Made by a program: the position numbers and the translations under genes
Assembly (NCBI GenBank): GCA_965219575.1
Contig: OZ244779.1
Location: forward strand, 2,092,769 to 2,156,768
Source: Candidatus Oxydemutatoraceae bacterium
Lineage (GTDB): Bacteria; Pseudomonadota; Gammaproteobacteria; Poriferisulfidales; Oxydemutatoraceae
Reading direction: 5' to 3'
Length of the DNA stretch: 64,000 bases
Notes under the pieces: generated by a model
Told to the model about the DNA's origin: nothing
Database searches by the model: none
The model's input: the letters and a program-made list of their open reading frames with translations, nothing else
Part shown: in pieces, positions 1 through 64,000 of the stretch
Layout: each line of letters begins with the position of its first letter
Numbering within the stretch: the stretch's first letter is position 1

Positions 1-602
1 AACTGCTTAACCCCCATCTTATCTCGGGTCTGCCTCCCTTGCTCCGCCGTTGTTATGGTCAGTTGTTCGTCGTCTTCGAGCGCAACGAATACACCTTGAA
101 GTTCGTTATTCCGTATTCGCTCTACAAACAGCACACCTTGATCTATACGACTGATAGAACCATCCTTGATTATACTTAAATCGGTTCGTTGGCGAGCCTC
201 TTGTTTAATGAAATCGATGTGCTGCTGTATCATAGGCACTATCTCAAGTATCAGATAAAACAATAATGCGCTCAGCGGCACTACGAACCGTAGTAGTACC
301 CGATAAATATCGGACTTGCTAATACAAATCGTGTAAGCCGCATAGATTTCGTTATTTTGGTATAGATTTCCGAGCGCAAGAATAATTGCGAGCAATGCAC
401 AAAAAGGAAGTAAATGAATCATCGTATCGGCAAGCCCTAAAGCTAGAAGCACCGATACGATGTCGGCGGGATAAGAACCTTGCGCAGCTTTAGAAGACAA
501 TTCAATCAGCAAACGCCCTCCGATAATCAATGCCAAAATGAAAATAACCAAGAATAGACTTTTGAGCAGATTGCGAAATAGATAGTATTCAAAAACTTTC
601 AT
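1..602 (-). CDS. lptF: LPS export ABC transporter permease LptF (5' part; runs off window)
   Basis: Hand translation from ATG at 602: MKVFEYYLFRNLLKSLFLVIFILALIIGG...LLPFCALLAIILALGNLYQNNEIYA; divergent from pepA as in the usual lptF/pepA arrangement. Confidence 0.85.
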   Translation of the reverse strand, partial: MKVFEYYLFRNLLKSLFLVIFILALIIGGRLLIELSSKAAQGSYPADIVSVLLALGLADTMIHLLPFCALLAIILALGNLYQNNEIYAAYTICISKSDIYRVLLRFVVPLSALLFYLILEIVPMIQQHIDFIKQEARQRTDLSIIKDGSISRIDQGVLFVERIRNNELQGVFVALEDDEQLTITTAEQGRQTRDKMGVKQ

Positions 603-676
603 CGCAAATTACTACAAAGCCTATGCGGTTATCGGGTAAAATAGTCGGAATGTCAATCAACATAGAGAGGTCAAAA

Positions 677-2161
677 ATGCAAATTATTACTAATTCTAAA
701 GATATTAGCAAATTATATAGTCAGTGTACTGTTATACCACTTTTTGAGAAAAGTAAATCCAAAGTATACGCCCAAGTAGACGAGGTGAGCGAAGGCTTTC
801 TGAAAAAAACCGTAGCGCATACGGCTTTTGTGCCGAAGTTCAAAAAACAGCTGGTCGTGCATGCACCCCAGACCCGGCACAAAACGATTATTTTAGTGGG
901 ATTGGGAACCAAAGCTAAATTCAATCAACATCGCTTTAACCAAATCGCTTCGAGTGTCGCCGAACAAATCGTTAAACTTAATCTCAAATCGGTTTTATAT
1001 TGCTTACCCGAAATATCTAGCGGCAGTCTTAACCACGCATGGTGCTTGCGCCAGTCGGCAATCGCACTGCAGCGAGCCTGCTATCGCTATACCGCAACAC
1101 GAAATTCCGACAAAGATAAAAAAATCAATCTGGAAAGTTGTACCTTTCAAGTCGCCGAGGAAAATACCGAAACGAAGCAAGCGGTCAAAGAAGCCGATGC
1201 CATAGCGCACGGTATAAACATCGCTCGTGAGCTGGGTAATCTACCACCGAATACCTGCACTCCCGCCTACATAGTGCAACAAGCGAAAAAGCTGGTGCGT
1301 AGTTCAAAAAAACTGCATCTGCATGTTTTACAGGAAAAAGATATGGCGAGTATGGGAATGGGCGCGTTTTTATCGGTTAGCAAAGGAAGTATCGAGCCCG
1401 GCTATATCGCCTGCATAGAGTATCGTGGTGCCGCCAAGAGTAAGGCACCCGTCGCCATCGTAGGCAAAGGAATCACTTTTGATACCGGGGGTATCTCCAT
1501 CAAGCCGAGTTCTGCGATGGACGAGATGAAGTTTGATATGAGCGGTGCCGGCAGTGTTTTGGGCACGATGGCTTTTTGCGTACGCTTGGGCTTGCCGATC
1601 AATGTCGTCGGCGTACTCGCATGTGCGGAGAATATGCCGGGTGGCAAGGCGAGCAAACCCGGCGACATAGTCAAAACGATGTCCGGACAAACCGTAGAGA
1701 TTCTGAACACCGATGCCGAAGGCAGATTGGTGTTATGCGATGCCTTGACCTATGTGCAACGCTATAAACCCGAATGTATCATAGATATCGCCACACTCAC
1801 CGGAGCTTGTGTCGTTGCTCTGGGACAAGTAACAAGCGGCCTGATGGCGAACGACCAAGCCCTTGCCGATAAGTTAATCGAAGCAGGCAAGGAATCGGGA
1901 GATTCTACTTGGCAACTCCCGATGTGGGATGAATACCAACCTCAACTCGATAGCAATTTTGCCGATATGGCAAATATAGGCGGACGATGGGCAGGGACGA
2001 TTACCGCAGCGTGCTTTTTGTCGCGCTTTACCAAAGAGCAGCGATGGGCACACTTGGATGTTGCCGGTGTAGCATGGTCCACAGGTTCAAAAAAAGGGTC
2101 AACCGGTCGTCCGGTGCCGCTACTTACCCAGTTTTTAATTTCCCATAGCAAATCCGGCTAA
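677..2161 (+). CDS. pepA: Leucyl aminopeptidase (M17)
   Basis: VGKGITFDTGG, MKFDMSGA and NTDAEGRL motifs; start placed at ATG 677 behind GAGAGG. Confidence 0.95.
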   Translation: MQIITNSKDISKLYSQCTVIPLFEKSKSKVYAQVDEVSEGFLKKTVAHTAFVPKFKKQLVVHAPQTRHKTIILVGLGTKAKFNQHRFNQIASSVAEQIVKLNLKSVLYCLPEISSGSLNHAWCLRQSAIALQRACYRYTATRNSDKDKKINLESCTFQVAEENTETKQAVKEADAIAHGINIARELGNLPPNTCTPAYIVQQAKKLVRSSKKLHLHVLQEKDMASMGMGAFLSVSKGSIEPGYIACIEYRGAAKSKAPVAIVGKGITFDTGGISIKPSSAMDEMKFDMSGAGSVLGTMAFCVRLGLPINVVGVLACAENMPGGKASKPGDIVKTMSGQTVEILNTDAEGRLVLCDALTYVQRYKPECIIDIATLTGACVVALGQVTSGLMANDQALADKLIEAGKESGDSTWQLPMWDEYQPQLDSNFADMANIGGRWAGTITAACFLSRFTKEQRWAHLDVAGVAWSTGSKKGSTGRPVPLLTQFLISHSKSG

Positions 2162-2180
2162 TCTCAAAGTTGGAATGTCA

Positions 2181-2829
2181 CGGCTAAAAAAGTATTTCAT
2201 GCGCCGTAGGGCGGACCATTCCCCTCCTGTGGAGGGGTGGCAGGCGTGACATTGTGCAGAACCCTAGCATATATGCAGAATGTAAAGTCTTTCCATGGGG
2301 TGGTTGTGTCGTGGGACCGTTGAAAAAATATTTCATACAATGTAGGGGCGGACATCAAAATTGCCGATTGACCTACTGGCTCAATCGGCGGCTCTGTTCT
2401 GCCCGTAACGCGTTACATCTGTACGATTTATACATTCATCCACCCGATTTATGGAAACCAAAACCATACGGCGCAAGCGGTTAAGTTTGTGCAGGACGGT
2501 ACTTTAGGGCAGACACACAGGTCTGCCCCTACGGCTTGGTGGTTATTATAAATTCACGGCGCAAGCGGTTACAGTTTTGCAGAACAGTATTTTTTCAACA
2601 GTTCCGTCGTATCTGCACTATTTTATTCTCATTCACCCGATTTATGGAAACCAAAACCATACGGCGCAAGCGGTTGGCATCGTGCAGAACGGCATTTAAA
2701 GGCAGACATAGTAGGGGCGGACTTGCATGTCCGCCCGCCCCTACATTTCGTAATTTACATCGTGGTTCTACACAATGTTACGCCGATTGACCTACCGGAG
2801 TAATCGACAGTTCTATTTTTCAACAGCCC
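2181..2829. repeat. Composite intergenic repeat mosaic A (MITE/REP-like modules)
   Basis: Contains CCCCTCC..GGAGGGG, TTGTGCAGAACC, GTTGAAAAA...TTTTTCAACAG ends, GTAGGGGCGGAC REPs, GCCGATTGACCTAC hairpins and two copies of TTTATGGAAACCAAAACCATACGGCGCAAGCGGTT. Confidence 0.9.
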
Positions 2830-2844
2830 TATGTCCACAATCGT

Positions 2845-5679
2845 ATGGAAAAAACATATAACCCACAACAAATTGAACAACACTGGTACCGACAATGGGA
2901 AGCATCGGGTATCTTTGAACCGCAAGGCGACGGTGAAAGCTACTGCATCATGATACCGCCGCCCAATGTAACCGGTGTGTTGCATATGGGGCATGCATTC
3001 CAAATCAGCCTGATGGACAACCTCGTACGCTATCACCGCATGCTGGGCAAAAAAGTATTGTGGCAAGTCGGCACCGACCACGCCGGTATCGCCACCCAAA
3101 TGGTCGTAGAACGGAGACTGGAAAACCTGGGCATCAAGCGCAACGAATTAAAACGCGAAGAATTCATCGCAAAGGTGTGGGAATGGAAACGCGAATCCGG
3201 TAACCAAATCACCCGACAACTCAGAAGACTCGGGGCCTCCCCCGATTGGTCGAGAGAATGTTTTACGATGGACGAAAACTTATCGCATGCGGTTCGCGAA
3301 GCCTTCATAATCCTTTACCAAAACGGTCTAATTTACAAAGGGAAACGCTTGGTAAACTGGGATCCGGTGCTACAAACCGCGGTTTCCGACCTTGAAGTTG
3401 TCACCGAAGAGGAGGCGGGAAAGCTCTGGTATCTAAAATACCCGCTGAGTGAGCCTGTCGATAAAAATGACCATGTCATCGTTGCTACCACTCGCCCGGA
3501 AACCATGCTGGGTGATATGGCGGTTGCCGTCAATCCCGAAGACCCACGTTATCGCCACTTGATCGGGCAGCGCATCAATCTACCGTTAACATTGCGCAAG
3601 ATTCCGATTGTCGCCGATACACATGTAGACCCGGAGTTCGGATCGGGCTGTGTAAAAATCACCCCGGCGCACGATTTCAACGACTACGAAATAGGCAAAA
3701 GACACGGACTGCATAGGTCTTCGGATCCGAATATCATAGAAACCGGCGACGAACAAAACTTCGATGCAATCAACATCTTCGACAAACGAGCTTATCTGAA
3801 CGACCAGGTGCCCGAGGCGTATCAAGGATTAGAACGCTACGACGGGCGCACCAGAGTCCTTGCCGACCTTGAGCAACTAAACTTACTCTCGCAAGTAAAG
3901 GACTATCGTATGCACATACCGCGCGGCGATCGTAGCCATAGCGTCATTGAACCGTTGTTGACCGAACAGTGGTTTGCGCGCACCGATAGCATGGCACAAG
4001 CTGCCGTTGTAGCGGTGCAAACAAAGAAGATACGATTTATCCCCGAGCGGTGGCAACAAACCTATTTCTCGTGGCTGGAACAAATACAAGATTGGTGTAT
4101 CAGTCGCCAACTCTGGTGGGGGCATCGTATTCCGGTTTGGTACGACGACCACGGTTCTATCTATGTAGGACACTCGGAGGCGGATGTACGCAAACGCTAT
4201 AACTTAAAAGCCGAATTGACACTAAAGCAAGACGAAGATGTATTGGATACTTGGTTCTCATCCGCCCTATGGCCGTTCTCCACCTTAGGGTGGCCGTACA
4301 AAAACTCCGAACTCAAACACTATTTTCCGACCGATATATTGGTCACCGGCTTTGATATTATTTTCTTTTGGGTCGCACGCATGGTCATGGCAAGCATAGA
4401 ACTCACCGAACAGGTACCCTTCAAAGAAGTGTATGTTCACGGGCTGGTTAGAGATGCCAAAGGGCAGAAGATGTCTAAATCCAAAGGCAATATATTAGAT
4501 CCCATTGACCTGATAGCAGGTATTTCATTGGACGAATTGATTAGCAAGCGCACCGCCAACTTGATGCAGCCCAAGCTCGCCGGTCAGATAGAACGGGATA
4601 CCAAAAAGCAATACCCGCAAGGCATCAAGGCATACGGCACCGACGCGTTGCGCTTTATGTTTACTGCGATGGCATCGACCGGGCGAGATATTAGGTTTGA
4701 TACCAAACGTCTGGAAGGCTACCGCAACTTCTGCAATAAGCTCTGGAACGCAGCACGGTTTACGACCATGCTTTGCGAAAACACAACTCCGAATCCGAAC
4801 ACACGCGATGCCTATCGTTTTGAGCAATACTCGGAACCGGACCGATGGATACAAATACGCCTAGGGCGAACATTACAAAAGATTAAGCAACACTATAAAA
4901 CTTGCCGTTTTGATTTAATAGCCTCGCTACTATACGAGTTTGTGTGGCACGATTTTTGCGATTGGTATTTAGAAATAGTCAAACTGATGCAAGCAGGCGG
5001 TGCGAAACCCGAAATCAAAGAGAGCAACCTTGCTTGTCTGATTACGACGCTCAACCATATACTCAAAGCACTACATCCGATTGTTCCCTTTATCACCGAA
5101 GAAATATGGCATCAGATCAAACCATTGACCGGCGATACCGGCGACAGTATACAAACGCAAAGCTATCCCGAATTACCGAATTATCAAGACGAATCGGCGG
5201 AGCAAACCATAACTTTGCTACAAAGCTATGTAAGCTCTATACGCCAAATACGCTCCGAGATGAATATCTCACCGGCGATCAAAGTGCCGGTTCTAATACA
5301 AGGATATAGCGAACGCGATCGTTTGCTTTTTGAACAATACGGAGAAATCATCAACGCGCTAGCAAAAATAACCGCCGTAGAATATCTAGACGACACCGCA
5401 CAACCGCCACCCAGTGCGACAATGCTCGTCAATGAAGTCAAAGTGCTAATCCCCATAGAAGGATTAATCGATGTTGAAGCGGAACAAAAGCGATTGAAAA
5501 ACGAAAGCGTAAAAATTTCTCAATCAATAGCGAAATTACAAGCGCGAATTAACGATCGGAACTTTATCAACAACGCGCCCCCCGATGTCGTCGGGAAACA
5601 AAAAGAAACCTTGCAAACGATGAAAGTGCAATTAGAAAAATATAATGCGCAACTCGCCTCGTTAGAGGATAATAACTAA
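2845..5679 (+). CDS. valS: Valine--tRNA ligase
   Basis: PPPNVTG.LHMGH, DWCISRQLWWGH and KMSKS motifs; C-terminal coiled coil. Confidence 0.98.
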   Translation: MEKTYNPQQIEQHWYRQWEASGIFEPQGDGESYCIMIPPPNVTGVLHMGHAFQISLMDNLVRYHRMLGKKVLWQVGTDHAGIATQMVVERRLENLGIKRNELKREEFIAKVWEWKRESGNQITRQLRRLGASPDWSRECFTMDENLSHAVREAFIILYQNGLIYKGKRLVNWDPVLQTAVSDLEVVTEEEAGKLWYLKYPLSEPVDKNDHVIVATTRPETMLGDMAVAVNPEDPRYRHLIGQRINLPLTLRKIPIVADTHVDPEFGSGCVKITPAHDFNDYEIGKRHGLHRSSDPNIIETGDEQNFDAINIFDKRAYLNDQVPEAYQGLERYDGRTRVLADLEQLNLLSQVKDYRMHIPRGDRSHSVIEPLLTEQWFARTDSMAQAAVVAVQTKKIRFIPERWQQTYFSWLEQIQDWCISRQLWWGHRIPVWYDDHGSIYVGHSEADVRKRYNLKAELTLKQDEDVLDTWFSSALWPFSTLGWPYKNSELKHYFPTDILVTGFDIIFFWVARMVMASIELTEQVPFKEVYVHGLVRDAKGQKMSKSKGNILDPIDLIAGISLDELISKRTANLMQPKLAGQIERDTKKQYPQGIKAYGTDALRFMFTAMASTGRDIRFDTKRLEGYRNFCNKLWNAARFTTMLCENTTPNPNTRDAYRFEQYSEPDRWIQIRLGRTLQKIKQHYKTCRFDLIASLLYEFVWHDFCDWYLEIVKLMQAGGAKPEIKESNLACLITTLNHILKALHPIVPFITEEIWHQIKPLTGDTGDSIQTQSYPELPNYQDESAEQTITLLQSYVSSIRQIRSEMNISPAIKVPVLIQGYSERDRLLFEQYGEIINALAKITAVEYLDDTAQPPPSATMLVNEVKVLIPIEGLIDVEAEQKRLKNESVKISQSIAKLQARINDRNFINNAPPDVVGKQKETLQTMKVQLEKYNAQLASLEDNN

Positions 5680-5731
5680 CATCAATATCAAGGATTATAT
5701 GCAAAAATCTGCAAACAGATTTCAATGCAAA

Positions 5732-5989
5732 TTAGTCTTTGTCTTTCTTTTTGAGGCGGTCCTTAAAATCCCAGACAGCATTTAGAAATCTCATCCCTAT
5801 CCATCCGGCGGATAAAACCATAATAATGATGCCCAGAATATAAACTAGAGGATCTTCGGCTGCAAAGCCTGTAATTGATATCGCCATACCGATAGCTCCG
5901 ATGATGATTGCGACCAGTATTTCAACTGCGTCACTACCAGCCTTTAATCGTTTCTGCCTATGATCGGCAGCAAAATCTATATCACTCAT
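5732..5989 (-). CDS. Small hypothetical membrane protein (two predicted TM helices)
   Basis: ATG at 5989 preceded by GGGAG; MSDIDFAADH..., two hydrophobic stretches and a basic C-terminus; the longer ORF-track start overlaps ygfZ. Confidence 0.6.
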   Translation of the reverse strand: MSDIDFAADHRQKRLKAGSDAVEILVAIIIGAIGMAISITGFAAEDPLVYILGIIIMVLSAGWIGMRFLNAVWDFKDRLKKKDKD

Positions 5990-6035
5990 ATAGCTCCCAT
6001 CTGTTATACTGAAACTACGGATAATATACCACAAA

Positions 6036-6980
6036 ATGTTTAATAATCCCGAATTAAAAACACCCGACCGTTCGTGGCTACAAAACCTGCCTAAAACAAT
6101 TTGTCTCTTAGACCGATTAGGGTTACTGCGCGTCGGCGGCGCGGAAGCAGAGGAATTTTTGAGCAAACTAGTCAGCTGCAAACTGGAATCGCAAAAGAAA
6201 CATGCTCAGCTGTGCTCGCTGTGCAATCCCAAAGGGCGCATCCTCGCCTGTTTTAACGTTTTTTACCGAGACGACGCTATCTACCTACAAATGCCATCCG
6301 AGTTGGTGGAACCTACAATTCAACGCCTCAAGATGTATGTATTAACATCGAAGGTTGAACTCGCCGATGTCGGGAACGATTTATCGGGCATAGGCTATAT
6401 CGGTTTCATTCCCCCGAAAGTAGCGGATAGCGATACGATATTGCAAGCACCGGGGCATCTGCCTCGTTATTTCATTTATGTAAGTACCGACCGAATACGA
6501 GCGGCGTGGCAACGCGGGTTGGATGACGGCTATGCACCTGCCTCGTACGACGCATGGCACTACGCAAGTATCGCTTGCGGAATACCGAACATCTATCCGC
6601 CGACAATCGAAAAACTGACACCACAAATGGTCAACCTAGACCTGATAGACGCAGTGAGTTTCTCCAAAGGATGTTATCCCGGGCAAGAAGTCATTGCACG
6701 CACGCACTATCTAGGAAAGATAAAACGCCGCTGTTATTTGTTTTCCGTTGCAAGCGACACTATAAAAATCGGAGACCCCGTCTATCATCCCGATTACGAC
6801 GAAGCCTGTGGGTTGGTGGTAGACAGTTATGCAACAACCTCCAATTATTCCCTTGCCCTTATCAGCGTACAAGTTAAAACCTTAACCCCTCCCCGACTCT
6901 ATATCAAAACCCAAGACGATCAAACCATCGCACTGCAAACGGAAGAGATGCCCTACTCCGTTGATACCGAAACAAAGTAA
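6036..6980 (+). CDS. ygfZ: Folate-binding Fe-S cluster repair protein YgfZ
   Basis: Signature SFSKGCYPGQE. Confidence 0.9.
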   Translation: MFNNPELKTPDRSWLQNLPKTICLLDRLGLLRVGGAEAEEFLSKLVSCKLESQKKHAQLCSLCNPKGRILACFNVFYRDDAIYLQMPSELVEPTIQRLKMYVLTSKVELADVGNDLSGIGYIGFIPPKVADSDTILQAPGHLPRYFIYVSTDRIRAAWQRGLDDGYAPASYDAWHYASIACGIPNIYPPTIEKLTPQMVNLDLIDAVSFSKGCYPGQEVIARTHYLGKIKRRCYLFSVASDTIKIGDPVYHPDYDEACGLVVDSYATTSNYSLALISVQVKTLTPPRLYIKTQDDQTIALQTEEMPYSVDTETK

Positions 6981-6982
6981 TG

Positions 6983-7279
6983 CCGTTTGTCTACCGCTAA
7001 CACAATCGGCGGTTCTATTCTTCCCGTAACACGTTGCTCTCGCATAATCAATACATTCATCCATTTGATCTATGGAAACCATGATTGGGGGATGTGGCAG
7101 TTGAGTTTGTTCGGATACGACGGGGCTGTTGAAAAAGTGCGGACATCGCACAACATCAACCGCTTGCGCCATTTGGTTTTGGTTTCCATAAATTGGATGG
7201 CATACGATTTTATTTATGCTGACACGACGCGTATTCGGGCGGACATACAAGTCCGCCCCTACAAGCTTAATCGGCGGTA
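6983..7279. repeat. Composite intergenic repeat mosaic B
   Basis: GGGGCTGTTGAAAAAGTGCGG end, reverse-complement GGAAACCAAAACC module, GGGCGGACATACAAGTCCGCCCCTAC REP, partial AATCGGCGG hairpin arms. Confidence 0.85.
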
Positions 7280-7288
7280 GCATTTGGA

Positions 7289-7294
7289 TATAAT
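7289..7294 (+). promoter_or_regulatory. Candidate sigma70 -10 for rpsP operon
   Basis: Perfect TATAAT about 48 bp upstream of the rpsP ATG; -35 weak. Confidence 0.5.
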
Positions 7295-7341
7295 CCCAAA
7301 ATAGATTAGAATAGCCCTTTTTTATTTGCTATGGAACGTAC

Positions 7342-7902
7342 ATGATAGTTGTAAGACTTGCCAGAGGGGGTGCGAAAAAGCATCCGTTTTATCATATTGT
7401 AGTAACCGACTCGAGGCGGCGGCGCGATAGCGGCTACTTGGAAAGACTCGGTTATTTCAATCCTTTTGCCGTTAAAGACGAAATCCCGGTGCTACTCAAC
7501 CGAGACCGATTTGATTATTGGATATCCAAAGGTGCCAAATCGTCGCCTCGGGTCTCCTCTATTGTCTCAAAGTTGGAAAAAGGGAAATTTGCTATAAAAG
7601 AAAAAGTTCAAAAAACCGATGACGACATAACAAAACCCGCTAAAGCGACTGCGACCGAAAACAAACCGTCTCCGGAAACAGAAGCGACCGCAAAGGTTGA
7701 ACAACCTTCGGAGGAATCAAAACCGGAAACACAAGCAAAATTAGAATTGGAAGATAAACCGGAAAGCACACAGGAAGAAAAGCCGGCAACCTCTCCCGAA
7801 GCAGAAGCTAAGCGCGAGGATGTCAGCGATGTGCTCAATGCAGAAACACCGGCACAAACACCTGAGCCACCCGAAGCAGATAAAGAAGCCAACAATAAGT
7901 AA
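7342..7902 (+). CDS. rpsP: 30S ribosomal protein S16 with long acidic C-terminal extension
   Basis: MIVVRLARGGAKKHPFYHIVVTDSR..RD core, then about 100 aa rich in E/K/P/A/T. Confidence 0.95.
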   Translation: MIVVRLARGGAKKHPFYHIVVTDSRRRRDSGYLERLGYFNPFAVKDEIPVLLNRDRFDYWISKGAKSSPRVSSIVSKLEKGKFAIKEKVQKTDDDITKPAKATATENKPSPETEATAKVEQPSEESKPETQAKLELEDKPESTQEEKPATSPEAEAKREDVSDVLNAETPAQTPEPPEADKEANNK

Positions 7903-7991
7903 CAACGGATCACCCGATTTGTCATGCCGAATACCTCGTGTCGGCGCAATAAACTAAAACCATTTGAAACTTCTCAAAAGAGCGTGATGCG

Positions 7992-8744
7992 ATGAGAATA
8001 GATACGATCTCAATTTTCCCGGAAATGTTCGGCGCATTGCAAAGCGGTGTAATCGGGCGCGCCATTCAAAACGGCACTTTGCAACTGCAAAATTGGAACC
8101 CCAGAGATTATAGCGACGATGCGCATGCAACGGTAGACGATCGTCCGTACGGCGGCGGTCCCGGCATGGTGATGATGGCAAAACCATTATGTTCGGCTTT
8201 GCGCGATGCCAAAGCACAACAACAAGGTTCGTATAAGACTATCTATATGAGTCCTCAAGGTCGCTGCCTAGATCAGCAAACTATCAACTGCTTGGCTCGA
8301 TGCGATGGTTTGGTGTTGCTTGCCGGCCGCTACGAAGGCGTTGACGAACGGTTGATAGAATTGGAAATAGACGAGGATTGGTCTATCGGCGATTATGTAA
8401 TCAGCGGCGGTGAATTGGCAATTATGGTATTGATCGATGCAATCGCACGACAGCACGAAGGCGTGTTGGGCGAACAAGAATCGGCAGCGCAAGATTCTTT
8501 TATGCACGGGCTTTTGGATTGCCCGCATTATACGCGTCCTGCCGATTTTGAGGGTTTGCAAGTGCCGAGTGTCCTACTGAGCGGCAATCATCAAGCGATA
8601 AGGCATTGGCGATTAGAACAATCGCTAATCAGAACTTTGCAAAGGCGACCCGATTTATTTAAGCAATATACCTTAAACGACGAAGAACAGGCTATAATAG
8701 ACGACTATTTAGCAAAACAAGACCATCACCGAACAGGGAATTAA
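7992..8744 (+). CDS. trmD: tRNA (guanine37-N1)-methyltransferase
   Basis: [21 protein letters not shown] and [11 protein letters not shown] motifs. Confidence 0.98.
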
Positions 8745-8746
8745 AA

Positions 8747-9091
8747 ATGAGCAATATCATTGAGCAATTAGAAGCGGAGCAAATCAATAAGGAATTGCCC
8801 GATTTTCAGGCCGGCGACACCGTCGTCGTTCAAGTTGAGGTTAAAGAAGGTAATCGCAAACGGCTACAGGCTTTTGAAGGCGTGGTGATAGCAAAACGCA
8901 ACCGCGGTCTCAATTCCTCTTTTACGGTCAGAAAAAACTCGCACGGCGAAGGTGTAGAAAGAGTATTCCAAACCTATAGCCCGCTTGTCAACAGTGTAAA
9001 AGTAAAACGCTACGGCAAAGTCCGACGCGCGAAGTTGTATTATTTGCGAAAATTGAGCGGCAAAGCTGCGCGCCTAAAAGAAAAAATCTAA
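8747..9091 (+). CDS. rplS: 50S ribosomal protein L19
   Basis: [29 protein letters not shown]. Confidence 0.98.
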
Positions 9092-9103
9092 TCGGTGATC
9101 GAA

Positions 9104-9178
9104 GCGGGTGTCGTATAGTGGTTATTACTCCAGCTTCCCAAGCTGGTAAGGAGGGTTCGATTCCCTTCACCCGCTCCA
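9104..9178 (+). tRNA. tRNA-Gly (CCC)
   Basis: Acceptor stem GCGGGTG/CACCCGC, anticodon arm CCAGC-TTCCCAA-GCTGG, T-arm GGTTCGATTCC, encoded CCA. Confidence 0.95.
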
Positions 9179-9200
9179 TCGATGCGAGCGGCAATTCTGC

Positions 9201-10418
9201 ATGAATATCTCGACTACACAAGCGAAACGAGTTTTATCCGGCATGCGCCCAACCGGTGCATTGCACCTGGGGCATTATCACGGTGTTATAAAAAATTGGC
9301 TGGAACTGCAGCTAACCCACGATTGCTTTTTTTTTGTCGCAGACTGGCACGCACTCACGACGCATTACGACGAAACCGAACACATAGAAGACTACGCGTT
9401 ACAGATGATCATCGATTGGTTGGCGTGCGGCATCAGCCCCGGCAATGCAAAGTTGTTTATACAATCGCAAGTCCCCGAACACGCCGAATTACAACTTTTA
9501 CTTTCGATGATCACCCCGCTGTCTTGGCTGGAACGCGTGCCCAGCTATAAAGACCAGCAAGCCAAACTCGGCGACAAAGACCTGATGACCCATGGTTTCC
9601 TAGGCTATCCTTTGCTACAAGCTGCAGATATTTTGATATATAAGGCGAACTATGTGCCGGTCGGAGAAGATCAAGTCGCGCATATAGAACTCTCTCGCGA
9701 GATTGCTCGCCGTTTTAATTATATCTACGGTTGCGAAAACAACTTCAAAGAGAAAGTCGAAAACGCGATCCGGAGATTAGGCGCGAAAAATGCCGAACTC
9801 TATCTCACATTACGTCGCAAACACCAAGAAAAAGGAGACGACAGAGCACGCGACACTGCGGTCGCACTCGTTGACTCTCAGCAGAATATCTCTTACGGAG
9901 ATCGTCAGCGGCTTTACGGTTATTTAGACGGTCATTCAAAATTGATATTACCGGAACCGGAAGCCTTACTCACTCGAGCAACCAAAATTCCCGGTACCGA
10001 CGGTCAAAAAATGTCCAAGTCTTACGGCAACACGATTGCATTGAGAGAAGCCCCCGAAATGATAGAAAAAAAATTACGCACCATGCCCACCGATCCGGCA
10101 AGAAAGCGGCGCAACGACCCCGGCGAACCTACCAAATGTCCGGTATGGGAATGGCACACTATCTATTCCGATGAAAAAACCCGACAATGGGTACAAGACG
10201 GTTGCCGTAGTGCCGGCATCGGCTGCTTAGAATGTAAAAAGCCGCTGATCGAAGCGGTGCAAGCCGAAGCCGAACCCATACGCAAACGCTCCAAGGAATA
10301 CGAGGACGATAAAGCAACCGTCAAGAAAATAATCGCCGAAGAAAACGAAGCAGTTCGCGATATTGCAAACGATACGCTGGAAGAGGTAAAGCTGGCGATT
10401 AAACTAATACACCGCTAA
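9201..10418 (+). CDS. trpS: Tryptophan--tRNA ligase
   Basis: SGMRPTGALHLGHY, YPLLQAADIL, VPVGEDQ, KMSKS. Confidence 0.97.
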   Translation: MNISTTQAKRVLSGMRPTGALHLGHYHGVIKNWLELQLTHDCFFFVADWHALTTHYDETEHIEDYALQMIIDWLACGISPGNAKLFIQSQVPEHAELQLLLSMITPLSWLERVPSYKDQQAKLGDKDLMTHGFLGYPLLQAADILIYKANYVPVGEDQVAHIELSREIARRFNYIYGCENNFKEKVENAIRRLGAKNAELYLTLRRKHQEKGDDRARDTAVALVDSQQNISYGDRQRLYGYLDGHSKLILPEPEALLTRATKIPGTDGQKMSKSYGNTIALREAPEMIEKKLRTMPTDPARKRRNDPGEPTKCPVWEWHTIYSDEKTRQWVQDGCRSAGIGCLECKKPLIEAVQAEAEPIRKRSKEYEDDKATVKKIIAEENEAVRDIANDTLEEVKLAIKLIHR

Positions 10419-11212
10419 TGATGAACAAAACATCACAGCCAAAACCGCTACTTGCAGTCGTCGGGAACGAGTCAACCACCGAGTTGCCTCAAGATCTTTA
10501 TATTCCTCCCAATGCGCTACGGGTATTTTTAGAGACTTTCGAAGGACCGCTGGATTTGCTCCTCTATTTGATCAGACGACAAAATTTAGACATTCTGAGT
10601 TTGCCGATTGCTGAAATCACCGATCAATATATCCGCTATATAGAACTGATGAAACAACTGGAAATAGAACTCGCCGCCGAGTATTTGCTGATGGTGGCAA
10701 TTTTAGCGGAAATCAAATCCCGAATGTTGCTGCCGCGCCACGAACAAGACAACGACGACGACGAGGCAGACCCGCGTGCCGATTTAGTGCGCCGCTTAAT
10801 AGAATACGAGCGCATCAAAAACGCCTCCGAGTCTCTAGCTGCGATGCCGCGCAGCGGACGCGAAACCTACGGATTTGAGATACCTTGCGAAGGATTACAC
10901 ATCGTTAAGCCTTTGCCCGAAGTAGAACTGGAAGACTTGGCAACTGCGTATAGAGAGGCACTGGCAAATATAGCACTCTACCGACGGCACCAAATCACCA
11001 CCGAACCTTTATTGGTGAGCGACCGCATCAACCTAGTCCTCAAATTGTTGGATGCCGAACAGCGCGTTGAGTTCAGAAACTGCTTCGCTGCCGAGGAAGG
11101 GCAAGCCGGTGTAGTTGTTGCGTTTCTAGCCTTGCTCGAACTACTGAAGGCCGACATGATAACGATTGTCCAGAGCGGATTTTGGGCACCGATTTATCTG
11201 CGGAGACGATGA
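10418..11212 (+). CDS. scpA: Segregation/condensation protein A
   Basis: FEGPLDLLLYLIR and FLALLEL motifs; trpS-scpA-scpB-rluB order. Confidence 0.95.
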   Translation: MMNKTSQPKPLLAVVGNESTTELPQDLYIPPNALRVFLETFEGPLDLLLYLIRRQNLDILSLPIAEITDQYIRYIELMKQLEIELAAEYLLMVAILAEIKSRMLLPRHEQDNDDDEADPRADLVRRLIEYERIKNASESLAAMPRSGRETYGFEIPCEGLHIVKPLPEVELEDLATAYREALANIALYRRHQITTEPLLVSDRINLVLKLLDAEQRVEFRNCFAAEEGQAGVVVAFLALLELLKADMITIVQSGFWAPIYLRRR

Positions 11213-11871
11213 TGCCGATAACCGAAAAGCATCAATTGAAACAAATAGTAGAAGCCCTGCTGATGGCATCGGCACGCCCCATTAACCTCGGGGAAATGAG
11301 AAAACTACTGCGCGAAAACGGCAAATTGCCGGATGCCGAACTGCTCAAAACGGTATTGAAAGACTTAAGCGAAGATTGTGCGGATCGCGGTATAGAATTG
11401 ATCGAGGTCGCCTCGGGCTATCGTTATCAAACACGCGCCGAACATGCACCGTGGTTGACAAAATTATGGGAATATAAGCCGCCGCGTTATTCCAAAGCAT
11501 GTCTCGAAACTTTGGCACTCATTGCCTACCGGCAACCGATCACGCGTGCCGGTATAGAGGAAGTGCGCGGTGTTTCGGTCGGCACCGGCACGATACGCAC
11601 CTTAGAAGAGCGCGGCTGGATAAAAATAGTTGGACACAAAGAAGTACCGGGCAGACCTGCACTCTATGCCACGACACAAGACTTTTTGGATGATTTCAAT
11701 ATCCGTTCGATAGCCGAATTACCGGAAGTAGAGAGTGTCGAGGAAGTTACGGCAAAAAATCCTCAGCTGATGCTACCCGTTGCCGTCGATGCTTTGCCTC
11801 TCGCCGCTCAAGATGCCGAACATCTGTCGGGATCGAACGATAAACCCGATAGCCCGACCGAGAGAGGATAG
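11209..11871 (+). CDS. scpB: SMC-Scp complex subunit ScpB
   Basis: LETLALIAYRQPITRA.IEEVRGV, PGRPALYATT. Confidence 0.95.
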   Translation: MMPITEKHQLKQIVEALLMASARPINLGEMRKLLRENGKLPDAELLKTVLKDLSEDCADRGIELIEVASGYRYQTRAEHAPWLTKLWEYKPPRYSKACLETLALIAYRQPITRAGIEEVRGVSVGTGTIRTLEERGWIKIVGHKEVPGRPALYATTQDFLDDFNIRSIAELPEVESVEEVTAKNPQLMLPVAVDALPLAAQDAEHLSGSNDKPDSPTERG

Positions 11872-11883
11872 ATAAACACCGTT

Positions 11884-12621
11884 TTGCAACAAAGATTACA
11901 AAAACTATTAGCCGATGCGGGTGTCGGTTCGCGACGGCGGATAGAGCACCTCATTGCCGATGGACAAATCAAAGTCAACGGTAAAGTTGCCGACCTAGGT
12001 AGTAAAGCAAGCCACAACGATCGTATATTAATCTCGGATAAAGAATTCAATGTATCGGCATATCCGGATCACCGAGTACTCATCTATCACAAACCATTAG
12101 GTACCGTAGTCAGCCGTAGCGATCCCGAGTCGCGCAAAACCGTATTTGAAAATTTACCCAAGCTGAAAAATAGCCGTTGGATATCGGTAGGTAGACTCGA
12201 CATCAATACCTCCGGTTTGCTTTTATTCTGCACCGACGGGCAACTTGCACATCGCCTAATGCACCCGTCGAGTGAAATAGAGCGCACTTACTCGGTGCGT
12301 GTACTAGGAAAGGTTTCCTCCGTTGCCCTAAATAATTTGCGCAGCGGCGTGAGACTGAAGGACGGTATCGCTTGTTTTAAGCGAATAAGCGTGCGCTATG
12401 ACTCCAAGCAGAGACTTTGGTATAAAGTGGTCGTTGCCGAAGGCCGCAATCGTTTGATTAGACGACTATGGTCGAGCCAAGGCTTAGTCGTCGGTAGACT
12501 GATACGCACCGGTTTCGGTCGGTTTGAATTGCCCGATAATTTGTCCGTAGGCGCATATAGACCGATGACCGAAAAAGAACTCGGACATCTTTATCGAATG
12601 GTCGGATTAGCCTTGCCATAA
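11884..12621 (+). CDS. rluB: 23S rRNA pseudouridine synthase (RluB/RsuA family)
   Basis: S4 domain RLQKLLADAGVGSRR, GRLDINTSGLLL, EGRNR; TTG start. Confidence 0.88.
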   Translation: MQQRLQKLLADAGVGSRRRIEHLIADGQIKVNGKVADLGSKASHNDRILISDKEFNVSAYPDHRVLIYHKPLGTVVSRSDPESRKTVFENLPKLKNSRWISVGRLDINTSGLLLFCTDGQLAHRLMHPSSEIERTYSVRVLGKVSSVALNNLRSGVRLKDGIACFKRISVRYDSKQRLWYKVVVAEGRNRLIRRLWSSQGLVVGRLIRTGFGRFELPDNLSVGAYRPMTEKELGHLYRMVGLALP

Positions 12622-12660
12622 TTGAATTATGGCATTATCATAAAATAGGTAACAACCGAT

Positions 12661-14514
12661 ATGGACTCAAAAACCGAAACACAAATGGAAGAGAAAACCA
12701 AATTTTCAGGTGCCGAAATCATTATTCGGACACTTGCGGATATGGGCGTCGATACGATTTTTGGGTATAGCGGCGGGGCGATATTGCCGACTTACGATGC
12801 GATATTTCTCTATAACGAGGCGCACCGCAAAGATCGGGGACGCGACCCGATCAACCTCATCGTTCCCGCCAACGAACAAGGCGCGGGTTTTATGGCGGCG
12901 GGTTATGCGCGCGCCAGCGGGCGACCGGGTGTTGCGTTGGTAACCTCGGGTCCGGGCGCAACCAACAGCGTGACTCCGATACGAGATTCTTTTGCCGATT
13001 CGGTACCTATGGTGCTCATCTGCGGACAAGTGCCGACCGCAGCGATGGGAACCGATGCTTTTCAAGAAGCACCTATCGTCAATATCATGTCGTCGTGTGC
13101 CAAGCATGTATTACTTGTAACCGACCCCGAAAAATTAGAGGCAACCGTTAGATCCGCTTTTGAAATTGCCGGTAGTGGTCGTCCCGGTCCGGTGGTAGTC
13201 GATATCCCCAAGGACATACAAAATTGGCAAGGGTTCTACGACGGTAATACGAAGTTAAATTTACCGGGCTACAAAGCGAGAGTGGATAAAGTCATGCAAA
13301 ACTACATACAACCCCAACATGTCAAGAAATTTTTCTCTTATTTAGACGCATCCAAGCACCCGCTACTCTATGTGGGCGGCGGCATTATAAACTCCGATGC
13401 ATCGGAGGCCTTGCGGGCTTTCGTAAAACGCTATCGTATCCCGGTGGTGACCACCTTGATGGGCATCGGGTCGGTCGACACCACCGACGAGCTCAGTCTG
13501 CATATGCTGGGCATGCACGGCACCGCTTATGCAAATTATGCGGTTGAAGACTGCGATCTATTAATTGCGGTCGGTGCGCGTTTCGACGATCGCGTTGCCG
13601 GTCGTCCGGATGCCTTCGCACCTTCGGCAAAAGCGATACTCCACATCGATATAGACACCGCCGAAATCAATAAGGTCATGACGGTCGATTGGTCCCACAA
13701 CGGCGATGCACGCACGGTGTTATCCGATCTGATGAAGCACGACGACGGCTTCTCCAAAGATTACCGCGAATGGCACGCACATATTGCGCGCCTAAAGCAA
13801 AAGCACAAACTCGACTACGACCACAACAGCAAATTGGTACAACCGTACGAAGTGCTGGAGATACTGAACGAATTAACCTGCGGTGAAGCCATCATCACGA
13901 CCGGTGTGGGACAACATCAAATGTGGGCAGCGCAATATCTAGATTATAAACATCCCAGAAGCTGGCTCACTTCGGGGTCTATGGGGACGATGGGCTTCGG
14001 TTTGCCGGCTGCGATAGGCGCGCAGTTCGCCTGCCCCGATAAACTGGTCTGCGACATAGACGGCGACGGCAGTTTGAGGATGAATATAGGCGAACTGGAG
14101 ACGGTTATTACCTATGACTTGCCGGTGAAAATACTATTGCTCAATAACTACGGCGACGGTATGGTACGGCAATGGCAGAAAACCTTCTTCAAAAACCGCT
14201 TTTCGGGAAGCGACAAATCTCTATTTCGTAAAGACTTCGTGCAAGCGGCCAAGGCGGACGGTTTTCCCTTCGCCAAACGTATCGACAAGCGAGAACAACT
14301 AAGAGCCTGTATCGAGGAATTCGTAGAGGCGAAGACACCCGCATTTTTAGAAGTCATCATAGATCGAGATGCCGGTGTCTACCCGATGGTTAGTCCGGGG
14401 GCAACTTATAGACAAATGATTACCGGTGATTATATCCGTGGCCGCAAAGAAGACGAATATCTATCCGAAGAGGAAGAAATCGTAGACCCGGTTAGCAACC
14501 CGAATGCCTTTTAA
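12661..14514 (+). CDS. ilvB: Biosynthetic-type acetolactate synthase large subunit
   Basis: TSGPGATN, DAFQE, MLGMHG, RFDDRV, GVGQHQMW, GTMGFGLPAAIGA, GDGS..N motifs. Confidence 0.85.
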   Translation: MDSKTETQMEEKTKFSGAEIIIRTLADMGVDTIFGYSGGAILPTYDAIFLYNEAHRKDRGRDPINLIVPANEQGAGFMAAGYARASGRPGVALVTSGPGATNSVTPIRDSFADSVPMVLICGQVPTAAMGTDAFQEAPIVNIMSSCAKHVLLVTDPEKLEATVRSAFEIAGSGRPGPVVVDIPKDIQNWQGFYDGNTKLNLPGYKARVDKVMQNYIQPQHVKKFFSYLDASKHPLLYVGGGIINSDASEALRAFVKRYRIPVVTTLMGIGSVDTTDELSLHMLGMHGTAYANYAVEDCDLLIAVGARFDDRVAGRPDAFAPSAKAILHIDIDTAEINKVMTVDWSHNGDARTVLSDLMKHDDGFSKDYREWHAHIARLKQKHKLDYDHNSKLVQPYEVLEILNELTCGEAIITTGVGQHQMWAAQYLDYKHPRSWLTSGSMGTMGFGLPAAIGAQFACPDKLVCDIDGDGSLRMNIGELETVITYDLPVKILLLNNYGDGMVRQWQKTFFKNRFSGSDKSLFRKDFVQAAKADGFPFAKRIDKREQLRACIEEFVEAKTPAFLEVIIDRDAGVYPMVSPGATYRQMITGDYIRGRKEDEYLSEEEEIVDPVSNPNAF

Positions 14515-14554
14515 TATTGTTATACCGTCGCTTGTCCGATTAGGACACGCGAGG

Positions 14555-14602
14555 GGCTGTTGAAAATAGAACCATCGATTGACCTACCGGTTCAATCGGT
14601 GG
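14555..14602. repeat. Short repeat module C (TIR plus CTAC-loop hairpin)
   Basis: GGCTGTTGAAAA followed by CCATCGATTGA-CCTACCGGT-TCAATCGGTGG. Confidence 0.8.
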
Positions 14603-14731
14603 CTTTATCCTATAAAAAACCGACGGAAAAACAGGTTTAGGATTATGATACAATATGTCCAAAACACACTTTGCATTAAAAATAAACAATAATATCTCAT
14701 TGGGGTTACACATTAAAATAGGAGACAGATA

Positions 14732-16387
14732 ATGAACGGAGCAGAACTTTTTATCCGCTGCCTTGAAAACGAGGGCTTAGAGTATATATTCGGTATTCCG
14801 GGAGAAGAAAACATCCATCTAATGGATGTATTGCTGGATAGCCCTATAGAATTTATTTTGACTCGCCACGAGCAGGGGGCTGCATTCATGGCCGATGTTT
14901 ACGGGCGTCTGACAGGTCGTCCGGCAGTCTGCATGGCAACTTTGGGTCCGGGTGCTTCGAACTTGGTAACCGGCTTTGCCGATGCCAACATGGATAATGC
15001 ACCGATTATTGCGGTAGCCGGACAAGGTGCGACTACCAGAATGCATAAGGAAAGCCATCAAATTCTGGATTTGGTCAGCATGTTTCGGCCTATTTCTAAA
15101 TACAGCATCGGAATTCGTGCACCCGAAGTGATACCCGAAGTAATTCGTAAGGCGTTTAAGGTTTCAAAAGCCGAGAAACCGGGTGGATGTTTTATCGATA
15201 TGCCGGAGAATATCGCCGCAGCCGAAGTTGCGGGACGAGAACCTTTAGCGATTAGAGATGTGACGATTCGGATAGCACGAACCGATTTGATCGACGAAGC
15301 CGCCGAGGTGATAGCCAAAGCCAAATTCCCTATCGTGATGGCGGGCAACGGGGTAATCAGAGGAGACGCTTCCACCCAACTTATGAAGTTTACGGAAACT
15401 CTGAATATCCCGACGGTCAATACCTTTATGGCCAAAGGTTGTATGCCGTTCTCGCACGAACTCAGCATCGGCACGGTCGGCTTGCAAGCGCGCGATTATG
15501 CCACTTGCGGCTTTGAACGCGCCGATGTGGTAATCTGCGTAGGCTATGACATGGTTGAATACCACCCTTATTTGTGGCATCCCGATAAAAACAAACACAT
15601 TATACATATAGACGCAACACCTGCCGAAGTAGACGAGCACTACAACGCCGAGTATAGAGTGCTCGGTGATATCGCTTCGTCGCTCGAACAGCTTACCCAG
15701 GCCGTCCTCGATAAAGGCGGCACCAATACGAATTATAGTTCCAGTTATAGAGAAACCTTGAAAACGATGATCGAGGAAGATTTCTGGGCTTGTGCAAACG
15801 ACACCGGCTGTCCGGTAAAGCCCCAAAAAATATTATGGGATGTACGGCAGGTACTAGCTAACGAAGATATACTCATCTCCGATGTCGGCGCGCATAAAAT
15901 GTGGATTGCCCGTATCTATCAAGCCGAGGCTCCGAATACTTGTATCATTTCCAACGGTTTCGCCTCTATGGGTATCGGCGTGCCGGGTGCCATCGCCGCC
16001 AAGATGATTTGTCCCGAGCGTACGGTGCTGACCATCACCGGCGATGCCGGGTTTATGATGAACTCACAAGAATTGGAAACGGCGATGCGTTATAACATAC
16101 CGATTATCGTGATGATTTGGAGAGACGACGAATACGGGCTGATAAGGTGGCATCAGCAAAAGGCTTTCGGTCGAGCGAGCCATATCAGCTTTAATAACCC
16201 CGATTTTATCAAGTACGCGGAGAGCTTCGGTGCCAAAGGTTTTCGCGTAGAAGATGCCAAGGATTTACAAGCGGTCATCAAAGAAGCCCGAGACTGCGGT
16301 ACGGTTGCAGTGATCGACTGTCCGGTAGACTATTCGGTCAATATGCAATTTACCGAAAAGATGGGAAAACTCGTATGCCCGATTTAA
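14732..16387 (+). CDS. Acetolactate-synthase-like ThDP enzyme, candidate 2-oxoglutarate decarboxylase
   Basis: MNGAELFIRCLENEG..YIFGIPGEEN, RHEQGAAFMADVYGRLTG, SDVGAHKMW, NTCIISNGFASMG; overlaps an aldehyde dehydrogenase gene. Confidence 0.8.
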   Translation: MNGAELFIRCLENEGLEYIFGIPGEENIHLMDVLLDSPIEFILTRHEQGAAFMADVYGRLTGRPAVCMATLGPGASNLVTGFADANMDNAPIIAVAGQGATTRMHKESHQILDLVSMFRPISKYSIGIRAPEVIPEVIRKAFKVSKAEKPGGCFIDMPENIAAAEVAGREPLAIRDVTIRIARTDLIDEAAEVIAKAKFPIVMAGNGVIRGDASTQLMKFTETLNIPTVNTFMAKGCMPFSHELSIGTVGLQARDYATCGFERADVVICVGYDMVEYHPYLWHPDKNKHIIHIDATPAEVDEHYNAEYRVLGDIASSLEQLTQAVLDKGGTNTNYSSSYRETLKTMIEEDFWACANDTGCPVKPQKILWDVRQVLANEDILISDVGAHKMWIARIYQAEAPNTCIISNGFASMGIGVPGAIAAKMICPERTVLTITGDAGFMMNSQELETAMRYNIPIIVMIWRDDEYGLIRWHQQKAFGRASHISFNNPDFIKYAESFGAKGFRVEDAKDLQAVIKEARDCGTVAVIDCPVDYSVNMQFTEKMGKLVCPI

Positions 16388-17844
16388 CCGAACAAGAAAA
16401 CAACATGAAAACGATAGAACCCTTACTGCTCGACGGAAAGGCATGCGACTATATAGAGGTCACACAACCGTGGGATGAGCAGGCTATTGCTCGCATAGGC
16501 TTGGTAGATCGTGATACCGCACTGGGCGCACTCGATGTTGCGTATAAAACTTTTTGCGACAAGCGTGCTTGGTTGCCGCGTACGCAACGCATAGAAATAA
16601 TAGAAAAAGTCTGCTCTTTGCTTAATAAACGCAGAGATGAACTTGCAACACAGGCAGCCGCGGAAGGCGGCAAACCGTTGGTCGACTCAAAAGTTGAATT
16701 AGACAGAGCGGTGATATCTTTGCAGAGTTGTGTCGATTATCTGCGTAGTGTCGACGCCGACGGCAGGCGCATCACCATGGATATCAACGCCGCGTCTCAA
16801 GGACATCTCGCTTTTACTATCAAAGAACCACGCGGCGTAGTTGTAGCATTCAGCGCATTCAATCATCCGATGAATTTGATCGCCCATCAGATAGGTCCGG
16901 CGATTGCTGCGGGATGTCCGGTAATCGTAAAACCGGCTGCGGTAACGCCGTTGTCGTGCTTCGCCTTGGTAGAATTATTTTATGAGGCGGGATTGCCGCG
17001 CGCATATTGCCAAGCATTGTTGAGCGACAATCACCGAACCTCCAATGAATTAGTCTCCGATCCGCGCCTGTCGTTTTTCAGCTTTATAGGTAGTGCGAAA
17101 GTGGGCTGGTCCTTGCGCTCGAAACTACCCGAAGGTGCCGGTTGCGCGCTGGAACACGGCGGGGCGGCACCGGTGATTATTATGGACGATGCGGATTTGG
17201 ACGACAACCTGCCGCGTCTCGCCAAAGGAGGCTTCTATCACGCCGGTCAAGTTTGCGTATCGGTACAGCGCGTATACGCGCACCGCACCGTTGTCGATAC
17301 AGTGGCAACACGCCTGGCCGAGCTGGGAAAAGCAATGAAAATAGGAGACCCTACCGAAGCGGATACCGAAGTAGGTCCGCTAATCAAGCGTAGCGAAGTA
17401 GACCGAGTTGACGATTGGGTGCAGCGTGCCGTCGCCGACGGTGCAAAGCCCGTGTCCGGCGGCAAACGTTTTTCGGATACCGCCTACGAATGTACGGTAC
17501 TACTCAATCCTTCGGATACCGCAGAAGTTAGCTGCAAGGAAGTATTCGGACCGGTGATTTGCGTATACGCCTTCGACGATGTAGACGATGCACTACGTCG
17601 TTCGAACGCGCTGCCTTTCTCGTTTCAAGCTGCGGTGATTACTCGCAACATCGATAACGCATGGTATTGCGCAAAACACCTCAATGCAACTGCGGTCATG
17701 ATTAACGAACACACTGCTTTTAGGGTGGATTGGATGCCTTTTTCCGGACGCATGCACTCGGGGTATGGAACCGGCGGCGTTCCGTACACCATAGAGGAGA
17801 TGCAGCTGGAGAAAATGCTGGTGATGCGCTCTAAGCATCTATAA
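16375..17844 (+). CDS. NAD(P)-dependent aldehyde dehydrogenase
   Basis: FIGS, LEHGG (catalytic Glu), AGQVCVS (catalytic Cys), EVFGPV. Confidence 0.93.
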   Translation: MPDLTEQENNMKTIEPLLLDGKACDYIEVTQPWDEQAIARIGLVDRDTALGALDVAYKTFCDKRAWLPRTQRIEIIEKVCSLLNKRRDELATQAAAEGGKPLVDSKVELDRAVISLQSCVDYLRSVDADGRRITMDINAASQGHLAFTIKEPRGVVVAFSAFNHPMNLIAHQIGPAIAAGCPVIVKPAAVTPLSCFALVELFYEAGLPRAYCQALLSDNHRTSNELVSDPRLSFFSFIGSAKVGWSLRSKLPEGAGCALEHGGAAPVIIMDDADLDDNLPRLAKGGFYHAGQVCVSVQRVYAHRTVVDTVATRLAELGKAMKIGDPTEADTEVGPLIKRSEVDRVDDWVQRAVADGAKPVSGGKRFSDTAYECTVLLNPSDTAEVSCKEVFGPVICVYAFDDVDDALRRSNALPFSFQAAVITRNIDNAWYCAKHLNATAVMINEHTAFRVDWMPFSGRMHSGYGTGGVPYTIEEMQLEKMLVMRSKHL

Positions 17845-17846
17845 AA

Positions 17847-19136
17847 ATGATTGTAGATCACAGAAGGGGATGTGATTTTGGTTTATCGAGCGATTGCATT
17901 TCACAAGAAGCACTCAAAGTAGTAAAAGTCTTACAAAAAGCAGGCTACAGTAGTTATATCGTAGGCGGCGGAGTACGCGATCTATTGCTCGGCAGACAAC
18001 CTAAAGATTTTGATATCGCCACTGCGGGACACCCCGAAAAAATTCGCCGCCTATTCAAACATTGCAGACTGATCGGCAAACGGTTTAGACTGGCTCATGT
18101 AATCTATAACAGACACATATTTGAAGTGGCAACATTCAGAGCCAATCACTCGAACAAAGCGCGAGATAATCTGCCGATTAAAAAATGGTGTGTCGCCGAT
18201 GATAACAAATACGGCACTCTGGAGGAGGACTTGGTGCGGCGAGATTTCACTATCAATGCAATGTACTACGACCCTTTCAGCGACGAACTGATATGCCATC
18301 CGAGAGCAATATCCGATTTGGAGAATCGATGCCTTCGTGCAATCGGCAACCCGTTACAACGCTATCGGGAAGATCCGGTACGAATTTTGAGAGCCTTGCG
18401 CTTGGCAACCAAGCTCGACTTAAGCGTGGAAACCGAAACCGAAGCACAGATTATTCCAAACCGTATGTTACTAATGAACATGCCGCATGCTCGTTTGTTC
18501 GAAGAGTGCAAAAAGTTATTTTTCTGTGGTTCGTCACTGAAACTTTTTCAACAACTCGAACACTTCGGATTATTTGAATTACTATTCCCTCAAACTGCGG
18601 ACGCAATGAAAAATCACCGAAAAACCGAAGCTTTTAGGCACTTCTTAGAGCTTCTGTTCGATGCGACCGACAGGCGAATCGCTTTATCGGAGCCGGTGAC
18701 ACCGGCATTTATACTCGCCGGTTTATGGTGGCTACCGGTGTATATCGGAGTAGGAAAACATTCCGGGAAAAGATACAGTCTTGCTAGAATCAGGGAAAAA
18801 GAGGTCGGCAAGGTGGCTATGATACAACGTTCACGCATCGCTATACCCAGATATATACTCAACATCGTATACGATATATATAATTTACAACCCCATTTCG
18901 GTAGCCGAAATAAAAAAGAAATCAACCAATTAATTAATGCGCATCGTTTTCGTGCCGCTTATGACTTTTTAGGCTTACTCTCCAAAGCCGGACTAGCCGA
19001 TGTGAGCAGTTACGAATGGTGGAAAAAATTTCAACAACTCAACAAGAAACAACGCGATTTAATGATAGCCGACAAAACCAAAAAGCATTATAAATACAAA
19101 TATCACAAACATACAAGACAAAGCGTGCAATGTTAG
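17847..19136 (+). CDS. pcnB: Poly(A) polymerase I
   Basis: VGGGVRDLLL..PKDFDIAT, LIGKRFRLAHV, RRDFTINA, EDPVRILR, RFRAAYDFL. Confidence 0.95.
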   Translation: MIVDHRRGCDFGLSSDCISQEALKVVKVLQKAGYSSYIVGGGVRDLLLGRQPKDFDIATAGHPEKIRRLFKHCRLIGKRFRLAHVIYNRHIFEVATFRANHSNKARDNLPIKKWCVADDNKYGTLEEDLVRRDFTINAMYYDPFSDELICHPRAISDLENRCLRAIGNPLQRYREDPVRILRALRLATKLDLSVETETEAQIIPNRMLLMNMPHARLFEECKKLFFCGSSLKLFQQLEHFGLFELLFPQTADAMKNHRKTEAFRHFLELLFDATDRRIALSEPVTPAFILAGLWWLPVYIGVGKHSGKRYSLARIREKEVGKVAMIQRSRIAIPRYILNIVYDIYNLQPHFGSRNKKEINQLINAHRFRAAYDFLGLLSKAGLADVSSYEWWKKFQQLNKKQRDLMIADKTKKHYKYKYHKHTRQSVQC

Positions 19137-19630
19137 CGGCGATTGCATTGGGTGCAAACTTAGGGTCGCCCACTACCACCTTAAGCGCAGCGATTAAGAA
19201 GGTATCGCGCCTGCCGGCGAGCAGATTAATCGCTCGTTCGAGTTCGTACCGTAGCCGTCCGCAAGGGCCGTTGAGACAACCCGATTATATCAATAGGGTG
19301 ATACTGATAGAGACTTGTTTGGCACCGCTCGCACTGCTCAAGCACCTACAAAGTATAGAACGAAAATTCGGACGGCAGCGCGGTGTGCGCCAAGGACTAC
19401 GCTGGGGACCTAGAAATATAGATCTCGATATCATCGCTTACGGCAATAAATCTATACATGGCAAAAGGCTGATCGTTCCTCACCAATCCGCCGACAAACG
19501 CCTTTTCGTGCTTAAACCGCTTGCCGAAATCGCCCCCCGATTATCGCTTCCGGGCAAAGGGAAAGTCTGCGATCTGTTAGCTGCGCTGGGGGATGATGGA
19601 ACATGTCGAAGAATTCACAATGTCGGCTGA
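19130..19630 (+). CDS. folK: 2-amino-4-hydroxy-6-hydroxymethyldihydropteridine diphosphokinase
   Basis: IALGANLG, RWGPRNIDLDI, FVLKPLAEI. Confidence 0.95.
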   Translation: MLAAIALGANLGSPTTTLSAAIKKVSRLPASRLIARSSSYRSRPQGPLRQPDYINRVILIETCLAPLALLKHLQSIERKFGRQRGVRQGLRWGPRNIDLDIIAYGNKSIHGKRLIVPHQSADKRLFVLKPLAEIAPRLSLPGKGKVCDLLAALGDDGTCRRIHNVG

Positions 19631-20288
19631 GAAAAGAATAGATTACCTCGCTATCGAAGGCCCTATCGGGGTCGGAAAAACCAGTCTCGCCGCTAAACTT
19701 GCAGAGGATTTCTCTGCCGAACTATTACTCGAACAAGTAGACGAAAATCCGTTCTTGCAACAATTTTATAAAGATATTAAAAATTTCTCTCTACCCACAC
19801 AACTGTATTTTTTGTTGTCGCGTGTAGAGGCACTACAAAAATTACGGCAAAGAGAGGTATCGAGTTCGATGATAGTGAGTGACTTTTTACTGCAGAAAGA
19901 TCAACTATTCGCCCGTCTTTTATTAGACGACAAACAGCTTGATCTTTACCGAAAGATATACGAAAACCTGCATATCCCCGATATCAAAGCCAACCTAGTC
20001 GTTTATCTGCAGGCACCGGTATCGGTGCTGATCGAGCGTATACGAAAGCGCGGGCGAGACTTCGAGAGACCCATAGATGCCGAGTATCTCAACCATCTGA
20101 ACAACGCCTATCTTGATTTCTTCTACCATTATAAAGACTCTGCGGTGTTAATCGTCAACACCACAGATGTCGACTTTATAAACGACAACGATGAATACTA
20201 CAGACTTAAAGAACACATTCTGAATGTAGAATCGTCAAAATGCTACTATAATCGACCACTTTACGAATTGCAGAAACATGGAAAATAA
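19620..20288 (+). CDS. Deoxynucleoside kinase
   Basis: IEGPIGVGKTS P-loop, ENPFL, RIRKRGRDFE; usual folK-dNK-panB context. Confidence 0.9.
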   Translation: MSAEKRIDYLAIEGPIGVGKTSLAAKLAEDFSAELLLEQVDENPFLQQFYKDIKNFSLPTQLYFLLSRVEALQKLRQREVSSSMIVSDFLLQKDQLFARLLLDDKQLDLYRKIYENLHIPDIKANLVVYLQAPVSVLIERIRKRGRDFERPIDAEYLNHLNNAYLDFFYHYKDSAVLIVNTTDVDFINDNDEYYRLKEHILNVESSKCYYNRPLYELQKHGK

Positions 20289-21075
20289 CCACGATAGCAA
20301 AATAACGTTGGCTACTTTGCAACAAATGAAGGCCTCGCATCAACCGATTGCCTGCCTCACCGCTTACGATGCTTCTTTCGCCCGTATCATAGACGATGCC
20401 GGTGCCGATCTCGTGCTGGTCGGAGATTCTCTGGGAATGGTAATACAAGGTCATGCAACGACCGCTAAGGTGACTATGGACGATATGGTCTATCATTGCC
20501 GGTGCGTTGCTCCCCATATAAACCGAGCATTCTTCGTTGCCGACATGCCTTATGCAAGCTATTCGTCGGTTGATTTAGGCTTGCATAATGCGCTGCGTTT
20601 GATCGACGAAGGAGGTGCCGAAATGGTGAAACTCGAGATAGTATCGGATACCAGCGTAGATGTGACACGAGCACTCGTCGATAAAAAAATACCGGTATGC
20701 GCACATATCGGTTTCTGCCCGCAAACACTCTCCGACACCGACTCGCCTTACACTTCCGGCAAGCCGAAAGTAGCAAGCAACACGGTGTTGCAGCAAGCGA
20801 CCGATTGCATAGCCACAGGTGTCGATTTGTTATTGGTCGAATGTGCCGCCAAACACTTAGGCAAGCAAATTAGTTCGATGGGTGATGTGCCGGTCATCGG
20901 CATCGGGTCGGGGGTTGATTACGACGGACAAATCCTCGTGATGCACGATGTCCTGGGAATTAGCAGTCATCCGCCTAAATTTGCCGAGAATTTTCTAGTC
21001 GACAAAGACTCCGTATCGGCGGCGTTTACAGCTTATATACGAGCGGTCAAAACAAAGCATTTTCCCCCACCTTGA
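20278..21075 (+). CDS. panB: 3-methyl-2-oxobutanoate hydroxymethyltransferase
   Basis: LTAYDA, LVGDSLGM, ADMP, IGIGSG..DGQILVMHD. Confidence 0.96.
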   Translation: MENNHDSKITLATLQQMKASHQPIACLTAYDASFARIIDDAGADLVLVGDSLGMVIQGHATTAKVTMDDMVYHCRCVAPHINRAFFVADMPYASYSSVDLGLHNALRLIDEGGAEMVKLEIVSDTSVDVTRALVDKKIPVCAHIGFCPQTLSDTDSPYTSGKPKVASNTVLQQATDCIATGVDLLLVECAAKHLGKQISSMGDVPVIGIGSGVDYDGQILVMHDVLGISSHPPKFAENFLVDKDSVSAAFTAYIRAVKTKHFPPP

Positions 21076-21088
21076 CTTCGTCCTTATC

Positions 21089-21955
21089 ATGTTGATCGCC
21101 GGAGATATTATGCAGGTGCGCAAACAGATGGCGCAATGGCGGCAACAATCGCACAGCGTTGCCTTCGTGCCGACGATGGGTGCCTTACACGAAGGGCACT
21201 TTAGGCTACTCGAGCGGGCGCACGATGTTGCCGATAAAGTCGCAGCGAGTATTTTTGTCAACCCGGTACAGTTCGACAGCATGGAAGACTTACAAACCTA
21301 TCCCAGAGACGAGGCGCAAGACATCGAGGCATTACGGCGTTTTAAGGTAGAACTTGCTTTTGTGCCTACAGCGGAAGAGATGCACAGCAAAGATTTATCA
21401 TCGGGCGTGCGCGTTATAGCCGGCAGTTTGTCGGATGATTTATGCGGTGCTTTCAGACCTAAACACTTTGACGGCGTAGCAACCATCGTTGCCAAACTAT
21501 TAAATATATTCCAACCCGATGTGATCGTGCTGGGGCAGAAAGATTATCAACAACTCTGTATCGTCAGAGAACTGGTACGCAATTTATCGTTCGATGTCGA
21601 AGTCGTGTCGGTCGAAACGGTGCGCGCTGCCGACGGCTTGGCGTTGAGCTCCAGAAACGCATACCTTTCCGAACACGAGAGAAAACAAGCACCCGCTTTA
21701 TACCGTGGCTTAAAACAAATAGCCGATTGCATAAAACAAGGTAGGGACGATTTAGAAAATTTGAAAAAAGAGGCTGTCGCACTGATGACGGCCGAAGGCT
21801 TAAACACCGAATATGTAGAAATTAGATGCGCACACTCGCTCAAAATTCTGCATCGAAGACAATTCCCTCTGGTCATACTGGCAGCCGCACGGCTGGGGAA
21901 AGCGCGTCTGATCGACAATGTACTGATAACCGACACACCTTTTGTAATATCGTAA
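21089..21955 (+). CDS. panC: Pantoate--beta-alanine ligase
   Basis: VPTMGALHEGH, FVNPVQF, GQKDYQQ, GLALSSRN, RLIDN. Confidence 0.97.
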   Translation: MLIAGDIMQVRKQMAQWRQQSHSVAFVPTMGALHEGHFRLLERAHDVADKVAASIFVNPVQFDSMEDLQTYPRDEAQDIEALRRFKVELAFVPTAEEMHSKDLSSGVRVIAGSLSDDLCGAFRPKHFDGVATIVAKLLNIFQPDVIVLGQKDYQQLCIVRELVRNLSFDVEVVSVETVRAADGLALSSRNAYLSEHERKQAPALYRGLKQIADCIKQGRDDLENLKKEAVALMTAEGLNTEYVEIRCAHSLKILHRRQFPLVILAAARLGKARLIDNVLITDTPFVIS

Positions 21956-22024
21956 ATCTTTATGATACTTCTCCGGATCTAATTGCCACATCAGACGGTA
22001 TTTATCACTTTATTCGTGTCTCTT

Positions 22025-22753
22025 TTATCCACTACCGTCCAACATCCGCTCCAATTCGGATTTGTGTTTGAGCCAATGACTCCTCAACAACTCATACTTA
22101 TCTATATGCTTGTACAAATCCTCGTCTATCGTTGACTTGGCCTCAGGATATGTAGAGTATGTTTTATACAGAGAACCTTTTTGCTTAGACCTAAACTCTG
22201 AATTAAACGAATATTTCTGTATCTCTTCCGATAAACCCGGGCAAGCTATCTTTGTTTCCAACTTTTTGATATCCTCAATCAGGTGTTCGTATCTAATGCA
22301 AAAATCAACGACTAACTTACCATCTATATGAATAGGTGCATATAGAAAGGAAGCAATCCGTCCCGATTTTTTAAATCTTTTTTCAATCCACTCTCCAAAG
22401 ACCGGCATGTCCTTCTCTTCGGTATTTCGGTGGCAATCATAATATTTAGAAATCATTTTATCGTAGGGACTTCGTATGGTCGCTATCTTCGTATAGCCTT
22501 CCCAAATGTCTGCCGAAATATTATTTTTTATGATGGTTGCACTATTATGTTGCTTATATTTACGGTCTTCACCTTCCCCGATATTTTGCTCTCCATAATA
22601 TCCTAAAGACTCCCTTATTTCATCCTGTCCACGCCCTAGTCTAGTTATTAAATCTTCAGGCCCACAATACTTTGAAAGTGCCATTTCAAACGACATACTT
22701 GCAACTTTTTGAAGCCTTATATATATAACTTTTAGCCTATGTGAAATAATCAT
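22025..22753 (-). CDS. Sulfotransferase family 2 protein
   Basis: MIISH..K.IYI..QKVAS.S (5'-PSB-like loop), IRSPYDKMIS.Y (3'-PB-like), IRYEHL..D; AT-rich. Confidence 0.75.
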   Translation of the reverse strand: MIISHRLKVIYIRLQKVASMSFEMALSKYCGPEDLITRLGRGQDEIRESLGYYGEQNIGEGEDRKYKQHNSATIIKNNISADIWEGYTKIATIRSPYDKMISKYYDCHRNTEEKDMPVFGEWIEKRFKKSGRIASFLYAPIHIDGKLVVDFCIRYEHLIEDIKKLETKIACPGLSEEIQKYSFNSEFRSKQKGSLYKTYSTYPEAKSTIDEDLYKHIDKYELLRSHWLKHKSELERMLDGSG

Positions 22754-22873
22754 TTTATCGACACCTAGATAGCTACGGAACTCACTGTATCAATCGTATA
22801 ATTATATTATAAATTGAATAAGTATTCCGTATACCGTAAGGGAGAGTTAACATTGCGATTTTGTATGAGTTCA

Positions 22874-22921
22874 CGCCGATTGACCTACCCGCTCAATCGG
22901 CTCTTTTATTTTTCAATAGCC
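22874..22921. repeat. Short repeat module D (CTAC-loop hairpin plus TIR)
   Basis: CGCCGATTGACCTACCCGCTCAATCGGC followed by TTTTTCAATAGCC. Confidence 0.8.
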
Positions 22922-22986
22922 TCGGTTCCATATTCGCAATTTATTAGTATAATGATTCCCGAAATATAATACGTGGAGGTATTGAC

Positions 22987-25293
22987 ATGACATTGTATAC
23001 AAAATCTGAAGCACCCGAAGGACATTCATACCATCATATGTGTTGTCCGCACGATTGTCCGGATACTTGTTCTATCTTGGTAACCCGAAACGACAAGACG
23101 GGTAAAGTCGTCAGAGTGCAAGGCGACCCGACTCACCCTATCACCAAAGGCTATCTCTGCAACAAAGTAAATCATTATGTTGAATTAGTCTATAACGACA
23201 ACCGAGTTCTCTATCCACACAAACGAGTAGGGCCCAAAGGTCCGAACGCAAAATTCGAACGCATCGGTTGGGACGAAGCTTTGGATACGATTACCGACAA
23301 CATGAAGGAAGTCATATCCGAATACGGTTCCGAAGCCGTGCAACCGTATTCGTATTCGGGAACACTCGGCATGCTGGGTTACTGGGGCATGGATCAACGT
23401 TTCTGGAACAGAATGAACGCTGCCAGACTGGAGCAATCGATCTGCATCTACGCAGCGATGTGGGCGGGTATTTATACCTACGGCATTGCCAACGGCCCCT
23501 CTATACACGAAGCGTGTTCGGAGGCGGAAGTCATTATATTATGGGGGACCAATTTGGTTAGCACCGGCGTGCATGCGATACCTTTTATACAAAAAGCGCG
23601 CAAGCGCGGTGTCAAACTAATCGTCATAGACCCACGCGTAACGCGTACTACGATGATGGCGGATTGGCATATACAACCGCGCCCCGGCACCGACGGTGCA
23701 TTGGCATTAGGGATGATGAAGATCATCGTCGACGAAGGTCTACACGATTTAGATTTCCTAAAAGAACAAACCGTAGGCTGGGAAGAGTTTTTAGAGAAAA
23801 AGTTACCCGACTATCCACTTGAGAAAGTCGCAGAGATTACCGGGTTGGATGCCGAGACGATTAAAACGCTGGCTCTAGAATACGGCAGTACGAAAAAAAG
23901 CTATATTCGTGCAAATTACGGCTTGAACCGCCACCAAAATGCAGGGCAGATGTGCCGTTCCATCTTGGTGTTGCCTTGTGTCACCGGTGCCTGGCGCGAG
24001 AAATGCGGCGGGGTCGCTTTCGGTACACTGGAAGAAATGTGGTTGAAATTCCCGTTGGGCAAATTACAACGCCCGGACTTAGGAAACCGTGCCGAAAAGC
24101 GTATCGTCAATATGGTGCAGATCGGACGAGCCCTAGCCGACGATATCGGTGCCAACGAGGAGAAACTGGATCCACCGATTAAACATCTATTCGTTTATAA
24201 CTCGGATCCGGCAAACTGCGCACCGAATTCCAATAATGTGCGCAAAGGACTGATGCGCGATGACCTGTTCGTTGCAGTACACGATACTTTCTGGACCGAT
24301 ACTTGTAAATACGCCGATATTGTGATCCCTGCCGATACGCAGTTTGAGCGAGCCGATTTGCATGCAGCCTACGGGCATTATTACTTCAATATGAACAAGC
24401 CTATCATAGAGCCGTTGGGTGAAAGTGTGCGCAACACCGAAATGTTTCGTATGCTCGCAAAGAAAATGGACTATGTCGAGGCAGGCGATAATGCTTTCAC
24501 GCAGACCGACGAGGAAATGATGAGAGAAATCGTAGACGATACCGAAAATCCTCTGATGGAAGGCATCACCTACGAGGAACTCGAAAAAAACGGCTGGGCT
24601 CGAGGTAGCGTAGAATCCGAACGACGCGACTTCCTGAATAAAGGTTGGCCGACCGAAAGCGGAAAAATAGAAATCTATAGCAAGACTTTAGCCGACCAAG
24701 GACAAGACCCTATGCCGACCCACAACCCCGAGGTTGAAGGACAAGAAGATCACGAGCGTCGCAAGGATTATCCGATACAGGTGATCAGTAGCGCAACCCA
24801 TTACTTTATAGGTGATTCGTTCCAGTCGGTGCCGCGCCTACAAGCGATGATGTCGCGTCCCACCGTCGAATTAAATCCCGAAGATGCAAAAGCACGCCAT
24901 ATCAAAGATGGCGATTTAGTACGTCTTTATAATGATCGCGGCGAGACTTTTTGTTATGCGGTAATCGTCGACGGCTTGTTGCCCGGTGTTTGTGGAACCC
25001 AAAAGCAATTTAAGGGAAGCCATACTCCGGGCGGTGTCAACGCAAACGGATTGAACTCCGAGATGTTGACCGACTTCGGCATGAGCCCGTGTTTTTATTC
25101 GGTGCTGGTAGAAATAGAGAAAGCGGAGGCAGCGGATAAACTAACCGCACAAAAATTAAAGCAAATGGGAGGAGAAGCCGGCTATATCAAAGCATGGCGT
25201 TCCGACCCGCGCAACCAAGACGCCAAGATGAGCGACGAAGAGATCATTGCGTATGCAAAATCGCAAAATCCACAAGCATTTACGGAGGTTTAA
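22987..25293 (+). CDS. Cytoplasmic molybdopterin oxidoreductase (DMSO-reductase superfamily, CPHDCPDTC subtype)
   Basis: CPHDCPDTC..C Fe-S motif, GDPTHPITKGYLCNK, PRPGTDGALALG, ADIVIPA, C-terminal Mo-bisPGD domain; no Tat signal; GGAGG RBS. Confidence 0.9.
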   Translation: MTLYTKSEAPEGHSYHHMCCPHDCPDTCSILVTRNDKTGKVVRVQGDPTHPITKGYLCNKVNHYVELVYNDNRVLYPHKRVGPKGPNAKFERIGWDEALDTITDNMKEVISEYGSEAVQPYSYSGTLGMLGYWGMDQRFWNRMNAARLEQSICIYAAMWAGIYTYGIANGPSIHEACSEAEVIILWGTNLVSTGVHAIPFIQKARKRGVKLIVIDPRVTRTTMMADWHIQPRPGTDGALALGMMKIIVDEGLHDLDFLKEQTVGWEEFLEKKLPDYPLEKVAEITGLDAETIKTLALEYGSTKKSYIRANYGLNRHQNAGQMCRSILVLPCVTGAWREKCGGVAFGTLEEMWLKFPLGKLQRPDLGNRAEKRIVNMVQIGRALADDIGANEEKLDPPIKHLFVYNSDPANCAPNSNNVRKGLMRDDLFVAVHDTFWTDTCKYADIVIPADTQFERADLHAAYGHYYFNMNKPIIEPLGESVRNTEMFRMLAKKMDYVEAGDNAFTQTDEEMMREIVDDTENPLMEGITYEELEKNGWARGSVESERRDFLNKGWPTESGKIEIYSKTLADQGQDPMPTHNPEVEGQEDHERRKDYPIQVISSATHYFIGDSFQSVPRLQAMMSRPTVELNPEDAKARHIKDGDLVRLYNDRGETFCYAVIVDGLLPGVCGTQKQFKGSHTPGGVNANGLNSEMLTDFGMSPCFYSVLVEIEKAEAADKLTAQKLKQMGGEAGYIKAWRSDPRNQDAKMSDEEIIAYAKSQNPQAFTEV

Positions 25294-25294
25294 T

Positions 25295-26416
25295 GTGAGC
25301 AATCCAAGCACCAACTTTTACGATCCTGTCCGACAACTGGCTCAAATACCCTACCCCGATAAGACGCTCTACGGTGGTCGGGCAATAACCAACCAATGCA
25401 AGATCAAAAGTATGAAAAAGCTAACTTACGATACTTGCGAATTGGTTATCAAGGCCGAGGAAGGCTCGCAACCGATAGCACGTAGCGCAGGGCAATACGC
25501 GATATTAAAAATAGACGGCATTGAAAAACCCCGCGCCTATTCCTTCGCACGCTCTCCGAAATGTGAAGAGACCGGCGAGTATTCATTCTTCATACGCCAA
25601 GTGCCGGGAGGTCAATTTTCGGGCTGGTTGTTCGATGCCGACCGCAGCGGGCAACCCATTACCGTTCAAGGACCGCTCGGAAAATTCGGTATAGATCCAT
25701 CCGATCTGCAAATGGTTTGTATCGCCGGGGGTAGCGGCATGAGTGCTATCTTCGCACTGCTTGAAGATGGCTGCTTTAGACAAATACAGAGAAATGTATT
25801 ATTCCTATACGGTGCGCGCACCCAGAGAGACCTCTATTGCATTGAAGAAATCAAAACATTAAAAGAGAAGTGGCATTCGGATTATCAATTCGAGTTTGTC
25901 CCGGTATTGTCCGAAGAACCCGAAGACAGCGACTGGCAAGGCGCACGCGGCATGGTGACCGATTATCTAAAGAAAAACTACTTGGATGCCGGAAAAGTGT
26001 CGTTGACCGAAGCCAAAGCCTATTTCTGCGGACCGCCACCGATGATAGACGCGGGCATTGCGGTATTAACCGACCTCGGGATGTCGGAAAACGACATCTA
26101 TTACGATAAATTCGAAGACATCAGATCACCGGCACCGGTAGTTGATAATGCAACCTGCGTGTTATGCGACGAATGTCTTTTTGTCTGTCCTATACCCAAG
26201 TGTATTATCGAGGCATCGAATTTACGCAAAGACGGCGACGGCATCGTCTACGAAGAAGTGGATCCCTATAAGACATCGGGTCTCTATTACAACACCCTGT
26301 ATATAGACCCCAAACAATGTATCCGTTGCTACGCTTGCGTCGATGCATGTCCGGCGGGTGCAATAGATCCTAAAAATCCTGCTATGCCTAAAATGATACG
26401 GCGTATCGACGGCTAG
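25295..26416 (+). CDS. FAD/NAD(P)-binding oxidoreductase with C-terminal 2[4Fe-4S] ferredoxin domain
   Basis: RAYS, GPLG, IAGGSG, YFCGPPPM, then CVLCDECLFVCP and CIRCYACVDACP; GTG start at 25295 after GGAGG. Confidence 0.88.
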   Translation: MSNPSTNFYDPVRQLAQIPYPDKTLYGGRAITNQCKIKSMKKLTYDTCELVIKAEEGSQPIARSAGQYAILKIDGIEKPRAYSFARSPKCEETGEYSFFIRQVPGGQFSGWLFDADRSGQPITVQGPLGKFGIDPSDLQMVCIAGGSGMSAIFALLEDGCFRQIQRNVLFLYGARTQRDLYCIEEIKTLKEKWHSDYQFEFVPVLSEEPEDSDWQGARGMVTDYLKKNYLDAGKVSLTEAKAYFCGPPPMIDAGIAVLTDLGMSENDIYYDKFEDIRSPAPVVDNATCVLCDECLFVCPIPKCIIEASNLRKDGDGIVYEEVDPYKTSGLYYNTLYIDPKQCIRCYACVDACPAGAIDPKNPAMPKMIRRIDG

Positions 26417-26441
26417 AGGCACCAACGCCTTTCCCTCTTTG

Positions 26442-26780
26442 GGAGGGGAATGTACCGACACCGTACCTTGTGCAGATATTTCTGGGGCTATTGAAAAAGT
26501 ATTTCATAGAGTAGTAGGGGCGGACTTATATGTCCGCCCGAACACGTGTCGTGTCAGCATAAATAAAATCGTACGCCATCCAATTTATGGAAACCAAAAC
26601 CAAATGGCGCAAGCGGTTGAGTTTGTACAGAACGGTATTTTTGGGCAGACACACAGGTCTGCCCCTACGACTTTATGGTTATCATACATGTGGCGCATAG
26701 CGGTTAGATTTATGCAGTATCAATACTTTTTCAACAGCCTCGGTGTGTCTGCACAGGTATAGTGCTAGTCCATTCCCTCC
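26442..26780. repeat. Composite repeat mosaic E: three nested inverted-repeat layers
   Basis: Outer 26442-26476/26748-26780; middle TIR 26486-26502/26723-26739; inner inverted REP pair 26514-26539/26643-26668. Confidence 0.9.
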
Positions 26781-26831
26781 TGTAGAGGAACAGTTCAATG
26801 TATAATAACCGAGTAATTTCAAAGTTCGGTC

Positions 26832-27470
26832 ATGTATATTTTTTTGACTATCGCAGCAATCCTTATCTTGCTGCTGCTTATCCGTTGGATTAGGCTACAA
26901 CCTAAGGAAAATCGCTGGCGTTATTATCTGTATTTGCTGATTGCCTTGCTCGTGGGCATGGCATTAACCGGCAGATTACATTGGTTCGTCGTTGCCGGCG
27001 GAGCCGCAATACCCCTCATAATGAAGCTGTTCACCTTTCTACGCTGGACACCCTTCATATTCCGTTTATACCAAAGAATCAAGCCCGGCAGCTCCGGTCC
27101 CGGTTTGTTCGGATCGGCAAACGCTTCCCCCGAGATGGTACAGAATTTGTTGCGTCGCTTAGCCTCTCTGAACGAGCAAGAAATGCGGGTTCTGATAGAA
27201 ATTCTGAAAAAAAGGGATCCGCAAGCAGCGAGTTTTGTGGAAGCATACTTTAAGCGACAACCTCACAACCGACGACAGAGTGCCGCGCCCAAGAATATCA
27301 CAAGCAAAGAAGCCTATAAGATTTTAGGCGTTGAAGCCGGTGCGACACGCGAACAAATCATAGACGCACACCGAAAACTCATGCAAAAATTCCACCCCGA
27401 CCGCGGCGGCACACCTTATATGGCGGCGATGATCAACGATGCAAAACGCGTCCTTTTGGATCAACTATGA
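26832..27470 (+). CDS. Membrane-anchored J-domain (DnaJ-like) protein
   Basis: N-terminal TM helices; C-terminal EAYKILGV...AHRKLMQKFHPDRGG. Confidence 0.9.
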   Translation: MYIFLTIAAILILLLLIRWIRLQPKENRWRYYLYLLIALLVGMALTGRLHWFVVAGGAAIPLIMKLFTFLRWTPFIFRLYQRIKPGSSGPGLFGSANASPEMVQNLLRRLASLNEQEMRVLIEILKKRDPQAASFVEAYFKRQPHNRRQSAAPKNITSKEAYKILGVEAGATREQIIDAHRKLMQKFHPDRGGTPYMAAMINDAKRVLLDQL

Positions 27471-29668
27471 CACCGGTGCTCTATCTCAAACGAGCACTCG
27501 ACGGCATCGTTGCGCTTTATAAGCGAGCAAATGCCTCGAAGACCGTAGAACGAGGACCCTCTTCGACCGATTACGGCGGTATGGGTGAGCGTGAAATACA
27601 ACTGCGTTTAGAATTGTTGATAGACCTGCCGAACAAGGATTTATCCGAACTGTTTCAAACCGCAAAATCATTGACCCGTTTCGGCATGGCAGACCAACTG
27701 AGACTACTGAACGCAGCGCAAGAGCTAAGCCTCGTTTCGACCGAGATTACACACGAGTTTTGCTGCCGAGCCATAGTCGCACTAAAACATCTGGACGATA
27801 AAAACTGGCGCATATGGGTCGACGAAATTAAATCTCTGACATTAAATAAAGGTGTGTCGGATGCAATGGCTTATCTCGCACAAACCGACGATTATGTTGC
27901 GTCGCTCCGGCCCGAACCGGCCACCGTAATACTCGAGCAAGTACGCCCGGTAATAGAGTATTTGATCACCGGCTTCGGCAAAGCACGGCTCAAAATCGCT
28001 CCCGGTACGGAACTCTACACCGATACCGCAACGCTATTCTTACCCGAAAAATATACCGGCTTCGATAGCATCGATAAAAATTTCAGTTTCTATAAATTGG
28101 CAACCACCTATCTATGGGCGCAGAGCTGGTTCGGTACATGGCGTATCGACATTCCGCGACTGCTATACGAACACAACGATCCCGAGCGTGCGATAAACAT
28201 CTTCCAAGCATTGGAAACCTTACGGCTCGCACATTGCCTTGCGCGCACCCTGCCCGGCATCGTGCGATTGGAAAGTATGCTTTACGGCACACGCTGGCAA
28301 CCACCCGATACACCTGCGTGGCGTAATGCCGATACAAAACTTGCCCAAGAATATGCGCGCTCCGAAGACAGCTTAAACCTGATAAACTCGGTGTATACCG
28401 AACCCACACCCGAACTGTATCCGTGCCACGGTGTATACAAACCGGGACGGGTCTATAAGGTGATTAAAACTCGCGTCGACGATAACCAAAGGCGGCTTGC
28501 GGAAATGCTGGACAGACTACGCGAACAACTACAAAAACAAAATAAAATTTCTGCCAAAACTTCGACCCCGTTCACATTGAAGTTCTACGAACAAGCTTTG
28601 ACACCCGACGAATACGGGTTCGTACTAAACCGCGATGGCGAAGATATAGAAATTCCCGAAGACATGCTCGAATTATTCGAACAGCTAGGACAAGATTTAG
28701 GCGCAATACCCGAATCGTTATTGTCGGAATCCGCCTCGGATACCGAAGCTCCCGATCTTAGCGACGAAATCCCCGAGGTGAAAGAACACGAGGCGGCAAA
28801 GCCGATGCTACCCGAATGGGATCATGCAATTCAAAAATATCGCAAAGATTGGTGCCATATCTATATAGAATCGCTCGACGAAGGCGACTCCGACTTTGTA
28901 TCCCGAACACTCGCCGAACACTACAATATCGTCAACCGACTGCACCGCACATTCGAGGCGTTGCGCAACGACGACAAATTACTACGCAAGCAAACACACG
29001 GAGACGAAATAGATCTAGACGCCGTCGTCGAAAGTTGGGTGGATACACTGGCTATAAAAACCGAACTCAACGACAACATTTTCATCAGAACCAATAAAGA
29101 AGAACGCGATGTTGCGGTGATGTTCCTCATAGACATGAGTGCCTCTACACGCGGCTGGATCAACAGACTTGAAAAAGAAGCCTTGGTGCTGTTGTGCGAA
29201 TCTCTGGAAACCTTGGGCGACCGCTATGCAATCTACGGCTTCAACGGACACACCCGAAAGCAATGCAAGATATATCCCGTCAAAACCATCGACGAAGATT
29301 ACGGCAAAACGGTACAGGAAAAAATCGGTGCAATCAAAGCCGAATTGTATACCCGTATCGGCGCAGCGGTTCGTTATGTAGGAGAGCAACTGCAATGTAT
29401 AGAGGCTAAAACCAAAATACTCATCGTGTTATCGGACGGCAAACCCGACGATGCCGACGGCTACCGCGACAGCTACGGCATAGAAGACACCCGCAAAGCA
29501 TTGTTCGAGTTACGCGCCAACGGTATACACTCGCATTGCATTACGATCGACAAAGCGGCTATGGAATACCTACCTTATATGTACGGACACACCCGCTTCT
29601 CTATCATCAACGAAATAGAAAAACTTCCGCTCAGAATGGCAGAAATCTACCGTCAAATTACATGCTGA
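27467..29668 (+). CDS. NorD/CbbO-like von Willebrand A domain protein
   Basis: EWD...YR.DWC, GDEIDLDA, MIDAS-like DMSAST, YTRIGAAVR, LSDGKPDD, YGIEDTR. Confidence 0.88.
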   Translation: MTPVLYLKRALDGIVALYKRANASKTVERGPSSTDYGGMGEREIQLRLELLIDLPNKDLSELFQTAKSLTRFGMADQLRLLNAAQELSLVSTEITHEFCCRAIVALKHLDDKNWRIWVDEIKSLTLNKGVSDAMAYLAQTDDYVASLRPEPATVILEQVRPVIEYLITGFGKARLKIAPGTELYTDTATLFLPEKYTGFDSIDKNFSFYKLATTYLWAQSWFGTWRIDIPRLLYEHNDPERAINIFQALETLRLAHCLARTLPGIVRLESMLYGTRWQPPDTPAWRNADTKLAQEYARSEDSLNLINSVYTEPTPELYPCHGVYKPGRVYKVIKTRVDDNQRRLAEMLDRLREQLQKQNKISAKTSTPFTLKFYEQALTPDEYGFVLNRDGEDIEIPEDMLELFEQLGQDLGAIPESLLSESASDTEAPDLSDEIPEVKEHEAAKPMLPEWDHAIQKYRKDWCHIYIESLDEGDSDFVSRTLAEHYNIVNRLHRTFEALRNDDKLLRKQTHGDEIDLDAVVESWVDTLAIKTELNDNIFIRTNKEERDVAVMFLIDMSASTRGWINRLEKEALVLLCESLETLGDRYAIYGFNGHTRKQCKIYPVKTIDEDYGKTVQEKIGAIKAELYTRIGAAVRYVGEQLQCIEAKTKILIVLSDGKPDDADGYRDSYGIEDTRKALFELRANGIHSHCITIDKAAMEYLPYMYGHTRFSIINEIEKLPLRMAEIYRQITC

Positions 29669-29675
29669 AGATTGC

Positions 29676-30869
29676 ATGCCGATGACTAAGCAATTTCAAT
29701 CTCTTAGAATGACGGTCGTAGAAGATGCGGTCATACCGATAGTCAATACATTAATACGCAAACACCCTGACACGATCTCTCTGGGGCAGGGAGTGGTCTA
29801 CTATCCGCCGCCGCCCGCCGTCTCGGACGCGATTAAAAAAGTGATGTCCTGCACCGAATACCATCTCTACGGCCCGGTTGCCGGATTGGATGAACTACAA
29901 ACGGCATTGAAAGACAAACTGCAAAACAAAAATAACATCGTATTGAGCGACGAACAATGCCTGTTCATAACCGCCGGTGCGAACATGGCATTCAATGCAG
30001 TCGTACTTGCGCTGTGCGACCCGGGCGACGAGATTATCGTGTCGGCACCCTACTACTTCAACCACAAAATGACTATAGAAATGTGTAGCTGTAAAGCCGT
30101 CATCGTCGATACCGACGAAAATTATCAGCCGGTAATCGCACGCATAACGAGGGCTATCACCACCAAAACTCGTGCAATCGTCAGCATATCGCCGAATAAT
30201 CCCAGCGGATGCATATACTCGGAACAAACACTCGGCGCAATAAATGCGCTGTGCGCCGAACACCGAATTTATCATATCAGCGACGAAGCCTACGAAGATT
30301 TCACCGATGAAACGCATACACATTTCTCGCCCGGCTCGCTCCCCGATTCGGCTACGCATACTATATCGATATTCTCCTTTTCCAAAAGCTACGGTCTCGC
30401 ATCGTGGCGTGTAGGCTACATGGTAGTGCCTTACGAACTCGATGCGGCAATCCACAAAGTACAAGACAATATAATCATCTGCCCACCCACCGTGTCGCAA
30501 TTTGCCGCACTGGAGTGTCTGAAATCGGGAGCGGATTATGTCAAAGACCGGATGAAACAAATCGCCGCCAATAGAGAACTATGCAGATCGATGCTCGGAG
30601 CCCTCGCCGACAAAGGTTTAATCGAACCACCGCACATAGAGGGCGCGCTTTACGCTTTTATCACCTTGCCCGATACAGTCTGTGATATCGCGACGATAGA
30701 AAAATTGATTAACGATTTCGGCGTCGCAGTCATACCGGGCTACGCCTTCGGCATGCAATACAAAAACTGTATCAGAGTATCGTACGGTGCATTATCCACC
30801 GAACGATTGGAGGTCGGATTGACACGCTTGGCCGAAGGGTTGAGTGAAATATCAACCCAAAAACCGTAA
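29676..30869 (+). CDS. PLP-dependent class I/II aminotransferase
   Basis: ISLGQG, SPNNPSG, SDEAY, SFSKSYGLASWRVGY. Confidence 0.92.
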   Translation: MPMTKQFQSLRMTVVEDAVIPIVNTLIRKHPDTISLGQGVVYYPPPPAVSDAIKKVMSCTEYHLYGPVAGLDELQTALKDKLQNKNNIVLSDEQCLFITAGANMAFNAVVLALCDPGDEIIVSAPYYFNHKMTIEMCSCKAVIVDTDENYQPVIARITRAITTKTRAIVSISPNNPSGCIYSEQTLGAINALCAEHRIYHISDEAYEDFTDETHTHFSPGSLPDSATHTISIFSFSKSYGLASWRVGYMVVPYELDAAIHKVQDNIIICPPTVSQFAALECLKSGADYVKDRMKQIAANRELCRSMLGALADKGLIEPPHIEGALYAFITLPDTVCDIATIEKLINDFGVAVIPGYAFGMQYKNCIRVSYGALSTERLEVGLTRLAEGLSEISTQKP

Positions 30870-30964
30870 GGATGAACTATATTTCATTCTAATGTATTGA
30901 CCCTCGTATTAAGAATTGTCGGTGGCAAAAAGTAAAATAAGGCGACTGATATAAAGCTGTTGCG

Positions 30965-32170
30965 TCACAATGTCATCAGCGTGGAATAAATGTGAAAGCC
31001 GCCGATGTAGGTACCGATTGCCGACCCGATAGTGCTCAATACGAAAATCATGATAACTCTAGCTACTCTATTGTGTCGCCACCCCGACAATTTCGTAGTG
31101 TCTTTCTTGAGGGTTGCAAAATCGGAGACTCTGGGCTTTTTCAAATAAAGTTCCACCGCCGCAGCCACCACACCGACACCGATCGTAGGATTGATAGAGG
31201 TCAGCGGTGCTGCCAGAAAGACCGATACGATGGTCAAAGGGTGCGCCGCTGCGATCAAAGCACCCGTCGCTGCCAACCCCCCGTTGATTAGTATCCAGTC
31301 TATTACCAGATCGATACCTACCTGGGTCTCCTTAGAAAAACCGTAGGCAAATCCGGCAATTATCACCGACACGATTAGCCACGGTAGCAGACGAGTGAAC
31401 CTTTTTTTCTGCGGGATTTTTTCGTACTCGCTAATCGTCGCTTCCGGTTCGCTACTCGCTTGTTCAATCTCGCGCACGGTGCCCTTCAGATGTGCCGCAC
31501 CTATGATGAGTAGCATGGATTTCGGCTTATGTTCCGCTATGAATTGCCGCACCTTGGCTGCCATATAAGCGTCGCGTTCGTCGAGCAATATGTTTTTGAT
31601 GTTGCGAATTGACATCGGCAGTTGCTCGAAAATTGCCTCTAAGGTTCGCCCCTGCTTGATACGTTCTACTTCTTGGATTGAAACTTTTTCGGTATAAAAC
31701 AGGCTTGCAATCAGCGCATTGAACAACATCAGTTTTCTCCACCACGACAAACTGCCGTAGAGCCGCTTAAAAGTTAAACCGATATCACGATCGACGACAG
31801 CCAAAGATAGGTTACGTTCTTCGGCAATTCGCAACGCTTCCTTGAACTCCACACCGGGCTCCACTCCCAGTTGATCGGCGAGACGTTGCTGATAACCTCC
31901 CAATATCAATATTGCCACCACTCTAAAGACTTTGCGTTGCCGTATCACCTCACCCAAATCCATATCCAAAAAACTGTTCGGTGATACCAATGTTTTGTGG
32001 CGGCTTTGACATAGCTCTACCGCAACCGAATCGTACGCACCACTTTCGAGCAATATGCGTACCATATCGGCACTTGCCCTAGACACATGGGCGGTTCCTA
32101 AAACGGTGACGCGCACGCCTTGATATTCAAGTTCCACCAGAGGTTCCGATTGCAGTTGTGTCTTATCCAT
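30965..32170 (-). CDS. TraB/GumN (pheromone-shutdown-like) membrane protein
   Basis: LGTAHVSRAS, VAVELC..R, DRDI..T, ERDAYMA, GAAH; C-terminal TM helices. Confidence 0.88.
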   Translation of the reverse strand: MDKTQLQSEPLVELEYQGVRVTVLGTAHVSRASADMVRILLESGAYDSVAVELCQSRHKTLVSPNSFLDMDLGEVIRQRKVFRVVAILILGGYQQRLADQLGVEPGVEFKEALRIAEERNLSLAVVDRDIGLTFKRLYGSLSWWRKLMLFNALIASLFYTEKVSIQEVERIKQGRTLEAIFEQLPMSIRNIKNILLDERDAYMAAKVRQFIAEHKPKSMLLIIGAAHLKGTVREIEQASSEPEATISEYEKIPQKKRFTRLLPWLIVSVIIAGFAYGFSKETQVGIDLVIDWILINGGLAATGALIAAAHPLTIVSVFLAAPLTSINPTIGVGVVAAAVELYLKKPRVSDFATLKKDTTKLSGWRHNRVARVIMIFVLSTIGSAIGTYIGGFHIYSTLMTL

Positions 32171-32924
32171 CGTCTCCGCAAACTTTGCATTTTGCATTTC
32201 TTCTCACACGCAGTTCTCGCCAATTCATCGTCTGTGCGTCAAATAACAAAAGACGACCTACTAGAGTGTCTCCGAGGTTTAATAAAATCTTCAGTGCTTC
32301 AATCGCCTGCATACTTCCGATTACGCCTACCACCGGAGAAAGGATGCCGTTGGCAACACAACTCTCGTCCACATAAGTATCTTCGGTATAAAGACATTGA
32401 TAACAGGGACTTTCGGTATCGCGAGCGTCAAACACGCTCAACTGCCCTTCCATACGGATAGCAGCCCCGTGGACCAGCGGTATTCGGGCGTGCCGGCAGG
32501 CCTTGTTGATCGCATGACGTATCGCAAAATTGTCGGTTGCATCGACAACGACATCCACATCCATAACATATCGATGCAAAAGATCCAGATTCATTTTCCG
32601 ATTTATAGACGTTATCTCAATGTCGGGGTTTAATCGGTGTAGCGTTTTTTGTGCCGATTCGGTTTTTCGCATATCGATACTCTCCGTATCGTGTATCGGT
32701 TGTCTTTGTAAGTTCGATAAATCAACGCGGTCGTAATCGGCAATCAGCATATGCCCCACCCCGCTCGCTGCCAAGTACGTTGCCGCAGAAGACCCCAAAC
32801 CACCCAAACCGACGACGAGCACCCGTGCCTCCAGTAACTTTTCCTGGCCCTCTATTCCGATTTGTGGCAATAGTATATGACGACTGTAGCGCAACAAAGC
32901 GTGGTCGCTCAAGTCGTCCGTCAT
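32163..32924 (-). CDS. moeB: Molybdopterin-synthase adenylyltransferase (MoeB/ThiF family)
   Basis: RYSRHILL, GLGGLG, SNLQRQ, DATDNF, CYQC and CKVC; ATG at 32924 overlaps the DUF1244 stop. Confidence 0.88.
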   Translation of the reverse strand: MTDDLSDHALLRYSRHILLPQIGIEGQEKLLEARVLVVGLGGLGSSAATYLAASGVGHMLIADYDRVDLSNLQRQPIHDTESIDMRKTESAQKTLHRLNPDIEITSINRKMNLDLLHRYVMDVDVVVDATDNFAIRHAINKACRHARIPLVHGAAIRMEGQLSVFDARDTESPCYQCLYTEDTYVDESCVANGILSPVVGVIGSMQAIEALKILLNLGDTLVGRLLLFDAQTMNWRELRVRRNAKCKVCGDDG

Positions 32925-33220
32925 TGAGATTTGCGGTTTTTTAATGCTGCTTGTTGTTCTGCCGTCATCGGCTTTTGATAACGCGCTTTCCATTCCTTAT
33001 AAGGCATCCCGTATATCATCTTGCGAGCCTCTTCGTAATCCAACTCGATGTTGTGTTCTTCCGCCGCTGCCACATACCATTTTGCCAAACAATTTCTACA
33101 AAAATCCGCCAAGTTCATCAAGTCTATATTCTGAACTTCGGTTTTTTCCTGCAAATGCTTGATCAATCTGCGGTAGACGGCAGCTTCCAGTTCCAAGCGC
33201 GTGTCGTTGTCTATTTCCAT
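32921..33220 (-). CDS. DUF1244 family protein
   Basis: ELEAAVYRRL..HL...EVQNIDLMNLADFCRNCLAKWY, IYGMPY.EWK..YQ. Confidence 0.85.
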   Translation of the reverse strand: MEIDNDTRLELEAAVYRRLIKHLQEKTEVQNIDLMNLADFCRNCLAKWYVAAAEEHNIELDYEEARKMIYGMPYKEWKARYQKPMTAEQQAALKNRKSQ

Positions 33221-33337
33221 CGTAATTACCTCGTTGTACTATCGTTGTCGGTCTAAAAAATTCTAACAAAATTATATTTTATACCAAAGTCAAACAGTCT
33301 GTTGTTGAAAACAAAACCAAATAGTGAAAGCGGTTGT

Positions 33338-33729
33338 AAACCACCCCGTCAGGCTTCGCCTGCCACCCCTCCACAGGAGGGGAATGTACCAACACTATAC
33401 CTTGTGCGGAACCCCGGCAACCACCCCATGGAAAGGCTTTACATTTTGCAGTATGTGTCAGAGGAGGCTGTTGAAAAAGTATCGTCAGCGTGCAACCGTA
33501 ACCGCTTGCGCCATGAATATTTGCAAACCACCCGTAGGGGCGGACTAGCATGTCCGCCCGTAACGCGTTGTGCCTAAACGATTTATACATTCATCCATCC
33601 AATTTATGGAAACCAAAACCAAATGGCGCAAGTGATTGGATTCGTACGATGCCGCACTTTTTCAACAGCCCCCCCCTTGACAACCACCCCGTCAAGCTTC
33701 GCTTGACACCCCTCCACAGGAGGGGAATT
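33338..33729. repeat. Composite repeat mosaic F including a 205-bp MITE-like unit (33466-33670)
   Basis: Two ACCACCCCGTCA.GCTTCGC.TG.CACCCCTCCACAGGAGGGGAA copies flank a GGCTGTTGAAAAAGT...ACTTTTTCAACAGCC unit. Confidence 0.9.
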
Positions 33730-33976
33730 ATGGTTTAGTCGGTTAGTCCTTCAAGAAATACTCTAACTTGTACTTGTATAGTAACTGGATTAGGATCACC
33801 TACTAGTTGAGGTTTGACATACTCTGCATTAGGAACAAGATATAGTTCATCTTTTATCACACTTAATGGATTTTCTATGAAACCTATATGACGTTCTCCC
33901 AAAATTTAGTACTAATGCTTAAAGTTAGTTTTTCCGATAAACTAGAGAAGTTAAAAACATTACAGGAGAACTTAAC

Positions 33977-34243
33977 ATGAAGAGAAAACGTTTTAGTGAA
34001 GAACAAATCATTAAGGCATTAAAGTCAAATCAAGCCGGCATGAAAGTAATCGATATCTGTCGTGATCTAGGCATCGCCGAACAGACATTTTATCGCTGGC
34101 GCAGCAAGTATAATGGCATGGAAGTGGCAGAAGCTAAACGCCTGCGAGAGCTTGAAGCCGATAATAGCAAGCTCAAGAAGCTATTGGCTGAATCGGTGAT
34201 GCAGTGTGAAACACTTAAGGAGGTATTATCAAAAAAGTGGTAA
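33977..34243 (+). CDS. IS3 transposase OrfA
   Basis: MKRKRFSEEQII, HTH (ICRDLGIAEQTFYRWR), leucine zipper. Confidence 0.95.
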   Translation: MKRKRFSEEQIIKALKSNQAGMKVIDICRDLGIAEQTFYRWRSKYNGMEVAEAKRLRELEADNSKLKKLLAESVMQCETLKEVLSKKW

Positions 34244-35061
34244 AGCCGGCGCAACGCAAGCAGATTGTCAAAGATCTAGTGAGCGCGGGTCGGCATAGTG
34301 AACGCACTGCGTGTGCCCTTGCCAGTATTAGTCGCACTGCATATCGCTATCAGGGCAACCAAGCCGATAAAGATCGTCAACTGGAAGCTGCGTTATTGGA
34401 GAAGGCAAAGCAATATCCACATTATGGCTATAAGATGTTGCATGCGCTTTTGAAGAGCGAAGGCCGGGTCGTCAATGTGAAGCGTACCTATAGGCTTTAT
34501 AAGAAGCTCAGGCTCGAATTGAGAACCAAGAAGCGCAAGAAGCTGTGTCATCCGCGTGGCGTGCCGAAAACACCGGCAACGGTGAATGAGTGCTGGTCAA
34601 TGGACTTTGTGCATGACCAGTTTAGCGACGGCAGATGCTTTCGGGTATTGAACATAGTAGATAACTTCAGCCGTGAATGTGTCGGACAGATTGTTGATGT
34701 TTCGATCACCGGTCAACGCGTAGCAAACTATCTATCCGAATTGATAGAATGGCTCGGTGTGAAGCCGGCACGCATCGTCTGCGACAATGGCACCGAGTTT
34801 AGATGCAAGGCGATGTTCCACTGGAGCCGAGATCAGCAGGTGGAATTGGACTTTATCCAACCCGGCAAACCGACCCAGAATGCCTTTGTAGAAAGTTTCA
34901 ACGGCAAGTTCCGAGACGGTTGTCTGAACCAGTTCTGGTTTCGTTCAATAAAAGAGGCGAGAGAGATTATAGAAGCCTGGCGAATAGATTATAATGAAGT
35001 GCGTCCGCACAGCGCATTGGGTTATCAACCCCCAAGTGTATTTGCGGAGGCTATAGCATGA
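34237..35061 (+). CDS. IS3 transposase OrfB (DDE integrase core)
   Basis: WSMDF, DNGTEF, PGKPTQNAFVESFNG, YNEVRPHSALG. Confidence 0.95.
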   Translation: MVKPAQRKQIVKDLVSAGRHSERTACALASISRTAYRYQGNQADKDRQLEAALLEKAKQYPHYGYKMLHALLKSEGRVVNVKRTYRLYKKLRLELRTKKRKKLCHPRGVPKTPATVNECWSMDFVHDQFSDGRCFRVLNIVDNFSRECVGQIVDVSITGQRVANYLSELIEWLGVKPARIVCDNGTEFRCKAMFHWSRDQQVELDFIQPGKPTQNAFVESFNGKFRDGCLNQFWFRSIKEAREIIEAWRIDYNEVRPHSALGYQPPSVFAEAIA

Positions 35062-35394
35062 AAACTAACTTTGTATATGGTAATAAAAATGGGGCAACGT
35101 CATATATGTTCTCCTTCCTCGTTATACTCATTTAAACACTCAACAGATAGTCTACCTAAACCATGCTCATAGTCAGGACCGGGAGGTCCCATATCCACTG
35201 CACAGCTTTTAACTATTGCAACAGAGGTGACTGCAGCTTGCAGATCTGTCATAGGTTCTTGCCACTCATATTCAGGATAGTTTCTTATAAAATAGGAAAC
35301 TGCCCATGACGTTCTCCCAAAATTTAGTACTAATGCTTAAAGTTAGTTTTTCCGATAAACTAGAGAAGTTAAAAACATTACAGGAGAACTTAAC

Positions 35395-35661
35395 ATGAAG
35401 AGAAAACGTTTTAGTGAAGAACAAATCATTAAGGCATTAAAGTCAAATCAAGCCGGCATGAAAGTAATCGATATCTGTCGTGATCTAGGCATCGCCGAAC
35501 AGACATTTTATCGCTGGCGCAGCAAGTATAATGGCATGGAAGTGGCAGAAGCTAAACGCCTGCGAGAGCTTGAAGCCGATAATAGCAAGCTCAAGAAGCT
35601 ATTGGCTGAATCGGTGATGCAGTGTGAAACACTTAAGGAGGTATTATCAAAAAAGTGGTAA
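35395..35661 (+). CDS. IS3 transposase OrfA (copy 2)
   Basis: Identical translation to 33977-34243. Confidence 0.95.
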   Translation: MKRKRFSEEQIIKALKSNQAGMKVIDICRDLGIAEQTFYRWRSKYNGMEVAEAKRLRELEADNSKLKKLLAESVMQCETLKEVLSKKW

Positions 35662-36479
35662 AGCCGGCGCAACGCAAGCAGATTGTCAAAGATCTAGTGA
35701 GCGCGGGTCGGCATAGTGAACGCACTGCGTGTGCCCTTGCCAGTATTAGTCGCACTGCATATCGCTATCAGGGCAACCAAGCCGATAAAGATCGTCAACT
35801 GGAAGCTGCGTTATTGGAGAAGGCAAAGCAATATCCACATTATGGCTATAAGATGTTGCATGCGCTTTTGAAGAGCGAAGGCCGGGTCGTCAATGTGAAG
35901 CGTACCTATAGGCTTTATAAGAAGCTCAGGCTCGAATTGAGAACCAAGAAGCGCAAGAAGCTGTGTCATCCGCGTGGCGTGCCGAAAACACCGGCAACGG
36001 TGAATGAGTGCTGGTCAATGGACTTTGTGCATGACCAGTTTAGCGACGGCAGATGCTTTCGGGTATTGAACATAGTAGATAACTTCAGCCGTGAATGTGT
36101 CGGACAGATTGTTGATGTTTCGATCACCGGTCAACGCGTAGCAAACTATCTATCCGAATTGATAGAATGGCTCGGTGTGAAGCCGGCACGCATCGTCTGC
36201 GACAATGGCACCGAGTTTAGATGCAAGGCGATGTTTCACTGGAGCCGAGATCAGCAGGTGGAATTGGACTTTATCCAACCCGGCAAACCGACCCAGAATG
36301 CCTTTGTAGAAAGTTTCAACGGCAAGTTCCGAGACGGTTGTCTGAACCAGTTCTGGTTTCGTTCAATAAAAGAGGCGAGAGAGATTATAGAAGCCTGGCG
36401 AATAGATTATAATGAAGTGCGTCCGCACAGCGCATTGGGTTATCAACCCCCAAGTGTATTTGCGGAGGCTATAGCATGA
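35655..36479 (+). CDS. IS3 transposase OrfB (copy 2)
   Basis: Identical translation to 34237-35061. Confidence 0.95.
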   Translation: MVKPAQRKQIVKDLVSAGRHSERTACALASISRTAYRYQGNQADKDRQLEAALLEKAKQYPHYGYKMLHALLKSEGRVVNVKRTYRLYKKLRLELRTKKRKKLCHPRGVPKTPATVNECWSMDFVHDQFSDGRCFRVLNIVDNFSRECVGQIVDVSITGQRVANYLSELIEWLGVKPARIVCDNGTEFRCKAMFHWSRDQQVELDFIQPGKPTQNAFVESFNGKFRDGCLNQFWFRSIKEAREIIEAWRIDYNEVRPHSALGYQPPSVFAEAIA

Positions 36480-36520
36480 AAACTAACTTTGTATATGGTA
36501 ATAAAAATGGGGTAACGTCA

Positions 36521-37100
36521 GTTCAATCGGCGGTTCTATTGCGCCTGCCACCCCTCCGAAGGAGGGGAATGTACCGGCACTGCACTTTTGCAGACCCTTA
36601 GCGACCACCCCATGAAAAGGCTTTACATTTTGCAATATGTACTAAGATTTTGCACAACGTTACGCCGATTGACCTACTGGCTCAATCGGCGGTTCTATTG
36701 CGCCTGCCACCCCTCCAGAGGAGGGGAATGTACCGGCACTGTAGCTTGTGCAGAACCTTGGGGGCTGTTGAAAAAGTGCGGCATCGTACGAATCCAATCA
36801 CTTGCGCCATTTGGTTTTGGTTTCCATAAATTGGATGGATGAATGTATAAATCGTGTAGGCACAACGCGTTACGGGCGGACATGCTAGTCCGCCCCTACG
36901 GGTGGTTTGCAAATATTCACGGCGCAAGCGGTTACGGTTGCACGCTGACGATACTTTTTCAACAGCCCCCAGAGTTCTGCACAACGTGACACCACTTGTG
37001 CTACTGCAACAAGTGGTGGTTCTATACGCCGCCACCCCTCCAAAGGAGGGGAATGTACTAGTGCGGAACCGCAATGTAACCGACATGTGTAGGGGCGGTT
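36521..37100. repeat. Composite repeat mosaic G including an inverted copy of the 205-bp MITE-like unit (36763-36967)
   Basis: Three direct hairpin-plus-CCCCTCC/GGAGGGG units with TGCACAA/TTGTGCAGAACC-type ends; 36763-36967 is a near-perfect reverse complement of 33466-33670. Confidence 0.9.
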
Positions 37101-37108
37101 ATCGCAAA

Positions 37109-38365
37109 TTAGGCGAGTGCTTGTTCTATATCCGCGATAATGTCGTCTATGTGTTCTATACCTATCGATAGTCTAACCAAGTCTTCGGTGACACCGGAAC
37201 TTTTGAGATCCGCTTTTGAGAGTTGACGATGGGTCGTCGTGGCGGGATGACACGCCAACGAGCGCGCATCGCCTATGTTGACGAGACGCAGAATAAGTTG
37301 CAAGGCATCTATGAACTTAGCACCTGCTTCGGCACCACCTTCTATACCGAAACTCAAGATGCCGGATGCCTTGCCGCTCAAATAACGGTCTACCAACGAC
37401 CTACTCGGATGGTCGTCTAAGCCGGCATAATTAACCCACCGCACCCGCGGATGGGCTTGCAGATAGCGAGCGACGGCAAGCGCGTTATCGCTATGCCGCT
37501 CTATACGCAACGGCATCGTCTCTAAACCTTGTAAGATTAAAAAGCTATTCAACGGGGCGAGTGCGGAACCCATATTCCTGAGCGGCACCACGCGTGCTCT
37601 GGCAATAAAGGCAGCTTCACCCATCGCTTCCACATAGCTAACGCCGTGATACGACGGGTCGGGTTCTATCAGCATAGAATAACGGTCGGCGTGTTCTTGC
37701 CATGGGAAACGTCCCGAGTCAACGATAATGCCGCCGATGCTGTTGCCGTGTCCGCCCATATATTTAGTCAGAGAATGTACGACGATATCGGCACCGTGCT
37801 CAAAAGGTCGGCAGAGATAAGGAGTCGGCACCGTATTATCGACGACCAATAAAATACCGTTCTTCCGGCAAGTCTCGGCGAGTGGTGTCAAATCGCAAAC
37901 ATTTCCTGCCGGGTTACCCAACGACTCACAAAAAACGAGCTTGGTTTTGTCGTCGATTAAATCGGCTATCTGTTCGTCTTCGGTGAAGCGTACCTCTATA
38001 CCCAGACGCGGCAGTGTATGCGCAAATAAATTATAGGTCCCACCGTAAAGTTGACTCGTCGAAATAATGTTATCTCCGCTATCGGCGACGGTAAATATCG
38101 CGTAGGTAGTCGCTGCCATTCCCGACGATAAAGCCAGCGCACCGATGCCGCCTTCCATCGCAGCGACGCGTTTTTCCAATACATCGGTCGTTGGATTCAT
38201 GATTCGGGTATAGATGTTGCCCATCTCTTTAAGGTCGAATAAATCGGCACCGTGTTGGGTATCCCTGAAAGTATAAGAGGTGGTTTGATAAATCGGCGTG
38301 ACCGCAGCACGCGTTGTCGCCTCACATTCGTATCCGGCGTGTATCGCAATTGTTTCCAGTTTCAT
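37109..38365 (-). CDS. metY: O-acetylhomoserine aminocarboxypropyltransferase / cysteine synthase
   Basis: PIYQTTSY, YTRIMNPT, HSLTKYMGGHG (PLP Lys), NIGDARSL..HPATTTH. Confidence 0.92.
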   Translation of the reverse strand: MKLETIAIHAGYECEATTRAAVTPIYQTTSYTFRDTQHGADLFDLKEMGNIYTRIMNPTTDVLEKRVAAMEGGIGALALSSGMAATTYAIFTVADSGDNIISTSQLYGGTYNLFAHTLPRLGIEVRFTEDEQIADLIDDKTKLVFCESLGNPAGNVCDLTPLAETCRKNGILLVVDNTVPTPYLCRPFEHGADIVVHSLTKYMGGHGNSIGGIIVDSGRFPWQEHADRYSMLIEPDPSYHGVSYVEAMGEAAFIARARVVPLRNMGSALAPLNSFLILQGLETMPLRIERHSDNALAVARYLQAHPRVRWVNYAGLDDHPSRSLVDRYLSGKASGILSFGIEGGAEAGAKFIDALQLILRLVNIGDARSLACHPATTTHRQLSKADLKSSGVTEDLVRLSIGIEHIDDIIADIEQALA

Positions 38366-38384
38366 GTGTTAGTCCTCCTTAATA

Positions 38385-41300
38385 TCATAAGCTATATACA
38401 TCGTAATCATCCGATTCCATCGCCTCGACGATGGCACAAGCACCGGCGATTGTTGTAGTGTAGCACACTCTATTCTGTACCGCACTAGATCGTATGGTAC
38501 GCGAATCGGTGATCGCTTGTCTACCCTCGGTTGTATTGATGATCAAATTAACTGTCCCGTCGTCTATAAAATCAACAACATTGGGACGACGATTCTCTAT
38601 AACCTTGTAGACAGGACGACACGCAATGCCGGCGTCGTTAAACGCTTGCCGAGTGCCTCGGGTTGCCAATATATCGAAGCCTTTGTCGCTTAGGTTTCGG
38701 GCAATTTCCGTCGCTGCCTGTTTGTCCACATCGCGCACGCTCATCAGCACCGTACCACCACGCGGTAATGTGTTGCCCGCTGCGAGTTGTGCTTTGGCAT
38801 AAGCCTCGCCGAAATTTCGACCGCTTCCCATCACCTCACCGGTAGAGCGCATCTCGGGACCCAAGATCGGATCCACACCTATAAATTTATTGAACGGAAA
38901 AACCGCCTCCTTGACCGCAAAACGAAAGGCACTCTGCCTCACCTCCCTCGGCACATAAAGACCTTCGCCGTTTTCTACGAAACCCTGTTTTTTAAGGTCT
39001 ATATCAACCATGCAGCGAGCGGCGATTTTAGCCAGCGGCAAACCGATGGCCTTGGATACGAACGGCACCGTGCGCGACGCACGCGGATTGACCTCTATGA
39101 CATAGACCTGATTGTTCTTGATAGCGAACTGTGCGTTCATCAATCCTTTGATGTCGAGGGCGAGGGCGATGATTTTAATTTGCCGTGCGAGTTCGGTTTG
39201 TATCGCTTCGGGCAAGGAATAAGGTGGGATTGAACAGGCGGAGTCACCCGAATGTACCCCGGCTTGCTCGATATGTTCCATGATACCGCCGAGTAGTACA
39301 TTTTCCCCGTCGCACACTGCGTCTACATCGACCTCTATCGCATCGGACAAGAAACGGTCTATCAAAACCGGTTTGTTTTTTGATACTTGGGTCGCCTCTA
39401 ATATGTAATGTTTGAGTTCGCCTTCGTCGTACACGATCTTCATCGCACGGCCTCCCAAAACAAAAGAGGGTCTGACGATAATCGGATAGCCTATCGTGGC
39501 GGCAATGTCCAACGCCTCCGCTTCGGTCAGCGCAATGCCGTTGGGCGGCTGCCTCAAACCCAACTGTTTTATGACCTCCTGAAAACGCTTCCGATCTTCG
39601 GCCAAGCCGATGGTGTCGGCACTGCTCCCGAGTATAGGCACGCCGGTGTCGGCTAAACTTTGGGTCAGATTCAAAGGTGTTTGACCGCCGTATTGCACCA
39701 CCACACCTTTGAAATCACCATTGCTTTTTTCGGTTTCTATAACATTCAGTACATGCTCGAAATCCAAAGGCTCGAAATAGAGACGATCCGAGGTGTCGTA
39801 ATCGGTTGATACCGTCTCGGGATTGCAGTTGATCATAATCGTCTCATAGCCGGCTTCGCGCAATGCAAACGAAGCATGCACACAACAATAATCAAACTCT
39901 ATACCTTGCCCTATACGATTGGGACCGCTACCCAGTATGATAATCTTTTGCCTAGCACTCGGATACGCCTCACATTCCTCGTCATAACACGAATACAAAT
40001 AAGCGGTCTGCGTGTCAAACTCCGCCGCACAACTATCCACTCTTTTGTATGTCGTATTAATCTTTGCATTACGACGGCTGTCGTAGACTATTCGATCGTC
40101 GACCGACAATAACCTTGCAATATGTGCATCGGCAAAGCCCTGCCGTTTGAGTTCGTGTAAATGCGTACGGTTAGAAATCTCAAAAAGACGGTGTTTTATC
40201 TTTTTTTCGGCATCTATGATCTCCGACATTTGACTTAGAAACCAAGGATCTATCTTGGTCGATTCATAGAGCCGATCGATACCAACGCCCATTCTCAAAG
40301 CCTCGGCGATCAACAATATCCTGTTCGGGGTTGCATCGTGCAAGCGTAATACGAGTTCATCGATATCGTTGCTCGGTGCCGACTCGGTGTGCGGTGCTTG
40401 CGTCGAGGCAAGCCCTACATACCCTAGCTCCAAACTGCACAATGCTTTCTGCAAGGACTCCTTGAAAGTCCTACCGATTGCCATCGCCTCGCCGACCGAT
40501 TTCATTTGCGTCGTCAGATGATTAGAGATTTGAGGGAATTTCATAAAATCAAAACGCGGTATTTTAGTAACCACATAATCTATCGTCGGTTCAAAAGATG
40601 CCGGTGTCGCCCCACCGGTAATCTCGTTCTTTAATTCATCCAAGCTATAACCTACCGCCAATTTCGCAGCGACCTTGGCAATCGGGAAACCGGTTGCCTT
40701 AGACGCCAACGCCGAGGAGCGCGAGACGCGCGGATTCATCTCTATCACCACCATACGGCCGTCTTCCGGGTTGATCGCAAACTGCACATTGGAACCCCCG
40801 GTATCTACACCGATCTCTCGCAACACCGCAATCGAGGCGTTTCGCATCTTTTGGTATTCCTTGTCGGTTAAGGTTTGTATAGGTGCGACCGTGATCGAGT
40901 CGCCGGTGTGTACCCCCATCGGGTCGAAGTTTTCTATCGAACATACGACGATGCAATTATCGTTGCAATCGCGTACGACTTCTATTTCAAATTCCTTCCA
41001 GCCCAATAAGGACTCTTCTAACAAAACCTCGCTGATCGGCGACAACGCCAAACCGTGCTTGACTATGTCCTCGAACTCCTCGGGATTGCGAGCAATACCG
41101 CTGCCGCTACCACCTAAGGTATAAGACGGTCTGACGATGATCGGGAAACCCAACCGCTCGGGTACGGCCTGCGCTTGTTGCCAATCTTTTACGACAACCG
41201 AGCGCGCACTTTTTAGACCGATGTTCTCCATCGCTTTGCGGAACAACAAACGATCCTCGGCTTTGCTAATCGCTTCCGACGAAGCACCGATTAATTGCAC

Positions 41301-41636
41301 GCCGAATTTCTGCAACACGCCTTCTCGCTGCAAGTCCATCGCACAATTCAAAGCGGTCTGCCCACCCATTGTCGGCAACAAGGCATCGGGTCTTTCTTTT
41401 TCTATAATTTTCTCCAGTGTGCGCCATTCTACAGGCTCTATATAAATCGTATCGGCAGTATCCGGGTCGGTCATAATCGTCGCCGGATTGGAATTGACCA
41501 AGACGACGCTATAGCCCTCCTCGCGCAACGCTTTGCACGCTTGCACACCGGAATAATCAAACTCGCACGCCTGCCCGATAACGATAGGCCCGGCACCGAT
41601 GATCAAGATACGGGATAAGTCCTCACGCTTGGGCAT
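38385..41636 (-). CDS. carB: Carbamoyl-phosphate synthase large subunit
   Basis: [17 protein letters not shown], two ATP-grasp halves, MGS domain. Confidence 0.98.
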
Positions 41637-42720
41637 TAGATTCCATGTGTCGGATAAAATTATCGAACAATGCGCTCACATCGTGGGGTCCGGGGCTCGC
41701 TTCCGGATGACCTTGAAAGCCGAATGCAGGATAATCTTTGTGGCGTATGCCCTGAATCGTGTTATCGAACAACGATAGATGACTGACTTCCAACTGCTTG
41801 GGCAGACTTGCCGCATCGATGCAAAAACCATGATTTTGGCTCGTCAGCATCACCCGCTTACTGGATAAGTCGAGCACCGGATGATTCGCCCCGTGATGCC
41901 CGAACTTCATCTTCATCGTTTGCGCACCGCTTGCCAAACCGAGCAACTGATGTCCCAGGCATATTCCGAAAATAGGCAAGCCACTCGGCAAAAGCTCGCG
42001 TATCGTATCGATTGCATAATCGCAAGGTTCGGGGTCACCCGGCCCGTTGGACAAAAAAACACCGTCGGGCTGCTGTGTCAATACCTCCGCCGCCGTTGTC
42101 TTCGCCGGCACTACCGTGATACGACAACCGCGCGCTGCCAGGTGTCTCAATATGTTACGCTTGATACCGTAATCGAATGCCACCACATGTCGCTGCGAGT
42201 CTTCGTCTGCATCCCAACGATAAGACTCTTCGGTACTCACATGTTGTGCCAAATCTTTGTCTTTCAAACCCGAGAAGTTACGCAACGCAACTTCGGCATC
42301 ATCTTGAGATACCCCCTCGTCAAACACCACTCCGTCCTGTGCACCGTGCATACGCAAATGCCGCGTGAGGCGACGAGTATCTACATCGGCTATTGCAACA
42401 ACCTTGCTGCCTACCAGATAATCGTTCAAATCCTGCTTACGCCGCCAACTGCTCGCTTGCGACGGCAAATCGCGAATAACCAGTGCTGCCGCATAAATTC
42501 CACCGGATTCCACATCGTCATCGTTGACACCCGTATTACCGATATGCGGATACGTCAATGTCACAATCTGTTGCGCATAAGACGGGTCGGTCAAAATTTC
42601 CTGATAACCGGTCATCGCCGTATTGAAAACAACCTCACCGACGGCAATACCACTAGCCCCGATAGAGATACCGTCGAAACGAGTACCGTCTCTCAACAAA
42701 AGCGTAGCAGAACTTGCCAT
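41623..42720 (-). CDS. carA: Carbamoyl-phosphate synthase small subunit
   Basis: [39 protein letters not shown]. Confidence 0.98.
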
Positions 42721-42851
42721 CTTGCTAAATTACTATTAGAAATTATCAATTAAATGTTTGCACTTAAAATCGGAAGCTGCGCACTGCCCTCCACCGGTAC
42801 GCCACCTGCAATGCGCCTATTATACAACCGGTTGAAAAATTGTCGTATTGA

Positions 42852-42923
42852 AATGTTTTTAACTTCTCTAGTTTATCGGAAAAACCAACTTTAATATTGC
42901 TAACAAGTTCGGGGAGAATGTCA
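42852..42923 (-). mobile_element. Isolated left-end remnant of a related IS3 element
   Basis: Minus strand TGACATTCTCCCCGAACTTG...TTTTTCCGATAAACTAGAGAAGTTAAAAACATT matches the IS left end at 33889-33960. Confidence 0.85.
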
Positions 42924-42954
42924 ATAGGTGTCGAGTACCTAAGAGAGGAGGGCA

Positions 42955-43356
42955 TCAACCCTCCTTTGCAGCCTTGTCTTTCTCTTGCGGTGTTTGTTGT
43001 TCACGACCGACCAAGCATACATAAGCCATCGGGGCATTATCTCCTTTGCGAAAGCCATGCTTGAGGATGCGTAAATAGCCGCCGGGACGTTCACGATAAT
43101 AGGGGCCGAGGTCGGTGAATAGTTTATTGACTGCCGACTTATCACGTAGTTTGGCAAAGGCACGTCTGCGTGCGGCAACATTATCGTGCTTTGCGAGCGT
43201 GATGATAGGTTCTATAACCCGTCTCAATTCTTTTGCTCGGGTGAGCGTGGTATGTATCTTTTCGTGTTCAATCAGCGATACCGACATATTTGCAAAGAGG
43301 GCTTTGCGGTGTGCCGGGGTGATATTGAGTTTTCTGCCCGAATTAAGATGTCGCAT
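42955..43356 (-). CDS. rplQ: 50S ribosomal protein L17
   Basis: [18 protein letters not shown]. Confidence 0.97.
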
Positions 43357-43368
43357 GATTTTCTCGGT

Positions 43369-44373
43369 TTAATCTCTGCCGAGGCGACCTGCCGTCCAGC
43401 TGGAAGCCAACTTAGCCGGTGGCCAATTTTCGACTTCCATACCTAAGCGCAAGCCGAAATCGGCAAGCATGTTCTTGATCTCGGTTAAAGATTTCTTACC
43501 CAGATTGGGTGTTCTCATCAAGTCCATTTCCGATCTGATTACCAAATCGCCCAGATAGTATATTTTTTCGGATTTCAGACAATTTGCCGAGCGTACGGTT
43601 AAATCAACTTCTTCGACCGGCTTCATCAACAGTTCATCGATTTCATTTTTGGTGCTTTCTTGCTCGGTGACTTCAATCTCCTCGAGATTAACGAAAACAT
43701 TCAGTTGAGAGTGTAGCGTGATCGCTGCTTGGCTGACGAGCTCTTCGGCACTCACCGTGCCGTTGGTCTCCAACTCTAATATCAGTTTATCCAAATCGGT
43801 ACGGTCGCCTACGCGTGTGCTCTCGACATTGTACGATACTTTCTTTATGGGACTGAAACTGGCATCGAGTAATAAGCTACCCACGACTTGATTCTCTTTC
43901 TTCTCTTTGCGTACGACCGCCGGTTGGTAGCCTCGTCCTTTTTCAATCCACAGATCCATTTCCAGTTCACCTTTATCGCTCAGATGTGCGATAACATGGT
44001 TTTTGTTGGCGATTTCAACCGTTTCTTCGATTTGTATATCGGCACCGGTAACCACCCCTTTACCTTTTTTATGCACGCGTACCATCGTTGCGTCTTTCTC
44101 GTATAGTCTAATCGCCAATCCCTTCAGATTGAGGAGTATATCTACGACATCCTCCTGCACGCCTTCGAGCGTCGAATATTCATGCAACACATTGGCAATT
44201 TTTGCTTCTACAACGGCAGCACCGGTCATTGCCGAAAATAAAACGCGACGCATCGCATTACCCAGAGTATGCCCGAAACCGCGCTCCAACGGCTGTATGG
44301 CAACGCGTATGTGATCATCGGAAAATCTCTGTATTTCAACCGAACCCGGTCTTAATAAATTGGTATAGCTCAA
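43369..44373 (-). CDS. rpoA: RNA polymerase alpha subunit
   Basis: [38 protein letters not shown]. Confidence 0.98.
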
Positions 44374-44395
44374 GTTTGCCTCCTGATAATTTAGT

Positions 44396-45016
44396 TTATT
44401 TGGAGTACAGCTCTACTACGAGCGACTCGTTAATTTCTTTGGGTAAATCGGAACGTTGCGGATAAGATTTGAATATCGCTTCGAAGGCTTTGGTATCAAC
44501 CGTAATCCATTCTACAAAACCGAGTTGCTCGGCAATATCTATCGCGTCTTTGATCCTAAGCTGTTCTTTTGCCTTATCGGTAATCGCAATCTTATCGGAC
44601 GGTTTAACCTGATACGAAGGTATATTGACTACGATGTCGTTGACCATAACCGCTTTATGACTCACCAGTTGACGGCACTCCGCCCGTGTAGAACCGAATC
44701 CCGAACGGTATACCACGTTATCCAATCTACCCTCGAGTAAACGTAATAAATTCTCGCCGGTAGAACCTCTTTCTTTAGCGGCTTTCTTGTAGTAATTTCT
44801 GAATTGTCTCTCCAGCACACCGTAAATGCGACGCAACTTTTGTTTTTCTCTTAGCTGTATACCGTAATCGGTTTGTCTCGGACGTCTCTCCAGTTGTGGC
44901 CCGGGCGGTCTGGACATATTGCATTTCTTGTCTAAAGAGCGACCGCGGCCTTTTAACATCAAGTCCGTACCCTCGCGTTTGCTGAGTTTGCATGTAGGGC
45001 CTAAATAGCGTGCCAT
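44396..45016 (-). CDS. rpsD: 30S ribosomal protein S4
   Basis: [27 protein letters not shown]. Confidence 0.98.
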
Positions 45017-45029
45017 CGTTTTAGTCTCC

Positions 45030-45425
45030 TCAAATCCTACGTTTCTTAGGCGGTCTGCAGCCGTTGTGCGGAAGCGGTGTCACATCGGTAATGCTGAGAA
45101 TACTAAAACCGACTGCGTGCAATGCGCGTATAGCCGACTCTCGGCCGGGACCGGGACCTCTGACTCGTACTGTGACACTCTTGACACCGTATGGCCGTGC
45201 TCGCTCCGCCGCCTGAGTTGCCGCAATCTGTGCGGCAAACGGCGTGCTTTTACGCGAGCCTTTGAATCCTGCGGCACCGGCACTAGACCAGCACAAGGTA
45301 TCGCCTTCGGGGTCGGAAATGGTAACAATCGTATTGTTGAAAGAAGAGTTAATGTGCGCTATCGCCTCGGGTACTTCCTTCTTTACTTTCTTACGTGTTC
45401 TGGTTTTAGTCTTTGCTTTTGCCAT
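45030..45425 (-). CDS. rpsK: 30S ribosomal protein S11
   Basis: [28 protein letters not shown]. Confidence 0.98.
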
Positions 45426-45434
45426 CGTGTCGTT

Positions 45435-45791
45435 TTACTTCTTCATTTGTCGTCTGGGTCCTTTGCGGGTACGCGCATTGGTTTTGGTGCGCTGACCGCG
45501 TACCGGCAACCCGCGTCTGTGTCGTATGCCTCTATAACATCCCAAGTCTCTAAGTCGCTTGATATTGAGGCTGATGTCGCGGCGCAAATCGCCTTCTATC
45601 GTGTAATTCGTAACTTCCTGACGCAATTTATCCAAGTCGCTATCGGACAGCTCTTTGATCTTGCGGCTGGGTTTGATCTTCGTATTCGCACAAATTTCGC
45701 GTGCGCGGGTTCTGCCGATACCGAATATGGCGGTCAAGGCAATCTCGGCGTGCTTATTATCGGGTACATTAACTCCTGCTATACGTGCCAT
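45435..45791 (-). CDS. rpsM: 30S ribosomal protein S13
   Basis: [25 protein letters not shown]. Confidence 0.98.
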
Positions 45792-45869
45792 ACTCTAAAA
45801 ATTTTCCGCTTTAGTTGTTGAAAAAAACGCATTATTATAAACGGCTTAGGGCTGTTTGACCAGCTTTAT

Positions 45870-45983
45870 TTAGCCTTGCCGTTGCTTATGGCGAGGATCT
45901 TTGCATATCACCCGCAATACGCCTTTCCGGCGTAATAACTTGCAGTGGCGACATATTTTCTTAACCGACGCACCTACTTTCAT
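45870..45983 (-). CDS. rpmJ: 50S ribosomal protein L36 (Zn-binding form; too short for the ORF track)
   Basis: Hand translation [37 protein letters not shown]; GGAGG RBS. Confidence 0.95.
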
Positions 45984-45993
45984 AATACCTCCG

Positions 45994-47331
45994 TCATACT
46001 AATCTACGGCTTGCGCCGCGGCGCTGTTTCAGGTTTGCTTTCTTAAGCAAACCCTCGTATTGATGAGACATTAGGTGGGTCTGTAATTGCCCCATAAAAT
46101 CCATAATAACAACAACAATAATCAACAAAGATGTGCCACCGAAATAAAACGGCACATTCCACGATAAAATCAAAAACTCGGGCAATAAACAAACTAAGGT
46201 GATGTAAATAGCTCCCATCACCGTAAGACGACTGAGTATATTATCTATATAGCTTGCGGTTTGCTCGCCGGGGCGTATGCCCGGAATGAATGCACCGCCT
46301 CGCTTTAAGTTATCCGCCGTTTCTCTGGCATCAAACACGATTGCGGTATAGAAAAAACAAAAGAACATAATCGCAAAAGCATAAAAAGCGATGTAGAGCG
46401 GCTGACCGGGTGCCATCGCATTGGATATTTCCGATAGCCATCCCATCCCCTCGGCGCGACCGAACCATTGACCTAGGGTTGCAGGAAACAAAATAATACT
46501 CGAAGCAAATATCGGCGGAATGACGCCTGCCATATTGAGCTTGAGCGGTAGATGGCTCGACGGCGCGGAGAATAGCCTTTGTCCGCGTTGCTGCCTTGCA
46601 TAGTTGATCGTGACTCGTCGTTGTCCTTTCTCGGCAAATACCACAAAAGCGGTCACCGCAATCGCCAAGAATAAAATTAGCATAACCAAAGGCGGAGCCA
46701 GTTCGCCGGTGTTGGCCAACTCCAGAGTGCCGCCGAACGCAGCGGGTAGACCGGCGACGATGCCGGCGAAGATCAATATAGAGATGCCGTTGCCTATTCC
46801 TCTCTCGTTAATCTGCTCTCCCAGCCACATCAAAAACATCGTCCCGGTAACCAAAGAAATAGCAACCACTGCAATAAAACCGAAGCCGGTAATATAAGAT
46901 ACATTTTGACTTTGTAGGGCGATAGCAACACCGATTGCTTGAAAAGTCGCAAGTACGACCGTACCGTAGCGAGTATATTTGGTAATGGTACGGCGACCTT
47001 GCTCGCCTTCCTTCTTAAGTTCTTTGAGATAGGGTATGATTGCCGACATCAGCTGCATAATAATCGCCGAAGAGATATAAGGCATCACGCCCAACGCGAA
47101 CAAACTCAACCTTTCCAACGCACCGCCGGAAAACATGTTGAACATCGCCAAGATAGTGCCGCTTTGTTGCTCGAAAAACTGTGCCATTTGAACGGGGTCT
47201 ATACCCGGCACCGGAATAAAACTGCCCAAGCGAAAAATCACCAGAGCGAGTAGTACGAAACCGATCCGTCTCTTGAGCTCGCCGTACTTGCTGCCCGCAA
47301 TGTTTGCCATTTGTGCCGTTGCCGCAACCAT
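45994..47331 (-). CDS. secY: Preprotein translocase SecY
   Basis: [43 protein letters not shown]. Confidence 0.98.
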
Positions 47332-47332
47332 C

Positions 47333-47776
47333 TTATTCCACCTCCCCGCCGAGCGACTCTATTTGCGCCCGCGCGCCTTTGCTGAGCTTCACACCTTTGA
47401 CGATCAAAGCCTTTTCTAAATTGCCCGAGACGATTATTTTCGCTTTTTCGGTTTGCTTAGAAATAATCTTTGCTTCTTGCAATGCTTTTATATCGCATAT
47501 ATCGCCCGATAATTTATTCAACTCGTGTAGTTTTACTTCGGCACATGCTACAACTTTGGAGGAGAAGCCGATTTTCGGCAATCGTCGCTGCAAAGGCATT
47601 TGCCCACCTTCGAAACCGACCTTGTGATAACCGCCGGAGCGAGACTTCTGACCTTTGTAGCCCCGTCCGCATGTTGTTCCGAAACCCGAACCGTTGCCGC
47701 GTCCGACCCGCTTGCGCGCAGTTTTTTGTCGACTTCCCTTGATCGTATTCAAGGTTAGGGATGTATGTTCAGACAT
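47333..47776 (-). CDS. rplO: 50S ribosomal protein L15
   Basis: [23 protein letters not shown]. Confidence 0.97.
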
Positions 47777-47957
47777 TTTCTTCCACCTGTAGTAAATAAT
47801 TAATCTTGTCGATCATGCCACGATTTTCCGGTGTATCTACCACCCACACCGGATTATGCATGCGCCTGATGCCCAGACCTTGCGCACACGCTTTGTGTTT
47901 TTTCAAGCGTCCGTTCAAGCTCTTGACCAGAGTCAATTTGATTCGTTTCTCGCTCAT
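47769..47957 (-). CDS. rpmD: 50S ribosomal protein L30
   Basis: [16 protein letters not shown]; position in spc operon. Confidence 0.95.
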
Positions 47958-48460
47958 GGCAATATATCCTTGACATTGAGACCTCGTTTTGCAGCGATGT
48001 CTTGCGGCGAGTGGATGTTTTGTAGGCCGTTTAGCGTCGCCTTGACGATGTTGATAGGGTTTCTAGACCCTATGCACTTGGCGAGTACATTTTGTACGCC
48101 TACAACTTCGAACACTGCGCGCATCGCGCCACCGGCGATGATGCCGGTACCTTCGGATGCCGGCGACAGATAGACTTTGGCAGCCCCGTACTTTCCTACG
48201 ATAGGATAATACAGCGTGTTCTTGTTCAAAGAGACCTCTATCATTTCTCGGCGTGCGCCTTCCATCGCTTTATGAATCGCCGTCGGTACTTCTTTGGCTT
48301 TGCCGTAGCCTATGCCGATTTTACCGGCACCGTTGCCGACGACGGTTAGCGCGGTAAAACCGAATTGCCTGCCGCCTTTGATGACTTTGGCGACGCGGTT
48401 TACCGCAACGAGTTTTTCCAGCAAGCCGTCGGTTGATTCGGCTATTTCTATATTGGACAT
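47954..48460 (-). CDS. rpsE: 30S ribosomal protein S5
   Basis: [20 protein letters not shown]. Confidence 0.97.
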
Positions 48461-48462
48461 CT

Positions 48463-48813
48463 CTAAAATTCCATGCCGTTTTCGCGCATCGCATCGGCTA
48501 AAGACCGAATACGCCCATGATACTTAAAGCCCGATCGATCGAAAGCGATACGCGTGATACCGCGTTCTTTGGCTTTGGCAGCCATCATCTCACCGACTTT
48601 GCTCGCAGCCGCTTTTTTATCACCACTATCGATAAAAGACTTGCCGACGGTAGAAGCCGAAGCCAAGGTCTTGCCGCTCGGTTCAATCAACTGCGCATAA
48701 ATATGCTGCGAGGTTTTATGGATACATACACGATATGTATCTTTGAGACGCGCAATTTTCGCACGTGTTCTGCTTACACGTTTGACGGACGATGCGGTGT
48801 GTTTAGCTCTCAT
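48463..48813 (-). CDS. rplR: 50S ribosomal protein L18
   Basis: [16 protein letters not shown]. Confidence 0.96.
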
Positions 48814-48822
48814 TTATAAATC

Positions 48823-49350
48823 CTATTTCTTCTTAGCTTCTTTTCTGGTTATTTGTTCGCCGGCATAGCGCAAGCCTTTACCCTTGTAGGGTTCGGGGGG
48901 ACGAAAGGCGCGGATTTCCGTCGCAACTTGTCCTACTTTCTGCTTGTCTATGCCTTTGACTACGATTTCGGTGGCACTCGGTGTCTCTACCGTAACACCG
49001 TCGATTACTCGATAATCTACGGGATGTGAAAAACCTATTTGCAAATTCAATTCGTTATTGCCTTTAGCTTGCGCTCTATACCCTACTCCGACTAGTTCGA
49101 GCTTACGTTCAAAACCTTCCGCCACACCTTGGAGTAAGTTGTTCGTCAAGGCGTGCATCGTTCCGGCGAGTGCTTTGCCGTCGCGCTCGGCATTGAACAT
49201 TATACCTTCGTCCTTCAATTCAAATCGAACCATTTCGTGTATCTCTAAAGTATTTTCACCTTTTTTGCCCTTGGCGTGTATTTTTTGTCCCTCTATTTTA
49301 ACTTCTACACCCTCGGGCACGGCGACCGGTTTTTTAATCAATCTAGACAT
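48823..49350 (-). CDS. rplF: 50S ribosomal protein L6
   Basis: Start MSRLIKKPV at 49350; GVGYRA, RPPEPYKGKG. Confidence 0.97.
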   Translation of the reverse strand: MSRLIKKPVAVPEGVEVKIEGQKIHAKGKKGENTLEIHEMVRFELKDEGIMFNAERDGKALAGTMHALTNNLLQGVAEGFERKLELVGVGYRAQAKGNNELNLQIGFSHPVDYRVIDGVTVETPSATEIVVKGIDKQKVGQVATEIRAFRPPEPYKGKGLRYAGEQITRKEAKKK

Positions 49351-49351
49351 C

Positions 49352-49750
49352 TTATTCCACCACGCATAAAATTTCACCACCGCATTTGATCGCTTTTGCT
49401 TTCTTGCCGCTGATCACGCCTTTGGAAGTAGAACAAATAACCGTCCCCATACCTCCCATTATTCTAGGAAAGTCGTCCACTCGTCTATAAAGCCTAAGCC
49501 CCGGACGGCTGAAGCGCCGTATCTTCGATATGACCGGTTTGCCTTTATAGTACTTAAGTTCTATCGTTAATTCCTTTTTATCGATAGCTTGAGTATCTTC
49601 TCGATACCCCTTGATATAGCCTTCTTCGCGTAACACCTCGGCGATAGCACATTTCAATTTGGAGCTCGGCATACTCACCGTTGCTTTGGTTCTCGCCTGT
49701 GCGTTCCTGATGCGGCTCAGCATATCGGCAACCGGATCACTCATACTCAT
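49352..49750 (-). CDS. rpsH: 30S ribosomal protein S8
   Basis: DPVADMLSRIRN, SRPGLR, STSKG. Confidence 0.97.
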   Translation of the reverse strand: MSMSDPVADMLSRIRNAQARTKATVSMPSSKLKCAIAEVLREEGYIKGYREDTQAIDKKELTIELKYYKGKPVISKIRRFSRPGLRLYRRVDDFPRIMGGMGTVICSTSKGVISGKKAKAIKCGGEILCVVE

Positions 49751-49768
49751 TGCATCAACCTCGCTATA

Positions 49769-50074
49769 TCACCAACTGGATTTCATTAAACCGGGTATAT
49801 AACCCAGCATTGCATACTCGCGCAGTTTGTTACGCCCCAAACCGAATTTGCGATAGTAGCCCTTGGGACGTCCGGTAATACGGCACCGGTTGCGCATTCT
49901 CGACGGACTCGAGTTGCGCGGCAATCTCTGCATTGCAATAATCGCACCGGCTTTCTCGTCCGCAGGCGTATGCGGACTTTTAATCTTTTGCCGCAATGCG
50001 TCGCGGCGCGCTTTATATTTCTCGACCGTCAACCTACGCTTCTTTTCTCGCTCTATCATACATACTTTAGCCAT
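49769..50074 (-). CDS. rpsN: 30S ribosomal protein S14 (long form)
   Basis: [18 protein letters not shown]. Confidence 0.97.
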
Positions 50075-50079
50075 TGCTT

Positions 50080-50622
50080 TTAATCCTTAAACGGGAAATT
50101 GAATGCCGAGAGCAGATGCTTGGCTTCCTCGTCGGTACCGGCACTCGTCGTAATCGCGATATCCAAACCGCTAATTTTGCTGATTTTGTCAAAATCAATC
50201 TCGGGAAAAATAATCTGCTCTTTAATCCCCATATTGAAGTTGCCTCGCCCGTCAAAAGACTTGGATCCGAACCCTCTAAAATCCCTGATTCTGGGGATTG
50301 CGATATTAACCAAACGCTCAAAAAAGTCATACATCATGTTGCGACGCAAGGTAACCATGCAACCTATAGGCCACCCTTCGCGTATGCCGAAACCGGCAAT
50401 AGCCTTGCGCGCATTCGTCACCACCGGACGTTGTCCGGCGATCAACGCCATTTCTTCCTGTGCGACTTTGAGGTTATTCTTATCTTTAGCCGAATCACCC
50501 AAACCCATATTCAAAGTGATTTTGACCAATCGGGGTACCGCCATAAGGTTTGTGTATCCCGGGGCATCCATCAACTGTTTAACAACCGTTTCTTTATAAA
50601 ACTCAGCCATGCTCGACATCAA
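50080..50622 (-). CDS. rplE: 50S ribosomal protein L5
   Basis: [29 protein letters not shown]. Confidence 0.97.
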
Positions 50623-50936
50623 TCTATCTCCTGATCGCTACGCTTAAAGTAGCGCACTTTCTTGCCGTCTTCTTTGATTTTGAAACCGACACGCTCACCT
50701 TTATCGGTTTTTGCATTGTACAGCATTACATTGGATATATGCAAAGGGCTTTCTCTCTCAACGATGCCGCCTTGCTCGCCTTTATCGGGATTCGGACGCA
50801 CCATTTTCTTGACGATGTTGACATTTTCCACCAACACCGTATCGTCCGCAGACATGATGCGTAATACTCTTCCTTGCTGACCTTTACTTCTGCCGGAAAT
50901 CACGGTCACTTGATCTCCTTTGCGTATTTTTTTCAT
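50619..50936 (-). CDS. rplX: 50S ribosomal protein L24
   Basis: KOW motif [17 protein letters not shown]. Confidence 0.97.
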
Positions 50937-50945
50937 TTCCTATAC

Positions 50946-51314
50946 TCACAAAACTTCCGGTGCCAAAGAAATAATCTTCATAAATTTTTCGGTGCGCAGT
51001 TCTCGGGTCACCGGTCCGAATATACGCGTGCCTATGAGCTGCAACTGATTATCCAAAAGTACTGCTGCGTTGGTATCGAAGCGCACCAAAGAGCCGTCGC
51101 CGCGCCGCACACCTTTGCGGGTGCGCACTATAACCGCGCTATAAACTTCGCCTTTTTTGACTCGGCCGCGTGGAATCGCTTCCTTTACACTCACCTTGAC
51201 CACATCACCCACATGCGCATATCGGCGACGCGATCCTCCCAGTACTTTGATGCATTGTAACTTCCTCGCACCACTATTATCGGCTACTTTCAGAAAAGTC
51301 TCAACTTGTATCAT
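50946..51314 (-). CDS. rplN: 50S ribosomal protein L14
   Basis: Start [16 protein letters not shown] at 51314; [15 protein letters not shown]. Confidence 0.98.
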
Positions 51315-51610
51315 GCTTTGGCCTCCGCACCTTGCTCCGGCAAGGTTTCGGTTGACCCGCGTTGCAGAATCTCTACGAGGCGCCACGCTTTGGTTTTAGA
51401 TTTACGCGGGCATGCGGTGATTTTAACCAAATCACCGACCTGTCCTTCGTTGGCTTCGTCGTGTACGTGAAACTTGCTCGATCGGGTAATATACTTTCCG
51501 TAGGTCGGGTGACGCAACTGGCGCTCAATCATCACAATTAACGTCTTGTCGGAACTTTTTTTGACGATGTTACAAATTATAAAACGTTCTTTTTTCTGTT
51601 CGCCGCTCAC
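51311..51610 (-). CDS. rpsQ: 30S ribosomal protein S17
   Basis: DKT, HPTYGK, HDE.N, SKTKAW. Confidence 0.95.
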
Positions 51611-51807
51611 GACTGCTCCCTCTCTTTTTGCCTCAGCAAGGTCTTGATGCGCGCGATATCGCGCCTATAACTCTTAAAGCGGCTACACTGGGCACTGCTA
51701 CGGTCGCGTCCTTGCAGTTCCAACTTGAGCTTTTTCTCTACAAGTTCTCTTAAATCCACTTGCAGATCTTCCGGAGTCTTGTTGAGTAATTTAGAGTATT
51801 TCATCAC
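51607..51807 (-). CDS. rpmC: 50S ribosomal protein L29
   Basis: RRDIARIKT; position between rplP and rpsQ. Confidence 0.92.
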
Positions 51808-52217
51808 ATAATCACCCGACTGATAAAAGTGGTGCGTATAGGTAGCTTGGATCCTGCCAGCTTAAAGGCTTCGCGTGCGGTATCTTCCGGAACACCCTCT
51901 ATTTCATAGAGCATCTTGCCGGGCTTGATGAGTGCCACCCAGTATTCGACATTTCCTTTACCTTTACCTTGTCTTACCTCTAAAGGCTTTTTGGTGATCG
52001 GTTTGTCGGGAAATATACGAATCCAGATCTTGCCTCTACGTTTTACATAGCGCGTCATCGCTCGACGCGCAGCTTCTATTTGCCGCGACGTGATGCGGCC
52101 ACGGGTGGTCGCTTTCAGCCCGAATTCACCGAAGCTGACCTTGTTGCCGTTGACTGCCAAGCCTCTGTTGCGGCCTTTTTGCTGTTTCCTATATTTGGTT
52201 TTATTCGGTTGTAACAT
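51804..52217 (-). CDS. rplP: 50S ribosomal protein L16
   Basis: [24 protein letters not shown]. Confidence 0.98.
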
Positions 52218-52239
52218 TTCTCTTTACGGCTCAAACCGG

Positions 52240-52908
52240 TCAACCGGCTACGCCTATCTCCGTATCTTTTTGGTCGCTAAAATTGCCTTTATAGATCCAG
52301 ACCTTGACACCTATAATCCCGTATGTGGTTTTAGCTTCGGCAAGTCCGTAGTCTATATTGGCGTCGAGGGTGTGCAGGGGGATGCGTCCATCCTTGGACC
52401 ATTCGGAACGAGCGATTTCGGCACCGTTCAAACGTCCGGATACGCAAATCTTGATGCCCAGAGCACCCAAACGCATCGTGTTTTGCACCGCACGTTTCAT
52501 CGCACGACGAAACATGATGCGTCGTTCCAACTGCAGTGCGATACTCGAAGCAACCAATGTTGCGTCGGTTTCCGGTTTACGTATCTCCTCTATGCTGATC
52601 TGCACATTATTGACCGAAATACCGTTGATGCCGGCGATTTCGTGGCGTAAAGCCTCTATGTCTCCGCCTTTTTTACCGATTACGATGCCCGGGCGCGCCG
52701 TGTGTATGGCAATATGCACGGCCTTATCGGTGCGTTCTATCGTGACCCGGCTTACCGAGGCGTGAGCGAGTTTTTTCATCAAATAACTGCGTATTTTTAT
52801 ATCGTTATGCAAGGTCTCGCAATACTCGTTGCGAGAAACCAACCACTTTGATTCCCAATCCATTACGATGCCCACTCTAAAACCGGTGGGGTGTACTTTT
52901 TGTCCCAT
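52240..52908 (-). CDS. rpsC: 30S ribosomal protein S3
   Basis: [29 protein letters not shown]. Confidence 0.98.
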
Positions 52909-52921
52909 AAACTATACTTCC

Positions 52922-53254
52922 TTATTTATCACTCAATGTAATACTAATATGACTCGTTCTCTTTTTAATCGCCGAGGCGCGCCCTCTGGCGCGTGCTCTA
53001 AAGCGGTTTAATGTTGCCCCTTGATCCACTCGTATCGTGCGCACTTTGAGTTCGTCTATATCGGCACCTTCGTTATTCTCGGCGTTGGCAATCGCCGACT
53101 CCAGCAGTTTCAAAACCAAGCCCGCCGACTTGGTTCGGCTAAATCGTAAATTTTCAAGCGCGCGTTCAACCGACAGCCCGCGTAGCCGATCGGCGACCAA
53201 TCTGCATTTTTGCGGCGATATTCTACACCTTTTTAAGGTTGCCGAAACTTCCAT
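52922..53254 (-). CDS. rplV: 50S ribosomal protein L22
   Basis: Start MEVSATL at 53254; [20 protein letters not shown]. Confidence 0.96.
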
Positions 53255-53264
53255 CACACGCGCC

Positions 53265-53537
53265 TCAACGAGCCTTCCGGTCGCCCGAATGTTCCTTAAA
53301 AGTGCGCGTCGGGGCGAATTCACCCAGTTTGTGTCCGACCATGTGCTCGGAGATATAAATCGGTACGTGCGCACGCCCGTTGTGTACCGAAATATTCAAA
53401 CCGACCATTTCCGGCACTACCATAGACCGCCTAGACCATGTTTTAATCGGACGTTTGTCTCGGGCTTCGGCTGCTTTTCTAACCTTTTTCATCAAATGTT
53501 CGTCGACAAAAGGACCTTTTTTTATAGAGCGCGGCAT
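53265..53537 (-). CDS. rpsS: 30S ribosomal protein S19
   Basis: [23 protein letters not shown]. Confidence 0.98.
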
Positions 53538-53550
53538 AGTCTTAATCTTC

Positions 53551-54381
53551 CTATCTTCTATTACTGCGACGACGCACGATATATTTACCGGTGCTTCTAT
53601 TTTTTCTAGTCCTAAAACCTTTGGTCGGCATTCCCCACGGGCTCACCGGGTGACGGCCGCCGGAAGTTTTGCCCTCACCACCGCCGTGCGGATGATCTAT
53701 AGGGTTCATCGCCACACCTCTAACCGTAGGCCTCACTCCCCGCCATCTCTTGGCACCGGCTTTACCCAGTTTTCTTAGACCGTGTTCGTTGTTGGAAACG
53801 ATGCCGATCGTTGCACGGCATTTCAATTCTATGCGGCGCATTTCTCCCGATACCAGTCGCAACATTGCGTAATTCCCTTCACGCGCCACATATTGCAACG
53901 AGGTGCCTGCCGCCCGTGCCAGCTGCGCACCCTTCTCGGGCTTCATCTCTACACAATGTACGGTTGTGCCGACCGGGATATCTTTGAGTAAAAGTGCGTT
54001 CCCGCGTTTGATCGGTGCATCGCTACCCGACATGAGTTTATCCCCGGGCGCGACATTCTCGGGGGCGATAATGTAGCGTCGTTCTCCGTCGGCGTATAAC
54101 ACCAAAGCGATATTTGCGCTTCTGTTCGGGTCGTATTCTATGCGTTCTACACGACACGCAACTCCGTCCTTGTTGCGCTTAAAGTCGATATGGCGGTAAC
54201 GACGTTTATGCCCACCACCTATATGCCGCACCGTAATTCTGCCACCGGAACCGCGTCCGCTACTTGTTTTTTTGCCTCGCACCAAAGGCGCATACGGATC
54301 GCCTTTGTGTAAGCCACCGCGCTTGGTCGTCACCCTAAAGCGGGTGCCCGGCGATGTCGGTTTATATTTATTCAATGCCAT
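53551..54381 (-). CDS. rplB: 50S ribosomal protein L2
   Basis: [27 protein letters not shown]. Confidence 0.98.
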
Positions 54382-54690
54382 TTATTCGCTCCCCGAAACG
54401 ATGATATTGGAACCTTCGGCTAAGGTGACATAGGCTTTTTTCCAGTCCTTGCAACGCCCGAGCTTAGCTTTAATCCTTCCTTTGCGCTTGCCTTTGACGT
54501 TGACGACACACACTCGCTCGACCTTGACCTCGTAATGCGATTCAATCGCTTTTTTAATTGCGTGTTTGGTCGCTCGGGGTGCAACCCTGAATGTGTGTTG
54601 ATTGGACTGCATGACTCGGGTTGATTTTTCGGAGATGTGCGGGCGGATTAACACACGAGCGGTTTTTTCTATCGGTAGTAAATTTTTCAT
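54382..54690 (-). CDS. rplW: 50S ribosomal protein L23
   Basis: PHISEKS, WKKAYVTL. Confidence 0.96.
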   Translation of the reverse strand: MKNLLPIEKTARVLIRPHISEKSTRVMQSNQHTFRVAPRATKHAIKKAIESHYEVKVERVCVVNVKGKRKGRIKAKLGRCKDWKKAYVTLAEGSNIIVSGSE

Positions 54691-55289
54691 TGCAGGTTTT
54701 CCTGTATCTTTTCGATCGCTTGCTTGGTCATCAATACCTTATCGAAACGCATCAAATTCACCGGGTCTATTTCGTGCGCCAGCAATACGCCGACCCATGG
54801 GATATTACCGCTCGCCATAAAGAGGGTCTCGTCCTCTTCCGCCAGCACGATTAAAACCGAGGTGATAGACAGTGCTTTTAGTTTCTCTACCAACAACTTG
54901 GTCTTGGGCTTTTCTATCGTCAATTCATCTATGACGATTAAACGGTTTGAGCGGTTAAGCTCGGATAGCAGAGACTTTAGCGCGCCGCGATACATCTTTT
55001 TATTCAGCTTTTGATTAAAGCTGCGCGGTTGTGCTGCGAAAGTACGACCGCCACCTCGCCATAACGGGCTTCTTATGGTTCCGGCACGCGCACGCCCCAT
55101 ACCCTTTTGACGCCACGGCTTACTCCCGCCACCGGCGACTCTAGAACGATTTTTTTGAGCTTTGGTGCCGCTTCGCGCCCGTGCTTGAAATGCTACTGCG
55201 ACTTGATGTATCAAGGCTTCGTTGTAGCGACAATCAAAGATGCCCGCATCGACGGACAAGGTGCCGCCGTCCGCTCGTTTAAGTTCCAT
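54687..55289 (-). CDS. rplD: 50S ribosomal protein L4
   Basis: KPWRQKG.GRARAG..RSP.WRGGG. Confidence 0.97.
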
Positions 55290-56181
55290 CTTTGTTTCCT
55301 TCTTTTTGTGGTTGCGCCTGTTTGGATTCGGCTTTTTGATTCATTTCGGCGGCTGGTTTGGGTTGTGAACCGGGTTCTGTCGATTCGGTGGCTTGTTCTG
55401 CGGATGCCTCTTGCTCTGCACTTGAGGCTGGTTCGGGTTGTGCTTCCTCTTTCGCTTCGGTAGTTGGTTCGGATTGTGGTGTTGTTTCGTCGGATTGTTG
55501 TGGTTCTATATCGGGAGAGACCGCTTGTATATCTATATCGGATAAATGTCGTATCAATACCGTGTTATTACGGCTACCGGGTACCGCACCTTTAATCCAT
55601 AATAGCTGGCGTTCTTCGTCTACTTTGACGATTTCCAAATTTTTGACGGTCACACGCGCATTGCCCATTTGCCCCGGCATTTTTTTGCCTTTGAACACAC
55701 GCCCCGGAAACTGACATTGCCCTACCGAACCCATGACTCGATGAGATAACGAGTTGCCGTGGCTATTGTCCTGTCCGCGAAAATTATGTCGTTTGATGGT
55801 GCCGGCAAACCCTTTGCCTTTGCTGATTCCCGTAACTCGTACTTTTTGTCCTTCGCTGAATATTTCTACACCGATTTGTCCGCCGACTTTTTTGACTTCG
55901 CTGTCGGCAATACGAAATTCATGTATTTCTTTACCTGCCAGCACGCTTGTTTTTCTAAAATGCCCTTTCATAGGACGCGTAATCCGCGATGCTTTTTTGT
56001 TATCGCCACCGACTAGCTGCATTGCATTATAGCCGTCTTTCTCGGTGGTCTTGACTTGCGCTATGCGATTAGGAATGACGCGGATAATAGTGCACGGTAC
56101 GGAGATACCCTCCGCCTTAAAGAGCCTACTCATGCCTGCTTTCTGCCCGATCACGCCTATTGCCATTGTCTCGTCCGTCAA
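55279..56181 (-). CDS. rplC: 50S ribosomal protein L3 with acidic C-terminal extension
   Basis: [31 protein letters not shown], then about 85 aa rich in E/Q/P/A/S. Confidence 0.96.
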
Positions 56182-56507
56182 TTCAACTTTATCTGTACAT
56201 CTACGCCGGCGGCCAAATCCAAATTCATTAATGCATCTACCGTTTTCTCGGTCGGGCCGACGATATCCATAATGCGTTTATGAGTTCTAATCTCGTATTG
56301 ATCGCGGGCATCTTTGTCTACATGAGGCGAGATCAACACCGTAAAGTGTTCTATCTTGGTCGGTAAAGGAATAGGTCCTTTAATACTGGCACCGGTGCGT
56401 TTAACCGCTTCTGCAATCTCACTCACGGATTTGTCGAGCAAACGATGATCGAAGGCTTTTAATCTAATTCTTATTTTGCTCCCTGTTTCTAACATTTGCT
56501 TGGCCAT
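56178..56507 (-). CDS. rpsJ: 30S ribosomal protein S10
   Basis: [30 protein letters not shown]. Confidence 0.98.
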
Positions 56508-56532
56508 TTTTCGATTCCCCGTATAGTGCGTT

Positions 56533-57726
56533 TTATTCTATGATTTTAGCTACTACGCCTGCGCCTACCGTGCGACCCCCTTCCCTAATCGCAAAACGCA
56601 GACCTTCTTCCATCGCAATCGGTCCTATTAAACTCACCGTCATCTTCACATTGTCCCCCGGCATCACCATCTCTACACCCGACTCCAACTCTACCGCACC
56701 GGTCACATCGGTCGTCCTAAAATAAAACTGCGGTCGGTAGCCTTTGAAAAACGGCGTGTGTCGACCGCCTTCCTCTTTCGACAATATATACACCTCGGCC
56801 TCGAACTTCTTGTGCGGGGTGATCGAACCCGGCTTGCACAATACCTGACCTCGCTCTACCTCCTCTCGTTTCGTCCCCCGCAACAGCACCCCGACATTGT
56901 CTCCGGCACGACCTTCGTCCAACAACTTCCTGAACATCTCTACTCCCGTACAGGTCGTCTTGTTCGTCTCTCTTATCCCGACAATCTCTATCTCGTCTCC
57001 TACTTTCACGATGCCTCGCTCTATACGACCGGTCACCACCGTCCCCCGTCCCGATATCGAAAATACATCTTCCACCGGCATCAGATAATCTCCGTCTATC
57101 GCCCGCTCCGGCTCCGGGATATACTTGTCCATCTCGGCTATCAACTGCTCTACCGACGACACCCCCATCTCCGAACCGTCTCCTTCCAACGCCTTCAGTG
57201 CCGAACCCGCCACAATCGGTATGTCGTCTCCCGGAAACTCGTAGTTCGACAATAACTCGCGCACTTCCATCTCTACCAACTCCATCAACTCCTTGTCGTC
57301 CACCATATCGGCTTTGTTCAAATACACGACGATATGCGGCACTCCCACTTGCCGTGCCAACAAAATATGCTCTCGCGTCTGTGGCATCGGACCGTCCGCC
57401 GCACTCACCACCAATATCGCCCCGTCCATCTGTGCCGCGCCGGTTATCATGTTCTTGATATAGTCGGCGTGTCCCGGACAATCTACATGCGCATAGTGTC
57501 TCACTTGCGACTCATACTCCACATGCGCCGTCGCGATCGTGATCCCGCGCTCTCGTTCCTCCGGCGCATTGTCTATCTGCTCATACGAGCGATACTCGCC
57601 GGCACCCTGATTATCCGACATCACCTTGGTCATCGCCGCCGTCAATGTCGTCTTGCCGTGATCCACATGTCCTATGGTTCCTACATTGACATGCGGTTTC
57701 GTTCTTTCAAATTTTTCTTTAGACAT
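56533..57726 (-). CDS. tuf: Elongation factor Tu
   Basis: [21 protein letters not shown]. Confidence 0.99.
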
Positions 57727-57740
57727 ATTATTTCTATTGT

Positions 57741-59831
57741 TTATTGTTTCTTAATAATCTCATCGGCTACATTATTCGGCACTTGCGTATACTTCAAAAA
57801 TTCCATCGTATACGTTGCCCGACCTTGCGTAGCCGAACGTAAATCCGTCGCATAACCGAACATTTCCTTAAGCGGCACTTCGGCGCGTATCGTCTTACCC
57901 AATACGCTCTCTTCCATGGCATCTATAATGCCTCTGCGCCTATTCAAGTCACCTACGACATCGCCCATATAATCCTCCGGGGTTACGACTTCTACTTTCA
58001 TCATAGGTTCGAGTAGCACCGGCGAGGCATTGTTAAATCCTTCTCTAAAGCAACGCGAGGCAGCGGTCTTAAACGCAATTTCCGACGAATCTACATCGTG
58101 ATACGAACCGTCGTATAAAGTCACCTTAACATCAACCACCGGGTACCCTGCAATCACGCCGTTCTGCATCTGCTCCTGAACACCTTTATCGACCGCCGGG
58201 ATATATTCCTTAGGCACGACACCGCCTACTATTTCGTTGACAAAGGTATAGCCGCTGCCCGCCTCGGCGGGTTCTATCTTCAACCACACATGTCCGTATT
58301 GCCCCCGACCACCGGTTTGCTTGATATATTTGCCTTCTTGTTGAATCGCTTGAAGTGCGGTCTCGCGATACGCAACCTGCGGTTCGCCTACATTGGCATC
58401 GACATTGAACTCACGACGCAAACGATCTACGATGATCTCCAGATGCAATTCACCCATCCCCGAAATAATCGTTTGACCCGACTCCTCGTCGGTCTTGACC
58501 TTGAAGGAAGGGTCTTCGGTGGATAATTTCTGCAAAGCCAGACCCATTTTTTCTTGATCTACTTTGGTCTTCGGCTCTACCGCCACTGCGATAACCGGTT
58601 CCGGAAAATTCATACTTTCGAGTGCAATCGGGTTGGTGCCGTCGCATAGGGTGTGACCCGTAACCACGCCTTTGAAACCGACACCGGCGGCAATATCCCC
58701 TGCCCTTACTTCTTTGATTTCCTCACGAGAATTAGAATGCATTTGCAACAATCTCCCGGCGCGCTCTTTTTTGTCGGTTGAAGCATTCAAAATACTATCG
58801 CCGGAATTCAACACACCCGAATACACACGAAAAAAGGTTAACACACCGACATACGGGTCGGTCGCAACTTTGAAAGCCAAAGCCGAAAAGGGTTCGTCGT
58901 CGGATGCTTTGCGTCGCGGCGGTTCCTTACCGTCTTCGCATAAACCGACGATATCGGGCACCTCCGACGGCGACGGCAGATAATAAATCGCTGCATCGAG
59001 CAGTGCTTGAACACCCTTATTCTTAAACGCCGTTCCACACAATACCGGCACGATCTCGTTGGCAAGGGTACGAATGCGTATACCTTTGCGTATATCGTCC
59101 GCTTGCAGTTCGTCTTCCAGATATTTCTCCATCAGCTCTTCGCTGGCTTCGGCGGCACTCTCGGTGAGTTGATGACGCAAGGCTTCACATGCCTCTTTCA
59201 TGTCGTCGGGGATATCACCCGCTTCATAAGTAACACCTTTGTCTTCACTATTCCAGCGTACTGCCGTCCGGGTGACTAAATCTATGACACCTTCAAACTT
59301 GTCCTCACTTCCTATAGGCACTTGTAGCGGTATCGCTTTTGCCCCCAAGCGATCCTTTATCTGAGATACAACTCTAAAGAAATCGGCACCCGCCCTATCC
59401 ATCTTGTTGACGAATGCAATACGCGGAACTTTATAGCGGTTGGCTTGCCGCCACACCGTCTCCGATTGTGGTTCGACACCGCCGACCGCACAAAATACCG
59501 CAACGGCACCGTCCAATACGCGCAAAGAACGCTCCACTTCTATGGTGAAATCGACATGGCCGGGCGTGTCTATAATGTTGATGCGGTGTTCGTCGAACTG
59601 CTGATCCATGCCTTGCCAAAAGCATGTGGTTGCTGCCGAGGTGATCGTGATACCGCGTTCTTGTTCTTGTTCCATCCAGTCCATAACCGCCGAGCCTTCG
59701 TGCACCTCACCCATTTTGTGCGAGATGCCGGTGTAGAATAAAATTCTTTCGGTCGTCGTCGTTTTGCCGGCATCTATATGTGCCATGATGCCGATGTTGC
59801 GATAGCGTTGCAAAGGTGTCTTACGAGCCAT
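57741..59831 (-). CDS. fusA: Elongation factor G
   Basis: [28 protein letters not shown]. Confidence 0.99.
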
Positions 59832-59835
59832 CTTT

Positions 59836-60303
59836 CTACCATCTGTAATGTGAGAAGGCTTTGTTCGCTTCCGCCATCTTCATCGTGTCTTCGCGTTTCT
59901 TGACGGCACCCCCGCGACTATCCGCAGCATCTCGTATCTCTGCAGCGAGCTTGTTGACCATAGAGTCCGCTTTGCGCTTGCTCGCCGCATCGATAATCCA
60001 ACGCATCGCCAAGGTTTGCTGACGAACCGGGCGCACTTCTACCGGCACCTGATAGTTTGCCCCGCCCACTCTGCGAGATTTGACTTCGACGCGGGGCTTG
60101 GCCGCATCCAAAGCCTTCTTAAACACTTCCAATGCTTTATCGGGCTTTTTATCGATTTTATTTAATGCGCCGTACACGATGCCTTCGGCAACGGACTTCT
60201 TGCCTCGCTGCATCACCAAGTTGATAAACTTGGCAAGCGTTTGGTCGTGGTACTTTGGATCTACTAATATCTCTCGGGGCTGTATTTCACGGCGACGCGG
60301 CAT
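59836..60303 (-). CDS. rpsG: 30S ribosomal protein S7
   Basis: [20 protein letters not shown]. Confidence 0.98.
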
Positions 60304-60318
60304 TTTTCTATCCTCCTA

Positions 60319-60693
60319 TTACGCTTTGGCACGTTTGGTTCCGTATTTGGAACGGCCTTTTTTCCTTCCTTCCACGCCTTGAGTATCCAAGCTACCGCGA
60401 ATAGTATGGTAGCGCACTCCCGGCAAATCTTTTACTCGCCCACCCCGTATCAGCACGACCGAGTGCTCCTGTAGGTTGTGTCCTTCACCCCCTATATAGG
60501 TCGTCACCTCGTAGCCGTTTGTCAAGCGAACACGCGCAACTTTGCGCAGTGCCGAATTAGGCTTCTTAGGTGTTGTGGTATAAACACGAGTACAAACACC
60601 GCGCTTTTGAGGACATCTTTCCAATGCCACCACATTACTTTTCGCAACCTTGGGTTTCCTCGGTTTGCGTACTAACTGGTTAATCGTCGTCAT
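60319..60693 (-). CDS. rpsL: 30S ribosomal protein S12
   Basis: [20 protein letters not shown]. Confidence 0.99.
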
Positions 60694-60785
60694 GTAATTA
60701 AAATACTCCTTTTCGGCAATATATAAGCGTAAATAGTCCTACCCCGCCTTGTCGGCGGAATCAGCCTTGAGGGGAAGGATAAGGA

Positions 60786-60814
60786 ATTATAATAGGAAAT
60801 GCGTAAATGTGCAA
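60786..60814 (-). promoter_or_regulatory. sigma70 promoter of the str operon
   Basis: TTGCAC (60814-60809), 17 bp spacer, TATAAT (60791-60786); about 90 bp upstream of rpsL. Confidence 0.75.
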
Positions 60815-60856
60815 GGGAAAACCTTGATTTTTTTGTCAATCCCAAGTAGAAATGTG

Positions 60857-60968
60857 GGCTATTGAAAAATAGAACCGCCGATTGAGTGGCGTGTCTATAT
60901 AAGTCAATTCCCCTCCTGCGGAGGGGAATATACCGTCCCTATAGTTCATGGATACTTTTTCAACGGCT
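60857..60968. repeat. Repeat mosaic H: TIR-bounded mini-element
   Basis: GGGCTATTGAAAAA...TTTTTCAACGGC ends enclosing a CCGCCGATTGAG arm and an ATTCCCCTCC-TGC-GGAGGGGAAT hairpin. Confidence 0.85.
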
Positions 60969-60975
60969 TCATATG

Positions 60976-62247
60976 TCATTGTGCATCGCCGATCGGCGCG
61001 GCGAATGCGTCGCCGGTGAGTTCGGCTATATTGGCACCGGTTAAGGTTTTAAGAAACGCAAGCAGTGCTTGCTTTTCTCGTTGCTTAAGAGTTAACGCTT
61101 TAATCAGAGGGCTCAACCTAGGGTTTGGTATGCCGCCTTTATCGTAAAAGTCGATGACTGCTTCCAAGGTTGCCAGTTGACCGTTGTGCATATACGGTGC
61201 GCTGAGTTCTATATTACGCAGTGTGGGTGTTAGATATTTCCATAAATCGTCCGGGTTTTCGCTCACTTCGTATCGTCCTAAATCATTTCTCATCGTGTGT
61301 CGGCTTTGCGATACCGAGTTGATTAATTCGCTTTTGACATCTACGAAAGTGCCCGGTGCCAGTTGCACGCGATAAGTCGGGGGTTCCTTGCTCATCGCAA
61401 TGTCGTAACCCAGACCGGTATTATGTAGCGAGTTGTCGGTGAACAATGCGTATTCTTCACCGATTAAATGACAGGCGGAACAAGCCCCCTTGCCGGTGAA
61501 TATCTCGAAACCGAGCTGTTCTTCTTCGTTCAACAGTGCTTTTTCGTCGCCGTAGTACCAGCGATCAAAACGGGAGTTTGCAGAGATTAGCGTGCGCTGA
61601 TATTGCGCGAGTGCCATGCCTATGGTTTCCATAGAAGCCGAGCGACCGAATGCCTTTTCAAACAAGCCATTATAATCTTCGATATCGTTGATTTTTTGTA
61701 TCACATAACCGATCGAGGGATTTGCCATTTCATTACGTGCCAGCATCGGTGCCCATACCTGGTTCTCCAATGTGAATTCTCTGCCGTCGTGGAATAGCAT
61801 CGTCTTATAGGCAACATTGAGTATCGTCGGCGCATTGCGCCGCACACTGCGACCTTCTACACCAACCGAAGTTTGATGTTCGTTATTGGCAAAACCCATT
61901 TCGGGTACGTGGCAAATAGCACAAGACATCGTGTCGTTGATGGACAGCCGTCTATCAAAAAATAATCGTCTGCCGAGTTCGATCCCGGCACGGCTGAGCG
62001 AATTATCGGGTGGGTGTTTTACCGAAGGTACGCCGAATTGTGAAGTGGTGGCTATTTTGTAAAGATCGGCTGCCACGCCGACCCGTTCCATCAGGCTTTC
62101 GGTTCGGGTTACATAATCGGATGACTCATAGCCGTCGCGCACATCACCCGAGCGCAGCAATGTTTGATGCGCAGACCAAGCCACCGACAATGATACAACG
62201 GCAATAATGCCGCCGAGCGTACTTAAGATACGAACACGCCTATTCAT
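60976..62247 (-). CDS. Di-heme cytochrome c peroxidase / MauG-like protein
   Basis: LGRRLFFD.RLS, CAICH, RNAPT, CSACH, TPTLRN...APYMHNG; N-terminal hydrophobic leader. Confidence 0.9.
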   Translation of the reverse strand: MNRRVRILSTLGGIIAVVSLSVAWSAHQTLLRSGDVRDGYESSDYVTRTESLMERVGVAADLYKIATTSQFGVPSVKHPPDNSLSRAGIELGRRLFFDRRLSINDTMSCAICHVPEMGFANNEHQTSVGVEGRSVRRNAPTILNVAYKTMLFHDGREFTLENQVWAPMLARNEMANPSIGYVIQKINDIEDYNGLFEKAFGRSASMETIGMALAQYQRTLISANSRFDRWYYGDEKALLNEEEQLGFEIFTGKGACSACHLIGEEYALFTDNSLHNTGLGYDIAMSKEPPTYRVQLAPGTFVDVKSELINSVSQSRHTMRNDLGRYEVSENPDDLWKYLTPTLRNIELSAPYMHNGQLATLEAVIDFYDKGGIPNPRLSPLIKALTLKQREKQALLAFLKTLTGANIAELTGDAFAAPIGDAQ

Positions 62248-62993
62248 CCGCTCACTTGCGGACGATTCTCTTGCAGTATGGTTTCGATATCGTTTAAGAC
62301 GATATTCGGATGTAAATAACTGACGCTATAGATATTTCTTATATAGCCTTGTTTGTCTATTAAAAAGGATTTTAATACATGGGCAAAGTTTACTTTTTCG
62401 GTATCACCTTCTTTTTCGACGGTTTTGAACACAAACTGTCCGTATTCATCGAGTATGGGGTCTAGTTGTTTTTGCGAACGGGTGGTCGCGAATACCCACT
62501 CGACGGCACCGTCCTTCTTAAAATCTTCGCCATAGGACTTCATTGCATCGGGAGTATCTCTTTCCGGGTCGAAGCTCAATGTGATTAGGCGTATGTCGTC
62601 GTTCATCGCCGAATTTTCTTTTAAGGTCTTATTCATCGAATGCATCACGAAGGTCGTCAAAGGACAGCCGTTGACATCCGAACAACTGGTATAGATAAAA
62701 GAGAGCAGCACAGCTTTGTCTCCTATATACTCGGCGAGGTTTGCCTCGGCACCATTGCTTAACAAAATCTCGCCGCCGCTCGCTTTTTTGATCCGCGGCA
62801 GTTTATAGGTGCCGACCTCGGGCGGTGTGAAATCCAATTCACCCCAGCCGGGGGCCAGTATCTCGGCTCTCTGTTCGGAGGTCTCTTCGCTCTCCGGGTT
62901 CGCCGGAGTCGTCGGGGTCGTCGTTGCATATTGCCAACCGAATGCGACTAAAATTGCGATAACCGCAACGATGTAAAAGCTATTTCTAAACAC
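62244..62993 (-). CDS. SCO1/SenC family copper chaperone
   Basis: FIYTSCSDVNGCP, LSFDPERDTP, conserved His (FAHVL); N-terminal anchor. Confidence 0.9.
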   Translation of the reverse strand: MFRNSFYIVAVIAILVAFGWQYATTTPTTPANPESEETSEQRAEILAPGWGELDFTPPEVGTYKLPRIKKASGGEILLSNGAEANLAEYIGDKAVLLSFIYTSCSDVNGCPLTTFVMHSMNKTLKENSAMNDDIRLITLSFDPERDTPDAMKSYGEDFKKDGAVEWVFATTRSQKQLDPILDEYGQFVFKTVEKEGDTEKVNFAHVLKSFLIDKQGYIRNIYSVSYLHPNIVLNDIETILQENRPQVSG

Positions 62994-63111
62994 TTCTAAT
63001 CTCCTTGATTCATATCTCTATATTAAGTGAACCGTATAAACTTGCCTTTGCATTATACAGAATTTTCGGCTCCCTCCATAACTATCGGGAAGGTTGTCGC
63101 TACAAAGTAGT

Positions 63112-64000
63112 TCAGATATTTTGCAATATCGCTCGTACGCTCGCTTCGGCATCGCCGAATTGCATACGCGTATTCTCCTTAAAGAATAGTGGGTTATCGA
63201 TGCCGGCATAGCCGGTTGCCATGCTACGCTTGAACACGATGACGGCGGACGCTTTCCACACTTCTATAACCGGCATGCCGGCGATAAGGCTGTCGGGATC
63301 TTCGGAGAGCGGGTTGACGATATCGTTGGCACCGACAACCATAACCACATCGGTGTCGGGCATATCGGGGTTGATTTCGTCCATTTCCAGAACGATGTCG
63401 TACGGCACATCGGCTTCGGCAAGCAAAATATTCATGTGTCCGGGTAGACGGCCGGCAACCGGATGGATTGCAAACCGTACATTGATATTTTTTTCACGCA
63501 ATAATTTGACAAGTTCACTAATCGCATTTTGTGCGCGTGCCACCGCCATGCCGTAGCCGGGGACAATCACAACCGTAGAGGCTTCGTTGAGCATTCGGGC
63601 GGTTTCGTCGGCGTGTACCTCTTTGATGTCGCCTTCTACATCGCTACTGATACTCGTGCTACCACCGAAGCCACCGAGTATTACGCTAATGAAGCTTCGG
63701 TTCATCGCACGACACATGATGTAGCTCAAAATGGCACCGCTGGAACCCACCAAAGCACCGGTGATAATGAGCAAATCGTTGTTGAGCATAAAGCCGGTAA
63801 CCGCAGCTGCCCAACCCGAATAGCTATTCAACATCGAGACGACGATAGGCATATCCGCACCGCCGATTGCAGCGACCAAAAAAACACCCAACAACAGAGC
63901 CAGTGCGGTCATTATCAACAAGCTGATCCATGCGATATTGGCATCGGCAGCCAAAAACAAGTAGCCCAAAATAACCGAAACGATAACAATGCCGAGATTG
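63112..64000 (-). CDS. pntB: NAD(P) transhydrogenase beta subunit (3' part; runs off window)
   Basis: [46 protein letters not shown]. Confidence 0.96.

What the first reader, a model, noticed from the sequence alone, without database searches (positions are those of the whole stretch)
22987..26416. Two-component cytoplasmic Mo-enzyme with a reversed-architecture NAD(P)H reductase
Seen: a signal-less Mo-bisPGD protein (CPHDCPDTC; candidate Mo-ligand Cys in QSICIYA; about 55-aa C-terminal tail) is followed 1 bp after its stop by an FNR-type FAD/NAD protein ending in two CxxCxxCxxxCP motifs. No membrane anchor, DmsB-type subunit or TorD chaperone is adjacent. Established: phenol/methane monooxygenase reductases carry an N-terminal [2Fe-2S] domain, and BoxA has N-terminal 2[4Fe-4S]; I do not know a characterised enzyme with this C-terminal dicluster order. 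Inference: a soluble NAD(P)H-FAD-[4Fe-4S]-Mo chain acting on an unknown substrate, such as an S- or N-oxide. This is the best protein-coding candidate for an undescribed system here.
Basis: partly seen in the sequence, partly recalled or inferred. Interest (0 to 1): 0.7.

Follow-up and report, generated by a model that had tools for sequence, protein, structure and literature searches.

The report
Soluble molybdoenzyme with its own NAD(P)H reductase
Two tightly coupled genes encode a cytoplasmic molybdenum enzyme of an uncharacterised, very strongly conserved family and an unusual flavin/iron-sulfur protein that should feed it electrons from NAD(P)H; the pair is kept together in many marine bacteria, but its substrate is still unknown.

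Summary
Gene A (22987-25293, 768 aa) is a signal-less Mo-bisPGD protein with an N-terminal [4Fe-4S] motif and an invariant Cys153 at the metal-ligand position. Gene B (GTG 25295-26416, 373 aa) starts 1 base after A's stop and is FAD/NAD(P)H (FNR-type) plus a C-terminal 2x[4Fe-4S] domain.

The pair is conserved: B follows A in 76 of 80 genome loci, and A precedes B in 73 of 73 evaluable metagenome loci. No NCBIfam model reaches its cut-off. The nearest solved structures share 14-23% identity. Nine literature searches found no characterised member.

New here:
- B's FNR core belongs to the AlkB-reductase lineage, with the [2Fe-2S] domain replaced.
- Sister-clade enzymes on three plasmids have an unfused ferredoxin and FAD reductase.
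- Some lineages place an AmiS/UreI small-solute channel and a porin-like gene in the operon.
- All 40 carrier genomes tested hold an AlkB-like hydroxylase, and 39 of 40 a divergent methanethiol-oxidase-like protein.
- The genome has no assimilatory nitrite reductase.

Best reading: a soluble NAD(P)H-driven reductase of a small neutral S- or N-oxide, with DMSO or dimethylsulfone as first guess. The substrate is unproven. This scan has reported the same pair four times on other DNA.

The parts
22754..22986 (+). Upstream intergenic region of gene A, shared with the divergent sulfotransferase-like gene. It holds a short interspersed repeat (about 22850-22910).
   Evidence: ORF map. blastn finds up to 92 copies of the repeat in the genome. 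No Rfam family is present, so no Moco riboswitch. The promoter-like element conserved upstream of A in other genomes is absent here.
22987..25293 (+). Gene A: cytoplasmic Mo/W-bisPGD (DMSO-reductase superfamily) catalytic subunit, 768 aa
   Evidence: Pfam domains. AlphaFold2 model with mean pLDDT 95.4. Foldseek finds only superfamily-level matches. Orthologues are 63-99% identical.
23044..23160 (+). FS0 [4Fe-4S] motif C20-x3-C24-x3-C28 ... C58, followed by K60
   Evidence: C20, C24, C28 and C58 are invariant and K60 is at least 90% conserved in 106 sequences. Pfam Molybdop_Fe4S4.
23443..23445 (+). Cys153, the predicted Mo ligand
   Evidence: Invariant in 106 sequences, down to 28% identity. 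In profile alignments it pairs with SeCys140 of E. coli FdhH, with the Cys of two FdhF-type enzymes and with Cys141 of acetylene hydratase.
25132..25290 (+). C-terminal helical tail of A (residues about 716-768)
   Evidence: Modelled as four helices at pLDDT 82-95. Absent from sister-clade proteins of about 690 aa. Shorter in the low-GC lineage, where the match ends at residue 726 and B is still adjacent.
25284..25288 (+). GGAGG ribosome-binding site of gene B, inside the end of gene A
   Evidence: Direct reading.
25295..26416 (+). Gene B: FNR-type FAD/NAD(P)H reductase with a C-terminal 2x[4Fe-4S] domain, 373 aa; GTG start 1 base after A's stop
   Evidence: The FNR part is modelled at pLDDT above 85 and the ferredoxin part below 60.
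25397..26053 (+). FAD-binding (35-131) and NAD(P)H-binding (143-253) domains. Invariant residues: R80, S83 (Y82 at 90% or more), G145-G148, S150 and C245-M250.
   Evidence: Pfam. Invariant columns in 54 homologues.
26156..26350 (+). Dicluster ferredoxin domain: C288, C291, C294, (C298), C303 ... C342, C345, C348, C352
   Evidence: Eight Cys are invariant in 54 homologues; C298 is not conserved. Fer4 family models.
26417..26831 (.). Intergenic block of REP-like palindromic repeats downstream of B. Not part of the system; it marks the end of the operon.
   Evidence: Up to about 220 genomic copies. DNA-run contigs break here and depth jumps roughly 100-fold. The 107-aa ORF 26439-26762 has no counterpart in the three closest genomes.

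Best explanation
A and B form a soluble, cytoplasmic two-component molybdoenzyme.

Proposed mechanism:
- B takes a hydride from NAD(P)H onto FAD.
- B passes single electrons through its two C-terminal [4Fe-4S] clusters.
- The electrons reach the N-terminal [4Fe-4S] cluster of A (C20, C24, C28, C58), and go from there through K60 and the pterin to a Cys153-ligated Mo (or W) bis-PGD centre.
- That centre removes an oxygen atom from a small, uncharged, polar oxo-compound.

My first guess for the substrate is a methylated sulfur oxide: DMSO and/or dimethylsulfone, giving DMS. The DMS would then enter an AlkB-like hydroxylase / methanethiol-oxidase-like route that every carrier genome examined also holds. 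A small N-oxide or N-hydroxy compound is the second guess.

Shown here: the domain content, the invariant ligands, the strict gene pairing, and the lack of any characterised relative.
Inferred: that A and B bind, the direction of electron flow, and the substrate.

My odds: B is A's dedicated redox partner, about 0.75. Flow is reductive, about 0.7. The substrate is a neutral S- or N-oxide, about 0.5. It is DMSO or DMSO2 specifically, about 0.2.
For: Pairing:
- B lies 3-92 bases after A in 76 of 80 loci found with A. Two misses run off their contigs; two are real (L037, L065).
- A lies directly before B in 73 of 73 loci found independently with B that have at least 300 bases upstream. Seven loci were too short to judge.
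- All other neighbours change with lineage.
- A stays 63-83% identical while locus GC runs from 0.31 to 0.74 and B drops to 49-60%.

Electron chain:
- The FS0 cysteines, K60 and C153 are conserved. C153 aligns with the metal-ligand SeCys/Cys of FdhH, FdhF and acetylene hydratase.
- B keeps the FNR motifs and eight cluster cysteines.
- Sister-clade enzymes (36-41% identity) on Agrobacterium, Methylophaga and Thioclava plasmids are followed by a 100-aa 2x[4Fe-4S] ferredoxin, a 450-aa FAD pyridine-nucleotide oxidoreductase and MoaA or Glp. This is the same chain in unfused form.
- Complex prediction of A with B residues 272-373 gave weak support only: score 0.35, best of 3 controls 0.00, partner pLDDT at least 71, runs agreeing in at least 70% of contacts. 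In the tool's calibration the mark was reached by 58 of 80 solved complexes and 2 of 110 mismatched pairs. At 0.60 or under it was reached by only 7 of those 80, and by both mismatches that passed.

Origin of B:
- Its FNR core is 49% identical to a [2Fe-2S]-FNR paralogue in this genome.
- All 6 longer relatives found are Fer2-FNR-AlkB fusions.

Substrate class:
- In L051, L177 and L195 the operon is AmiS/UreI channel, then a Gcw_chp protein with a signal peptide and a C-terminal Phe, then A, then B.
- In soil contig L151 the order is a PF03601 membrane protein, an AurF-like oxygenase, A, B, AmiS/UreI, then an AlkB-like gene.
- Channels of that family carry urea and small amides (established knowledge), so a small neutral solute fits.

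Genome co-occurrence:
- AlkB-like orthologues occur in 40 of 40 carrier genomes, against 10 of 301 in a class-wide sample, which include all 4 genomes with full-length B.
- A divergent SBP56 (methanethiol-oxidase family) protein occurs in 39 of 40 carriers, against 20 of 300 in the sample.
- In G187 and G012 the AlkB-like, GST-like, [2Fe-2S]-FNR and SBP56-like genes lie together; in G187 a SCO1/SenC gene lies on each side of the cluster. mtoX is known to sit with SCO1/SenC (PMC5739008, passages read).

Open niche:
- A 2026 preprint calls the DMSO2 reductase gene unknown (10.64898/2026.02.18.706717, figure legend read).
- A 2026 ISME J introduction lists only DmsABC and DMSOR as DMSO reductases (PMC13352529, passages read).
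Against: - No substrate is shown, and no experiment exists.
- Known S- and N-oxide reductases (DorA, DmsA, TorA, BisC) use a Ser ligand, not Cys (recalled).
- The co-occurrence with the AlkB-like and SBP56-like genes is confounded by kinship. The carriers are related lineages, the genes are scattered in this genome, and the AlkB-like gene is never directly beside A in 160 loci. Its nearest positions are about 1 kb after B in L151 and 1.5-4.5 kb upstream elsewhere, with DinB in between.
- AmiS/UreI is near the pair in only 4 of 160 loci.
- In 29 low-GC loci the neighbour after B is an ammonium transporter, and in 18 the neighbour before A is an MFS_2 transporter. This points to nitrogen rather than sulfur.
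- Only 1 of 26 sister-clade loci from a phylum sample has the ferredoxin and FAD reductase nearby.
- The complex score is in the band the tool calls more often wrong than right without a prior.
- Expression evidence is thin: two RNA-library contigs on the 5' part of A, which may be carried-over DNA.
Confidence: 0.55

Rival explanations
1. The pair reduces an inorganic oxyanion or inorganic sulfur compound in the cytoplasm (thiosulfate, tetrathionate or polysulfide; nitrate, chlorate, selenate or arsenate), using NAD(P)H.
For: - Cys-ligated members of the superfamily typically act on such substrates (Nap/Nas, Psr/Phs, Arr, Ttr; recalled).
- A YeeE-type sulfur-compound transporter lies 111-604 bases upstream of A, on the same strand, in 11 of the 12 loci of the sponge-symbiont clade that hold one; in the twelfth (L013) it ends 2085 bases upstream.
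- The hosts are sulfur oxidisers, with DsrAB-like genes and a SoeA-like gene.
- With the family profile, Thermus polysulfide reductase scores almost as well as the best hits: 376 bits against 404.
Against: - Model scores are far below cut-offs: PhsA 174 bits against 694, NasC 222 against 1100, NapA 110 against 904.
- The genome has no assimilatory nitrite or sulfite reductase. Its only 2 NIR_SIR matches are an adjacent DsrAB-like pair. Nitrate assimilation through A would therefore end at nitrite.
- The transporters found inside the operon elsewhere are an AmiS/UreI channel for neutral solutes, not anion carriers.
- The YeeE homologue of this genome lies about 1.4 Mb away, so that link looks like inherited gene order.
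Confidence: 0.15
2. The chain runs the other way. A oxidises a low-potential substrate (for example sulfite, an aldehyde, or formamide or another small amide) and B delivers the electrons to NAD(P)+, giving reducing power to an autotroph.
For: - FNR-type modules are reversible, and NAD+-reducing Mo enzymes exist (FdsABG-type formate dehydrogenases; one is encoded in this genome).
- With the family profile, formate dehydrogenases are the best solved matches (404 and 398 bits).
- The AmiS/UreI channel and ammonium-transporter neighbours would suit an amide that releases ammonia.
Against: - The residue after the ligand Cys is Ile154, not the His of the Cys/SeCys-His pair of formate dehydrogenases.
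- B's closest relatives are NAD(P)H-oxidising reductases of AlkB-, BenC- and MmoC-type oxygenases.
- The unfused sister systems use ferredoxin-reductase-type flavoproteins, which are normally donors.
Confidence: 0.12
3. B is a shared reductase for di-iron oxygenases (AlkB-like, AurF-like) and supplies A only incidentally, or not at all. The adjacency would reflect co-regulation within one pathway.
For: - B's FNR core comes from the AlkB-reductase lineage.
- In L151, A-B sits between an AurF-like and an AlkB-like gene.
- All 40 carriers tested hold AlkB-like genes.
Against: - AlkB-like genes have their own [2Fe-2S]-FNR, next to them in G150, G254, G187, G145, G012, G271 and G099.
- B is always directly after A: 73 of 73 evaluable loci, with gaps or overlaps from -14 to 280 bases. 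It is never next to an oxygenase without A.
- Dicluster ferredoxin domains are the usual partners of the FS0 cluster in this superfamily (recalled).
Confidence: 0.1
4. A is a non-redox enzyme like acetylene hydratase, and B only keeps its metal reduced.
For: Acetylene hydratase is the best single-sequence match among solved structures (E 3.8e-58) and the best by TM-score (0.78/0.82). It needs a strong reductant for activity (recalled).
Against: The position of the catalytic Asp13 of acetylene hydratase is Pro25 in A. Identity is only 23%. A stoichiometric, translationally coupled reductase is a costly way to activate an enzyme.
Confidence: 0.03

Closest known systems
Acetylene hydratase of Pelobacter acetylenicus (PDB 2e7z)
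   Same: Cytoplasmic, single Mo/W-bisPGD subunit of about 730 aa with an N-terminal [4Fe-4S] cluster and a Cys ligand at the aligned position. Best TM-score of all solved chains.
   Different: 23% identity. The catalytic Asp13 position is Pro in A. Acetylene hydratase has no reductase partner and catalyses no net redox reaction.
Assimilatory nitrate reductases with an NAD(P)H flavoprotein partner (Bacillus NasC/NasB type)
   Same: Same logic: a soluble Cys-ligated Mo-bisPGD enzyme fed from NAD(P)H through a flavoprotein and iron-sulfur clusters.
   Different: The NasC model scores 222 bits against a cut-off of 1100. The partner there is a NirB-like pyridine-nucleotide-disulfide flavoprotein, not FNR plus a dicluster. 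This genome lacks an assimilatory nitrite reductase.
Unnamed sister clade ('RSc2859 family') on Agrobacterium, Methylophaga and Thioclava plasmids
   Same: 36-41% identical Mo subunit with the same invariant Cys set. It is followed by a 2x[4Fe-4S] ferredoxin and an FAD reductase, often with MoaA or Glp.
   Different: The donor is unfused, with a non-homologous flavoprotein. An AraC regulator is present. It is also uncharacterised. Only 1 of 26 chromosomal sister loci keeps the donor genes nearby.
BenC / XylA / MmoC-type reductases and Fer2-FNR-AlkB fusion proteins
   Same: B's FAD/NAD core is 36-49% identical to these.
   Different: They carry an N-terminal plant-type [2Fe-2S] domain. B has none, and has a C-terminal 2x[4Fe-4S] domain instead.
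BoxA (benzoyl-CoA epoxidase reductase)
   Same: Combines 2x[4Fe-4S] with an FNR module.
   Different: The domain order is the opposite (clusters N-terminal). The BoxA model scores 25 bits against a cut-off of 459, and only on one cluster motif.
DMSO reductases DorA and DmsABC
   Same: Same superfamily. The DmsA/YnfE model is A's best NCBIfam match (300 bits). The proposed chemistry is the same.
   Different: The cut-off is 778 bits. Those enzymes are Tat-exported and Ser-ligated and take electrons from quinol or cytochromes (recalled). A is cytoplasmic, Cys-ligated and NAD(P)H-linked.

Membership tests
Mo/W-bisPGD (DMSO reductase, MopB) superfamily | Molybdopterin and Molydop_binding domains, with the four-domain fold | tested here: met
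   Pfam scores of 139.9 and 58 bits are over their cut-offs. The model has pLDDT 95.4 and TM 0.70-0.78 to many members.
Mo/W-bisPGD (DMSO reductase, MopB) superfamily | N-terminal FS0 [4Fe-4S] motif and a protein ligand to the metal | tested here: met
   C20, C24, C28, C58 and C153 are invariant in 106 sequences. C153 aligns with the known ligand residues. Metal and cofactor content were not tested.
DmsA/YnfE subfamily (TIGR02166) | Score over the curated cut-off, a Tat signal, and DmsB/DmsC partners | tested here: not met
   300 bits against 777.7. No twin-arginine motif. No DmsB- or DmsC-type neighbour.
Formate dehydrogenase alpha (TIGR01591) | Cys/SeCys-His pair at the active site, and a score over the cut-off | tested here: not met
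   252 bits against 666. Ile154 follows Cys153, where FdhH and FdhF have His.
Acetylene hydratase | Catalytic Asp next to the second FS0 cysteine | tested here: not met
   Pro25 aligns with Asp13. That Asp13 is the catalytic residue is recalled, not tested.
Assimilatory nitrate reductase (NasC/NasA/NarB) | Score over the cut-off, and a nitrite reductase in the genome to complete the pathway | tested here: not met
   222 bits against 1100, and 118 against 1000. Only two NIR_SIR matches, an adjacent DsrAB-like pair.
FNR-like reductases of the BenC / MmoC / XylA type | FAD and NAD(P)H domains with RxYS and GGxG motifs | tested here: met
   Pfam. R80, S83 and G145-G148 are invariant; Y82 is at least 90% conserved.
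FNR-like reductases of the BenC / MmoC / XylA type | N-terminal plant-type [2Fe-2S] ferredoxin domain | tested here: not met
   No Fer2 match in B. Residues 1-34 have no domain. The paralogue in this genome has Fer2 at residues 16-90.
BoxA | N-terminal 2x[4Fe-4S] followed by FNR, with a score over the cut-off | tested here: not met
   25.4 bits against 459.2. The clusters are C-terminal.

The most novel reading that the evidence does not exclude
A-B is the missing soluble NAD(P)H-dependent dimethylsulfone/DMSO reductase of aerobic methylated-sulfur degraders. It makes DMS inside oxic marine and sponge-associated bacteria. It is the entry step of an undescribed route in which an AlkB-type membrane hydroxylase (with its own GST-like protein and [2Fe-2S]-FNR) demethylates DMS, and a divergent copper SBP56 enzyme oxidises the resulting methanethiol to sulfide for the sulfur-oxidising machinery.
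Probability: 0.15. Interest if true: 0.85.

Novelty: new variant of a known kind. Interest (0 to 1): 0.6.

Why it matters
Mo-bisPGD enzymes drive much of microbial sulfur, nitrogen, arsenic and selenium redox chemistry, and new branches have repeatedly revealed new chemistry.

This branch stands out for several reasons:
- It is held at 63-83% identity across genomes whose local GC runs from 0.31 to 0.74.
- It is kept in carrier assemblies of only about 1.1 Mb whose completeness was not reported.
- It occurs in sponge symbionts and in open-ocean assemblies (Tara records).
- It comes with a purpose-built NAD(P)H donor.

It is therefore likely to carry out an important reaction on a common small molecule. 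If the substrate is DMSO or dimethylsulfone, the pair would name a gene for a step whose gene a 2026 preprint still calls unknown. It would also add a cytoplasmic, oxygen-compatible source of DMS to marine sulfur budgets.

The pair is small, soluble and self-contained, so the question can be tested directly by co-expression and an NAD(P)H assay.

Tried and rejected
- Riboswitch or other RNA upstream of A: none. Only a tRNA at 9104-9175 passed in the whole window.
- Promoter and terminator scans of 22000-27600 were at chance level.
- Shared regulatory motif: a promoter-like element (TTGTAG/TTGTCC, spacer, CTTGTAGTA[A/T]) lies 74-141 bases upstream of A in 46 of 118 distinct upstream regions. 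It is absent from this window and from the regions upstream of the AlkB-like, GST-like/reductase and other genes checked. It is not enriched in this genome. So there is no evidence for a shared regulon.
- A-B fusion proteins: none among proteins of 654-2000 aa. The tool says that finding none there is weak evidence.
- A direct AlkB-like/A/B operon, as two earlier notes of this scan describe: not seen in any of my 160 loci. I could not fetch the DNA behind those notes.
- The c5 protein (251 aa) beside the AlkB-like gene has no family, and is not AurF-like (E 41).
- Neighbours of sister-clade stand-alone loci (periplasmic binding proteins, an aminopeptidase, others) gave no lead.
- The ferredoxin of the Agrobacterium sister system matches B's ferredoxin domain only over one cluster motif (45% over 40 residues).
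- RNA runs X23 and X24 laid nothing on the stretch. The tool warns that this does not show absence.
- Literature searches that found no characterised member. The library lacks most subscription journals, and supplements were closed.
- Coordinates of the predicted models are not available to scripts, so the substrate funnel could not be inspected.

Full report
**What is there**

The ORF map shows a 768-aa frame at 22987-25293 and a frame that continues to 26416.

Gene A carries three domains: the Fe4S4 domain of molybdopterin oxidoreductases (residues 20-70), the molybdopterin domain (73-493) and the dinucleotide-binding domain (599-705). Its N-terminus has no twin-arginine motif.

Gene B most likely starts at GTG 25295. 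That is one base after A's TAA, with GGAGG at 25284-25288. Homologues of 371-381 aa align from there. B has an FNR-type FAD domain (35-131), an NAD(P)H domain (143-253) and a dicluster ferredoxin region (287-358).

One detail changes. In 54 homologues the fourth Cys of the first motif (C298) is not conserved, whereas C303 is invariant.

**Is it a known enzyme?**

- No NCBIfam model reaches its cut-off. The best for A is DmsA/YnfE at 300 bits against 778. The best for B is AntC at 141 bits against 402.
- Among solved structures, the best single-sequence match for A is acetylene hydratase (E 3.8e-58).
- With a family profile, formate dehydrogenases, acetylene hydratase, polysulfide reductase and MtsZ all score alike, at 370-404 bits.
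- The AlphaFold2 model is confident (pLDDT 95.4). It matches only at superfamily level: 14-23% identity, with the best TM-score for acetylene hydratase.
- In a library of 1.84 billion representatives, the family is followed by a sharp drop. The best hit is 62% identical at 988 bits; the next full-length relatives are 42% identical at 552 bits.
- Those relatives, from Paenibacillus, Ktedonobacteraceae, Tunturiibacter and Agrobacterium, carry only generic names. The ESM Atlas gives 'RSc2859 family'.
- Nine literature searches found no characterised member.
- This scan has reported the same pair on four other stretches of DNA. I treated those notes as leads only.

**Active-site reading**

In 106 sequences spanning the family and its sisters, C20, C24, C28, C58, R73, C153, D236, P448 and E454 are invariant, and K60 nearly so.

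In profile alignments C153 pairs with SeCys140 of FdhH, with the Cys of two FdhF-type enzymes and with Cys141 of acetylene hydratase. So A is a Cys-ligated enzyme.

Two known functions can be set aside:
- Ile154 replaces the His of formate dehydrogenases.
- Pro25 sits where acetylene hydratase has its catalytic Asp13.

**The pair**

Starting from A, 76 of 80 species-representative genome loci have B 3-92 bases downstream. Two misses are contig ends. Two are real: L037, and L065, a second copy in one MAG.

Starting independently from B in metagenomes, 73 of 73 loci with enough upstream sequence have A directly before B. Seven loci were too short to judge.

Nothing else is conserved around the pair. 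The neighbours are DinB and TraB/GumN in one group, YeeE in the sponge-symbiont group, and an MFS_2 transporter and an ammonium transporter in a low-GC group.

A stays 63-83% identical while GC ranges from 0.31 to 0.74. B falls to 49-60%.

A complex prediction of A with B's ferredoxin domain gave weak support only: 0.35 against a best control of 0.00. No A-B fusion was found.

**Where B comes from**

- This genome holds a paralogue with the classical order [2Fe-2S]-FAD-NAD. It is 49% identical to B over the FNR core and lies next to a GST-like gene and msrB.
- In relatives that paralogue sits in an operon: AlkB-like hydroxylase, GST-like protein, reductase.
- All 6 longer proteins related to B are Fer2-FNR-AlkB fusions.

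So B is an AlkB-type reductase core that lost the [2Fe-2S] domain and gained a C-terminal dicluster domain. That is the kind of domain that normally talks to FS0 in this superfamily (recalled).

**An unfused analogue**

On plasmids of Agrobacterium, Methylophaga and Thioclava, a sister enzyme (36-41% identity) is followed by a small 2x[4Fe-4S] ferredoxin, an FAD pyridine-nucleotide oxidoreductase, and MoaA or Glp. An AraC regulator lies beside it in the Agrobacterium and Thioclava loci, but not in the Methylophaga locus. This supports the NAD(P)H-flavin-dicluster-Mo wiring.

The support is limited. In a phylum-wide sample only 1 of 26 sister loci keeps those genes nearby, and the neighbours of the others are uninformative.

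**Clues to the substrate**

1. This genome has only three Mo-bisPGD proteins: an FdsA-type formate dehydrogenase, a 982-aa protein I read as SoeA-like (no model reaches its cut-off; best match PhsA, 203 bits against 694), and A. It has no assimilatory nitrite reductase. That argues against nitrate assimilation.

2. In three marine loci the operon is AmiS/UreI channel, then a Gcw_chp protein, then A, then B. The Gcw_chp protein has a signal peptide and a C-terminal Phe, as outer-membrane barrels do. In a soil contig with GC 0.59 the order is a LysR gene on the opposite strand, then a PF03601 membrane protein, an AurF-like oxygenase, A, B, AmiS/UreI, an AlkB-like gene, a hydrolase and a cupin. 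AmiS/UreI channels pass urea and small amides, so a small neutral solute fits better than an anion.

3. All 40 carrier genomes tested hold an orthologue of the AlkB-like hydroxylase, and 39 of 40 hold a divergent SBP56 protein. In a class-wide sample the figures are 10 of 301 and 20 of 300. All four genomes with full-length B hold both. Nine of the ten AlkB-like carriers have the SBP56-like gene. The tallies include two unpublished genomes, G141 and G296, on which nothing depends.

4. In G187 and G012 the AlkB-like, GST-like, reductase and SBP56-like genes are clustered. In G187 a SCO1/SenC gene lies on each side of the cluster. This is the arrangement described for methanethiol oxidase (PMC5739008, passages read).

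Together these suggest a methylated-sulfur route, with A-B as a reductive entry step from DMSO or dimethylsulfone. A 2026 preprint states that the DMSO2 reductase gene is unknown.

**Caveats**

- The carriers are kin, so the co-occurrence counts overstate independence.
- In this genome the modules are scattered.
- The AlkB-like gene is never directly beside A in 160 loci.
- AmiS is present in only 4 of 160 loci.
- The ammonium-transporter neighbour in 29 low-GC loci, and the AurF-like gene, point towards a nitrogen compound.
- Known S-oxide reductases are Ser-ligated (recalled).
- Evidence of expression is limited to two identical RNA-library contigs on the 5' part of A.

**Verdict**

This is an uncharacterised, strongly conserved, self-contained NAD(P)H-linked molybdoenzyme with a donor architecture not seen in solved or named proteins. 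The wiring is well supported by comparative evidence. The direction of electron flow is probable. The substrate is open: a small neutral S- or N-oxide is the best class, and DMSO or DMSO2 is the first candidate to test.

Noticed in passing
window 26417-26831 and 22850-22910: Short palindromic REP-like repeats flank the A-B operon, with up to about 220 and about 92 copies in the genome. DNA-run contigs break there and depth rises roughly 100-fold. The 107-aa ORF 26439-26762 is made of these repeats and is not a conserved gene.
   Followed up: partly
own genome G000:C1:2197862-2198593 (L090 5845-7659, outside the window); L091, L092, L093: A classical [2Fe-2S]-FNR paralogue of B sits with a GST-like 220-aa gene. 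In relatives it forms an operon: AlkB-like hydroxylase, GST-like protein, reductase. In G187 this is followed by a 90-aa ORF, a 500-aa ORF, a divergent SBP56 (methanethiol-oxidase family) gene and SCO1/SenC. This looks like an undescribed oxygenase/thiol-oxidase module.
   Followed up: partly
L023-L080 and L142-L201, 74-141 bases upstream of gene A: A conserved promoter-like element (TTGTAG or TTGTCC, spacer, CTTGTAGTA[A/T]) is present in 46 of 118 distinct upstream regions of A. It is absent from this window.
   Followed up: partly
L087, L088, L089 (plasmids of Agrobacterium, Methylophaga, Thioclava): A sister-clade module travels on plasmids: Mo enzyme, ferredoxin, FAD reductase, MoaA or Glp. 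An AraC regulator is present in two of the three loci, and transposase genes lie nearby in two (IS6 on both sides in Thioclava). It looks like a mobile, self-sufficient molybdoenzyme cassette of unknown function.
   Followed up: partly
L066-L070, L078, L125-L193 (low-GC lineage): In this lineage A-B is bracketed by an MFS_2 transporter (18 loci) and an ammonium transporter (29 loci). A's C-terminal tail is shortened there.
   Followed up: partly
window 26832-29668: A DnaJ-domain protein (212 aa) overlaps by 4 bases a 733-aa protein with a C-terminal VWA domain. The pair is shared only with the three closest genomes. Function not examined.
   Followed up: no
window 22025-22753 (-): A sulfotransferase-family (PF03567) gene lies divergent from gene A. 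It has a counterpart in only two of the three closest genomes.
   Followed up: no
own genome G000:C1:408967-410797: The only NIR_SIR-family genes are an adjacent pair of about 405 and 428 aa, which looks like DsrAB. No assimilatory sulfite or nitrite reductase was detected.
   Followed up: partly
carrier genomes G705, G707, G712, G715-G718 and others: Many carriers hold two AlkB-like copies with identical scores: one about 3 kb upstream of A-B, and one elsewhere, shown in G718 (= G150) to lie beside its GST-like and reductase genes. This suggests recent duplication or gene conversion.
   Followed up: no
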